A stretch of DNA of 64,000 bases from Eledone cirrhosa. Its lineage: Eukaryota. The notes beneath the pieces were generated by a model. That model saw nothing but the letters and a program-made list of their open reading frames with translations. It was not told the origin of the DNA and searched no databases. The stretch spans positions 1 to 64,000 of the forward strand of contig CAXHJY010000489.1 in assembly GCA_964016885.1 (NCBI GenBank). Reading direction: 5' to 3'. The first letter of the stretch is position 1, and each line of letters opens with the position of its first letter. Both the position numbers and the translations under genes were made by a program. Below are positions 1 to 64,000 of this stretch, piece after piece.

Positions 1-1008
1 TAGTAGAAGAACCTTAAATTATGGGTAGAGGAAGGTAGATTTCAGTTTTGGATGGAAATGAATATTATGAATGAATGATTATTTTAGGGAAGATATATAC
101 ATAGATATATACATGCATATATACATACATACAGATACATTTACACACACATATACACTTATATATACATATAATTATTGGGGGGGGGGGCATTAAATTT
201 ATTAGTGAGAAATAGTAAATAATATATATAGTTTTCAAGGAACATAGAGTCATAACCTGAAGTTAAAGCATTATATATGTTTACTTAATGGTATCAGTTT
301 TAGGAAATGATATTTGTATGAAGGAAAGCAAAATTATGTAGTTCATCAGTAGTAGAATATTAATTAATGTTAACTAAATTAAAAATAGTTTATATATTAA
401 TTTCAAAAGTGTATATTAATTAGGTTTATAATTTTTAAAGCAGAATTATGTAGTTCATCAGTGGTAGAATATTAATTATAGGTTAACTAAATTAAAAAAA
501 TAAATTATAAATTAATTTCTAAAGTGTATATTAATTAGGTTTATAATATTTAAAGGTTTTTCTCAGTTTATGATTACACGATATTATTAATTCCTGTCGC
601 TTATTTAATAGGATATCCTTAGATTTCATTATTTCAAAAAGTTCTTGGGAACATAATCTACATTCATTTCTACTATTTTGATAAGGGGTGGCCCTTTTGA
701 GCACACTCCAGGTCAGGTCATATTCTATATTCCTCTTTCTATAACTATTTATTATTTCAGCTAGAGATGTTGTATTAGCTAGTGCGGCATTTTTAAAGCT
801 ATGTTTGTGGGTATTAAATCTTACCTTAAATTTGTTAGAGGTAGCTCCTATATATGAATAAATTGAGTCCTTAGTATATAAATGTAAAGTTAACACTATG
901 TTGTTAACAAGGCAATTTCCTTTTAATGGACAGTTTGCCTTGTTTCTACAGTTACAACTTTTCGTGAATCCTGTATCTGAGGAGATATTATGGTTAGTTT
1001 GGTGTACT
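1..1008 (-). mobile_element. PLE family 1: inverted copy of the element 3' part (linker, GIY-YIG, 3' UTR), running off the window edge
   Basis: Reverse complement of ~2033-2947 plus ~3601-3693. ORF 531..896 is identical to the C-terminus of ORF 1031..2509. About 650 bp of UTR is missing relative to the + copy, and there are a few substitutions. Confidence 0.9.
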
Positions 1009-1030
1009 TGATGTACAAATTACTGATCTT

Positions 1031-2509
1031 GTGGGCCTCTTTCTTCTTTTTAACATAAATGCTTCTTTTCCACACCTTAAAGGTGGTTTATATCGTGACG
1101 ACTGTCTTCTTCTTTCCAATAACCTTAGCCTCTCAGAGATAGAAAAAAATAAAAAGCTTATTAGAACTTTCCTCAAAGACTATTATAGTCTAGATATTAC
1201 ATTTGAAAACACAAGTAAAGTAGTTAATTTCCTAGATATAACATTACACTTATCTACGGGTATCTACCAACCTTACCATAAACCCAACCAAAATTTACAC
1301 TACATACACTCACAATCTAATCACCCTAAATCTATCCTTAAAAACCTTGCATATAATATATCACTTAGAATTTCTAACCTTTCCTCTAACCAAGATGTAT
1401 TTGATAAAAATGCGACCTTTTATAACGAAGCTCTAGCTATAAGTGGCCACAAAAATAGATTAGTATATATACCTTCTACCAATAACACTACAAACATACA
1501 ACCTAATATTACCAACAAACACCAAATGAAACATACACACCTAAATGCTACTCACACTATACCCCAAAACACCAACATAAAACCAAATTTCTCTAACTCT
1601 TCTAATATACAGTATAGTAACTCTCAAAAAACTACTCATCCTACAACTCTAATAAATGTTAATAATAAAACTCCTAATAAACAAGCTAAAACACCTAAAT
1701 CAATAAATCTAACTAAAAATGTGTGTGGTGAGGTCATTAACAATAATTCTCTTAATAAACATCAGGATGCATCCTATAAAAACAATAAACAACATCGAAA
1801 CCGTAATAGACGAGTTACTTGGTACAATGCTCCATTTAACTTACAAATTAAGGATAATATACCTAAAAAATTCTTTAATATCCTAGAGAAAAACTTCCCG
1901 CCAAACCACAAATACCATCAAATCTTAAATAGATCAACGGTTAAATTCTCCTACTCAACAACCAAAAACATAAAACAAAATATAAGTGCCTATAATGCAT
2001 ATAAATGTAAAAAAACCATGAGTATACCACCAGTACATCAAACTAACCTTAATATCTCCTCAGATACAGGATTCACGAAAAGTTGTAACTGTAGAAACAA
2101 GGCAAACTGTCCATTAAAAGGAAATTGCCTTGTTAACAACATAGTGTTAACTTTACATTTATATACTAAGGACTCAATTTATTCATATATAGGAGCTACC
2201 TCTAACAAATTTAAGGTAAGATTTAATACCCACAAACATAGCTTTAAAAATGCCGCACTAGCTAATACAACATCTCTAGCTGAAATAATAAATAGTTATA
2301 GAAAGAGGAATATAGAATATGACCTGACCTGGAGTGTGCTCAAAAGGGCCACCCCTTATCAAAATAGTAGAAATGAATGTAGATTATGTTCCCAAGAACT
2401 TTTTGAAATAATGAAATCTAAGGATATCCTATTAAATAAGCGACAGGAATTAATAATATCGTGTAATCATAAACTGAGAAAAACCTTTAAATATTATAAA
2501 CCTAATTAA
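1031..2509 (+). pseudogene. Truncated PLE RT + GIY-YIG endonuclease ORF
   Basis: YRDD motif, long N/T/K-rich insert, RRVTWYNAPF, CNCRNKANCPLKGNC (CxCx5Cx5C), YIGATSNKFKVRF, CRLC. The N-terminal half of the RT is absent. Confidence 0.9.
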
Positions 2510-2715
2510 TATACACTTTAGAAATTAATTTATAATTTATTTTTTTAATTTAGTTAACCTATAATTAATATTCTACCACTGATGAACTACATAATTCTGC
2601 TTTAAAAATTATAAACCTAATTAATATACACTTTTGAAATTAATATATAAACTATTTTTAATTTAGTTAACATTAATTAATATTCTACTACTGATGAACT
2701 ACATAATTTTGCTTT
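2492..2715 (+). repeat. Diverged ~117-bp tandem duplication at the start of the PLE1 3' UTR
   Basis: ttataaacctaattaatatacac...ctgatgaactacataatt.tgcttt occurs twice. Confidence 0.85.
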
Positions 2716-2967
2716 CCTTCATACAAATATCATTTCCTAAAACTGATACCATTAAGTAAACATATATAATGCTTTAACTTCAGGTTATGACTCTATGTTC
2801 CTTGAAAACTATATATATTATTTACTATTTCTCACTAATAAATTTAATGCCCCCCCCCCCCCAATAATTATATGTATATATAAGTGTATATGTGTGTGTA
2901 AATGTATCTGTATGTATGTATATATGCATGTATATATCTATGTATATATATATATGTGTGTATATAT

Positions 2968-3001
<34 letters not shown>

Positions 3002-3044
3002 GTGTGTGTGTATGTGTATATATATGAGTATATATATATGTATA

Positions 3045-3119
<75 letters not shown>

Positions 3120-3798
3120 AAGTGTATATATATGTATGTATGAGTATATATATATATATATATTATTTTTATATTCTTTTAATTTACCCTCATCTTTAAC
3201 AGCACTTTTCAACTTCATCTAAATCTTATTTATCATATCTATATGTATTAGTATAATTTTATCAATATAAATATACCCATCAATTAAATTAATTTATATT
3301 CTGTTCAGAGATGTATTTTTTTCACTAACATTCTTATCTTAAAACTTTAGTCACCTTAGATATTTGTATTGGCATTACTATTTTATAACAGCAACTGCTT
3401 GTATACGTTTTACTGACCACCTGACCTATTTTCACCCCTAAAATAAGCTTCAATTACTACTATTTTACCATTTGGCCAATTATTAACTTTCTATTGGTTA
3501 ATTCTAAACCTCTTACCAAACAGACAGAATATATTAGATCTTTGTTGGTTTTATTCAATGAAAAAATAAAATTATTTCTGAGGTCAGCATAAGACCTATT
3601 TCTTCCCTAAAATAATCCTTCATTCATAATATTCTTTTCCATCCAAAACTGAAATCTACCTTCCTCTACCCATAATTTAAGGTTCTTCTACTACTATATT
3701 ACTATCCTGACCCTCACTATCTCTCTATTGGTCAATTCAAAACCTGTTCCCAAACAGACCTATTGTATTGAATCTTTGTTTATTTCAATAAACAATTA

Positions 3799-3942
3799 TC
3801 ATTATTTCTGAAGACAGCATATATATATATGTAGGTATGTATATTCCCTCTGATAGTTTGTATAAATATTGTACATAGATCTATAGAATATGCATACCAA
3901 CTCTAACACATATATATCCTAGAAACGATCGTAAAATGATGA
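3799..3942 (+). ncRNA. Type I hammerhead ribozyme with a ~107-nt stem II (PLE1)
   Basis: Stem I TCATTATTT/AAATGATGA (9 bp), CTGAAGA 3808-3814, GAAA 3922-3925, palindromic stem III ACGATCGT, GUA cleavage triplet ending at 3933. Stem II contains GGTATGTATATTC/GAATATGCATACC and ATATATATGT/ACATATATAT, but its basal pairs are imperfect. Confidence 0.75.
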
Positions 3943-3991
3943 ATTTTTTTAATATAAGGAACTGTTTCTTTGTTTATTCATTATTTTATTA

Positions 3992-4052
<61 letters not shown>

Positions 4053-4070
4053 ATTATATATTATATATAT

Positions 4071-4310
4071 TGAACACCAAAAACGTAAGGTGTTCAGGAT
4101 TGCTAGGCAATTTGTCAAGGAAAACCGTTATATTGTCGGGGAGAAGTGTGTCCTTAATGATGATGGTGTACTTGCCATCACTGACGCTGATAAGAAGGTA
4201 GCTTGGAAGTGTCACTACGAAAGGCTACTAAATGAGGAGAAAGACAGTCTCCCCCACATCGATCCAATAGAGGGACCAGCAGTGTTAGTCGAAGGTAGTA
4301 TAATAAGGTA
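4071..4310 (+). mobile_element. RTE LINE internal fragment
   Basis: EHQKRKVFRIARQFVKENR...IEGPAVLVEGSII matches the RTE copy at ~12570-12820 (-). Confidence 0.9.
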
Positions 4311-4425
4311 GTAATAAATTACTGACCTTCACTGTTTAGGGTTTAAAATATATATAACTATAAAAAGTTTTAGTATATACATAACCATGAATAGTATCCT
4401 TAATATTATATATATATATATATTT

Positions 4426-4610
4426 GTGTCTACTTTAGGCACAAGGCCAGCAAATACCTAGTTCATTACTGGTACTTTATTTTATCGACCCCGTAAGGAT
4501 GAAAGGCAAAGTCAACCTCGGCGGGATTTGAACTCAGATCGTAAAGGGACGTAACTATACTGGAAAGCATGGCGTCCGACCCTCTACCGATACTGCCAAT
4601 CCACCGCCTT
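4426..4610 (-). mobile_element. tRNA-derived SINE with a Nin-type central domain
   Basis: Minus strand: A-box-like TGGCAGTATCGG, B box GAGTTCAAATCC, then GCCTTTCATCCTTACGGGGTCGATAAAATAAAGTACCAG. Flanked by TA tracts. Confidence 0.75.
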
Positions 4611-4671
4611 ATATATATATATTATAGTGACGAAACATAAGTCAATTGCATGAACTCATAATCCTTTATTT

Positions 4672-4727
4672 ACTGCTATATATATTTCAATGATAGCCAT
4701 TGAATGGCTATGACCTCATCATGCAGT
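4672..4727 (-). ncRNA. Minimal hammerhead ribozyme with a C3->A substitution, in a probable PLE pseudo-LTR relic
   Basis: Minus strand reads ACTGC ATGATGA ggtcatagcca-ttcaa-tggctatcatt GAAA TATATA TA GCAGT, followed by AAATAAA. Confidence 0.7.
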
Positions 4728-5198
4728 TAGTCAGTTCTTAGATATGCCAGCTCTGTGTTTATAGGGTTGATGGTATCAGAGCCTTGGGACATATGAGCTT
4801 GTTAGAAATAATTTAATGTTGTCACCAGGAATAGTCTTAATTCTCATTGGTCAGTTTGTAGATGCTAGTAGGGTTGGTATTTGACCTCAAAGAGGCAGGT
4901 GGTGTTGTAAATTTCAAACCATCAGGCAAAATGACAATAGTTCCATATGACTGATTTTCACAAAAAGCATTCCTGGTCAGATATATATTCAATTAAGGTT
5001 AATAGTATGAAATAGATACTACAGGTCATTCTTAAATTGAGGAATTTATGTGGAGTGGGGCTACTGAAAATTATGGTTAGAGTAAAAAATGTACAAATAA
5101 AAAGACTTATGTAGGTTGGCTTGCACATACACTCACACCCACCTCCACAGATACACACACACATCCACACATACAATTTGAGGAATTAATGAATTAAT

Positions 5199-5248
5199 TG
5201 TTTCTACTTTAGGCACAAGGCCAGCAATTACCAGTGCATTACTGGTAC
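5199..5248 (-). mobile_element. 5'-truncated SINE 3' end with a 13-bp target-site duplication
   Basis: Matches 4430-4477. TTAATGAATTAAT flanks it at 5186-5198 and 5249-5261. Confidence 0.8.
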
Positions 5249-5409
5249 TTAATGAATTAATGTGGGGTGGTAATACTTAAAATAATGGTTAGAGTCAAAT
5301 ACTTAGTTTAGAAAATTTAGAAATAAAAGTATTCTGTTGGTTGACTTGTACATACATTCACACCTACCCCCTCAGACACACACACATCTACACACACAAA
5401 TCCATACAG

Positions 5410-5865
5410 GTGTGTATATATATATATGTACGCACAAGTATATATATACATATATAAAATATACATATATATATAAAACATATATATATAAAGTATATAT
5501 ATACATTAAATACACATATATACATAAAACATACATACATATAAAATACATACACATTTAAAATATACATATACACATATATATACATATATAGAGAGAG
5601 AATATACATACATATACACATAAAATACATATATATACATATATATATATAAAATACATATATATATATATATACACATATATAAAATACACATATATAC
5701 ACACATAAAATATATATATATAATATATAAAATACACATATATATACACACATAAAGTATATATATATAATATATAAAATACACATATATACACACATAA
5801 AATATATATATATAATATATAAAATACACATATATACACACATAAAATATATATATATATATATA
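5410..5865. repeat. TA/CA compound micro/minisatellite
   Basis: Repeats of aaaatacacatatatacacacataaaatatatatatataatatat. Confidence 0.9.
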
Positions 5866-5995
5866 TGGAAAATTATATTTAAATTGTTGGGTTACAACTA
5901 GTAAATATTTATAACTGATATAAAAGCACTCGACAAGTATTTGGAGTATATTTACAATATTAAATAAATGGAAACTATATTTATAAAACCATATT

Positions 5996-6061
5996 TATTT
6001 CATTATATATATTTCAGGGATATCATATTAACAATATGCTATGCCTTCCTCAGACAAAATA
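5996..6061 (-). ncRNA. Minimal hammerhead ribozyme (PLE2, 3' copy)
   Basis: TATTTTGT CTGAGGA aggcatagcatatt-gtt-aatatgatatccct GAAA TATATA TA ATGAAATA: 8-bp stem I and palindromic stem III. Confidence 0.85.
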
Positions 6062-7413
6062 CAATATAAACAGTTTTATAGATAAATAGATTCGACATAC
6101 CGTAACAACATCGACTTGTATTTGAAAAAGTTGAATTGGCAGTGAAAAAATTGTACACAGAGAGAAAGAAAGAGAGAAAAAAGAAAAGAAAGATAGAAAA
6201 CGAAGAAAAAGAAGAAAAAGAAGAAATGCATGGAACAAAATAGAGAGATGGAAAGATAGATAAAGAGAAGAACTTCATGTAAAGAAACAGAGAGATATAT
6301 ATATAGAGAGAGAGAGGAAATAGAGATAGATACATACATATAGAAAACTAGGTAGTGGGACGTCCGTTGAGTAAACGTATCAATGATACATTTATTTATT
6401 TATTTATTTATTTAGCTCTAGTATTAATGTAAGGGAGATATATGGAGAGAAACCAGCTGTTATATAGAGAGAAAAATTTAAAAATAACCAGTCATAGGCG
6501 AGGCGTAAAAACCCTATGTTTTAATGTAGAGGTATTAGTATGTATAAAAAAACCAGCCACTATATTGTAAATATCAGTATTCCTGAATGAGACATGTATC
6601 CATAATGTGTGAAAATTAATGATCTTATGTTTAGTTTTTTTAAAAAATTCATATGTTTATGTGATAACTACAAACATCTATGTAAATTTACATGATCAAC
6701 TCTGCAACCCTAAGTTCACGGAAAACATTCTCATTGTGGTATAAAAATTTAAGTATACATATATGTGTATATATATATACACACAAATATATATAGAGTC
6801 AATATTACTACTATTTCTGTCATTTACTCTACAAGATTATCTATCAAGTAGAAATAGAGAGCAGATTTCAATATACTAATAACAATATATATCAGAAACA
6901 AAACTAAAAGATAACAATAATAATAATAAGTAATAATAAAATAATAAAATAGAAAACTAAAATATATTACGAAAGAATATTACATATTAAAAATATTACA
7001 TATTAAAAATATTAAAAATAAAAATATTAGAAAATACTACAATAATAAAAATAAAAATAAACCACAAAGATCAACCCTTCAAAATTAATTGACAATATAT
7101 TGCCAAGTTCATTATAAGCATCAGAGTCGAAAAACAGATAAAGCCAAAAATTATCTATCAAATCGCATCTAGCAAAGATCATTTCAAAAAGTTTAGGATG
7201 CCCATTTGGTCTACATGTGTTCTTATATTTAATATAGAAGTTTATCTAGTGTAACGTTTATTCGAAATATTTGGAGCATCAACTTTTAGGGTAGCTTAAT
7301 TTTTCATGAAGAATGTTTAAATAAAAATAAAAATAAAAATAAAAAGAATAAAAAGAAGAAATCAAAGATTTATCGGCTAGTTTCCCATATAATTATAAAT
7401 CAAACTAAATATA

Positions 7414-9613
7414 CTACATTTTAAATTTAAATTTATATTTAAACGTTGAGTTTAATCTATGTTTGCAGCAACTGAATAAATTTGTCCGTAGATTAAGGGA
7501 ATTTTTAGATTTTAGTATAAAGAATATCTCCTCTGCGCAGAGGTCACATGTCTCAGAGGATGAATTAAAAGGAATCCCTCTTGAGACTATATTCCAAGCC
7601 GTCGAATATCTAACGTTATCTAGCTTAAGTTGCCAGAGTACGCCTGATAGTGCCGTTGAAGATTTTTTGCTTGGATCTGTGAAAGAATTCTTGTGGTTAT
7701 TATAGCGAAGTTTAAATTCCGTCGATGTGGAACCGACGTAGTTAAAAGAATTAGAGTCAGTATTAACATTACAATTGTATACTATATTTTTAACTAAGCA
7801 GTTGTTATTTAACGGACATTTAGATCTATCTCTACAGTTACATTTGTTAACTTGTATATTATTTATGCTATTATCACTAGGTTTTAAGTTCCTATTATTT
7901 ATTCTATTAATATTTTGTGCTAAATTTTTGGTGGATGAGTAGGTTAATTTTATTGTATGTCTATTGAAAATTGAGTGATACCTATGTGTTCTAGGGAAGC
8001 GATTATCAAGAGCTTTAAAAAATAGTTTAGCGATGTGGGTTTTAATGTTTAGTGAGAAAGGGGGGGCAAACCAAATTATGTTCCTAGTTCTATTTCTTTT
8101 TTGGCCTTTGGAATTATTGTAATGCTTTCTATTATAGTTGTTAAGGTTGTTGCCGTAATTAAAATAGTTGTTATTTTGTTTAGTTTGTCTATCATTATCT
8201 ATGTACACAATCTTATCAGCATATCCTGCTCTAGCTAATGCTTCATTGTAGTATTGGGCTTTTTCGTCGAAAATCTTTCTATTCGACGAGATCCTAGAGA
8301 TACGTTTTTGAACAGAGTTTACTATAGTGTTTTTGACAGATCTGGGGTGGTTAGAGTTAAAGTTGACATAGTTTAAGTTTTCATTCAACTTGTGAAAAGG
8401 ATAGTGAAGACATGTGTTGAGATTTAATGTTATATCTAGGAAATTGACTATTCTATGGTTGTTCTCAATTTCTATTTTAAGATTAAAGTAATTAAAAAAT
8501 TGTGTAATTTGTTTACATTTTCTATTTAGTTCAGAGTTATTATTATCAATAAGTAAAAGCATGTCATCTCTATATAAACCTCCGGTAGTACCAGGTATTT
8601 TCCTATGTAGCGAATTGATTAAAAATAAGCCCACAAGGTCAGTTACCTGAGCTGAGTCGGATGATCCCATAGTAATGTCAAAATTGCTATCTCTATCTGC
8701 TCTGGTCCATAGTTGGTCATTAAATTCTATCAAAGTTTTCCTAGCCGATAATATAATATGCATTTCATTGCTAGTTAGGTCAGTATGTTTGAATGCGTAA
8801 TTTAGTGCCTTATTTAGTAGATTAGGGGTAATAGAAGAATAATAGTTAGCTATATCAAGTTGAATAAACTTATTATTATTGTTATATTTAATTTGCTTAA
8901 ACCACTCAACAACCTCTCCAGTTCCCTTCCACAAGCTCAGGTTAGATAAACAATCCAAGTTCTTAATTTGCTGTATCACCCTGTCAAGAATGTTTTTGCT
9001 TAATTTGCCCAGGTCCGATCAATCTAACTGGCAAGTCATTTTCAAAATTCCTCTTGTGATCTTTCATATTGATCTTCGGTTTCCTGGGCACGAAAGGTTG
9101 TGTTCTGTTCTCAATTTCCAACTCGTGCATTATACAAGATGCTTCGACATTCATTTTCTCAAGCTCGGCCTTATCTGCTACCTTGTACTTTTTCCTCAGC
9201 TCTTTCAGTATGAGGCCATTATACATGTCTTTCTGCATTCCATAGAGGTTGTTGGTCTTGTCAGATTTCACCAAGATCTTCTCAGTTCTCTCTAAGCTCT
9301 CAATGTTATCCTTAATGCCTTTCAGATATTCCTGGCCTTTGAAGTTTCTCTTGAATTTGACCCCTTGTATGATAGAAATTATATCGTTTTCAAAGTCAGA
9401 TAAAAGTTTGTTAGGGGGTGGATTTCTTTTAGATTTGAAAACTTTGTTTAAGTCCGAGACATTTTCATTTATATTAGATTTATCAAAGTGGAATGCTCGC
9501 CACCTGATTCTCCTTATAAAAGAGTCAGATTTATCTATTAATTGTTTTATAAAGTCTTTGTTTCTAGGTAGAGGTATGTCTTTTAAAGAGGAAGTAATCT
9601 TAAAGAATTCCAT
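7414..9613 (-). pseudogene. PLE RT-GIY-YIG ORF with one frameshift near 9015
   Basis: ORFs 8984..9613 and 7414..8979 join as RL[..]SDLGKLSKNILDRVIQQ, versus RLINPAKSEVG in family 3. Motifs: QLDIANYY, GSSDSAQVTDL, YRDD, CNCRDRSKCPLNNNC, YVGSTSTEFKLRY, CDLC. Confidence 0.93.
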
Positions 9614-9774
9614 TTTTCCAGTTATAATATAAAGCGCTCAACGGTATTGGAGCAAGATACATGGAAAATTATATTTAAATTGTTGGGTTACAACTGATAT
9701 AAAAGCACTCGACAAGTATTTGGAGTATATTTACAATATTAAATAAATGGAAACTATATTTATAAAACCATATT

Positions 9775-9840
9775 TATTTCATTATATATATTTCAGGGAT
9801 ATCATATTAACAATATGCTATGCCTTCCTCAGACAAAATA
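9775..9840 (-). ncRNA. Minimal hammerhead ribozyme (PLE2, 5' pseudo-LTR copy)
   Basis: Same sequence as 5996-6061. Confidence 0.85.
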
Positions 9841-9969
9841 CAATATTTTTTTTTCTCTCTTTCTTTCTCTCTGTGTACAATTTTTTCACTGCCAATTCAA
9901 CTTTTTCAAATACAAGTCGATGTTGTTACGGTATGTCGAATCTATTTATCTATAAAACTGTTTATATTG

Positions 9970-10035
9970 TATTTTGTCTGAGGAAGGCATAGCATATTGT
10001 TAATATGATATCCCTGAAATATATATAATGAAATA
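9970..10035 (+). ncRNA. Minimal hammerhead ribozyme (PLE2, inverted copy)
   Basis: CTGAGGA 9978-9984, GAAA 10016-10019, predicted cleavage after A10027. Confidence 0.85.
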
Positions 10036-10079
10036 AATATGGTTTTATAAATATAGTTTCCATTTATTTAATATTGTAT

Positions 10080-10122
<43 letters not shown>

Positions 10123-10170
10123 TATATATATATAATATATATATATATAATATATATATATATAAATAAT

Positions 10171-10876
<706 letters not shown>

Positions 10877-10928
10877 GGGTGTATTTTGTTAAATATGCCT
10901 ACTAAATGTAGTAGGTTTTACTTTGTAT

Positions 10929-13470
10929 TTAGGTAAGGCGGGTCTTCTCTATTACTGAGTACCGCCAAAGGTTTCGGTCCAGTGACATTGTCTTGGAGAG
11001 GTGTAAGTGTGTGAGGTCGGAATTTATCAAGTCGTCCCAGGTTCTTCTGGGTCTGCCTACTCCGTGGCTACCGTGCCTGCTCCGTGGCTACCGTGCCCTG
11101 CACTTTTTTATACAGCTGTCGTCTTTCATGCGCATCACGTGACCATACCAACGTAGCCTTCTCTCGAGTAAACAACATCTGATCCCTCTTATTTCTAATT
11201 TTTTCCTTAGTTTGTTTATGCTTTGCCGTTCACGTATATTACTATTACACATCTAGCGGAGCATGCAAGCTTCGTTCCTCTCTAGTCTGCGTATATCCTC
11301 TGCACACAATGCCCAGGTCTCACTGCCATGCAACATTGCTGTTCGTATGCAGGCATCATACAACCTGCCTTTCATTTTTAGGGAGAACCCTTTAGCGGCT
11401 AATAGTCATATAAGCTCTCTGAACTTTTTCCATCCAGTTCTGACTCTAGCTACTGTACTTTCAGAGCACCCTCCCCCACTGCTGATTTTGTCCCCCAGGT
11501 AACGGAAGCTGTCCACTATTTCTATAGAACGCTCTGCGCAATTGAAAGAGCTAGTATTTCGTGGGCACTTGCTGCTACTTATTGCACCAGAGCACCGGCC
11601 ACATGTAAAATCTATGTTCTTAGTTAGCTTACCTGTGATCCCACTACATCTTTTATGCACCCATACTTTGCATTTGGGACATAAAATGGAGTTTCTACCT
11701 ACGCCTTTCCTACACACTGAGCATGGCCATTTCCCGGAAGGGACCGGCGCCTTATTTTCTTTCCTACAAACTAGAACTTTAGTCTTAGCCAGGTTAATTT
11801 TAAGGCCTTTTGATTCTAGGCCTTGCTTCCATGTTTGGAATTTCTTCTCTAGCTCAGCCATTGATTCAGCTATGAGCGTTAGATCATCTGCGTATAGGAG
11901 TTCCCATGGGCAGCCAGTCTTGAACTCCTCTGTTATAGCCTGAAGGGCAATAATAAATAGTAGGGGGCTAAGAACAGAGCCCTGATGGACACCAACTTTT
12001 ACGCTAAACTCTTCACTATATTCGTTGTTAATTCTAACCTTGCTGACTGTTTCTTTATACATGGCTTGTATAGCTCTCACAAGCCATTCCTCAACACCTA
12101 GTTTTCTAAGAGCCCACCAGATAATGGAACGGGGGACTCTGTCGAAGGCTTTCTCCAAGTCGACAAAGGCTAAGTATAGGGGTTTACTTTTAGCCAGGTA
12201 CTTCTCCTGTAGTTGTCGTACAATGAAAAGAGCGTCTGTGGTACTTTTGCCTGACACAAACCCGAACTGCATTTCATCTAGATCGATTCTCTCTCTGATT
12301 AGTTGCACTATTACTTTTTCCGTGACCTTCATGACCTGGTCGATTAATTTAATGCCTCTATAGTTACTCCTATCTAGGGCATCTCCTTTACCCTTGTAAC
12401 AGTTAATGATGATGCTGTTATGCCAGTCCTTCGGAACAACCCCATTCTGTATGACTTGGTTTACTATCCGGGTGACCATGGTGTGTCCCACCGTTCCAGA
12501 GGCCTTCAGCATCTCAGCAACTATTTCCGAAGGCCCAGCCACCTTACCCGTCTTCATATCTTTGATTGCCTTACTTATTATACTACCTTCAACTAACACT
12601 GCTGGTCCCTCTATTGGATTGATCTGGGGGAGACTATCCTTCTCCCATTTATTCTCCTCATTTAGTAGCCTCTCGTAGTGACACTTCCAAGCGACCTTCT
12701 TATCAGCGTCAGTGATGGCGAGTACGCCATCATCATTTAGTACACACTTCTCCTCAACAATATCACGGTTTTCCTTGACACATTGCCTAGCAATCCTGAA
12801 CACCTCACGTTTTTGGTCCTCGCGTTGTAGAACATGCTTGAACTTTCTTTCCTCTGCTTCCCTTCTTGCGAAGTACACTTGTCTCCTAGCTTCGCTCCTG
12901 GCCACTTGATAGTCTTCTCTACTTCCCCCATCCCGCCATACTTTCCAAGCCTGCTTTTTGGCCTTAATCGACTCCTCCACCTTAGTGTTCCACCACCATG
13001 TTACTCTCCTCCTGCCTATAGGCCTACTTCGTCTGCCGCCGTCAGCAGGTTTGCTTTCAGGAATTCCCACTGTTCCTCTATATTGTACGACTCTAAATGC
13101 GCTTCCTTACTGTCGAAAGCATCAAGTAATATGCTTTGAAATTTATTTCTGGATGTGGGGTCCTTTAGCTTCCATATTTTTCTCCTGAGGATAGTCCTCT
13201 TCTGCTGTCGAGTACGTCTCGTCCTGACTATGAGGTCGCTAATTATCAGTCTATGTTGGGAGGTGCATTCTTCATGGGGGAGGAATTTAGTGTTTACAAC
13301 AGTCACTCTGTCACGTCTTCTGGTAAGGATATAATCTACCTGGCTGGTATGTTCCCCTGATCTGTAGGTGATCAAGTGATTGTCTCGTTTTTTGAAGTTA
13401 GTGTTACAGATTGTTAGGTTATTTGCGTCACAGAATTCCAGGATTCTGGAGCCTTCCTCATTTCTAGTAC

Positions 13471-13474
<4 letters not shown>
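10929..13474 (-). mobile_element. RTE-clade LINE, 5'-truncated and frameshifted (APE C-terminus + RT with Cys-rich insert)
   Basis: FGTRNEEG...SQVDYIL...SQHRLI (APE). YRGIKL, FVDLEKAFDRV, GVHQGSVLSP and LLYADD (RT). CSVC...CPKC..WVHKRC insert. Frameshifts at ~13040 and ~11406, and a 20-bp tandem duplication at 11060-11099. Confidence 0.92.
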
Positions 13475-13510
<36 letters not shown>

Positions 13511-13614
13511 AATGAAGTAATTCCATCGGAAAAGTCCAGGAAAAAAGAGTGCTCTATGTAAGCAACAGAGCTTAATTATTATTATTATGTAATAAACAAC
13601 ATAAGGCAATTATA

Positions 13615-13670
13615 CCATTTACCAGTGGTTTCTTAAAAGCAAAAGGTTTTGCTTTCAATCCTCAGAATGA
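13615..13670 (-). ncRNA. Hammerhead B, inverted-arm copy
   Basis: Reverse complement of 17932-17987. Confidence 0.85.
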
Positions 13671-13881
13671 AAAATCCTGGTTTGTTTATTGAATATGGAT
13701 TCTAAAAACGAAAATGCAATCTATATGAAAGTGAGGCTGGAAAAGGGAGAAGGAAAGGAAAAATAAAATAAAATAAAACTACACATGCAAACACACACAA
13801 AAAAACCCAAAAGCATACTTACACACACACACATATATACACATATAATTTGCACGCATACACATATACACATACACATAC

Positions 13882-13924
<43 letters not shown>

Positions 13925-14039
13925 TATACATACATACACATACATACACATATATATATATAAAAAGAGCGTACACCTGCACACACATACACATATATAT
14001 ACACACATATACACATACATATATTCATACATACACACG

Positions 14040-14071
<32 letters not shown>

Positions 14072-14097
14072 TACATATATATACACATGTACATATC

Positions 14098-14143
<46 letters not shown>

Positions 14144-14166
14144 CATATACACACATATACACATAT

Positions 14167-14220
<54 letters not shown>

Positions 14221-14616
14221 GTGTGTACAAGCCTACACATACACACACACATATATATACACACACATATACATACATTCACACAAACATACAACGTACA
14301 TACATACACATACATGAATGCACTCCACTACATATTAACACACGCAAATAAATATAAGAAAAAAATATATAAATAATATTAACAAATATTTGACAGCGAT
14401 ACATGCCCCAGCTAACAGGACAGACACGCGTGGTAAGTAATACACACATAAGCGCATATACATACGTTCGAAATAGTAAACACATACACACACTCTCACA
14501 CATAAATATACATATACAAATACATAAACACGTACATACACATACATACGCAAACACGTACACGTATACAATATAAACACACACATGTATATGTAATTAT
14601 ATACACACACACACAC

Positions 14617-14667
<51 letters not shown>

Positions 14668-15127
14668 CATACAAAAATATAAAAATATAAACGCACACAC
14701 ACATATAAATACGTAAACACACATATACATACATAGCTAAACAATTATACACATGCAAATACGTATATATCAAAAGAACGCACAACCAAATACAAACACA
14801 CACACATATATACACACACACACCCACACACAAACCCACACATACATAAAAATAAATAAAAACACACGCAACATATACATACATACACGTACATATACAT
14901 ATATACATACATACATATACATATATATATATATACACACATATATACACAAATATACATATATATATATATATACACACGTACACGCACACATACACAC
15001 ATGCATACACATACACACACACATATACATGTGTGTATGTGTAAAGCTCAGTATTAGATAAGACAAATGAACCTTACATAAACGTATATATAGTAGTAAA
15101 GTAATAAAGCCATACAAGGCAATTAAT

Positions 15128-15183
15128 CCATTCACCAGAGGTTTCTTAAAAGCAAAAAAAGTTTCCTTCAATCTTCAGAATGA
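15128..15183 (-). ncRNA. Hammerhead A, inverted-arm copy
   Basis: Reverse complement of 16419-16474. Confidence 0.7.
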
Positions 15184-15594
15184 AATATACAAAAATATAC
15201 ACACATACAGACACACACACACACACACACACACATACATATATATATATATGTACATATATATACATATATATATATATACAGACATATATACACACAT
15301 ACACACACATACACACATATACATACATACATACACACACATATACATACACAAACATATACGTACACATATACATATATACACACAAAAATACATACAC
15401 ATACACATAGGTATGTGAAGGGCAAAACAAAAAGAATATATGGGGTGGGGGGCCTAGAGGAGGTAAAAATATAAAGGGAGGTAAGGGAGAAAAAAATATT
15501 TTTTAAATACAAGAGTACAGAAGGTAGAAGCAGCAAAATAAAAGCCGTAGCAAAAGTAAAGAAAAGAGCAGAGAAGGAGTTCAAGGCGGTTGAT

Positions 15595-16015
15595 AAAATC
15601 TGTCGTTTATGAGGCTAAAATAACGCCAGTTATCAACAACCAGCCAGCCAGAAGCGAGCGATATGTCGGTATGACCCAGGACAGGTTTAAAACCAGATTT
15701 TACTCACATGTCGCTTCTTTTAAACACTCAGATAAACGAACATCAACGGCCCTCGCAAGTAAGGTATGGGATCTCAAGGATAGTAATATCCCGTACTCTA
15801 TTGATTGGTCTATATTAGACCATTCGAGGGAGTACCAAAGGGGCACAAAGAATTGTTCTTTGTGTACCACAGAAAAGTATAGGATTTTGCTAAACTTGAG
15901 AGACACTTCCGCTTGCCTTAACTCTAAGACTGAGATCTTCAGATGCTGTCCTCATCTGAAATCGCATCTGATCTGTAACTGGATTGACACTCCTACGATA
16001 AATCAACCGCCTTGA
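15595..16015 (+). pseudogene. Duplicated GIY-YIG portion of the PLE3 ORF within the pseudo-LTR
   Basis: Identical to 19921-20341. Confidence 0.93.
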
Positions 16016-16360
16016 ACTCCTTCTCTGCTCTTTTCTTTACTTTTGCTACGGCTTTTATTTTGCTGCTTCTACCTTCTGTACTCTTGTATTTAAAAAATAT
16101 TTTTTTCTCCCTTACCTCCCTTTATATTTTTACCTCCTCTAGGCCCCCCACCCCATATATTCTTTTTGTTTTGCCCTTCACATACCTATGTGTATGTGTA
16201 TGTATTTTTGTGTGTATATATGTATATGTGTACGTATATGTTTGTGTATGTATATGTGTGTGTATGTATGTATGTATATGTGTGTATGTGTGTGTATGTG
16301 TGTATATATGTCTGTATATATATATATATGTATATATATGTACATATATATATATATGTA

Positions 16361-16391
<31 letters not shown>

Positions 16392-16418
16392 CTGTATGTG
16401 TGTATATTTTTGTATATT

Positions 16419-16474
16419 TCATTCTGAAGATTGAAGGAAACTTTTTTTGCTTTTAAGAAACCTCTGGTGAATGG
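16419..16474 (+). ncRNA. Paralogous hammerhead A (PLE3, non-canonical GUG site)
   Basis: TCATT CTGAAGA ttgaagg...gcttttaa GAAA CC-TCT-GG TG AATGG. Confidence 0.7.
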
Positions 16475-16934
16475 ATTAATTGCCTTGTATGGCTTTATTA
16501 CTTTACTACTATATATACGTTTATGTAAGGTTCATTTGTCTTATCTAATACTGAGCTTTACACATACACACATGTATATGTGTGTGTGTATGTGTATGCA
16601 TGTGTGTATGTGTGCGTGTACGTGTGTATATATATATATATATGTATATTTGTGTATATATGTGTGTATATATATATATATGTATATGTATGTATGTATA
16701 TATGTATATGTACGTGTATGTATGTATATGTTGCGTGTGTTTTTATTTATTTTTATGTATGTGTGGGTTTGTGTGTGGGTGTGTGTGTGTATATATGTGT
16801 GTGTGTTTGTATTTGGTTGTGCGTTCTTTTGATATATACGTATTTGCATGTGTATAATTGTTTAGCTATGTATGTATATGTGTGTTTACGTATTTATATG
16901 TGTGTGTGCGTTTATATTTTTATATTTTTGTATG

Positions 16935-16985
<51 letters not shown>

Positions 16986-17381
16986 GTGTGTGTGTGTGTA
17001 TATAATTACATATACATGTGTGTGTTTATATTGTATACGTGTACGTGTTTGCGTATGTATGTGTATGTACGTGTTTATGTATTTGTATATGTATATTTAT
17101 GTGTGAGAGTGTGTGTATGTGTTTACTATTTCGAACGTATGTATATGCGCTTATGTGTGTATTACTTACCACGCGTGTCTGTCCTGTTAGCTGGGGCATG
17201 TATCGCTGTCAAATATTTGTTAATATTATTTATATATTTTTTTCTTATATTTATTTGCGTGTGTTAATATGTAGTGGAGTGCATTCATGTATGTGTATGT
17301 ATGTACGTTGTATGTTTGTGTGAATGTATGTATATGTGTGTGTATATATATGTGTGTGTGTATGTGTAGGCTTGTACACAC

Positions 17382-17435
<54 letters not shown>

Positions 17436-17458
17436 ATATGTGTATATGTGTGTATATG

Positions 17459-17504
<46 letters not shown>

Positions 17505-17530
17505 GATATGTACATGTGTATATATATGTA

Positions 17531-17562
<32 letters not shown>

Positions 17563-17677
17563 CGTGTGTATGTATGAATATATGTATGTGTATATGTGTG
17601 TATATATATGTGTATGTGTGTGCAGGTGTACGCTCTTTTTATATATATATATGTGTATGTATGTGTATGTATGTATA

Positions 17678-17720
<43 letters not shown>

Positions 17721-17931
17721 GTATGTGTATGTGTATATGTGTATGCGTGCAAATTATATGTGTATATATGTGTGTGTGTGTAAGTATGCTTTTGGGTTTT
17801 TTTGTGTGTGTTTGCATGTGTAGTTTTATTTTATTTTATTTTTCCTTTCCTTCTCCCTTTTCCAGCCTCACTTTCATATAGATTGCATTTTCGTTTTTAG
17901 AATCCATATTCAATAAACAAACCAGGATTTT

Positions 17932-17987
17932 TCATTCTGAGGATTGAAAGCAAAACCTTTTGCTTTTAAGAAACCACTGGTAAATGG
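17932..17987 (+). ncRNA. Minimal hammerhead ribozyme B (PLE3, GUA site)
   Basis: TCATT CTGAGGA ttgaaagcaaaa-cc-ttttgcttttaa GAAA CC-ACT-GG TA AATGG. ACCACTGGT is quasi-palindromic. Predicted cleavage after A17982. Confidence 0.85.
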
Positions 17988-18208
17988 TATAATTGCCTTA
18001 TGTTGTTTATTACATAATAATAATAATTAAGCTCTGTTGCTTACATAGAGCACTCTTTTTTCCTGGACTTTTCCGATGGAATTACTTCATTTATACAGCT
18101 CCAACCGGGATTGATCGCAGCATATTCGATATTACATATACGATTGGCACTTTCCAGCCCGATTAGTTGAGCACTCTACAGTTTTCAGGAATTTAACCAA
18201 CATACACC

Positions 18209-20341
18209 ATGGACCTTTATGATTTGGATTATTCTATCAAAAACATACCCACTCCTTCCAACACAACATACACCAAAATCCTCATTGATAAAATCGAGCA
18301 AGTCGTTAAAAGAATGAGATGGAAGGCAATGGTTTACGATGGACTATTCAGTGCTGATACTAAAGATAATTTTGACATTAAATCCCGTAAATATCCACCT
18401 AGAATTAAAGACATGGCCAACTTCGAATTAGACCTCGTTAATCTAATTAGTGATATCAAATTTCGTAAGTACAATAATAATTTTCAAACTAAACTTTCTC
18501 ACGATATCTCTAATTTTAGAAATTCTACAAACACTTTTGTTCTTTCTGATAAAACCAAAAACCTCTTTGAAGTTAATAGTAATTTGTATAACCAACTTTT
18601 AACTAATAGTATTACCAATAAATATCAATTAACTAATAATAATAGCTACAATACTATCAATAAAGAAGCTAAAGAACTAGCTAGTTCTTTACAAATAGAT
18701 AACCGGATTGAAAGCTTAGCTAAGCGTAAAGCATATATTACCCTTAAAGACCATAAATTGGACTTTACTAATCGACCTAGTTGTAGACTGATTAACCCGG
18801 CTAAATCCGAGGTTGGCCTTGCTAGTAAGAAAATCTTAAGAAAAATAATTATCCAAATTAGAACTAACACTGTCCTTTCACAGTGGCTAAATACTTCCTC
18901 TGTTATTTCTTGGTTCAATAGTATACAAGGTAAAAATAAGTGTAGATTTACGCAATTTGATATTGTCGATTTTTACCCTTCTATTACCGTTTCCTTATTA
19001 ACTAAAGCCTTAGATTTTGCAAGACCCTTCATTAATATCTCAAAATTAGAAGAGGACATTATCTTTCATGCCAGAAAAACTTTACTTTTTACTAATGATA
19101 AGATTTGGGTTAAAAAGTCAAACCCTGAAAACTCTTTCGATGTTGCAATGGGTTCTTATGACAGTGCGGATGTGTGCGACTTAGTAGGATTATTCCTTCT
19201 CCACACACTCAAAGAGAAATTTCCGTCCCATAATATCGGTTTATACCGTGATGACGGATTAGCAGTTTCTCATACCACCAATGGCCATAATCTTGATAAA
19301 TTCCGTAAAGATTTAATTAGTACCTTTGCTAATCTTAACCTTAAAATTACTATAGATACGAACCTTACTAATGCTAACTTCCTTGATATTAATCTTGATC
19401 TACTTACTGCCTCTTTTAAACCCTATCATAAACCTAATGAAAATCTTAGGTATATACACAAAGAGTCTTGCCATCCCCCTATAGTTTTTAAAAATCTTAT
19501 TCCTAACATTAGCCGTAGGATTTCTACTTTATCTTCGTCTATAGACATTTTTAATAAAGCCGCCCCTTATTATAATAAAGCCCTTAAGAACAGCGGTTTT
19601 ACAGAAAATATTTCTTATTTACCTATTCCCCCCCCTAAAACTAACCATAATAACAGGAAAAGGAAGATTATTTGGTTCACACCCCCCTTCTCTCAAAATG
19701 TCAAAACTAATGTAGGAAGGAAATTCCTTGAACTATTAGACAAACATTTTCCTCCTATTCATAGATATTATAAGATTTTTAATAGGAATGTAGTTAAGAT
19801 CAGCTACTCTTGTTGTCCATCCATGAAATCCAAAATCACCAGTTCAAACCGTACGAGGATAAATCCAGGATGCAGTTGCAGGAAGCCGGATGAATGCCCA
19901 TTGCAGGGTAAATGTAAAACAAAATCTGTCGTTTATGAGGCTAAAATAACGCCAGTTATCAACAACCAGCCAGCCAGAAGCGAGCGATATGTCGGTATGA
20001 CCCAGGACAGGTTTAAAACCAGATTTTACTCACATGTCGCTTCTTTTAAACACTCAGATAAACGAACATCAACGGCCCTCGCAAGTAAGGTATGGGATCT
20101 CAAGGATAGTAATATCCCGTACTCTATTGATTGGTCTATATTAGACCATTCGAGGGAGTACCAAAGGGGCACAAAGAATTGTTCTTTGTGTACCACAGAA
20201 AAGTATAGGATTTTGCTAAACTTGAGAGACACTTCCGCTTGCCTTAACTCTAAGACTGAGATCTTCAGATGCTGTCCTCATCTGAAATCGCATCTGATCT
20301 GTAACTGGATTGACACTCCTACGATAAATCAACCGCCTTGA
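18209..20341 (+). CDS. Penelope-like reverse transcriptase + C-terminal GIY-YIG endonuclease, 710 aa, intact
   Basis: ATG in a CACCATGG context. Motifs: SDKT, RLINP, QFDIVDFYPSI, GSYDSADVCDL, YRDD, NFLDI, CSCRKPDECPLQGKC, VVYE...YVGMT...FKTRF, CSLC. Confidence 0.95.
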   Translation: MDLYDLDYSIKNIPTPSNTTYTKILIDKIEQVVKRMRWKAMVYDGLFSADTKDNFDIKSRKYPPRIKDMANFELDLVNLISDIKFRKYNNNFQTKLSHDISNFRNSTNTFVLSDKTKNLFEVNSNLYNQLLTNSITNKYQLTNNNSYNTINKEAKELASSLQIDNRIESLAKRKAYITLKDHKLDFTNRPSCRLINPAKSEVGLASKKILRKIIIQIRTNTVLSQWLNTSSVISWFNSIQGKNKCRFTQFDIVDFYPSITVSLLTKALDFARPFINISKLEEDIIFHARKTLLFTNDKIWVKKSNPENSFDVAMGSYDSADVCDLVGLFLLHTLKEKFPSHNIGLYRDDGLAVSHTTNGHNLDKFRKDLISTFANLNLKITIDTNLTNANFLDINLDLLTASFKPYHKPNENLRYIHKESCHPPIVFKNLIPNISRRISTLSSSIDIFNKAAPYYNKALKNSGFTENISYLPIPPPKTNHNNRKRKIIWFTPPFSQNVKTNVGRKFLELLDKHFPPIHRYYKIFNRNVVKISYSCCPSMKSKITSSNRTRINPGCSCRKPDECPLQGKCKTKSVVYEAKITPVINNQPARSERYVGMTQDRFKTRFYSHVASFKHSDKRTSTALASKVWDLKDSNIPYSIDWSILDHSREYQRGTKNCSLCTTEKYRILLNLRDTSACLNSKTEIFRCCPHLKSHLICNWIDTPTINQPP

Positions 20342-20686
20342 ACTCCTTCTCTGCTCTTTTCTTTACTTTTGCTACGGCTTTTATTTTGCTGCTTCTACCT
20401 TCTGTACTCTTGTATTTAAAAAATATTTTTTTCTCCCTTACCTCCCTTTATATTTTTACCTCCTCTAGGCCCCCCACCCCATATATTCTTTTTGTTTTGC
20501 CCTTCACATACCTATGTGTATGTGTATGTATTTTTGTGTGTATATATGTATATGTGTACGTATATGTTTGTGTATGTATATGTGTGTGTATGTATGTATG
20601 TATATGTGTGTATGTGTGTGTATGTGTGTATATATGTCTGTATATATATATATATGTATATATATGTACATATATATATATATGTA

Positions 20687-20717
<31 letters not shown>

Positions 20718-20744
20718 CTGTATGTGTGTATATTTTTGTATATT

Positions 20745-20800
20745 TCATTCTGAAGATTGAAGGAAACTTTTTTTGCTTTTAAGAAACCTCTGGTGAATGG
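20745..20800 (+). ncRNA. Hammerhead A, second copy
   Basis: Identical to 16419-16474. Confidence 0.7.
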
Positions 20801-21260
20801 ATTAATTGCCTTGTATGGCTTTATTACTTTACTACTATATATACGTTTATGTAAGGTTCATTTGTCTTATCTAATACTGAGCTTTACACATACACACATG
20901 TATATGTGTGTGTGTATGTGTATGCATGTGTGTATGTGTGCGTGTACGTGTGTATATATATATATATATGTATATTTGTGTATATATGTGTGTATATATA
21001 TATATATGTATATGTATGTATGTATATATGTATATGTACGTGTATGTATGTATATGTTGCGTGTGTTTTTATTTATTTTTATGTATGTGTGGGTTTGTGT
21101 GTGGGTGTGTGTGTGTATATATGTGTGTGTGTTTGTATTTGGTTGTGCGTTCTTTTGATATATACGTATTTGCATGTGTATAATTGTTTAGCTATGTATG
21201 TATATGTGTGTTTACGTATTTATATGTGTGTGTGCGTTTATATTTTTATATTTTTGTATG

Positions 21261-21311
<51 letters not shown>

Positions 21312-21707
21312 GTGTGTGTGTGTGTATATAATTACATATACATGTGTGTGTTTATATTGTATACGTGTACGTGTTTGCGTATGTATGTGTATGTACGTGT
21401 TTATGTATTTGTATATGTATATTTATGTGTGAGAGTGTGTGTATGTGTTTACTATTTCGAACGTATGTATATGCGCTTATGTGTGTATTACTTACCACGC
21501 GTGTCTGTCCTGTTAGCTGGGGCATGTATCGCTGTCAAATATTTGTTAATATTATTTATATATTTTTTTCTTATATTTATTTGCGTGTGTTAATATGTAG
21601 TGGAGTGCATTCATGTATGTGTATGTATGTACGTTGTATGTTTGTGTGAATGTATGTATATGTGTGTGTATATATATGTGTGTGTGTATGTGTAGGCTTG
21701 TACACAC

Positions 21708-21767
<60 letters not shown>

Positions 21768-21790
21768 ATATGTGTATATGTGTGTATATG

Positions 21791-21836
<46 letters not shown>

Positions 21837-21862
21837 GATATGTACATGTGTATATATATGTA

Positions 21863-21894
<32 letters not shown>

Positions 21895-22009
21895 CGTGTG
21901 TATGTATGAATATATGTATGTGTATATGTGTGTATATATATGTGTATGTGTGTGCAGGTGTACGCTCTTTTTATATATATATATGTGTATGTATGTGTAT
22001 GTATGTATA

Positions 22010-22052
<43 letters not shown>

Positions 22053-22263
22053 GTATGTGTATGTGTATATGTGTATGCGTGCAAATTATATGTGTATATA
22101 TGTGTGTGTGTGTAAGTATGCTTTTGGGTTTTTTTGTGTGTGTTTGCATGTGTAGTTTTATTTTATTTTATTTTTCCTTTCCTTCTCCCTTTTCCAGCCT
22201 CACTTTCATATAGATTGCATTTTCGTTTTTAGAATCCATATTCAATAAACAAACCAGGATTTT

Positions 22264-22319
22264 TCATTCTGAGGATTGAAAGCAAAACCTTTTGCTTTTA
22301 AGAAACCACTGGTAAATGG
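22264..22319 (+). ncRNA. Hammerhead B, 3' copy
   Basis: Identical to 17932-17987. Confidence 0.85.
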
Positions 22320-22347
22320 TATAATTGCCTTATGTTGTTTATTACAT

Positions 22348-22390
<43 letters not shown>

Positions 22391-22394
<4 letters not shown>

Positions 22395-24054
22395 CAGGTT
22401 CAATAAATATGTAGAGGATCCAGTAGAGGATCCGGTGGACCATCCACCATAGGGACCACAAACTATGGGTGGTTGTTATTGTCCATTGGTCATCGGTTCG
22501 GGGTGTAGGGGACCTACAGGGGGTGGGGGCGTTGTGGGAAGCCTTAACTGGGGTTTGTCCATATAGCTTGAGGAAAGTTCCCGTCCTTAGGTGTCTGCAG
22601 ACACCGAATAAGTCGGCCCTTCTGTTTAATAGCTTGGTTCCGCCATGAAGTATCTCGAGTGTCTCACTAAGACAGCGGTTGCAAATATCAGACCCACCTC
22701 TGTCTGGGGGAACCTTTCTAACCACAGATCAGACCAGAGAGTGCGGGGTCTTTTCAAGTTTGAGCTTCCAGATCAATTCAAAATGGCCGTACATTTTCTC
22801 TTATCTATTCTGTTAAAGAAATGGCGATGGTTATACCACCGATCTTTGAAGCTCGTCGCTGTGGATCCTATGTAGTGATGCTCTGAGTTAGGGGTTGTGA
22901 TCTTGCACCTGTAGACTACGTTTTTCGTCATGCATTCATTACTAAGGATGCATAGTGATGGGTCTCTGCAATTACATGACTTCTTAAGCCCACCACATGT
23001 ACCACGTGGTTACCATCACTCAGGGTTGGCTGGGTAGCCTCCACAATCAGCACAGGGTCGTTGGGTTCAGGTGTGCTAGTTGGGCCTGTCTGGGTTCCGG
23101 TGCGTCCCGGATGCTGGTTCTGTTGGGTTGTTCCGGGGTTTAAAGTTGTATTAGAGGCAGTGAGCCTATTCCTATTTATGCCAGCTATGTGCTGGGCTAC
23201 GGAGCGTGTGGTTGAGGAGGAAAGTTTCACCGTGTGCCTGTTGAATATTTTACGGTACTTGTGGGCCCTAGAGAAACATTTATCCAGTACTCTAAAGAAT
23301 GTTCTAGCCAGGCTGGTACGTAGACCCACCGAGCATGGAGGGTTATACCATGTGACCTTCCTGGTCCTATTCTTGCTGGGTTGTTGGGTGTCCACCGTGG
23401 TCCATCGCGTGGTTGTGCACAGCTCAGGTCGAGCTCGGTTGGTGTCGCTCAGGTGTACGGAGCGGTCACTATTATGAGGGTTATATGGGTCCACCGTGGG
23501 GCTATAAACCTGCGAGGTGCGGCCTCCTGCTGAATTAGGGTTCGGCAGGTGGTGGGGCCGGTACAAAGGTGCCTATGCTCCGCAGCACAGTGGTCTTCAG
23601 CTTTGTAGGTATTAGACCGGTGGGGTATGCGGGACCTTCTACCGAGGGTGGTGACGGATAGGGGTCTGGGAGTGTCACCGAGGTATTAGGTGAGCGACTC
23701 ATGCCCCTGAGGGTATTGGTCCGGGGTACCCTTGGGTCATCTCGATCATGTCCTTTAGGGTTGTAGCTGATCCTATGGCTGTGGGACGCCTTAGCTAGCG
23801 CTGAGTTATAGTAATCAGCGTTACTATTGAAGATCTCTTTATTTGCCGACAAGTTAGAGATCCTGTCAGAGACACTCTTAACTACGGCCTTAACTATTGA
23901 TCTAGGGTGATTAGACCCAGCGTTGATATACACCAGCTTCTCATTGAGTTTATGATATGGGTGGTGTAGCTTGGTGTTGAGGTTGAGGGTGGTGTCCAGA
24001 AAATTCACTGCTTTTCTATTGGGTTCCATCTCTACTTTAAGTCCTACCTTGCTA

Positions 24055-24058
<4 letters not shown>
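22391..24058 (-). mobile_element. PLE family 4, GC-richer, 5'-truncated and frameshifted
   Basis: VNFLDTTLNL...HPYHKLNE, RKVTWYNPP, CNCRDPSLCILSNEC, VVYRC...YIGSTATSFKDRW and CNRC occur in different frames. Confidence 0.9.
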
Positions 24059-24092
<34 letters not shown>

Positions 24093-24621
24093 TATATATA
24101 TATATAATATATATATATATCATATATATATATATAATATATATATATATCATATATATATATATAATATATATATATATAATATATATATATATCATAT
24201 ATATATATATAATATATATATATATCATATATATATATATAATATATATATATATCATATATATATATATAATATATATATATATCATATATATATATAT
24301 AATATATATATATATCATATATATATATATAATATATATATATATAATATATATATATATATCATATATATATATATCATATATATATATATAATATATA
24401 TATATATAATATATATATATATATCATATATATATATATCATATATATATATATAATATATATATATATATATCATATATATATATCATATATATATATA
24501 TAATATATATATATATAATATATATATATATATCATATATATATATATCATATATATATATATAATATATATATATATATATCATATATATATATATAAT
24601 ATATATATATATATATCATAT

Positions 24622-24654
<33 letters not shown>

Positions 24655-24660
24655 TATATA
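24059..24660. repeat. Interrupted (TA)n array with ~15/30-bp periodicity
   Basis: Alternating ...atcatat... and ...ataatat... interruptions. Confidence 0.95.
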
Positions 24661-25054
24661 TACACATATATATATTATATATACACATATATACACACAA
24701 AAGAAAAAAAAGGACAACTTAACATGCACACGCACATCCACACATCTACATACAAATACCCACGCATAGGCCGATATACATACATCTACACATGCGTACG
24801 CATACATGCTGGCGCATGGATACACCTGCACGCATGCACATCTGCCTACACACACAGAAGTGCCACCACATATACATTTACATATATAAACACACCTGTA
24901 AGTGAACAGTTGAAAATACATTATGCAATAAAAAACAGTATAATAACATAAAACAGTATAATAACATAAAGCAGTATAATAACATAAGAAAAATATACAA
25001 TGAAATATAATATACAATGTGGTATTCATATACATACACACACACACACATAGG

Positions 25055-25097
<43 letters not shown>

Positions 25098-25998
25098 CTA
25101 TTATACATATATACACACACACATATATACGCACCTGCGTATATATATACACACATACACAGACGCACACGTACACAGACTCATACGTACATATACGCAT
25201 ATATACGGGTATGTATAGAGGATATGTGATAAAATAATACAACATGAATAATAATAACAATGAAAAAAACATATATAGTCCATATATAAACATCCACACA
25301 CATTCCCAAGAGATGCACATAAACACATACATGTATGCACAAATACATATACACACATATAGAGGCCCGTAAATGCATGCACCTGCACCCACATACACAT
25401 CCACATATATACATCCATACACATCCACACATATATACGCACACTTACCCGCCCGCACACACACACACCTATTCATATGTGGCTATACGTACTTACTCAC
25501 TCATACACATATAGACATATATATATATATATATACATATATATGCTCATATATAGACACACGTATACACACACCCCCACACACACATACACCCACATTC
25601 CACCACATATGTATATATATGCACATGTCTGCACATACAGGCGCGCATAAGCTCGTGCACCCACGCACCCATGTCCATACACACACCCCAACACCCACCC
25701 ACGCATATATATATATACACATACATACGCATCTACACGCACACACACGCACATATACCCACACACATGTGTACACACAAAAAAACGCGTGAACATGAAC
25801 ACAATATGATAATAAAATAAAATACGTAAATAAATTTACAATATTTTAGGGTACATTAAATCTGTATGTAACTGCATAAAGGTACAGGAAAAGAAAAGGT
25901 AAAATGAAAAAAAAAAAGAAAAACAAAGAAAAAAACCGGGGGGGGGGGGGGTATATGAGAAGGTGCGTTCGTTCATGTGACGTATTACACACAGGCAT
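24661..25998 (-). repeat. Degenerate TG/TA-rich low-complexity region resembling PLE 3' UTRs
   Basis: Minus strand: poly-C, a pyrimidine tract, then mixed TG/TA repeats. An 18-bp unit occurs three times at ~24932-24986. Confidence 0.55.
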
Positions 25999-28900
25999 TG
26001 TTAGTGTCTGTGTTACCGTTTGTGTTAGCGTTTGCATTAGTTTTAGTGTTAGTGTCTGTGTTAGCGTTTGCGTTAGTTTTAGTGTTAGTGTCTGTGTTAA
26101 CGTTTGCATTAGTTTTAGTGTTAGAGACTGACGCAAACGTTAGCACAGACACTAACACTAAAACTAATGCAAACGCTAACACAGACACTAACACTAAAAC
26201 TAATGCAAACGCTAACATAGACACTAACACTAATGCAAACGCTATGTTACTGTTTGCGTTAGTGTCTGTGTTAGCGTTTTGCATTAGTTTTAGTGGCTGT
26301 GTTAGCGTTTGCGTTAGTTTTAGTGTTAGTGTCTGTGATAGCTTTTGCGTTAGTTTTAGTGTTAGCGTTTGTATTAGTTTCAGTGTTAGTGTCTGTATTA
26401 GCGTTTGCATTAGTTTTAGTGTTAGTGTCTGTGTTAGCGTTTGCATTAGTTTTAGTGTTAGTGTCTGTGTTAGCATTTGCATTAGTTTTAGTGTTAGTGT
26501 CTGTGTTAGCGTTTGCGTTAGCGTTAGTGTCTGTGTTAGCGTTTGCATTACTTTTAGTGTTAGTGTCAGTGTTAGCGTTTGCATTAGTTTTAGTGTTAGT
26601 GTCTGTGTTAGCGTTTGCATTAGTTTTAGTGTTAGTGTCTGTGTGAGCGTTTGCGTTAGCGTTTGCGTTAGCGTTTGCGTTAGCGTTTGCGTTAGCGTTT
26701 GCATTAGTTTTTCGTGTTCGTGTCTGTGTTAGCGTTTGCATTAATTTTAGTGTCTGTGTTAGCGTTTGCATTAGTTTTAGTGTTAGTGTCTGTGTTAGCG
26801 TTTTGCATTAGTTTTAGTGTTAGTGTCTGTGTTAGCGTTTTGCATTAGTTTTAGTGTTCGCGTTTGCGTTAGCGTTTAGATTAGTTTTAGTGTAAGCCTT
26901 TGCATTAGTTTTAGTGTTGGTGTCTGTGTTACTGTTAGTGTCTGTGTTAGCATTTGCATTAGTTTTAGTGTTAGTGTCTGTGTTAGCGTTTGCATTAGTT
27001 TTAGTGTCTGTGTTAGCGTTTGCGTTAGTGTCTGTGTTAGTGTCTGTGTTAGCGTTTGCATTAGTTTTAGTGTTAGTGTCTGTGTTAGCGTTTGCATTAG
27101 TTTTAGTGTAAGTGTCTGTGTTACTGTTTGCATTAGTTTTAATGTTAGTGTCTGTGTTAGCGTTTGCGTTAATGTCTGTGTTAGTGACTGTGTTAGCGTT
27201 TGCATTAGTTTTAGTGTTAGTGTCTGAGGTAGCGGTTGCATTAGTTTAGTGTAAGTGTCTGTGTTACTGTTTGCATTAGTTTTAATGTTAGTGTCTGTGT
27301 TAGCATTTGCATTAGTTTAGTGTTGGTGTCTGTTATAGCGTTTGCATTAGTTTTAGTGTTAGTGTCTGTGATAGCATTTGCATTAGTTTTAGTGTTAGTG
27401 TCTGTGTCAGCATTTGCATTAGTTTTAGTGTCTGTGTTAGCGTCTGTGTTAGCGTTTGCATTAGTTTTAGTGTCTGTATTAGCGTTTTCATTTGTTTTAG
27501 TGTTAGTGTCTGTGTTAGCGTTTGAGTTAATGTCTGTGTTAGTGACTGTGTTAGCGTTTGCATTAGTTTTAGTGTTAGTGTCTGTCTTAGCGTTTGCGTT
27601 AGCGTTAGTGTCTGTGTTAGCGTTTGCATTAGTTTTAGTGTTAGTGTCTGTGTTAGCGTTTGCATTAGTTTTATTGTTAGTGTCTGTGTTAGCGTTTGCA
27701 TTAGTTTTAGTGTTAGCGTTTGCATTAGTTTTAGTGTTGGTGTCTGTGATAGCGTTTGCATTAGTTTTATTGTTCGTGTCTGCGTTTGCGTCAGCGTTTG
27801 CATTAGTTTTAGTGTTAGTGTCTGTGTTACTGTTTGCATTAGTTTTAGTGTTAGTGTCTGTGTTAGCATTTGCATTAGTTTTAGTGTTCGTGTCTGAGTT
27901 AACGTTTGCATTAGTTTTATTGTTCGTGTCTGCGGTTGCGTCAGCGTTTGCATTAGTTTTAGTGTCTGTGTTAGCGTTTTCATTTGTTTTAGTGTTAGTG
28001 TCTGTGTTAGCGTTTGCGTTAATGTCTGTGTTAGTGACTGTTAGCGTTTGCATTAGTTTTAGTGTTAGTGTCTGTCTTAGCGTTTGCGTTAGCGTTAGTG
28101 TCTGTGTTAGCGTTTGCATTAGTTTTAGTGTTAGTGTCTGTGTTAGCGTTTGCATTAGTTTTATTGTTAGTGTCTGTGTTAGCGTTTGCATTAGTTTTAT
28201 TGTTAGCGTTTGCATTAGTTTTAGTATTGGTGTCTGTGTTACTGTATGCATTAGTTTTAGTGTTAGTGTCTGTGTTAACGTTTGCATTAGTTTTATTGTT
28301 CGTGTCTGCGTTTGCGTGAGCGTTTGCATTAGTTTTAGTGTTAGTGTCAGTGTTAGCGTTTGCATTAGTTTTAGTGTCTGTGTTAGCGTTTGCGTTAGTA
28401 TCTGTGTTAGTGTCTGTGTTAGCGTTTGCATTAGTTTTAGTGTTAGTGTCTGTGTTAGCGTTTGCATTAGTTTTAGTGTCTGTGTTAGCGTTTTCATTTG
28501 TTTTAGTGTTAGTGTCTGTGTTAGCGTTTGCAATAGTTTTAGTGTCTGTGTTAGCGTTTGCATTAGTTTTAGTGTTAGTGTCTGTGTTAGTGTTTGCTTT
28601 AGTTTTAGTGTTAGTGTCTCTGTTAGCATTTACGATAATTTTAGTGTTAGTGTTTGTATTAGCGTTTGCATTAGTTTTACTGTTAGTGTCTGTTAGCGTT
28701 TGCATTAGTTTTAGTGTTAGTGTCTGTGTTAGCGTTTGCGTTAGCGTTAGTGTCTGTGTTAGCGTTAGCATTAGTTTTAGTGTTATTGTCTGTGTTAGCG
28801 TTTGCGTTAGTGTCTGTGTGAGTGTGTGTGTTAGCGTTTGCATTAATTTAAGTGTTAGTGTCTGTGTTAGCATTTGCGTTAATTTTAGTGTTAGTGTCTG

Positions 28901-31900
28901 TGTTAGCGTTTGCATTAGTTTTAATGTTAGTGTCTGAGTTAGCGTTTGCATTAGTTTTAGGGCTAGGGTCTGTGTTAGCGTTTGCATTAGTTTTATTGTT
29001 CGTGTCTGTGTTAGCGTTTGCATTAGTTTTAATGTTAGTGCCTGAGTTAGCGTTTGCATTAGTTTAGTGCTATTGTCTGTGTTAGCAATGGCATTAGTTT
29101 TATTGTTAGTGTCTGTGTTAGCATTTGCATTAGTTTTATTGTTCGTGTCTGCGTTTGCGTTAGCTTTTGCATTAGTTTTAGTGTTATTGTCTGTGTTAGC
29201 GTTTGCATTAGTTTTAGTGTCTGTGTTAGCGTTTTCATTAGTTTTAGTGTTAGTGTCTGTGTTAGCGGTTGTGTTAGTGTCTGTGTTAGTGTCTGTGTTA
29301 GTGTCTGTGTTAGTGTCTGTGTTCGCGTTTGCATTAGTTTTAGTGTTAGTGTCTGTGTTAGCGTTTGCATTAGTTTTAGTGCTAGTGTCTCTGTTAGCGT
29401 TTGCATTAGTTTTAGTGTTATTGTCCGTGTTAGCATTTCCATTAGTTTTATTGTTAGTGTCTGTGTTAGCGTTTGCATTAGTTTTAGTGTTAGTGTCTGT
29501 GTTAGCGTTTGCATTAGTTTTAGTGTTAGTGTGTGTTAGCGTTTGCATTAGTTTTAGTGTTAGTGTCTGTGTTAGCGTTTGCATTAGTTTTAGTGTTATT
29601 GTCTGTGTTAGCATTTCCATTAGTTTTATTGTTAGTGTCTGTGTTAGCGTTTGCATTAGTTTTAGTGTTAGTGTCTGTGTTAGCGTTTGCATTAATTTTA
29701 GTGTTAGTGTCTGTGTTAGCATTTGCGTTAATTTTAGTGTTAGTGTCTGTGTTAGCGTTTGCATTAGTTTTAATGTTAGTGTCTGAGTTACGTTTGCATT
29801 AGTTTTAGGGCTAGTGTCTGTGTTAGCGTTTGCATTAGTTTTATTGTTCGTGTCTGTGTTAGCGTTTGCATTAGTTTTAGTGTTAGTGTCTGTGTTAGCG
29901 TTTGCATTAGTTTTAATGTTAGTGTCTGAGTTAGCGTTTGCATTAGTTTTATTGTTAGTGTCTGTGTTAGCATTTGCATTAGTTTTATTGTTAGTGTCTG
30001 CGTTTGCGTTAGCTTTTGCATTAGTTTTAGTGTTATTGTCTGTGTTAGCGTTTGCATTAGTTTTAGTGTCTGTGTTAGCGTTTTCATTAGTTTTAGTGTT
30101 AGTGTCTGTGTTAGCGTTTGCGTTAGTGTCTGTGTTAGTGTCTGTGTTAGTGTCTGTGTTAGTGTCTGTGTTCGCGTTTGCATTTGTTTTAGTGTTAGTG
30201 TCTGTGTTAGTGTCTGTGTTATCGTTTGCATTAGTTTTAGTGCTAGTGTCTCTGTTAGCGTTTGCATTAGTTTTAGTGTTATTGTCCGAGTTAGCATTTC
30301 CATTAGTTTTATTGTTAGTGTCTGTGTTAGCGTTTGCATTAGTTTTAGTGTTAGCGTTTGCGTTAATGTCTGTGTTAGTGACTGTGTTAGCGTTTGCATT
30401 AGTTTTAGTGTTAGTGTCTGTCTTAGCGTTTGCGTTAGCGTTAGTGTCTGTGTTAGCGTTTGCATTAGTTTTAGTGTTAGTGTCTGTGTTAGCGTTTGCA
30501 TTAGTTTTATTGTTAGTGTCTGTGTTAGCGTTTGCATTAGTTTTAGTGTTAGCGTTTGCATTAGTTTTAGTGTTAGCGTTTGCATTAGTTTTAGTGTTGG
30601 TGTCTGTGTTACTGTTTGCATTAGTTTTAGTGTTAGTGTCTGTGTTAGCATTTGCATTAGTTTTAGTGTTCGTGTCTGAGTTAACGTTTGCATTAGTTTT
30701 ATTGTTCGTGTCTGCGTTTGCGTGAGCGTTTGCATTAGTTTTAGTGTTAGTGTCAGTGTTAGCGTTTGCATTAGTTTTAGTGTCTGTGTTAGCGTTTGCG
30801 TTAGTATCTGTGTTAGTGTCTGTGTTAGCGTTTGCATTAGTTTTAGTGTTAGTGTCTCTGTTAGCATTTACGATAATTTTAGTGTTAGTGTTTGTATTAG
30901 CGTTTGCATTAGTTTTACTGTTAGTGTCTCTGTTAGCGTTTGCATTAGTTTTAGTGTTAGTGTCTGTGTTAGCGTTTGCGTTAGCGTTAGTGTCTGTGTT
31001 AGCGTTTTCATTTGTTTTAGTGTTAGTGTCTGTGTTAGTGTTTGCTTTAGTTTTAGTGTTAGTGTCTCTGTTAGCATTTACGATAATTTTAGTGTTAGTG
31101 TTTGTATTAGCGTTTGCATTAGTTTTACTGTTAGTGTCTCTGTTAGCGTTTGCATTAGTTTTAGTGTTAGTGTCTGTGTTAGCGTTTGCGTTAGCGTTAG
31201 TGTCTGTGTTAGCGTTTGCATTAGTTTTAGTGTTAGTGTCTGTGTTAGTGTTTGCTTTAGTTTTAGTGTTAGTGTCTCTGTTAGCATTTACGATAATTTT
31301 AGTGTTAGTGTTTTTATTAGCGTTTGCATTAGTTTTACTGTTAGTGTCTCTGTTAGCGTTTGCATTAGTTTTAGTGTTAGTGTCTGTGTTAGCGTTTGCG
31401 TTAGCGTTAGTGTCTGTGTTAGCGTTTGCATTAGTTTTAGTGTTATTGTCTGTGTTAGCGTTTGCGTTAGTGTCTGTGTGAGTGTGTGTGTTAGCGTTTG
31501 CATTAATTTAAGTGTTAGTGTCTGTGTTAGCATTTGCGTTAATTTTAGTGTTAGTGTCTGTGTTAGCGTTTGCATTAGTTTTAATGTTAGTGTCGGAGTT
31601 AGCGTTTGCATTAGTTTTAGGGCTAGGGTCTGTGTTAGCGTTTGCATTAGTTTTATTGTTCGTGTCTGTGTTAGCGTTTGCATTAGTTTTAGTGTTAGTG
31701 TCTGTGTTAGCGTTTGCATTAGTTTTAATGTTAGTGCCTGAGTTAGCGTTTGCATTAGTTTAGTGCTATTGTCTGTGTTAGCAATGGCATTAGTTTTATT
31801 GTTAGCATTTGCATTAGTTTTATTGTTCGTGTCTGCGTTTGCGTTAGCTTTCGCATTAGTTTTAGTGTTATTGTCTGTGTTAGCGTTTGCATTAGTTTTA

Positions 31901-34900
31901 GTGTCTGTGTTAGCGTTTTCATTAGTTTTAGTGTTAGTGTCTGTGTTAGCGGTTGTGTTAGTGTCTGTGTTAGTGTCTGTGTTAGTGTCTGTGTTCGCGT
32001 TTGCATTAGTTTTAGTGTTAGTGTCTGTGTTAGCGTTTGCATTAGTTTTAGTGTTAGTGTCTGTGTTAGTGTCTGTGTTAGCGTTTGCATTAGTTTTAGT
32101 GCTAGTGTCTCTGTTAGCGTTTGCATTAGTTTTAGTGTTATTGTCCGTGTTAGCATTTCCATTAGTTTTAGTGTTATTGTCTGTGTTATCATTTCCATTA
32201 GTTTTATTGTTAGTGTCTGTGTTAGCGTTTGCATTAGTTTTAGTGTTAGTGTCTGTGTTAGCATTTGCGTTAATTTTAGTGTTAGTGTCTGTGTTAGCGT
32301 TTGCATTAGTTTTAATGTTAGTGTCTGAGTTACGTTTGCATTAGTTTTAGGGCTAGTGTCTGTGTTAGCGTTTGCATTAGTTTTATTGTTCGTGTCTGTG
32401 TTAGCGTTTGCATTAGTTTTAGTGTTAGTGTCTGTGCTAGCGTTTGCATTAGTTTTAATGTTAGTGTCTGAGTTAGCGTTTGCATTAGTTTTATTGTTAG
32501 TGTCTGTGTTAGCATTTGCATTAGTTTTATTGTTAGTGTCTGCGTTTGCGTTAGCTTTTGCATTAGTTTTAGTGTTATTGTCTGTGTTAGCGTTTGCATT
32601 AGTTTTAGTGTCTGTGTTAGCGTTTTCATTAGTTTTAGTGTTACTGTCTGTGTTAGCCTTTGCGTTAGTGTCTGTGTTAGTGTCTGTGTTAGTGTCTGTG
32701 TTCGCATTTGCATTAGTTTTAGTGTTAGCGTTTGCATTGGTTTTAGTGTTGGTGTCTGTGATAGCGTTTGCATTAGTTTTATTGTTCGTGTCTGCGTTTG
32801 CGTCAGCGTTTGCATTAGTTTTAGTGTTAGTGTCTGTGTTACTGTTTGCATTAGTTTTAGTGTTAGTGTCTGTGTTAGCATTTGCATTAGTTTTAGTGTT
32901 CGTGTCTGAGTTAACGTTTGCATTAGTTTTATTGTTCGTGTCTGCGGTTGCGTCAGCGTTTGCATTAGTTTTAGTGTCTGTGTTAGCGTTTTCATTTGTT
33001 TTAGTGTTAGTGTCTGTGTTAGCGTTTGCGTTAATGTCTGTGTTAGTGACTGTTAGCGTTTGCATTAGTTTTAGTGTTAGTGTCTGTCTTAGCGTTTGCG
33101 TTAGCGTTAGTGTCTGTGTTAGCGTTTGCATTAGTTTTAGTGTTAGTGTCTGTGTTAGCGTTTGCATTAGTTTTATTGTTAGTGTCTGTGTTAGCGTTTG
33201 CATTAGTTTTATTGTTAGCGTTTGCATTAGTTTTAGTATTGGTGTCTGTGTTACTGTATGCATTAGTTTTAGTGTTAGTGTCTGTGTTAACGTTTGCATT
33301 AGTTTTATTGTTCGTGTCTGCGTTTGCGTGAGCGTTTGCATTAGTTTTAGTGTTAGTGTCTGTGTTAGCGTTTGCATTAGTTTTAGTGTCTGTGTTAGCG
33401 TTTTCATTTGTTTTAGTGTTAGTGTCTGTGTTAGCGTTTGCAATAGTTTTAGTGTCTGTGTTAGCGTTTGCATTAGTTTTAGTGTTAGTGTCTGTGTTAG
33501 TGTTTGCTTTAGTTTTAGTGTTAGTGTCTCTGTTAGCATTTACGATAATTTTAGTGTTAGTGTTTGTATTAGCGTTTGCATTAGTTTTACTGTTAGTGTC
33601 TGTTAGCGTTTGCATTAGTTTTAGTGTTAGTGTCTGTGTTAGCGTTTGCGTTAGCGTTAGTGTCTGTGTTAGCGTTTGCGTTAGCGTTAGTGTCTGTGTT
33701 AGCGTTTGCATTAGTTTTAGTGTTATTGTCTGTGTTAGCGTTTGCGTTAGTGTCTGTGTGAGTGTGTGTGTTAGCGTTTGCATTAATTTAAGTGTTAGTG
33801 TCTGTGTTAGCATTTGCGTTAATTTTAGTGTTAGTGTCTGTGTTAGCGTTTGCATTAGTTTTAATGTTAGTGTCTGAGTTAGCGTTTGCATTAGTTTTAG
33901 GGCTAGGGTCTGTGTTAGCGTTTGCATTAGTTTTATTGTTCGTGTCTGTGTTAGCGTTTGCATTAGTTTTAATGTTAGTGCCTGAGTTAGCGTTTGCATT
34001 AGTTTAGTGCTATTGTCTGTGTTAGCAATGGCATTAGTTTTATTGTTAGTGTCTGTGTTAGCATTTGCATTAGTTTTATTGTTCGTGTCTGCGTTTGCGT
34101 TAGCTTTTGCATTAGTTTTAGTGTTATTGTCTGTGTTAGCGTTTGCATTAGTTTTAGTGTCTGTGTTAGCGTTTTCATTAGTTTTAGTGTTAGTGTCTGT
34201 GTTAGCGGTTGTGTTAGTGTCTGTGTTAGTGTCTGTGTTAGTGTCTGTGTTCGCGTTTGCATTAGTTTTAGTGTTAGTGTCTGTGTTAGCGTTTGCATTA
34301 GTTTTAGTGCTAGTGTCTCTGTTAGCGTTTGCATTAGTTTTAGTGTTATTGTCCGTGTTAGCATTTCCATTAGTTTTATTGTTAGTGTCTGTGTTAGCGT
34401 TTGCATTAGTTTTAGTGTTAGTGTCTGTGTTAGCGTTTGCATTAGTTTTAGTGTTAGTGTGTGTTAGCGTTTGCATTAGTTTTAGTGTTAGTGTCTGTGT
34501 TAGCGTTTGCATTAGTTTTAGTGTTATTGTCTGTGTTAGCATTTCCATTAGTTTTATTGTTAGTGTCTGTGTTAGCGTTTGCATTAGTTTTAGTGTTAGT
34601 GTCTGTGTTAGCGTTTGCATTAATTTTAGTGTTAGTGTCTGTGTTAGCATTTGCGTTAATTTTAGTGTTAGTGTCTGTGTTAGCGTTTGCATTAGTTTTA
34701 ATGTTAGTGTCTGAGTTACGTTTGCATTAGTTTTAGGGCTAGTGTCTGTGTTAGCGTTTGCATTACTTTTATTGTTCGTGTCTGTGTTAGCGTTTGCATT
34801 AGTTTTAGTGTTAGTGTCTGTGTTAGCGTTTGCATTAGTTTTAATGTTAGTGTCTGAGTTAGCGTTTGCATTAGTTTTATTGTTAGTGTCTGTGTTAGCA

Positions 34901-37900
34901 TTTGCATTAGTTTTATTGTTAGTGTCTGCGTTTGCGTTAGCTTTTGCATTAGTTTTAGTGTTATTGTCTGTGTTAGCGTTTGCATTAGTTTTAGTGTCTG
35001 TGTTAGCGTTTTCATTAGTTTTAGTGTTAGTGTCTGTGTTAGCGTTTGCGTTAGTGTCTGTGTTAGTGTCTGTGTTAGTGTCTGTGTTAGTGTCTGTGTT
35101 CGCGTTTGCATTTGTTTTAGTGTTAGTGTCTGTGTTAGTGTCTGTGTTATCGTTTGCATTAGTTTTAGTGCTAGTGTCTCTGTTAGCGTTTGCATTAGTT
35201 TTAGTGTTATTGTCCGAGTTAGCATTTCCATTAGTTTTATTGTTAGTGTCTGTGTTAGCGTTTGCATTAGTTTTAGTGTTAGCGTTTGCGTTAATGTCTG
35301 TGTTAGTGACTGTGTTAGCGCTTGCATTAGTTTTAGTGTTAGTGTCTGTCTTAGCGTTTGCGTTAGCGTTAGTGTCTGTGTTAGCGTTTGCATTAGTTTT
35401 AGTGTTAGTGTCTGTGTTAGCGTTTGCATTAGTTTTATTGTTAGTGTCTGTGTTAGCGTTTGCATTAGTTTTAGTGTTAGCGTTTGCATTAGTTTTAGTG
35501 TTAGCGTTTGCATTAGTTTTAGTGTTGGTGTCTGTGTTACTGTTTGCATTAGTTTTAGTGTTAGTGTCTGTGTTAGCATTTGCATTAGTTTTAGTGTTCG
35601 TGTCTGAGTTAACGTTTGCATTAGTTTTATTGTTCGTGTCTGCGTTTGCGTGAGCGTTTGCATTAGTTTTAGTGTTAGTGTCAGTGTTAGCGTTTGCATT
35701 AGTTTTAGTGTCTGTGTTAGCGTTTGCGTTAGTATCTGTGTTAGTGTCTGTGTTAGCGTTTGCATTAGTTTTAGTGTTAGTGTCTCTGTTAGCATTTACG
35801 ATAATTTTAGTGTTAGTGTTTGTATTAGCGTTTGCATTAGTTTTACTGTTAGTGTCTCTGTTAGCGTTTGCATTAGTTTTAGTGTTAGTGTCTGTGTTAG
35901 CGTTTGCGTTAGCGTTAGTGTCTGTGTTAGCGTTTTCATTTGTTTTAGTGTTAGTGTCTGTGTTAGTGTTTGCTTTAGTTTTAGTGTTAGTGTCTCTGTT
36001 AGCATTTACGATAATTTTAGTGTTAGTGTTTGTATTAGCGTTTGCATTAGTTTTACTGTTAGTGTCTCTGTTAGCGTTTGCATTAGTTTTAGTGTTAGTG
36101 TCTGTGTTAGCGTTTGCGTTAGCGTTAGTGTCTGTGTTAGCGTTTGCATTAGTTTTAGTGTTAGTGTCTGTGTTAGTGTTTGCTTTAGTTTTAGTGTTAG
36201 TGTCTCTGTTAGCATTTACGATAATTTTAGTGTTAGTGTTTTTATTAGCGTTTGCATTAGTTTTACTGTTAGTGTCTCTGTTAGCGTTTGCATTAGTTTT
36301 AGTGTTAGTGTCTGTGTTAGCGTTTGCGTTAGCGTTAGTGTCTGTGTTAGCGTTTGCATTAGTTTTAGTGTTATTGTCTGTGTTAGCGTTTGCGTTAGTG
36401 TCTGTGTGAGTGTGTGTGTTAGCGTTTGCATTAATTTAAGTGTTAGTGTCTGTGTTAGCATTTGCGTTAATTTTAGTGTTAGTGTCTGTGTTAGCGTTTG
36501 CATTAGTTTTAATGTTAGTGTCGGAGTTAGCGTTTGCATTAGTTTTAGGGCTAGGGTCTGTGTTAGCGTTTGCATTAGTTTTATTGTTCGTGTCTGTGTT
36601 AGCGTTTGCATTAGTTTTAGTGTTAGTGTCTGTGTTAGCGTTTGCATTAGTTTTAATGTTAGTGCCTGAGTTAGCGTTTGCATTAGTTTAGTGCTATTGT
36701 CTGTGTTAGCAATGGCATTAGTTTTATTGTTAGCATTTGCATTAGTTTTATTGTTCGTGTCTGCGTTTGCGTTAGCTTTTGCATTAGTTTTAGTGTTATT
36801 GTCTGTGTTAGCGTTTGCATTAGTTTTAGTGTCTGTGTTAGCGTTTTCATTAGTTTTAGTGTTAGTGTCTGTGTTAGCGGTTGTGTTAGTGTCTGTGTTA
36901 GTGTCTGTGTTAGTGTCTGTGTTCGCGTTTGCATTAGTTTTAGTGTTAGTGTCTGTGTTAGCGTTTGCATTAGTTTTAGTGTTAGTGTCTGTGTTAGTGT
37001 CTGTGTTAGCGTTTGCATTAGTTTTAGTGCTAGTGTCTCTGTTAGCGTTTGCATTAGTTTTAGTGTTATTGTCCGTGTTAGCATTTCCATTAGTTTTAGT
37101 GTTATTGTCTGTGTTATCATTTCCATTAGTTTTATTGTTAGTGTCTGTGTTAGCGTTTGCATTAGTTTTAGTGTTAGTGTCTGTGTTAGCATTTGCGTTA
37201 ATTTTAGTGTTAGTGTCTGTGTTAGCGTTTGCATTAGTTTTAATGTTAGTGTCTGAGTTACGTTTGCATTAGTTTTAGGGCTAGTGTCTGTGTTAGCGTT
37301 TGCATTAGTTTTATTGTTCGTGTCTGTGTTAGCGTTTGCATTAGTTTTAGTGTTAGTGTCTGTGCTAGCGTTTGCATTAGTTTTAATGTTAGTGTCTGAG
37401 TTAGCGTTTGCATTAGTTTTATTGTTAGTGTCTGTGTTAGCATTTGCATTAGTTTTATTGTTAGTGTCTGCGTTTGCGTTAGCTTTTGCATTAGTTTTAG
37501 TGTTATTGTCTGTGTTAGCGTTTGCATTAGTTTTAGTGTCTGTGTTAGCGTTTTCATTAGTTTTAGTGTTACTGTCTGTGTTAGCGTTTGCGTTAGTGTC
37601 TGTGTTAGTGTCTGTGTTAGTGTCTGTGTTCGCGTTTGCATTAGTTTTAGTGTTGGTGTCTGTGATAGCGTTTGCATTAGTTTTATTGTTCGTGTCTGCG
37701 TTTGCGTCAGCGTTTGCATTAGTTTTAGTGTTAGTGTCTGTGTTACTGTTTGCATTAGTTTTAGTGTTAGTGTCTGTGTTAGCATTTGCATTAGTTTTAG
37801 TGTTCGTGTCTGAGTTAACGTTTGCATTAGTTTTATTGTTCGTGTCTGCGGTTGCGTCAGCGTTTGCATTAGTTTTAGTGTCTGTGTTAGCGTTTTCATT

Positions 37901-40900
37901 TGTTTTAGTGTTAGTGTCTGTGTTAGCGTTTGCGTTAATGTCTGTGTTAGTGACTGTTAGCGTTTGCATTAGTTTTAGTGTTAGTGTCTGTCTTAGCGTT
38001 TGCGTTAGCGTTAGTGTCTGTGTTAGCGTTTGCATTAGTTTTAGTGTTAGTGTCTGTGTTAGCGTTTGCATTAGTTTTATTGTTAGTGTCTGTGTTAGCG
38101 TTTGCATTAGTTTTATTGTTAGCGTTTGCATTAGTTTTAGTATTGGTGTCTGTGTTACTGTATGCATTAGTTTTAGTGTTAGTGTCTGTGTTAACGTTTG
38201 CATTAGTTTTATTGTTCGTGTCTGCGTTTGCGTGAGCGTTTGCATTAGTTTTAGTGTTAGTGTCAGTGTTAGCGTTTGCATTAGTTTTAGTGTCTGTGTT
38301 AGCGTTTGCGTTAGTATCTGTGTTAGTGTCTGTGTTAGCGTTTGCATTAGTTTTAGTGTTAGTGTCTGTGTTAGCGTTTGCATTAGTTTTAGTGTCTGTG
38401 TTAGCGTTTTCATTTGTTTTAGTGTTAGTGTCTGTGTTAGCGTTTGCAATAGTTTTAGTGTCTGTGTTAGCGTTTGCATTAGTTTTAGTGTTAGTGTCTG
38501 TGTTAGTGTTTGCTTTAGTTTTAGTGTTAGTGTCTCTGTTAGCATTTACGATAATTTTAGTGTTAGTGTTTGTATTAGCGTTTGCATTAGTTTTACTGTT
38601 AGTGTCTGTTAGCGTTTGCATTAGTTTTAGTGTTAGTGTCTGTGTTAGCGTTTGCGTTAGCGTTAGTGTCTGTGTTAGCGTTTGCGTTAGCGTTAGTGTC
38701 TGTGTTAGCGTTTGCATTAGTTTTAGTGTTATTGTCTGTGTTAGCGTTTGCGTTAGTGTCTGTGTGAGTGTGTGTGTTAGCGTTTGCATTAATTTAAGTG
38801 TTAGTGTCTGTGTTAGCATTAGCGTTAATTTTAGTGTTAGTGTCTGTGTTAGCGTTTGCATTAGTTTTAATGTTAGTGTCTGAGTTAGCGTTTGCATTAG
38901 TTTTAGGGCTAGGGTCTGTGTTAGCGTTTGCATTAGTTTTATTGTTCGTGTCTGTGTTAGCGTTTGCATTAGTTTTAATGTTAGTGCCTGAGTTAGCGTT
39001 TGCATTAGTTTAGTGCTATTGTCTGTGTTAGCAATGGCATTAGTTTTATTGTTAGTGTCTGTGTTAGCATTTGCATTAGTTTTATTGTTCGTGTCTGCGT
39101 TTGCGTTAGCTTTTGCATTAGTTTTAGTGTTATTGTCTGTGTTAGCGTTTGCATTAGTTTTAGTGTCTGTGTTAGCGTTTTCATTAGTTTTAGTGTTAGT
39201 GTCTGTGTTAGCGGTTGTGTTAGTGTCTGTGTTAGTGTCTGTGTTAGTGTCTGTGTTCGCGTTTGCATTAGTTTTAGTGTTAGTGTCTGTGTTAGCGTTT
39301 GCATTAGTTTTAGTGCTAGTGTCTCTGTTAGCGTTTGCATTAGTTTTAGTGTTATTGTCCGTGTTAGCATTTCCATTAGTTTTATTGTTAGTGTCTGTGT
39401 TAGCGTTTGCATTAGTTTTAGTGTTAGTGTCTGTGTTAGCGTTTGCATTAGTTTTAGTGTTAGTGTGTGTTAGCGTTTGCATTAGTTTTAGTGTTAGTGT
39501 CTGTGTTAGAGTTTGCATTAGTTTTAGTGTTATTGTCTGTGTTAGCATTTCCATTAGTTTTATTGTTAGTGTCTGTGTTAGCGTTTGCATTAGTTTTAGT
39601 GTTAGTGTCTGTGTTAGCGTTTGCATTAATTTTAGTGTTAGTGTCTGTGTTAGCATTTGCGTTAATTTTAGTGTTAGTGTCTGTGTTAGCGTTTGTATTA
39701 GTTTTAATGTTAGTGTCTGAGTTACGTTTGCATTAGTTTTAGGGCTAGTGTCTGTGTTAGCGTTTGCATTAGTTTTATTGTTCGTGTCTGTGTTAGCGTT
39801 TGCATTAGTTTTAGTGTTAGTGTCTGTGTTAGCGTTTGCATTAGTTTTAATGTTAGTGTCTGAGTTAGCGTTTGCATTAGTTTTATTGTTAGTGTCTGTG
39901 TTAGCATTTGCATTAGTTTTATTGTTAGTGTCTGCGTTTGCGTTAGCTTTTGCATTAGTTTTAGTGTTATTGTCTGTGTTAGCGTTTGCATTAGTTTTAG
40001 TGTCTGTGTTAGCGTTTTCATTAGTTTTAGTGTTAGTGTCTGTGTTAGCGTTTGCGTTAGTGTCTGTGTTAGTGTCTGTGTTAGTGTCTGTGTTAGTGTC
40101 TGTGTTCGCGTTTGCATTTGTTTTAGTGTTAGTGTCTGTGTTAGTGTCTGTGTTATCGTTTGCATTAGTTTTAGTGCTAGTGTCTCTGTTAGCGTTTGCA
40201 TTAGTTTTAGTGTTATTGTCCGAGTTAGCATTTCCATTAGTTTTATTGTTAGTGTCTGTGTTAGCGTTTGCATTAGTTTTAGTGTTAGCGTTTGCGTTAA
40301 TGTCTGTGTTAGTGACTGTGTTAGCGTTTGCATTAGTTTTAGTGTTAGTGTCTGTCTTAGCGTTTGCGTTAGCGTTAGTGTCTGTGTTAGCGTTTGCATT
40401 AGTTTTAGTGTTAGTGTCTGTGTTAGCGTTTGCATTAGTTTTATTGTTAGTGTCTGTGTTAGCGTTTGCATTAGTTTTAGTGTTAGCGTTTGCATTAGTT
40501 TTAGTGTTAGCGTTTGCATTAGTTTTAGTGTTGGTGTCTGTGTTACTGTTTGCATTAGTTTTAGTGTTAGTGTCTGTGTTAGCATTTGCATTAGTTTTAG
40601 TGTTCGTGTCTGAGTTAACGTTTGCATTAGTTTTATTGTTCGTGTCTGCGTTTGCGTGAGCGTTTGCATTAGTTTTAGTGTTAGTGTCAGTGTTAGCGTT
40701 TGCATTAGTTTTAGTGTCTGTGTTAGCGTTTGCGTTAGTATCTGTGTTAGTGTCTGTGTTAGCGTTTGCATTAGTTTTAGTGTTAGTGTCTCTGTTAGCA
40801 TTTACGATAATTTTAGTGTTAGTGTTTGTATTAGCGTTTGCATTAGTTTTACTGTTAGTGTCTCTGTTAGCGTTTGCATTAGTTTTAGTGTTAGTGTCTG

Positions 40901-43900
40901 TGTTAGCGTTTGCGTTAGCGTTAGTGTCTGTGTTAGCGTTTTCATTTGTTTTAGTGTTAGTGTCTGTGTTAGTGTTTGCTTTAGTTTTAGTGTTAGTGTC
41001 TCTGTTAGCATTTACGATAATTTTAGTGTTAGTGTTTGTATTAGCGTTTGCATTAGTTTTACTGTTAGTGTCTCTGTTAGCGTTTGCATTAGTTTTAGTG
41101 TTAGTGTCTGTGTTAGCGTTTGCGTTAGCGTTAGTGTCTGTGTTAGCGTTTGCATTAGTTTTAGTGTTAGTGTCTGTGTTAGTGTTTGCTTTAGTTTTAG
41201 TGTTAGTGTCTCTGTTAGCATTTACGATAATTTTAGTGTTAGTGTTTTTATTAGCGTTTGCATTAGTTTTACTGTTAGTGTCTCTGTTAGCGTTTGCATT
41301 AGTTTTAGTGTTAGTGTCTGTGTTAGCGTTTGCGTTAGCGTTAGTGTCTGTGTTAGCGTTTGCATTAGTTTTAGTGTTATTGTCTGTGTTAGCGTTTGCG
41401 TTAGTGTCTGTGTGAGTGTGTGTGTTAGCGTTTGCATTAATTTAAGTGTTAGTGTCTGTGTTAGCATTTGCGTTAATTTTAGTGTTAGTGTCTGTGTTAG
41501 CGTTTGCATTAGTTTTAATGTTAGTGTCGGAGTTAGCGTTTGCATTAGTTTTAGGGCTAGGGTCTGTGTTAGCGTTTGCATTAGTTTTATTGTTCGTGTC
41601 TGTGTTAGCGTTTGCATTAGTTTTAGTGTTAGTGTCTGTGTTAGCGTTTGCATTAGTTTTAATGTTAGTGCCTGAGTTAGCGTTTGCATTAGTTTAGTGC
41701 TATTGTCTGTGTTAGCAATGGCATTAGTTTTATTGTTAGCATTTGCATTAGTTTTATTGTTCGTGTCTGCGTTTGCGTTAGCTTTCGCATTAGTTTTAGT
41801 GTTATTGTCTGTGTTAGCGTTTGCATTAGTTTTAGTGTCTGTGTTAGCGTTTTCATTAGTTTTAGTGTTAGTGTCTGTGTTAGCGGTTGTGTTAGTGTCT
41901 GTGTTAGTGTCTGTGTTAGTGTCTGTGTTCGCGTTTGCATTAGTTTTAGTGTTAGTGTCTGTGTTAGCGTTTGCATTAGTTTTAGTGTTAGTGTCTGTGT
42001 TAGTGTCTGTGTTAGCGTTTGCATTAGTTTTAGTGCTAGTGTCTCTGTTAGCGTTTGCATTAGTTTTAGTGTTATTGTCCGTGTTAGCATTTCCATTAGT
42101 TTTAGTGTTATTGTCTGTGTTATCATTTCCATTAGTTTTATTGTTAGTGTCTGTGTTAGCGTTTGCATTAGTTTTAGTGTTAGTGTCTGTGTTAGCATTT
42201 GCGTTAATTTTAGTGTTAGTGTCTGTGTTAGCGTTTGCATTAGTTTTAATGTTAGTGTCTGAGTTACGTTTGCATTAGTTTTAGGGCTAGTGTCTGTGTT
42301 AGCGTTTGCATTAGTTTTATTGTTCGTGTCTGTGTTAGCGTTTGCATTAGTTTTAGTGTTAGTGTCTGTGCTAGCGTTTGCATTAGTTTTAATGTTAGTG
42401 TCTGAGTTAGCGTTTGCATTAGTTTTATTGTTAGTGTCTGTGTTAGCATTTGCATTAGTTTTATTGTTAGTGTCTGCGTTTGCGTTAGCTTTTGCATTAG
42501 TTTTAGTGTTATTGTCTGTGTTAGCGTTTGCATTAGTTTTAGTGTCTGTGTTAGCGTTTTCATTAGTTTTAGTGTTACTGTCTGTGTTAGCCTTTGCGTT
42601 AGTGTCTGTGTTAGTGTCTGTGTTAGTGTCTGTGTTCGCATTTGCATTAGTTTTAGTGTTAGCGTTTGCATTAGTTTTAGTGTTGGTGTCTGTGATAGCG
42701 TTTGCATTAGTTTTATTGTTCGTGTCTGCGTTTGCGTCAGCGTTTGCATTAGTTTTAGTGTTAGTGTCTGTGTTACTGTTTGCATTAGTTTTAGTGTTAG
42801 TGTCTGTGTTAGCATTTGCATTAGTTTTAGTGTTCGTGTCTGAGTTAACGTTTGCATTAGTTTTATTGTTCGTGTCTGCGGTTGCGTCAGCGTTTGCATT
42901 AGTTTTAGTGTCTGTGTTAGCGTTTTCATTTGTTTTAGTGTTAGTGTCTGTGTTAGCGTTTGCGTTAATGTCTGTGTTAGTGACTGTTAGCGTTTGCATT
43001 AGTTTTAGTGTTAGTGTCTGTCTTAGCGTTTGCGTTAGCGTTAGTGTCTGTGTTAGCGTTTGCATTAGTTTTAGTGTTAGTGTCTGTGTTAGCGTTTGCA
43101 TTAGTTTTATTGTTAGTGTCTGTGTTAGCGTTTGCATTAGTTTTATTGTTAGCGTTTGCATTAGTTTTAGTATTGGTGTCTGTGTTACTGTATGCATTAG
43201 TTTTAGTGTTAGTGTCTGTGTTAACGTTTGCATTAGTTTTATTGTTCGTGTCTGCGTTTGCGTGAGCGTTTGCATTAGTTTTAGTGTTAGTGTCTGTGTT
43301 AGCGTTTGCATTAGTTTTAGTGTCTGTGTTAGCGTTTTCATTTGTTTTAGTGTTAGTGTCTGTGTTAGCGTTTGCAATAGTTTTAGTGTCTGTGTTAGCG
43401 TTTGCATTAGTTTTAGTGTTAGTGTCTGTGTTAGTGTTTGCTTTAGTTTTAGTGTTAGTGTCTCTGTTAGCATTTACGATAATTTTAGTGTTAGTGTTTG
43501 TATTAGCGTTTGCATTAGTTTTACTGTTAGTGTCTGTTAGCGTTTGCATTAGTTTTAGTGTTAGTGTCTGTGTTAGCGTTTGCGTTAGCGTTAGTGTCTG
43601 TGTTAGCGTTTGCGTTAGCGTTAGTGTCTGTGTTAGCGTTTGCATTAGTTTTAGTGTTATTGTCTGTGTTAGCGTTTGCGTTAGTGTCTGTGTGAGTGTG
43701 TGTGTTAGCGTTTGCATTAATTTAAGTGTTAGTGTCTGTGTTAGCATTTGCGTTAATTTTAGTGTTAGTGTCTGTGTTAGCGTTTGCATTAGTTTTAATG
43801 TTAGTGTCTGAGTTAGCGTTTGCATTAGTTTTAGGGCTAGGGTCTGTGTTAGCGTTTGCATTAGTTTTATTGTTCGTGTCTGTGTTAGCGTTTGCATTAG

Positions 43901-46900
43901 TTTTAATGTTAGTGCCTGAGTTAGCGTTTGCATTAGTTTAGTGCTATTGTCTGTGTTAGCAATGGCATTAGTTTTATTGTTAGTGTCTGTGTTAGCATTT
44001 GCATTAGTTTTATTGTTCGTGTCTGCGTTTGCGTTAGCTTTTGCATTAGTTTTAGTGTTATTGTCTGTGTTAGCGTTTGCATTAGTTTTAGTGTCTGTGT
44101 TAGCGTTTTCATTAGTTTTAGTGTTAGTGTCTGTGTTAGCGGTTGTGTTAGTGTCTGTGTTAGTGTCTGTGTTAGTGTCTGTGTTCGCGTTTGCATTAGT
44201 TTTAGTGTTAGTGTCTGTGTTAGCGTTTGCATTAGTTTTAGTGCTAGTGTCTCTGTTAGCGTTTGCATTAGTTTTAGTGTTATTGTCCGTGTTAGCATTT
44301 CCATTAGTTTTATTGTTAGTGTCTGTGTTAGCGTTTGCATTAGTTTTAGTGTTAGTGTCTGTGTTAGCGTTTGCATTAGTTTTAGTGTTAGTGTGTGTTA
44401 GCGTTTGCATTAGTTTTAGTGTTAGTGTCTGTGTTAGCGTTTGCATTAGTTTTAGTGTTATTGTCTGTGTTAGCATTTCCATTAGTTTTATTGTTAGTGT
44501 CTGTGTTAGCGTTTGCATTAGTTTTAGTGTTAGTGTCTGTGTTAGCGTTTGCATTAATTTTAGTGTTAGTGTCTGTGTTAGCATTTGCGTTAATTTTAGT
44601 GTTAGTGTCTGTGTTAGCGTTTGCATTAGTTTTAATGTTAGTGTCTGAGTTACGTTTGCATTAGTTTTAGGGCTAGTGTCTGTGTTAGCGTTTGCATTAC
44701 TTTTATTGTTCGTGTCTGTGTTAGCGTTTGCATTAGTTTTAGTGTTAGTGTCTGTGTTAGCGTTTGCATTAGTTTTAATGTTAGTGTCTGAGTTAGCGTT
44801 TGCATTAGTTTTATTGTTAGTGTCTGTGTTAGCATTTGCATTAGTTTTATTGTTAGTGTCTGCGTTTGCGTTAGCTTTTGCATTAGTTTTAGTGTTATTG
44901 TCTGTGTTAGCGTTTGCATTAGTTTTAGTGTCTGTGTTAGCGTTTTCATTAGTTTTAGTGTTAGTGTCTGTGTTAGCGTTTGCGTTAGTGTCTGTGTTAG
45001 TGTCTGTGTTAGTGTCTGTGTTAGTGTCTGTGTTCGCGTTTGCATTTGTTTTAGTGTTAGTGTCTGTGTTAGTGTCTGTGTTATCGTTTGCATTAGTTTT
45101 AGTGCTAGTGTCTCTGTTAGCGTTTGCATTAGTTTTAGTGTTATTGTCCGAGTTAGCATTTCCATTAGTTTTATTGTTAGTGTCTGTGTTAGCGTTTGCA
45201 TTAGTTTTAGTGTTAGCGTTTGCGTTAATGTCTGTGTTAGTGACTGTGTTAGCGCTTGCATTAGTTTTAGTGTTAGTGTCTGTCTTAGCGTTTGCGTTAG
45301 CGTTAGTGTCTGTGTTAGCGTTTGCATTAGTTTTAGTGTTAGTGTCTGTGTTAGCGTTTGCATTAGTTTTATTGTTAGTGTCTGTGTTAGCGTTTGCATT
45401 AGTTTTAGTGTTAGCGTTTGCATTAGTTTTAGTGTTAGCGTTTGCATTAGTTTTAGTGTTGGTGTCTGTGTTACTGTTTGCATTAGTTTTAGTGTTAGTG
45501 TCTGTGTTAGCATTTGCATTAGTTTTAGTGTTCGTGTCTGAGTTAACGTTTGCATTAGTTTTATTGTTCGTGTCTGCGTTTGCGTGAGCGTTTGCATTAG
45601 TTTTAGTGTTAGTGTCAGTGTTAGCGTTTGCATTAGTTTTAGTGTCTGTGTTAGCGTTTGCGTTAGTATCTGTGTTAGTGTCTGTGTTAGCGTTTGCATT
45701 AGTTTTAGTGTTAGTGTCTCTGTTAGCATTTACGATAATTTTAGTGTTAGTGTTTGTATTAGCGTTTGCATTAGTTTTACTGTTAGTGTCTCTGTTAGCG
45801 TTTGCATTAGTTTTAGTGTTAGTGTCTGTGTTAGCGTTTGCGTTAGCGTTAGTGTCTGTGTTAGCGTTTTCATTTGTTTTAGTGTTAGTGTCTGTGTTAG
45901 TGTTTGCTTTAGTTTTAGTGTTAGTGTCTCTGTTAGCATTTACGATAATTTTAGTGTTAGTGTTTGTATTAGCGTTTGCATTAGTTTTACTGTTAGTGTC
46001 TCTGTTAGCGTTTGCATTAGTTTTAGTGTTAGTGTCTGTGTTAGCGTTTGCGTTAGCGTTAGTGTCTGTGTTAGCGTTTGCATTAGTTTTAGTGTTAGTG
46101 TCTGTGTTAGTGTTTGCTTTAGTTTTAGTGTTAGTGTCTCTGTTAGCATTTACGATAATTTTAGTGTTAGTGTTTTTATTAGCGTTTGCATTAGTTTTAC
46201 TGTTACTGTCTCTGTTAGCGTTTGCATTAGTTTTAGTGTTAGTGTCTGTGTTAGCGTTTGCGTTAGCGTTAGTGTCTGTGTTAGCGTTTGCATTAGTTTT
46301 AGTGTTATTGTCTGTGTTAGCGTTTGCGTTAGTGTCTGTGTGAGTGTGTGTGTTAGCGTTTGCATTAATTTAAGTGTTAGTGTCTGTGTTAGCATTTGCG
46401 TTAATTTTAGTGTTAGTGTCTGTGTTAGCGTTTGCATTAGTTTTAATGTTAGTGTCGGAGTTAGCGTTTGCATTAGTTTTAGGGCTAGGGTCTGTGTTAG
46501 CGTTTGCATTAGTTTTATTGTTCGTGTCTGTGTTAGCGTTTGCATTAGTTTTAGTGTTAGTGTCTGTGTTAGCGTTTGCATTAGTTTTAATGTTAGTGCC
46601 TGAGTTAGCGTTTGCATTAGTTTAGTGCTATTGTCTGTGTTAGCAATGGCATTAGTTTTATTGTTAGCATTTGCATTAGTTTTATTGTTCGTGTCTGCGT
46701 TTGCGTTAGCTTTTGCATTAGTTTTAGTGTTATTGTCTGTGTTAGCGTTTGCATTAGTTTTAGTGTCTGTGTTAGCGTTTTCATTAGTTTTAGTGTTAGT
46801 GTCTGTGTTAGCGGTTGTGTTAGTGTCTGTGTTAGTGTCTGTGTTAGTGTCTGTGTTCGCGTTTGCATTAGTTTTAGTGTTAGTGTCTGTGTTAGCGTTT

Positions 46901-49900
46901 GCATTAGTTTTAGTGTTAGTGTCTGTGTTAGTGTCTGTGTTAGCGTTTGCATTAGTTTTAGTGCTAGTGTCTCTGTTAGCGTTTGCATTAGTTTTAGTGT
47001 TATTGTCCGTGTTAGCATTTCCATTAGTTTTAGTGTTATTGTCTGTGTTATCATTTCCATTAGTTTTATTGTTAGTGTCTGTGTTAGCGTTTGCATTAGT
47101 TTTAGTGTTAGTGTCTGTGTTAGCATTTGCGTTAATTTTAGTGTTAGTGTCTGTGTTAGCGTTTGCATTAGTTTTAATGTTAGTGTCTGAGTTACGTTTG
47201 CATTAGTTTTAGGGCTAGTGTCTGTGTTAGCGTTTGCATTAGTTTTATTGTTCGTGTCTGTGTTAGCGTTTGCATTAGTTTTAGTGTTAGTGTCTGTGCT
47301 AGCGTTTGCATTAGTTTTAATGTTAGTGTCTGAGTTAGCGTTTGCATTAGTTTTATTGTTAGTGTCTGTGTTAGCATTTGCATTAGTTTTATTGTTAGTG
47401 TCTGCGTTTGCGTTAGCTTTTGCATTAGTTTTAGTGTTATTGTCTGTGTTAGCGTTTGCATTAGTTTTAGTGTCTGTGTTAGCGTTTTCATTAGTTTTAG
47501 TGTTACTGTCTGTGTTAGCGTTTGCGTTAGTGTCTGTGTTAGTGTCTGTGTTAGTGTCTGTGTTCGCGTTTGCATTAGTTTTAGTGTTGGTGTCTGTGAT
47601 AGCGTTTGCATTAGTTTTATTGTTCGTGTCTGCGTTTGCGTCAGCGTTTGCATTAGTTTTAGTGTTAGTGTCTGTGTTACTGTTTGCATTAGTTTTAGTG
47701 TTAGTGTCTGTGTTAGCATTTGCATTAGTTTTAGTGTTCGTGTCTGAGTTAACGTTTGCATTAGTTTTATTGTTCGTGTCTGCGGTTGCGTCAGCGTTTG
47801 CATTAGTTTTAGTGTCTGTGTTAGCGTTTTCATTTGTTTTAGTGTTAGTGTCTGTGTTAGCGTTTGCGTTAATGTCTGTGTTAGTGACTGTTAGCGTTTG
47901 CATTAGTTTTAGTGTTAGTGTCTGTCTTAGCGTTTGCGTTAGCGTTAGTGTCTGTGTTAGCGTTTGCATTAGTTTTAGTGTTAGTGTCTGTGTTAGCGTT
48001 TGCATTAGTTTTATTGTTAGTGTCTGTGTTAGCGTTTGCATTAGTTTTATTGTTAGCGTTTGCATTAGTTTTAGTATTGGTGTCTGTGTTACTGTATGCA
48101 TTAGTTTTAGTGTTAGTGTCTGTGTTAACGTTTGCATTAGTTTTATTGTTCGTGTCTGCGTTTGCGTGAGCGTTTGCATTAGTTTTAGTGTTAGTGTCAG
48201 TGTTAGCGTTTGCATTAGTTTTAGTGTCTGTGTTAGCGTTTGCGTTAGTATCTGTGTTAGTGTCTGTGTTAGCGTTTGCATTAGTTTTAGTGTTAGTGTC
48301 TGTGTTAGCGTTTGCATTAGTTTTAGTGTCTGTGTTAGCGTTTTCATTTGTTTTAGTGTTAGTGTCTGTGTTAGCGTTTGCAATAGTTTTAGTGTCTGTG
48401 TTAGCGTTTGCATTAGTTTTAGTGTTAGTGTCTGTGTTAGTGTTTGCTTTAGTTTTAGTGTTAGTGTCTCTGTTAGCATTTACGATAATTTTAGTGTTAG
48501 TGTTTGTATTAGCGTTTGCATTAGTTTTACTGTTAGTGTCTGTTAGCGTTTGCATTAGTTTTAGTGTTAGTGTCTGTGTTAGCGTTTGCGTTAGCGTTAG
48601 TGTCTGTGTTAGCGTTTGCGTTAGCGTTAGTGTCTGTGTTAGCGTTTGCATTAGTTTTAGTGTTATTGTCTGTGTTAGCGTTTGCGTTAGTGTCTGTGTG
48701 AGTGTGTGTGTTAGCGTTTGCATTAATTTAAGTGTTAGTGTCTGTGTTAGCATTTGCGTTAATTTTAGTGTTAGTGTCTGTGTTAGCGTTTGCATTAGTT
48801 TTAATGTTAGTGTCTGAGTTAGCGTTTGCATTAGTTTTAGGGCTAGGGTCTGTGTTAGCGTTTGCATTAGTTTTATTGTTCGTGTCTGTGTTAGCGTTTG
48901 CATTAGTTTTAATGTTAGTGCCTGAGTTAGCGTTTGCATTAGTTTAGTGCTATTGTCTGTGTTAGCAATGGCATTAGTTTTATTGTTAGTGTCTGTGTTA
49001 GCATTTGCATTAGTTTTATTGTTCGTGTCTGCGTTTGCGTTAGCTTTTGCATTAGTTTTAGTGTTATTGTCTGTGTTAGCGTTTGCATTAGTTTTAGTGT
49101 CTGTGTTAGCGTTTTCATTAGTTTTAGTGTTAGTGTCTGTGTTAGCGGTTGTGTTAGTGTCTGTGTTAGTGTCTGTGTTAGTGTCTGTGTTCGCGTTTGC
49201 ATTAGTTTTAGTGTTAGTGTCTGTGTTAGCGTTTGCATTAGTTTTAGTGCTAGTGTCTCTGTTAGCGTTTGCATTAGTTTTAGTGTTATTGTCCGTGTTA
49301 GCATTTCCATTAGTTTTATTGTTAGTGTCTGTGTTAGCGTTTGCATTAGTTTTAGTGTTAGTGTCTGTGTTAGCGTTTGCATTAGTTTTAGTGTTAGTGT
49401 GTGTTAGCGTTTGCATTAGTTTTAGTGTTAGTGTCTGTGTTAGAGTTTGCATTAGTTTTAGTGTTATTGTCTGTGTTAGCATTTCCATTAGTTTTATTGT
49501 TAGTGTCTGTGTTAGCGTTTGCATTAGTTTTAGTGTTAGTGTCTGTGTTAGCGTTTGCATTAATTTTAGTGTTAGTGTCTGTGTTAGCATTTGCGTTAAT
49601 TTTAGTGTTAGTGTCTGTGTTAGCGTTTGTATTAGTTTTAATGTTAGTGTCTGAGTTACGTTTGCATTAGTTTTAGGGCTAGTGTCTGTGTTAGCGTTTG
49701 CATTAGTTTTATTGTTCGTGTCTGTGTTAGCGTTTGCATTAGTTTTAGTGTTAGTGTCTGTGTTAGCGTTTGCATTAGTTTTAATGTTAGTGTCTGAGTT
49801 AGCGTTTGCATTAGTTTTATTGTTAGTGTCTGTGTTAGCATTTGCATTAGTTTTATTGTTAGTGTCTGCGTTTGCGTTAGCTTTTGCATTAGTTTTAGTG

Positions 49901-52900
49901 TTATTGTCTGTGTTAGCGTTTGCATTAGTTTTAGTGTCTGTGTTAGCGTTTTCATTAGTTTTAGTGTTAGTGTCTGTGTTAGCGTTTGCGTTAGTGTCTG
50001 TGTTAGTGTCTGTGTTAGTGTCTGTGTTAGTGTCTGTGTTCGCGTTTGCATTTGTTTTAGTGTTAGTGTCTGTGTTAGTGTCTGTGTTATCGTTTGCATT
50101 AGTTTTAGTGCTAGTGTCTCTGTTAGCGTTTGCATTAGTTTTAGTGTTATTGTCCGAGTTAGCATTTCCATTAGTTTTATTGTTAGTGTCTGTGTTAGCG
50201 TTTGCATTAGTTTTAGTGTTAGCGTTTGCGTTAATGTCTGTGTTAGTGACTGTGTTAGCGTTTGCATTAGTTTTAGTGTTAGTGTCTGTCTTAGCGTTTG
50301 CGTTAGCGTTAGTGTCTGTGTTAGCGTTTGCATTAGTTTTAGTGTTAGTGTCTGTGTTAGCGTTTGCATTAGTTTTATTGTTAGTGTCTGTGTTAGCGTT
50401 TGCATTAGTTTTAGTGTTAGCGTTTGCATTAGTTTTAGTGTTAGCGTTTGCATTAGTTTTAGTGTTGGTGTCTGTGTTACTGTTTGCATTAGTTTTAGTG
50501 TTAGTGTCTGTGTTAGCATTTGCATTAGTTTTAGTGTTCGTGTCTGAGTTAACGTTTGCATTAGTTTTATTGTTCGTGTCTGCGTTTGCGTGAGCGTTTG
50601 CATTAGTTTTAGTGTTAGTGTCAGTGTTAGCGTTTGCATTAGTTTTAGTGTCTGTGTTAGCGTTTGCGTTAGTATCTGTGTTAGTGTCTGTGTTAGCGTT
50701 TGCATTAGTTTTAGTGTTAGTGTCTCTGTTAGCATTTACGATAATTTTAGTGTTAGTGTTTGTATTAGCGTTTGCATTAGTTTTACTGTTAGTGTCTCTG
50801 TTAGCGTTTGCATTAGTTTTAGTGTTAGTGTCTGTGTTAGCGTTTGCGTTAGCGTTAGTGTCTGTGTTAGCGTTTTCATTTGTTTTAGTGTTAGTGTCTG
50901 TGTTAGTGTTTGCTTTAGTTTTAGTGTTAGTGTCTCTGTTAGCATTTACGATAATTTTAATGTTAGTGTTTGTATTAGCGTTTGCATTAGTTTTACTGTT
51001 AGTGTCTCTGTTAGCGTTTGCATTAGTTTTAGTGTTAGTGTCTGTGTTAGCGTTTGCGTTAGCGTTAGTGTCTGTGTTAGCGTTTGCATTAGTTTTAGTG
51101 TTAGTGTCTGTGTTAGTGTTTGCTTTAGTTTTAGTGTTAGTGTCTCTGTTAGCATTTACGATAATTTTAGTGTTAGTGTTTTTATTAGCGTTTGCATTAG
51201 TTTTACTGTTAGTGTCTCTGTTAGCGTTTGCATTAGTTTTAGTGTTAGTGTCTGTGTTAGCGTTTGCGTTAGCGTTAGTGTCTGTGTTAGCGTTTGCATT
51301 AGTTTTAGTGTTATTGTCTGTGTTAGCGTTTGCGTTAGTGTCTGTGTGAGTGTGTGTGTTAGCGTTTGCATTAATTTAAGTGTTAGTGTCTGTGTTAGCA
51401 TTTGCGTTAATTTTAGTGTTAGTGTCTGTGTTAGCGTTTGCATTAGTTTTAATGTTAGTGTCGGAGTTAGCGTTTGCATTAGTTTTAGGGCTAGGGTCTG
51501 TGTTAGCGTTTGCATTAGTTTTATTGTTCGTGTCTGTGTTAGCGTTTGCATTAGTTTTAGTGTTAGTGTCTGTGTTAGCGTTTGCATTAGTTTTAATGTT
51601 AGTGCCTGAGTTAGCGTTTGCATTAGTTTAGTGCTATTGTCTGTGTTAGCAATGGCATTAGTTTTATTGTTAGCATTTGCATTAGTTTTATTGTTCGTGT
51701 CTGCGTTTGCGTTAGCTTTTGCATTAGTTTTAGTGTTATTGTCTGTGTTAGCGTTTGCATTAGTTTTAGTGTCTGTGTTAGCGTTTTCATTAGTTTTAGT
51801 GTTAGTGTCTGTGTTAGCGGTTGTGTTAGTGTCTGTGTTAGTGTCTGTGTTAGTGTCTGTGTTCGCGTTTGCATTAGTTTTAGTGTTAGTGTCTGTGTTA
51901 GCGTTTGCATTAGTTTTAGTGTTAGTGTCTGTGTTAGTGTCTGTGTTAGCGTTTGCATTAGTTTTAGTGCTAGTGTCTCTGTTAGCGTTTGCATTAGTTT
52001 TAGTGTTATTGTCCGTGTTAGCATTTCCATTAGTTTTAGTGTTATTGTCTGTGTTATCATTTCCATTAGTTTTATTGTTAGTGTCTGTGTTAGCGTTTGC
52101 ATTAGTTTTAGTGTTAGTGTCTGTGTTAGCATTTGCGTTAATTTTAGTGTTAGTGTCTGTGTTAGCGTTTGCATTAGTTTTAATGTTAGTGTCTGAGTTA
52201 CGTTTGCATTAGTTTTAGGGCTAGTGTCTGTGTTAGCGTTTGCATTAGTTTTATTGTTCGTGTCTGTGTTAGCGTTTGCATTAGTTTTAGTGTTAGTGTC
52301 TGTGCTAGCGTTTGCATTAGTTTTAATGTTAGTGTCTGAGTTAGCGTTTGCATTAGATTTATTGTTAGTGTCTGTGTTAGCATTAGTTTTATTGTTAGTT
52401 TCTGCGTTTGCGTTAGCTTTTGCATTAGTTTTAGTGTTATTGTCTGTGTTAGCGTTTGCATTAGTTTTAGTGTCTGTGTTAGCGTTTTCATTAGTTTTAG
52501 TGTTACTGTCTGTGTTAGCGTTTGCGTTAGTGTCTGTGTTAGTGTCTGTGTTAGTGTCTGTGTTCGCGTTTGCATTTGTTTTAGTGTTAGTGTCTGTGTT
52601 AGTGTCTGTGTTAGTGTCTGTGTTAGCGTTTGCATTAGTTTTAGTGCTAGTGTCTCTGTTAGCGTTTGCATTAGTTTTAGTGTTATTGTCCGTGTTAGCA
52701 TTTCCATTAGTTTTATTGCTAGTGTCTGTGTTAGCGTTTGCATTAGTTTTAGTGTTAGTGTCTGTGTTAGCGTTTGCATTAGTTTTAGTGTTAGTGTGTG
52801 TTAGCGTATGCATTAGTTTTAGTGTTAGTGTCTGTGTTAGCGTTTGCATTAGTTTTAGTGTTAGTGTCTGAGTTAGCGTTTGAATTAGTTTTAGTGTTAT

Positions 52901-55900
52901 TGTCCGTGTTAGCATTTCTATTAGTTTTATTGTTAGTGTCTGTGTTAGCGTTTGCATTAGTTTTATTGTTCGTGTCTGCGTTTGCGTGAGCGTTTGCATT
53001 AGTTTTAGTGTTAGTGTCAGTGTTAGCGTTTGCATTAGTTTTAGTGTCTGTGTTAGCGTTTGCGTTAGTATCTGTGTTAGTGTCTGTGTTAGCGTTTGCA
53101 TTAGTTTTAGTGTTAGTGTCTGTGTTAGCGTTTGCATTAGTTTTAGTGTCTGTGTTAGCGTTTTCATTTGTTTTAGTGTTAGTGTCTGTGTTAGCGTTTG
53201 CAATAGTTTTAGTGTCTGTGTTAGCGTTTGCATTAGTTTTAGTGTTAGTGTCTGTGTTAGTGTTTGCTTTAGTTTTAGTGTTAGTGTCTCTGTTAGCATT
53301 TACGATAATTTTAGTGTTAGTGTTTGTATTAGCGTTTGCATTAGTTTTACTGTTAGTGTCTGTTAGCGTTTGCATTAGTTTTAGTGTTAGTGTCTGTGTT
53401 AGCGTTTGCGTTAGCGTTAGTGTCTGTGTTAGCGTTTGCGTTAGCGTTAGTGTCTGTGTTAGCGTTTGCATTAGTTTTAGTGTTATTGTCTGTGTTAGCG
53501 TTTGCGTTAGTGTCTGTGTGAGTGTGTGTGTTAGCGTTTGCATTAATTTAAGTGTTAGTGTCTGTGTTAGCATTTGCGTTAATTTTAGTGTTAGTGTCTG
53601 TGTTAGCGTTTGCATTAGTTTTAATGTTAGTGTCTGAGTTAGCGTTTGCATTAGTTTTAGGGCTAGGGTCTGTGTTAGCGTTTGCATTAGTTTTATTGTT
53701 CGTGTCTGTGTTAGCGTTTGCATTAGTTTTAATGTTAGTGCCTGAGTTAGCGTTTGCATTAGTTTAGTGCTATTGTCTGTGTTAGCAATGGCATTAGTTT
53801 TATTGTTAGTGTCTGTGTTAGCATTTGCATTAGTTTTATTGTTCGTGTCTGCGTTTGCGTTAGCTTTTGCATTAGTTTTAGTGTTATTGTCTGTGTTAGC
53901 GTTTGCATTAGTTTTAGTGTCTGTGTTAGCGTTTTCATTAGTTTTAGTGTTAGTGTCTGTGTTAGCGGTTGTGTTAGTGTCTGTGTTAGTGTCTGTGTTA
54001 GTGTCTGTGTTCGCGTTTGCATTAGTTTTAGTGTTAGTGTCTGTGTTAGCGTTTGCATTAGTTTTAGTGCTAGTGTCTGTGTTAGCGTTTGCATTAGTTT
54101 TAGTGTTATTGTCCGTGTTAGCATTTCCATTAGTTTTATTGTTAGTGTCTGTGTTAGCGTTTGCATTAGTTTTAGTGTTAGTGTCTGTGTTAGCGTTTGC
54201 ATTAGTTTTAGTGTTAGTGTGTGTTAGCGTTTGCATTAGTTTTAGTGTTAGTGTCTGTGTTAGAGTTTGCATTAGTTTTAGTGTTATTGTCTGTGTTAGC
54301 ATTTCCATTAGTTTTATTGTTAGTGTCTGTGTTAGCGTTTGCATTAGTTTTAGTGTTAGTGTCTGTGTTAGCGTTTGCATTAATTTTAGTGTTAGTGTCT
54401 GTGTTAGCATTTGCGTTAATTTTAGTGTTAGTGTCTGTGTTAGCGTTTGTATTAGTTTTAATGTTAGTGTCTGAGTTACGTTTGCATTAGTTTTAGGGCT
54501 AGTGTCTGTGTTAGCGTTTGCATTAGTTTTATTGTTCGTGTCTGTGTTAGCGTTTGCATTAGTTTTAGTGTTAGTGTCTGTGTTAGCGTTTGCATTAGTT
54601 TTAATGTTAGTGTCTGAGTTAGCGTTTGCATTAGTTTTATTGTTAGTGTCTGTGTTAGCATTTGCATTAGTTTTATTGTTAGTGTCTGCGTTTGCGTTAG
54701 CTTTTGCATTAGTTTTAGTGTTATTGTCTGTGTTAGCGTTTGCATTAGTTTTAGTGTCTGTGTTAGCGTTTTCATTAGTTTTAGTGTTAGTGTCTGTGTT
54801 AGCGTTTGCGTTAGTGTCTGTGTTAGTGTCTGTGTTAGTGTCTGTGTTAGTGTCTGTGTTCGCGTTTGCATTTGTTTTAGTGTTAGTGTCTGTGTTAGTG
54901 TCTGTGTTATCGTTTGCATTAGTTTTAGTGCTAGTGTCTCTGTTAGCGTTTGCATTAGTTTTAGTGTTATTGTCCGAGTTAGCATTTCCATTAGTTTTAT
55001 TGTTAGTGTCTGTGTTAGCGTTTGCATTAGTTTTAGTGTTAGCGTTTGCGTTAATGTCTGTGTTAGTGACTGTGTTAGCGTTTGCATTAGTTTTAGTGTT
55101 AGTGTCTGTCTTAGCGTTTGCGTTAGCGTTAGTGTCTGTGTTAGCGTTTGCATTAGTTTTAGTGTTAGTGTCTGTGTTAGCGTTTGCATTAGTTTTATTG
55201 TTAGTGTCTGTGTTAGCGTTTGCATTAGTTTTAGTGTTAGCGTTTGCATTAGTTTTAGTGTTAGCGTTTGCATTAGTTTTAGTGTTGGTGTCTGTGTTAC
55301 TGTTTGCATTAGTTTTAGTGTTAGTGTCTGTGTTAGCATTTGCATTAGTTTTAGTGTTCGTGTCTGAGTTAACGTTTGCATTAGTTTTATTGTTCGTGTC
55401 TGCGTTTGCGTGAGCGTTTGCATTAGTTTTAGTGTTAGTGTCAGTGTTAGCGTTTGCATTAGTTTTAGTGTCTGTGTTAGCGTTTGCGTTAGTATCTGTG
55501 TTAGTGTCTGTGTTAGCGTTTGCATTAGTTTTAGTGTTAGTGTCTCTGTTAGCATTTACGATAATTTTAGTGTTAGTGTTTGTATTAGCGTTTGCATTAG
55601 TTTTACTGTTAGTGTCTCTGTTAGCGTTTGCATTAGTTTTAGTGTTAGTGTCTGTGTTAGCGTTTGCGTTAGCGTTAGTGTCTGTGTTAGCGTTTTCATT
55701 TGTTTTAGTGTTAGTGTCTGTGTTAGTGTTTGCTTTAGTTTTAGTGTTAGTGTCTCTGTTAGCATTTACGATAATTTTAATGTTAGTGTTTGTATTAGCG
55801 TTTGCATTAGTTTTACTGTTAGTGTCTCTGTTAGCGTTTGCATTAGTTTTAGTGTTAGTGTCTGTGTTAGCGTTTGCGTTAGCGTTAGTGTCTGTGTTAG

Positions 55901-58900
55901 CGTTTGCATTAGTTTTAGTGTTAGTGTCTGTGTTAGTGTTTGCTTTAGTTTTAGTGTTAGTGTCTCTGTTAGCATTTACGATAATTTTAGTGTTAGTGTT
56001 TTTATTAGCGTTTGCATTAGTTTTACTGTTAGTGTCTCTGTTAGCGTTTGCATTAGTTTTAGTGTTAGTGTCTGTGTTAGCGTTTGCGTTAGCGTTAGTG
56101 TCTGTGTTAGCGTTTGCATTAGTTTTAGTGTTATTGTCTGTGTTAGCGTTTGCGTTAGTGTCTGTGTGAGTGTGTGTGTTAGCGTTTGCATTAATTTAAG
56201 TGTTAGTGTCTGTGTTAGCATTTGCGTTAATTTTAGTGTTAGTGTCTGTGTTAGCGTTTGCATTAGTTTTAATGTTAGTGTCGGAGTTAGCGTTTGCATT
56301 AGTTTTAGGGCTAGGGTCTGTGTTAGCGTTTGCATTAGTTTTATTGTTCGTGTCTGTGTTAGCGTTTGCATTAGTTTTAGTGTTAGTGTCTGTGTTAGCG
56401 TTTGCATTAGTTTTAATGTTAGTGCCTGAGTTAGCGTTTGCATTAGTTTAGTGCTATTGTCTGTGTTAGCAATGGCATTAGTTTTATTGTTAGCATTTGC
56501 ATTAGTTTTATTGTTCGTGTCTGCGTTTGCGTTAGCTTTTGCATTAGTTTTAGTGTTATTGTCTGTGTTAGCGTTTGCATTAGTTTTAGTGTCTGTGTTA
56601 GCGTTTTCATTAGTTTTAGTGTTAGTGTCTGTGTTAGCGGTTGTGTTAGTGTCTGTGTTAGTGTCTGTGTTAGTGTCTGTGTTCGCGTTTGCATTAGTTT
56701 TAGTGTTAGTGTCTGTGTTAGCGTTTGCATTAGTTTTAGTGTTAGTGTCTGTGTTAGTGTCTGTGTTAGCGTTTGCATTAGTTTTAGTGCTAGTGTCTCT
56801 GTTAGCGTTTGCATTAGTTTTAGTGTTATTGTCCGTGTTAGCATTTCCATTAGTTTTAGTGTTATTGTCTGTGTTATCATTTCCATTAGTTTTATTGTTA
56901 GTGTCTGTGTTAGCGTTTGCATTAGTTTTAGTGTTAGTGTCTGTGTTAGCATTTGCGTTAATTTTAGTGTTAGTGTCTGTGTTAGCGTTTGCATTAGTTT
57001 TAATGTTAGTGTCTGAGTTACGTTTGCATTAGTTTTAGGGCTAGTGTCTGTGTTAGCGTTTGCATTAGTTTTATTGTTCGTGTCTGTGTTAGCGTTTGCA
57101 TTAGTTTTAGTGTTAGTGTCTGTGCTAGCGTTTGCATTAGTTTTAATGTTAGTGTCTGAGTTAGCGTTTGCATTAGATTTATTGTTAGTGTCTGTGTTAG
57201 CATTTGCATTAGTTTTATTGTTAGTGTCTGCGTTTGCGTTAGCTTTTGCATTAGTTTTAGTGTTATTGTCTGTGTTAGCGTTTGCATTAGTTTTAGTGTC
57301 TGTGTTAGCGTTTTCATTAGTTTTAGTGTTACTGTCTGTGTTAGCGTTTGCGTTAGTGTCTGTGTTAGTGTCTGTGTTAGTGTCTGTGTTCGCGTTTGCA
57401 TTTGTTTTAGTGTTAGTGTCTGTGTTAGTGTCTGTGTTAGTGTCTGTGTTAGCGTTTGCATTAGTTTTAGTGCTAGTGTCTCTGTTAGCGTTTGCATTAG
57501 TTTTAGTGTTATTGTCCGTGTTAGCATTTCCATTAGTTTTATTGCTAGTGTCTGTGTTAGCGTTTGCATTAGTTTTAGTGTTAGTGTCTGTGTTAGCGTT
57601 TGCATTAGTTTTAGTGTTAGTGTGTGTTAGCGTATGCATTAGTTTTAGTGTTAGTGTCTGTGTTAGCGTTTGCATTAGTTTTAGTGTTAGTGTCTGAGTT
57701 AGCGTTTGAATTAGTTTTAGTGTTATTGTCCGTGTTAGCATTTCTATTAGTTTTATTGTTAGTGTCTGTGTTAGCGTTTGCATTAGTTTTAGTGTTAGTG
57801 TCTGTGTTAGCGTTTGCATTAGTTTTAGTGTTATTGTCTGTGTTAGCGTTTGCATTAATTTTAGTGTTAGTGTCTGTGTTAGAATTTGCGTTAATTTTAG
57901 TGTTAGTGTCTGTTTTAGCGTTTGCATTAGTTTTAATGTTAGTGTCTGAGTTAGCGTTTGCATTAGTTTTAGGGCTAGTGTCTGTGTTAGCGTTTGCATT
58001 AGTTTTATTGTTCGTGTCTGTGTTAGCGTTTGCATTAGTTTTAGTGTTAGTGTCTGTGTTAGCGTTTGCATTAGTTTTAATGTTAGTGTCTGAGTTAGCG
58101 TTTGCATTAGTTTTATTGTTAGTGTCTGTGTTAGCATTTGCATTAGTTTTATTGTTAGTGTCTGCGTTTGCGTTAGCTTTTGCATTAGTTTTAGTGTTAT
58201 TGTCTGTGTTAGCGTTTGCATTAGTTTTAGTGTCTGTGTTAGCGTTTTCATTAGCTGTAGTGTTAGTGTCTGTGTTAGCGTTTTCATTAGCTTTAGTGTT
58301 AGTGTCTGTGTTAGCGTTTGCGTTAGTGTCTGTGTTAGTGTCTGTGTTCGCGTTTGCATTAGTTTTAGTGTTAGTGTCTGTGTTAGTGTCTGTGTTAGCG
58401 TTTGCATTAGTTTTAGTGCTAGTGTCTCTGTTAGCGTTTGCATTAGTTTTAGTGTTATTGTCCGTGTTAGCATTTCCATTAGTTTTATTGTTAGTGTCTG
58501 TGTTAGCGTTTGCATTAGTTTTAGTGTTAGTGTGTGTTAGCGTATGCATTAGTTTTAGTGTCTGTGTTAGCGTTTTCATTAGTTTTAGTGTTAGTGTCTG
58601 TGTTAGCGTTTGCGTTCTTGTCTGTGTTCGTATCTGTGTTAGCGTTTACATTTGTTTTAGTGTTAGTGTCTGTGTTAGCGTTTGCGTTCGTGTCTGTGTT
58701 CGTGTCTGTGTTAGCGTTTGCATTAGTTTTAGTGTTAATGTCTGTGTTAGCGTTTGCATTAATTTTAGTGTTAGTGTCTGTGTTAGCATTTGCGTTAGTT
58801 TTAGTGCTAGTGTCAGTGTTAGCGTTTGCATTAGTTTTAATGTTAGTGTCTGAGTTAGCGTTTGCATTAGTTTTAGTGCTAGTGTCTGTGTTAGCGTTTG

Positions 58901-61900
58901 CATTAGTTTTAGTGTCTGTGTTAGCATTGGCATTAGTTTTATTGTTAGTGTCTGTGTTAGCGTTTGCATTAGTTTCATTGTTAGTGTCTGTGTTAGCGTT
59001 TGCATTAGTTTTAGTGTTAGTGTCTGTGTTAGCGTTTGCGTTAGTGTCTGTGTTAGTGTGTGTGTTAGCGTTTACATTAGTTTTAGTGTTAGTGTCTGTG
59101 TTAGCGTTTGCATTAGTTTTAGTGTTAGTATCTGTGATAGCGTTTGCATTAATTTTAGTGTTAGTGTCTGTGTTAGCATTTGCATTAGTTTTATTGTTAG
59201 TGTCTGTGTTAGCGTTTGCATTAGTTTTAGTGTCTGTATTAGCGTTTGCATTAGTTTTAGTGTTAGTGTCTGTTAGCGTTTGCATTAGTTTTAGTGTTAG
59301 TGTCTGTGTTAGCGTTTGCATTAGTTTTAGTGTCCGTGTTCGCGTTTTCATTAGTTTTAGTGTTAGTGTCTGTGTTAGCGTTTGCGTTAGTGTCTGTGTT
59401 AGTGTCTGTGTTATTGTCTGTGTTAGCGTTAGCGTTAGTGTCTGTGTTAGCGTTTGCATTAGTTTTAGTGTTAGTGTCTGTGTTAGTGTTTGCATTAGTT
59501 TTAGTGTTACTGTCTGTGTTAGCGTTTGCATTAGTTTTAGTGTTAGTGTCTGTGTTAGCGTTTGCATTAGTTTTAGTGTCTGTGTTAGCGTTTTCATTAG
59601 CTGTAGTGTTAGTGTCTGTGTTAGCGTTTTCATTAGCTTTAGTGTTAGTGTCTGTGTTAGCGTTTGCGTTAGTGTCTGTGTTAGTGTCTGTGTTATTGTC
59701 TGTGTTAGCGTTTGCGTTAGTGTCTGTGTTAGCGTTTGCATTTGGTTTTAGTGTTAGTGTCTGTGTTAGCGTTTGCGTTAGCATTTGGGTTAGCGTTAGC
59801 ATTAGTTTTAGTGTTAGTGTCTGTGTTAGCATTTGCGTTAGTTTTAGTGTATGTGTTAGCGTTTTCATTAGTTTTAGTGTCTGTGTTAGCATTGGCATTA
59901 GTTTTATTGTTAGTGTCTGTGTTAGCGTTTGCATTAGTTTTATTGTTAGTGTCTGTGTTAGCGTTTGCATTAGTTTTAGTGTTAGTGTCTGTGTTAGCGT
60001 TTGCATTAGTTTTAATGTTAGCGTTTGCATTAGTTTTAGTGCTATTGTCTGTGTTAGTGCTTGCATTAGTTTTAGTGTCTGTGTTAGCAATGGCATTAGT
60101 TTTATTGTTAGTGTTTGTGTTAGCATTTGCATTAGTTTTATTGTTAGTGTCTGAGTTAGCGTTTGCATTAGTTTTAGTGTTAGTGTCTGTGTTAGCGTTT
60201 GCATTAGTTTTAGTGTTAGTGTCTGCGTTTACGTTAGCGTTTGCATTAGTTTTAGTGTCTGTGTTAGCGTTTTCATTAGTTTTAGTGCTAGTGTCTCTGT
60301 TATCGTTTGCATTAGTTTTAGTGTTATTGTCTGTGTTAGCATTTCCATTAGTTTTATTGTTAGTGTCTGTGTTAGCGTTTGCATTAGTTTTAGTGTTAGT
60401 GTCTGTGTTAGCGTTTGCATTAGTTTTAGTGTTAGTGTCTGTGTTAGCGTTTGCATTAGTGTTAGTGTGTGTTAGCGTTTGCATTAGATTTAGTGTTAGT
60501 GTCTCTGTTAGCGTTTGCATTAGTTTTAGTGTCTGTGTTAGCATTGGCATTAGTTTTATTGTTAGTGTCTGTGTTAGCGTTTGCATTAGTTTTATTGTTA
60601 GTGTCTGTGTTAGCGTTTGCATTAATTTTAGTGTTAGTGTCTGTGTTAGCGTTTGCGTTAGTGTCTGTGTTAGTGTGTGTGTTAGCGTTTGCATTAGTTT
60701 TAGTGTTAGTGTCTGTGTTAGCGTTTGCATTAGTTTTAGTGTTAGTGTCTGTGTTAGCGTTTGCATTAGTTTTAGTGTTAGTATCTGTGATAGCGTTTGC
60801 ATTAATTTTAGTGTTAGTGACTGTGTTAGCATTTGCATTAGTTTTAGTGTTAGTGTCTGTGTTAGCGTTTGCATTAGTTTTAGTGTTAGTGTTAGCCTTT
60901 GCGTTTGCGTTAGCGTTTGCATTAGTTTTAGTGTTAGAGTCTGTGTTAGCGTTTGCATTAATTTTAGTGTCTGTGTTAGCGTTTTCATTAGTTTTAGTGT
61001 TAGTGTCAGCGTTTGCATTAGTTTTAGTGTTAGTGTCTATGTCAGCGTTTGCATTAGTTTTTATGTTAGTGTCTGAGTTAGCGTTTGCATTAGTTTTAGT
61101 GCTATTGTCTGTGTAAGTGTTTGCCTTAGTTTTAGTGTCTGTGTTAGCAATGGCATTAGTTTTATTGTTAGTGTCTGTGTTAGCATTTGCATTAGTTTTA
61201 TTGTTAGTGTCTGTGTTAGCGTTTGCATTAGTTTTAGTGTCTGTATTAGCGTTTGCATTAGTTTTAGTGTTAGTGTCTGTCTTAGAGTTTGCGTTTGCGT
61301 TAGCGTTTGCATTAGTTTTAGTGTTATTGTCAGTGTTAGCGTTTGCATTAGTTTTAGTGTCTGTGTTAGCGTTTTCATTAGTGTCTGTGTTAGTGTCTGT
61401 GTTAGCGTTTGCGTTAGTGTCTGTGTTAGTGTCTGTGTTAGCGTTTGCATTAGTTTTAGTGTTAGTGTCTGTGTTACCGTTTGCGTTAGCGTTAGTGTCT
61501 GTGTTAGCGTTTGCATTAGTTTTAGTGTTAGTGTCTCTGTTAGCGTTTGCATTAGTTTTAGTGTTAGTGTCTGTGTTAGCTTTGGCGTGAGTTTTAGTGT
61601 TAGTGTGTCTTAGCGTTTGCATTAGTTTTAGTGTTAGTGTCTGTGTTAGCGTTTGCATTATTTTAGTGTTAGTATCTGTGATAGCGTTTGCATTAATTTT
61701 AGTGTTCGTGACTGTGTTACCATTTGCATTAATTTTATTGTTAGTGTCTGTATTAGCGTTTGCATTAGTTTTAGTGTTAGTGTCTGTTAGCGTTTGCATT
61801 AGTTTTAGTGTTAGTGTCTGTGTTAGCGTTTGCGTTTGCATTAGCGTTTGCATTAGTTTTAGTGTTATTGCCTGTGTTAGCGTTTGCATTAGTTTTAGTG

Positions 61901-64000
61901 TCTGTGTTAGCGTTTTCATTAGTTTTATTGTTAGTGTCTGTGTTAGCGTTTGCGTTAGTTTTATTGTTAGTGTCTGTGTTAGCGTTAGCGTTAGTGTCTG
62001 TGTTAGCGTTTGCATTAGTTTTAGTGTTAGTGTCTCTGTTAGCGTTTGCATTAATTTTAATGTTAGTGTCTGTGTTAGCGTTTGCGTTATTGTCTGTGTT
62101 AGTGTATGTGTTAGCGTTTGCATTAGTTTTAGTGTTAGTGTCTGTGTTAGCGTTTGCATTAGTTTTAGTGTTAGTGTCTGTGTTAGTGTTTGCATTTGTT
62201 TTAGTGTTAGTGTCTGTGTTAGCGCTTGCATTAGTTTTAGTGTTAGTGTCTGTGTTAGCGTTTGCATTAGTTTTAGTGTTAGTGTCTGTGTTAGCGTTTG
62301 CATTAGTTTTAGTGTTAGTGTCTGTTTTAGCGTTTGCGTTAGTGTCTGTGTTAGCGTTTGCATTAGTTTTAGTGTTAGTGTCTGTGTTAGCGTTTGCGTT
62401 AGTGTCTGTGTTAGCGTTTGCATTAGGTTTTAGTGTTAGTGTCTGTGTTAGCGTTTTCGTTAGCATTTGGGTTAGCGTTTGCATTAGTTTTAGTGTTAGT
62501 GTCTTTGTTAGCGTTTGCGTTAGCATTTGGGTCAGCGTTTGCATTAGTTTTAGTGTTAGTGTCTGTGTTAGCATTTGCATTAGTTTTAGTGTCTGTGTTA
62601 GCGTTTTCATTAGTTTTAGTGTTAGGGTCTGTGTTAGCGTTTGCATTAGTTTTAGTGTTACTGTCTGTGTTAGCGTTTGCATTAGTTTTAGTGTTAGTGT
62701 CTGTGTTAGCGTTTGCATTAGTTTTAGTGCTAGTGTCTCTGTTAGCGTTTGCATTAGTTTTAGTGTTATTGTCTGTGTTAGCATTTCCATTAGTTTTATT
62801 GTTAGTGTCTGTGTTAGCGTTTGCATTAGTTTTAGTGTTAGTGTCTGTGTTAGCGTTTGCATTTGTTTTAGTGTTAGTGTGTGTGTTAGCGTTTGCATTT
62901 GTTTTAGTGTTAGTGTCTGTGTTAGCGTTTGCATTAATTTTAGTGTTAGTGCCTGTGTTAGCATTTGCGTTAATTTTAGTGTTAGTGTCTGCATTAGTTT
63001 TAGTGTTACTGTCTGTGTTAGCGTTTGCATTAGTTTTAATGTTAGTGTCTGAGTTAGCGTTTGCATTAGTTTTAGTGTATGTGTTAGCATTGGCATTAGT
63101 TTTATTGTTAGTGTCTTTGTTAGCATTTGCATTAGTTTTATTGTTAGTGTCTGTGTTAGCGTTTGCATTAGTTTTAGTGTTAGTGTCTGTGTTAGCGTTT
63201 GCGTTAGTGTCTGTGTTAGCGTGTGTGTTAGCGTTTGCATTAGTTTTAGTGTTAGTGTTAGCGTTTGCATTAGTTTTAGTGCTAGTGTCTCTCTTAGCGT
63301 TTGCATTAGTTTTAGTGTTATTGTCTGTGTTAGCATTTTCATTAGTTTTAGTGTTAGTGTCTGTGTTAGCGTTTGCATTAATTTTAGAGTCTGTGTTAGC
63401 GTTTTCATTAATTTTAGTGTTCGTGTCTGTGTTAGCGTTTGCATTAGTTTTAATGTTAGTGTCTGAGTTAGCGTTTGCATTAGTTTTAGTGCTATTGTCT
63501 GTGTTAGTGTTTGCATTAGTTTTAGTTTTAGTGTCTGTGTTAGCGTTTGCATTAGTTTTAGTGTCTGTATTATCGTTTGCATTAGTTTTAGTGTTAGTGT
63601 CTGTTTTAGCGTTTGCATTAGTTTTAGTGTTAGTGTCTGCGTTTGCGTTAGCGTTTGCATTAGTTTTAGTGTTATTGTCTGTGTTAGCGTTTGCATTAGT
63701 TTTAGTGTCTGTGTTAGCGTTTTCATTAGTTTTAGTGTTAGTGTCTGTGTTAGCGTTTGCATTAGTGTCTGTGTTAGTGTCTGTGTTAGCGTTTGCATTA
63801 GTTTTAGTGTTAGTGTTAGCGTTTGCATTAGTTTTAGTGCTAGTGTCTCTGTTAGCGTTTGCATTAGTTTTAATGTTAGTGTCTGTGTTAGCATTTGCAT
63901 TAGTTTTAGTGTCTGTGTTAGCGTTTTCATTAGTTTTAGTGTTAGTGTCTGTGTTAGCGTTTGCATTAGTTTTAATGTTAGTGTCTCTGTTAGCGTTTGC
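25999..64000 (+). repeat. Satellite array (>38 kb, open at the right edge) with 36-bp monomer TTAGCG-TTTGCA-TTAGTT-TTAGTG-TTAGTG-TCTGTG and higher-order repeats
   Basis: The monomer is read directly. Landmark ORFs recur at 29788, 34716, 39722, 44650, 49656 and 54476. Confidence 0.98.

Follow-up and report, generated by a model that had tools for sequence, protein, structure and literature searches.

Penelope-like elements of the window

The window, the whole stretch of 64,000 nucleotides analyzed here, comes from Eledone cirrhosa (contig CAXHJY010000489.1). A self-BLAST of positions 1-27000 reveals three related retroelements, PLE1, PLE2, and PLE3. The PLE3 ORF (18209..20341, + strand) encodes a Hydra-clade reverse transcriptase (RT) with a C-terminal GIY-YIG-type endonuclease and contains the motifs RWK (41), DKT (118), YRDD (350), CxCX5C (559, CSCRKPDEC), and YVG (598; P0001 numbering). 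The Hydra clade is defined by RWK, DKT, the CxCX5C linker, the C-terminal endonuclease, and a single ORF (PMC8557442; here and below, PMC numbers refer to excerpts of the papers), and the PLE3 ORF is assigned to it because it has the defining motifs. On these motifs of PLE3, it and the related PLE2 and PLE1 are Hydra-clade Penelope-like retrotransposons (PLEs). The (TA)n flanks and the partial tandem and inverted arrangement by which members of the clade are recognized are also found in the window elements.

The predicted structure of the PLE3 protein has a pLDDT of 90, and its best fold matches are telomerase RTs. PLE RTs are the sister group of telomerase RT. Near the N terminus of the Hydra proteins, the segments KNIP and RMRW are invariant. 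At E<=1e-20, 1,510 of 8,000 scored candidate proteins are homologous; a Pfam search with the PLE3 protein gave no match.

A hammerhead-like motif (CTGAGGA, stem II, GAAA, palindromic stem III) is visible by eye in PLE2 at 9770..9845 (- strand), separate from the hairpins described below. In PLE3, positions 17937-17949 (+) read CTGAGGA-TT-GAAA followed by a hairpin, i.e., a hammerhead core without stem II. The PLE3 ribozyme may be dispensable, as this family has many intact, near-identical ORFs despite the absent stem II. An Rfam scan of window positions 1-26000 showed neither a hammerhead nor a match at the hairpins among the 150 of 182 matches listed, and there was likewise none at the hairpins in eight loci of other animals. 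The Rfam matches seen were sub-threshold and microsatellite-driven only.

Two further features lie in the window. Endonuclease/RT reading frames at 11406-13480 (-), which we take to be LINE-like, are truncated at the (TA)n adjoining the PLE3 arm. From about 26000 to 63500 there is a large tandem array of ~5 kb units with long open frames on both strands.

A covarying hairpin present twice in each family

Each Hydra family has two copies of a hairpin motif, A and B, 55-135 nt apart and just 5' of the ORF. The consensus is GCUC-Y(stem-loop)R-UH-GAGC-RCU. PLE3 hairpin B (18098..18175, +) is composed of GCTC, a long apical arm, a TT bulge, GAGC, and ACT. PLE2 hairpin B (9633..9653, -) reads GCTC C..G TT GAGC GCT and ends about 20 nt before the ATG at 9613. 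The original prediction had quoted these two hairpins (18098-18172 on the + strand, 9653-9636 on the - strand), and both are present. The second, upstream copy in each family was revealed by loci from a genome pattern search. PLE3 hairpin A (GCTC TGT..ACA TA GAGC ACT; 18031..18054, +) had gone unnoticed, and PLE2 hairpin A (ACTC CAA..TTG TC GAGT GCT; 9704..9726, -) has its outer pair changed on both sides. In PLE1, both hairpins have a TT bulge, a trailing triplet that is the variant TCT, and apical arms of about 70 and 100 nt. Apical arms of 60-100 nt are tolerated, one of them with a TA microsatellite (PLE1 hairpin B at L372 and L374; window 18098-18175), and among the long-arm hairpins conservation is limited to the hairpin base. 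The short form of the motif has 465 matches in the genome, mostly copies of two repeat families, versus 2 for a reversed control pattern. Folding energies are unremarkable (z -0.2 to -1.2).

The fold was examined across families. MAFFT misaligned these variable-length hairpins, and pairing was therefore counted on anchored positions. Only the inner positions test pairing because the search fixed GCTC and GRGC-RCT. Among 93 distinct hairpins, the base after GCTC and the base three before GAGC are C-G in 56, T-A in 30, T-G in 2, and other in 5, so that the covariation proposed as a check on the element is seen at this pair (C-G 56, U-A 30). The two skipped bases are TT in 63, TC in 17, TA in 10, and other in 3. 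In 86 hairpins with a T bulge and a short loop, the first upper pair is Watson-Crick in 84 (98%, versus 0-16% in slid controls), and the second and third are so in 68% and 70% (versus 12-34%). On a quick tree of 44 RTs, judged by eye, the first pair switches on both sides on at least 5 branches, with 88 of 88 paired. The lower stem has also changed on both sides, to ACTC/GAGT in PLE1, PLE2, and the ORF-less family introduced below. Compared across families, the hairpins favor a bulge of 2 nt in the 3' strand. The fold drawn earlier, an AAC/GTT pairing with a bulged 5' C, is possible in only 23 of the 93 hairpins.

A TAR-like U.A-U arginine pocket fits the UH-GA/UC geometry and is a lead only. 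Further two-sided changes of the lower stem, GCAC/GTGC (L223, L226) and GCCC/GGGC (Hydra-1_Crog), break it. Which strand folds was tested by wobble asymmetry. G.U outnumbers A.C by 17 to 9, a lean toward the sense strand that is not significant (p=0.17).

In other animals, 93 loci were fetched, comprising 48 distinct leaders with at least 140 nt upstream. Strict motifs number two in 26 leaders (one of these a double count), one in 15, and none in 7. By eye, 9 of the 15 one-motif leaders have a degenerate second copy and 3 start just before B, and 4 of the 7 motif-free leaders are not true leaders. The spacing from A to B is 55-83 nt, and hairpin B lies 35-70 nt 5' of the ATG in 25 of the 26 two-motif leaders. 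Coding sequence totaling 193 kb has a single strict motif; on the antisense strand (302 kb) there are 12 loose matches, of which 2 are true inverted copies. Of the 6 Hydra consensus sequences in File S7 with displayed ends, 5 show the motif (PMC8557442). Five 9-mers give 8 matches in the supplement of that paper; 4 are in Hydra sequences, all of them hairpins, and the 4 outside Hydra have no partner arm in the displayed text. The expectation that the motif would occur in other families is borne out by its recurrence in Hydra elements of other animals, and on these sequences it is clade-wide. The Hydra elements at L219-L233 are in contigs filed as bacterial genomes, mostly MAGs; the contigs are probably animal host DNA in those bins.

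A tandem repeat family without an ORF carries the motif as well. Its unit is about 1.9 kb, with a longest frame of 92 aa, no similarity to PLE proteins, and a hammerhead-like core that is visible by eye (L097, L100, L106, L113, L116, L120, L284-L303). It has both hairpins and the same two classes of ends as the PLEs (2,317 anchor matches), and it is likely a retrozyme-like passenger moved by Hydra proteins. At L297, L327, and L329, this family is interrupted at an AT-rich A site by ends that start with ACTAG and have a GC-rich hairpin nearby, which we take to be Helitron-like ends.

A conserved, covarying structure is the mark of a cis RNA element of target-primed reverse transcription, and the comparison points to such a structure here. 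Two further marks of a cis element, a fixed position relative to the insertion ends and retention by non-autonomous elements, are also found.

Ends of copies and their pairing

Sampled ends sit about 1-12 nt 5' of hairpin A or B. For PLE3 and PLE2, ends were counted by hand in the first 100 matches listed for each anchor, all on contig C1. With the PLE3 anchor before A (first 100 of 4,980 matches), 55 copies end before A, 43 run through, 1 ends inside, and 1 is unclear. With the anchor before B (first 100 of 3,375), 91 end before B and 9 run on. The clustering of 3' ends at the hairpin, anticipated for genomic copies, is therefore seen at both sites (55/100 at A, 91/100 at B, in the first 100 listed). 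For the PLE2 anchor (first 100 of 19,764), 57 end before A, 42 run through, and 1 ends inside; every PLE2 run-through terminal copy examined ends before B.

The termini in the window follow the same map. The PLE3 inverted arm ends at B (13505..13511, -), 6 nt short of the hairpin. The position assigned to this terminus was right; the last 6 nt are CATACA, while internal copies have TATACA. The PLE2 B terminus (5865..5874, -) is borne out at 5865, 7 nt before hairpin B. Positions 22353 and 10078 had been regarded as exceptions to the clustering, but both end just before the unnoticed hairpin A. The PLE3 A terminus (22342..22353, +) stops about 9 nt before the expected start of hairpin A and is followed by (TA)n, and the A terminus of the PLE2 inverted arm (10067..10078, +) stops 5 nt before hairpin A. 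The PLE1 A terminus is at 3986..3997 (+), and in run-through copies elsewhere hairpin A follows 4 nt further on.

PLE1 was set beforehand as a test, and both of its hairpins were found 4-10 nt after two end classes. Across 30 loci, 20 ends belong to the first class, 11 to the second, and 2 copies run through. Hairpin A begins 4 nt after the commonest first-class end, and hairpin B follows the second class. In the other animals, 19 of 29 alignment ends sit 1-7 nt before A or B; the other 10 lie elsewhere, 3 of them being cross-family hammerhead matches. In contigs from two public runs, summed depth drops 40- to 60-fold at 18100 and loose ends occur at 18017 and 18095-18097, depth data that are not independent because they possibly share the same source.

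Each hairpin lies 3' of the point where copying starts and is excluded from the copy end that it defines. Every B-ended copy runs through hairpin A, e.g., the PLE3 B-ended arm, where copying passed through a copy at 13548..13571 (-), and the PLE2 B-ended body, with a copy at 5925..5947 (-). Several copies have their start ~10 nt 5' of hairpin B, directly behind a TA-rich tract (the L144, L149, and L180 leaders; L105:1490-1540), which suggests 5' junctions or self-insertions at the priming site.

Inverted insertions almost always have one end at A and the other at B. This holds for 38 of 39 in PLE3, the exception being B/B (L072/L074). The 39 comprise 13 top matches, 14 further divergent pairs <7 kb, 10 from the B end, and 2 from the A end. 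The search for partners from the B end covered 14 regions, of which 10 were paired and 4 had no partner. The pairing is A+B in 13 of 13 verified PLE2 insertions, 4 of 4 PLE1 insertions, and 10 of 10 insertions of the ORF-less family; in the last, L297 is ambiguous and was set aside since one end abuts a Helitron-like end, and L338 is unresolved. All 22 resolvable PLE2 pairs in the anchor listing are A plus non-A. In another animal, L222 has one A+B and one A/A insertion. Independent site choice would give A+B in about half; against this 50%, a subset with 35 of 36 yields p=5e-10, for pairs that were often hand-picked from lists of the first 100 places on contig C1. Six pairs (L278-L283) were picked as A+B and are uncounted, and an A/A pair at L378 was dropped as its inverted repeat takes in the flanks.

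A stronger form of the rule, with an A and a B end in each insertion, was rejected. Among 20 PLE3 A ends chosen for having no listed partner, 18 lack a second arm within 8.5 kb, so that in many insertions no second arm is visible. One-sided tails have been noted before (PMC8557442, Fig. 2 legend; PMC3846280).

Either arm of an insertion can be the longer. The A arm exceeds the B arm in the window (2009 B, 6754 A) and in L137, and is the shorter in L136 (3824 B, 1531 A); neither arm is therefore simply a copy of the other. Near-equal inverted arms, up to 2494/2496 nt, are seen at L121, L127, L128, L132, L265, L273, and L281, so the two cDNAs often terminate at a common position. A hammerhead cut that sets arm length was considered and rejected, as the short arms have no single stop site.

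The B ends have a junction signature. Internal PLE3 copies read TTTATACA before hairpin B. By hand counts, CACA occurs at 47 of 91 PLE3 B ends versus 0 of 55 A ends; among the 91 B junctions, 8 have CATACA and only 1 has the exact template. The (CA)n at B ends occurs where the template has ACA. Such patterns are consistent with ACA being copied repeatedly and the DNA then re-annealing in a forward position through DNA-G/RNA-U pairs. LINEs, too, show slipped initiation. The T-to-C changes would represent DNA G opposite RNA U, which points to a sense template. A motif that acts as sense-strand RNA is favored by these changes, and the wobble asymmetry is, as noted above, not significant.

Short CACA forms are present in insertions with identical arms (window, L121, L136, L137). 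Tracts of at least 5 CA units occur at 17 of the 91 B ends, mainly in somewhat older, more diverged copies, so later slippage may have lengthened them; arm dating does not separate long (CA)n tracts made by the RT from those expanded later. At L331, a 15-bp target duplication is separated from the element by the changed bases, which fall outside the duplication and so are not target-derived. The proposed annealing to (TA)n holds only in part, as an insertion with a 15-bp target duplication shows no homology at its B end. Ten tries at finding target duplications gave one clear case, and empty target sites were not found among the fetched loci.

Probable priming at the two hairpins and its alternatives

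The hairpins in the sense RNA are probably docking sites, each of which would make one RT start just 5' of it. The original prediction of a cis element that positions priming is upheld in that the motif appears clade-wide and covarying, is kept by the ORF-less family, and has a copy at both classes of terminus. The motif is 3' of the start and absent from its own copy end, and would thus be supplied by the next tandem unit. Transcription of one unit would continue into the leader of the following unit, leaving both hairpins downstream of the copied sequence. The element protein would bind the GCUC/GAGC stem, the UH bulge, and the trailing RCU, and so place the 1-12 AU-rich upstream bases in its active site.

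An extension of this reading, put forward tentatively and at slightly less than even chance, is a programmed twin priming in which two RT-endonucleases sit on the two hairpins of one RNA, prime at sites A and B, and copy 2-3 bases reiteratively as telomerase does. On the docking reading, too, the endonuclease would cut both strands of AT-rich DNA; site A would serve to extend one 3'-OH and site B the other, probably with two protein molecules sharing one RNA. The two sites would prime independently, since either arm can be longer, and two molecules on one RNA would be the simplest reason for the A+B rule. The outcome is head-to-head arms, one ending at A and the other at B, with the A-B interval as a "tail" present at one end only. 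Early synthesis would slip, ACA being re-copied as (TG)n and re-annealed through G.U pairs, which would leave (CA)n and T-to-C changes at B ends.

The same map of termini would be expected if the hairpins instead directed RNA cleavage or 3'-end formation just upstream and the RT started at free 3' ends in the manner of LINEs, and the spread of ends over several bases agrees with this. Cleavage does not by itself explain one A and one B end per insertion (38 of 39), and in Poseidon, a relative, the RT initiates internally without any cut in the RNA (PMC11167929). This reading is unlikely.

The second arm could also be a self-primed copy of the primed arm made on an antisense template, the hairpin stopping synthesis as a boundary. 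Such fold-back was proposed for rotifer Penelopes from palindromic junctions (PMC3846280), and many short insertions do have near-equal arms. B-ended arms, however, hold hairpin A and long bodies hold both, so neither hairpin blocks synthesis, and either arm may be the longer (window; L136). On an antisense template, the junction T-to-C changes would require C.A pairs, and B ends almost never consist of the complete template plus extra CA. Fold-back is accordingly judged quite unlikely.

It is improbable that the GIY-YIG endonuclease reads the motif on single-stranded DNA and cleaves an intermediate of transposition directly ahead of it. In favor, an earlier view attributes the tail to resolution by the endonuclease (PMC8557442), PMC11167929 cites a requirement of the D. 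virilis endonuclease for the tail, and the strand asymmetry of wobble pairs is not significant. Against this, (CA)n lies exactly at the junction and only where the template has ACA or AC, the signature of polymerase initiation, and a fixed double-stranded site is ruled out by loops that range from 8 to about 100 nt. A role of the hairpins in translation control or packaging, with ends clustering through annealing of AT-rich flanks to (TA)n, is scarcely credible: B does lie near the start codon in 25 of 26 two-motif leaders and AT-rich bases precede the hairpins, but many longer AT/TA tracts in the UTRs are unused as ends, the ORF-less family keeps both hairpins and ends at both, and the A+B rule is left unexplained.

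L1 twin priming uses an opportunistic second site, and its segments are non-overlapping. Unlike in L1, both Hydra sites are motif-fixed and the two arms copy the same region. The likeness would be that both 3' ends of the break prime on one RNA, which gives an inversion in L1 (Ostertag and Kazazian, as described in PMC2246262). The 3'-UTR stem-loops of R2 (PMC11194090) and the 3' stem-loops of LINEs are comparable as RNA structures that select and position the template for target-primed reverse transcription, but these stem-loops sit within the copied RNA, 5' of the start, while the Hydra motif is 3' of it. Helix II of ciliate telomerase resembles the motif: it is a short helix adjoining the template, conserved at its base and variable at its top (PMC4993307). 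The telomerase boundary element is 5' of the template and stops the RT (PMC4993307). The Hydra motif is not a boundary of this type because it is 3' of the start and is read through by the RT, and the analogy with a telomerase template boundary falls, as B-ended copies include hairpin A.

The closest PLE precedent is Poseidon_Ac, whose RT uses two internal start sites in vitro, elongates both strands of the DNA, and depends on RNA lying 3' of these sites (Frangieh 2024, PMC11167929). As proposed for Hydra elements, two adjacent internal RT starts bound a tail. Poseidon_Ac differs in that it belongs to another clade, its sites are inside the ORF in one AC-rich stem-loop, and the excerpted paper describes no conserved, duplicated, covarying motif and no rule of one site per end (PMC11167929). 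The Hydra clade of Craig 2021 shares the protein motifs, (TA)n flanks, apparently hammerheads, and an often one-sided tail with the elements studied here, whereas the tail is 30-40 nt there and 55-135 nt here (PMC8557442). The words "hairpin" and "stem-loop" have 0 occurrences in the available main text of that paper. A literature search, with subscription journals mostly outside its coverage, did not turn up the motif or any rule of one site per end. Internal initiation at two PLE sites was already shown in vitro, though without a link to a conserved duplicated motif (PMC11167929). A paired RNA motif that marks both Hydra initiation sites is apparently undescribed.

How PLEs choose their template and come to have inverted arms with a one-sided tail is a long-standing question, named as a next task by Craig 2021 (PMC8557442). 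A 20-nt motif, present twice and with one site per end, makes template choice directly testable by mutation. The motif is a simple finder for the ends of Hydra elements and ORF-less passengers, and a putative minimal cis signal for studying target-primed insertion. The slippage signature is available for comparison with telomerase RNA. The closest mobile relatives of telomerase gain a candidate for a defined internal RNA anchor. If true, programmed twin priming would account in one design for the inversion of the arms, the tail on one side only, and the requirement for tandem copies.
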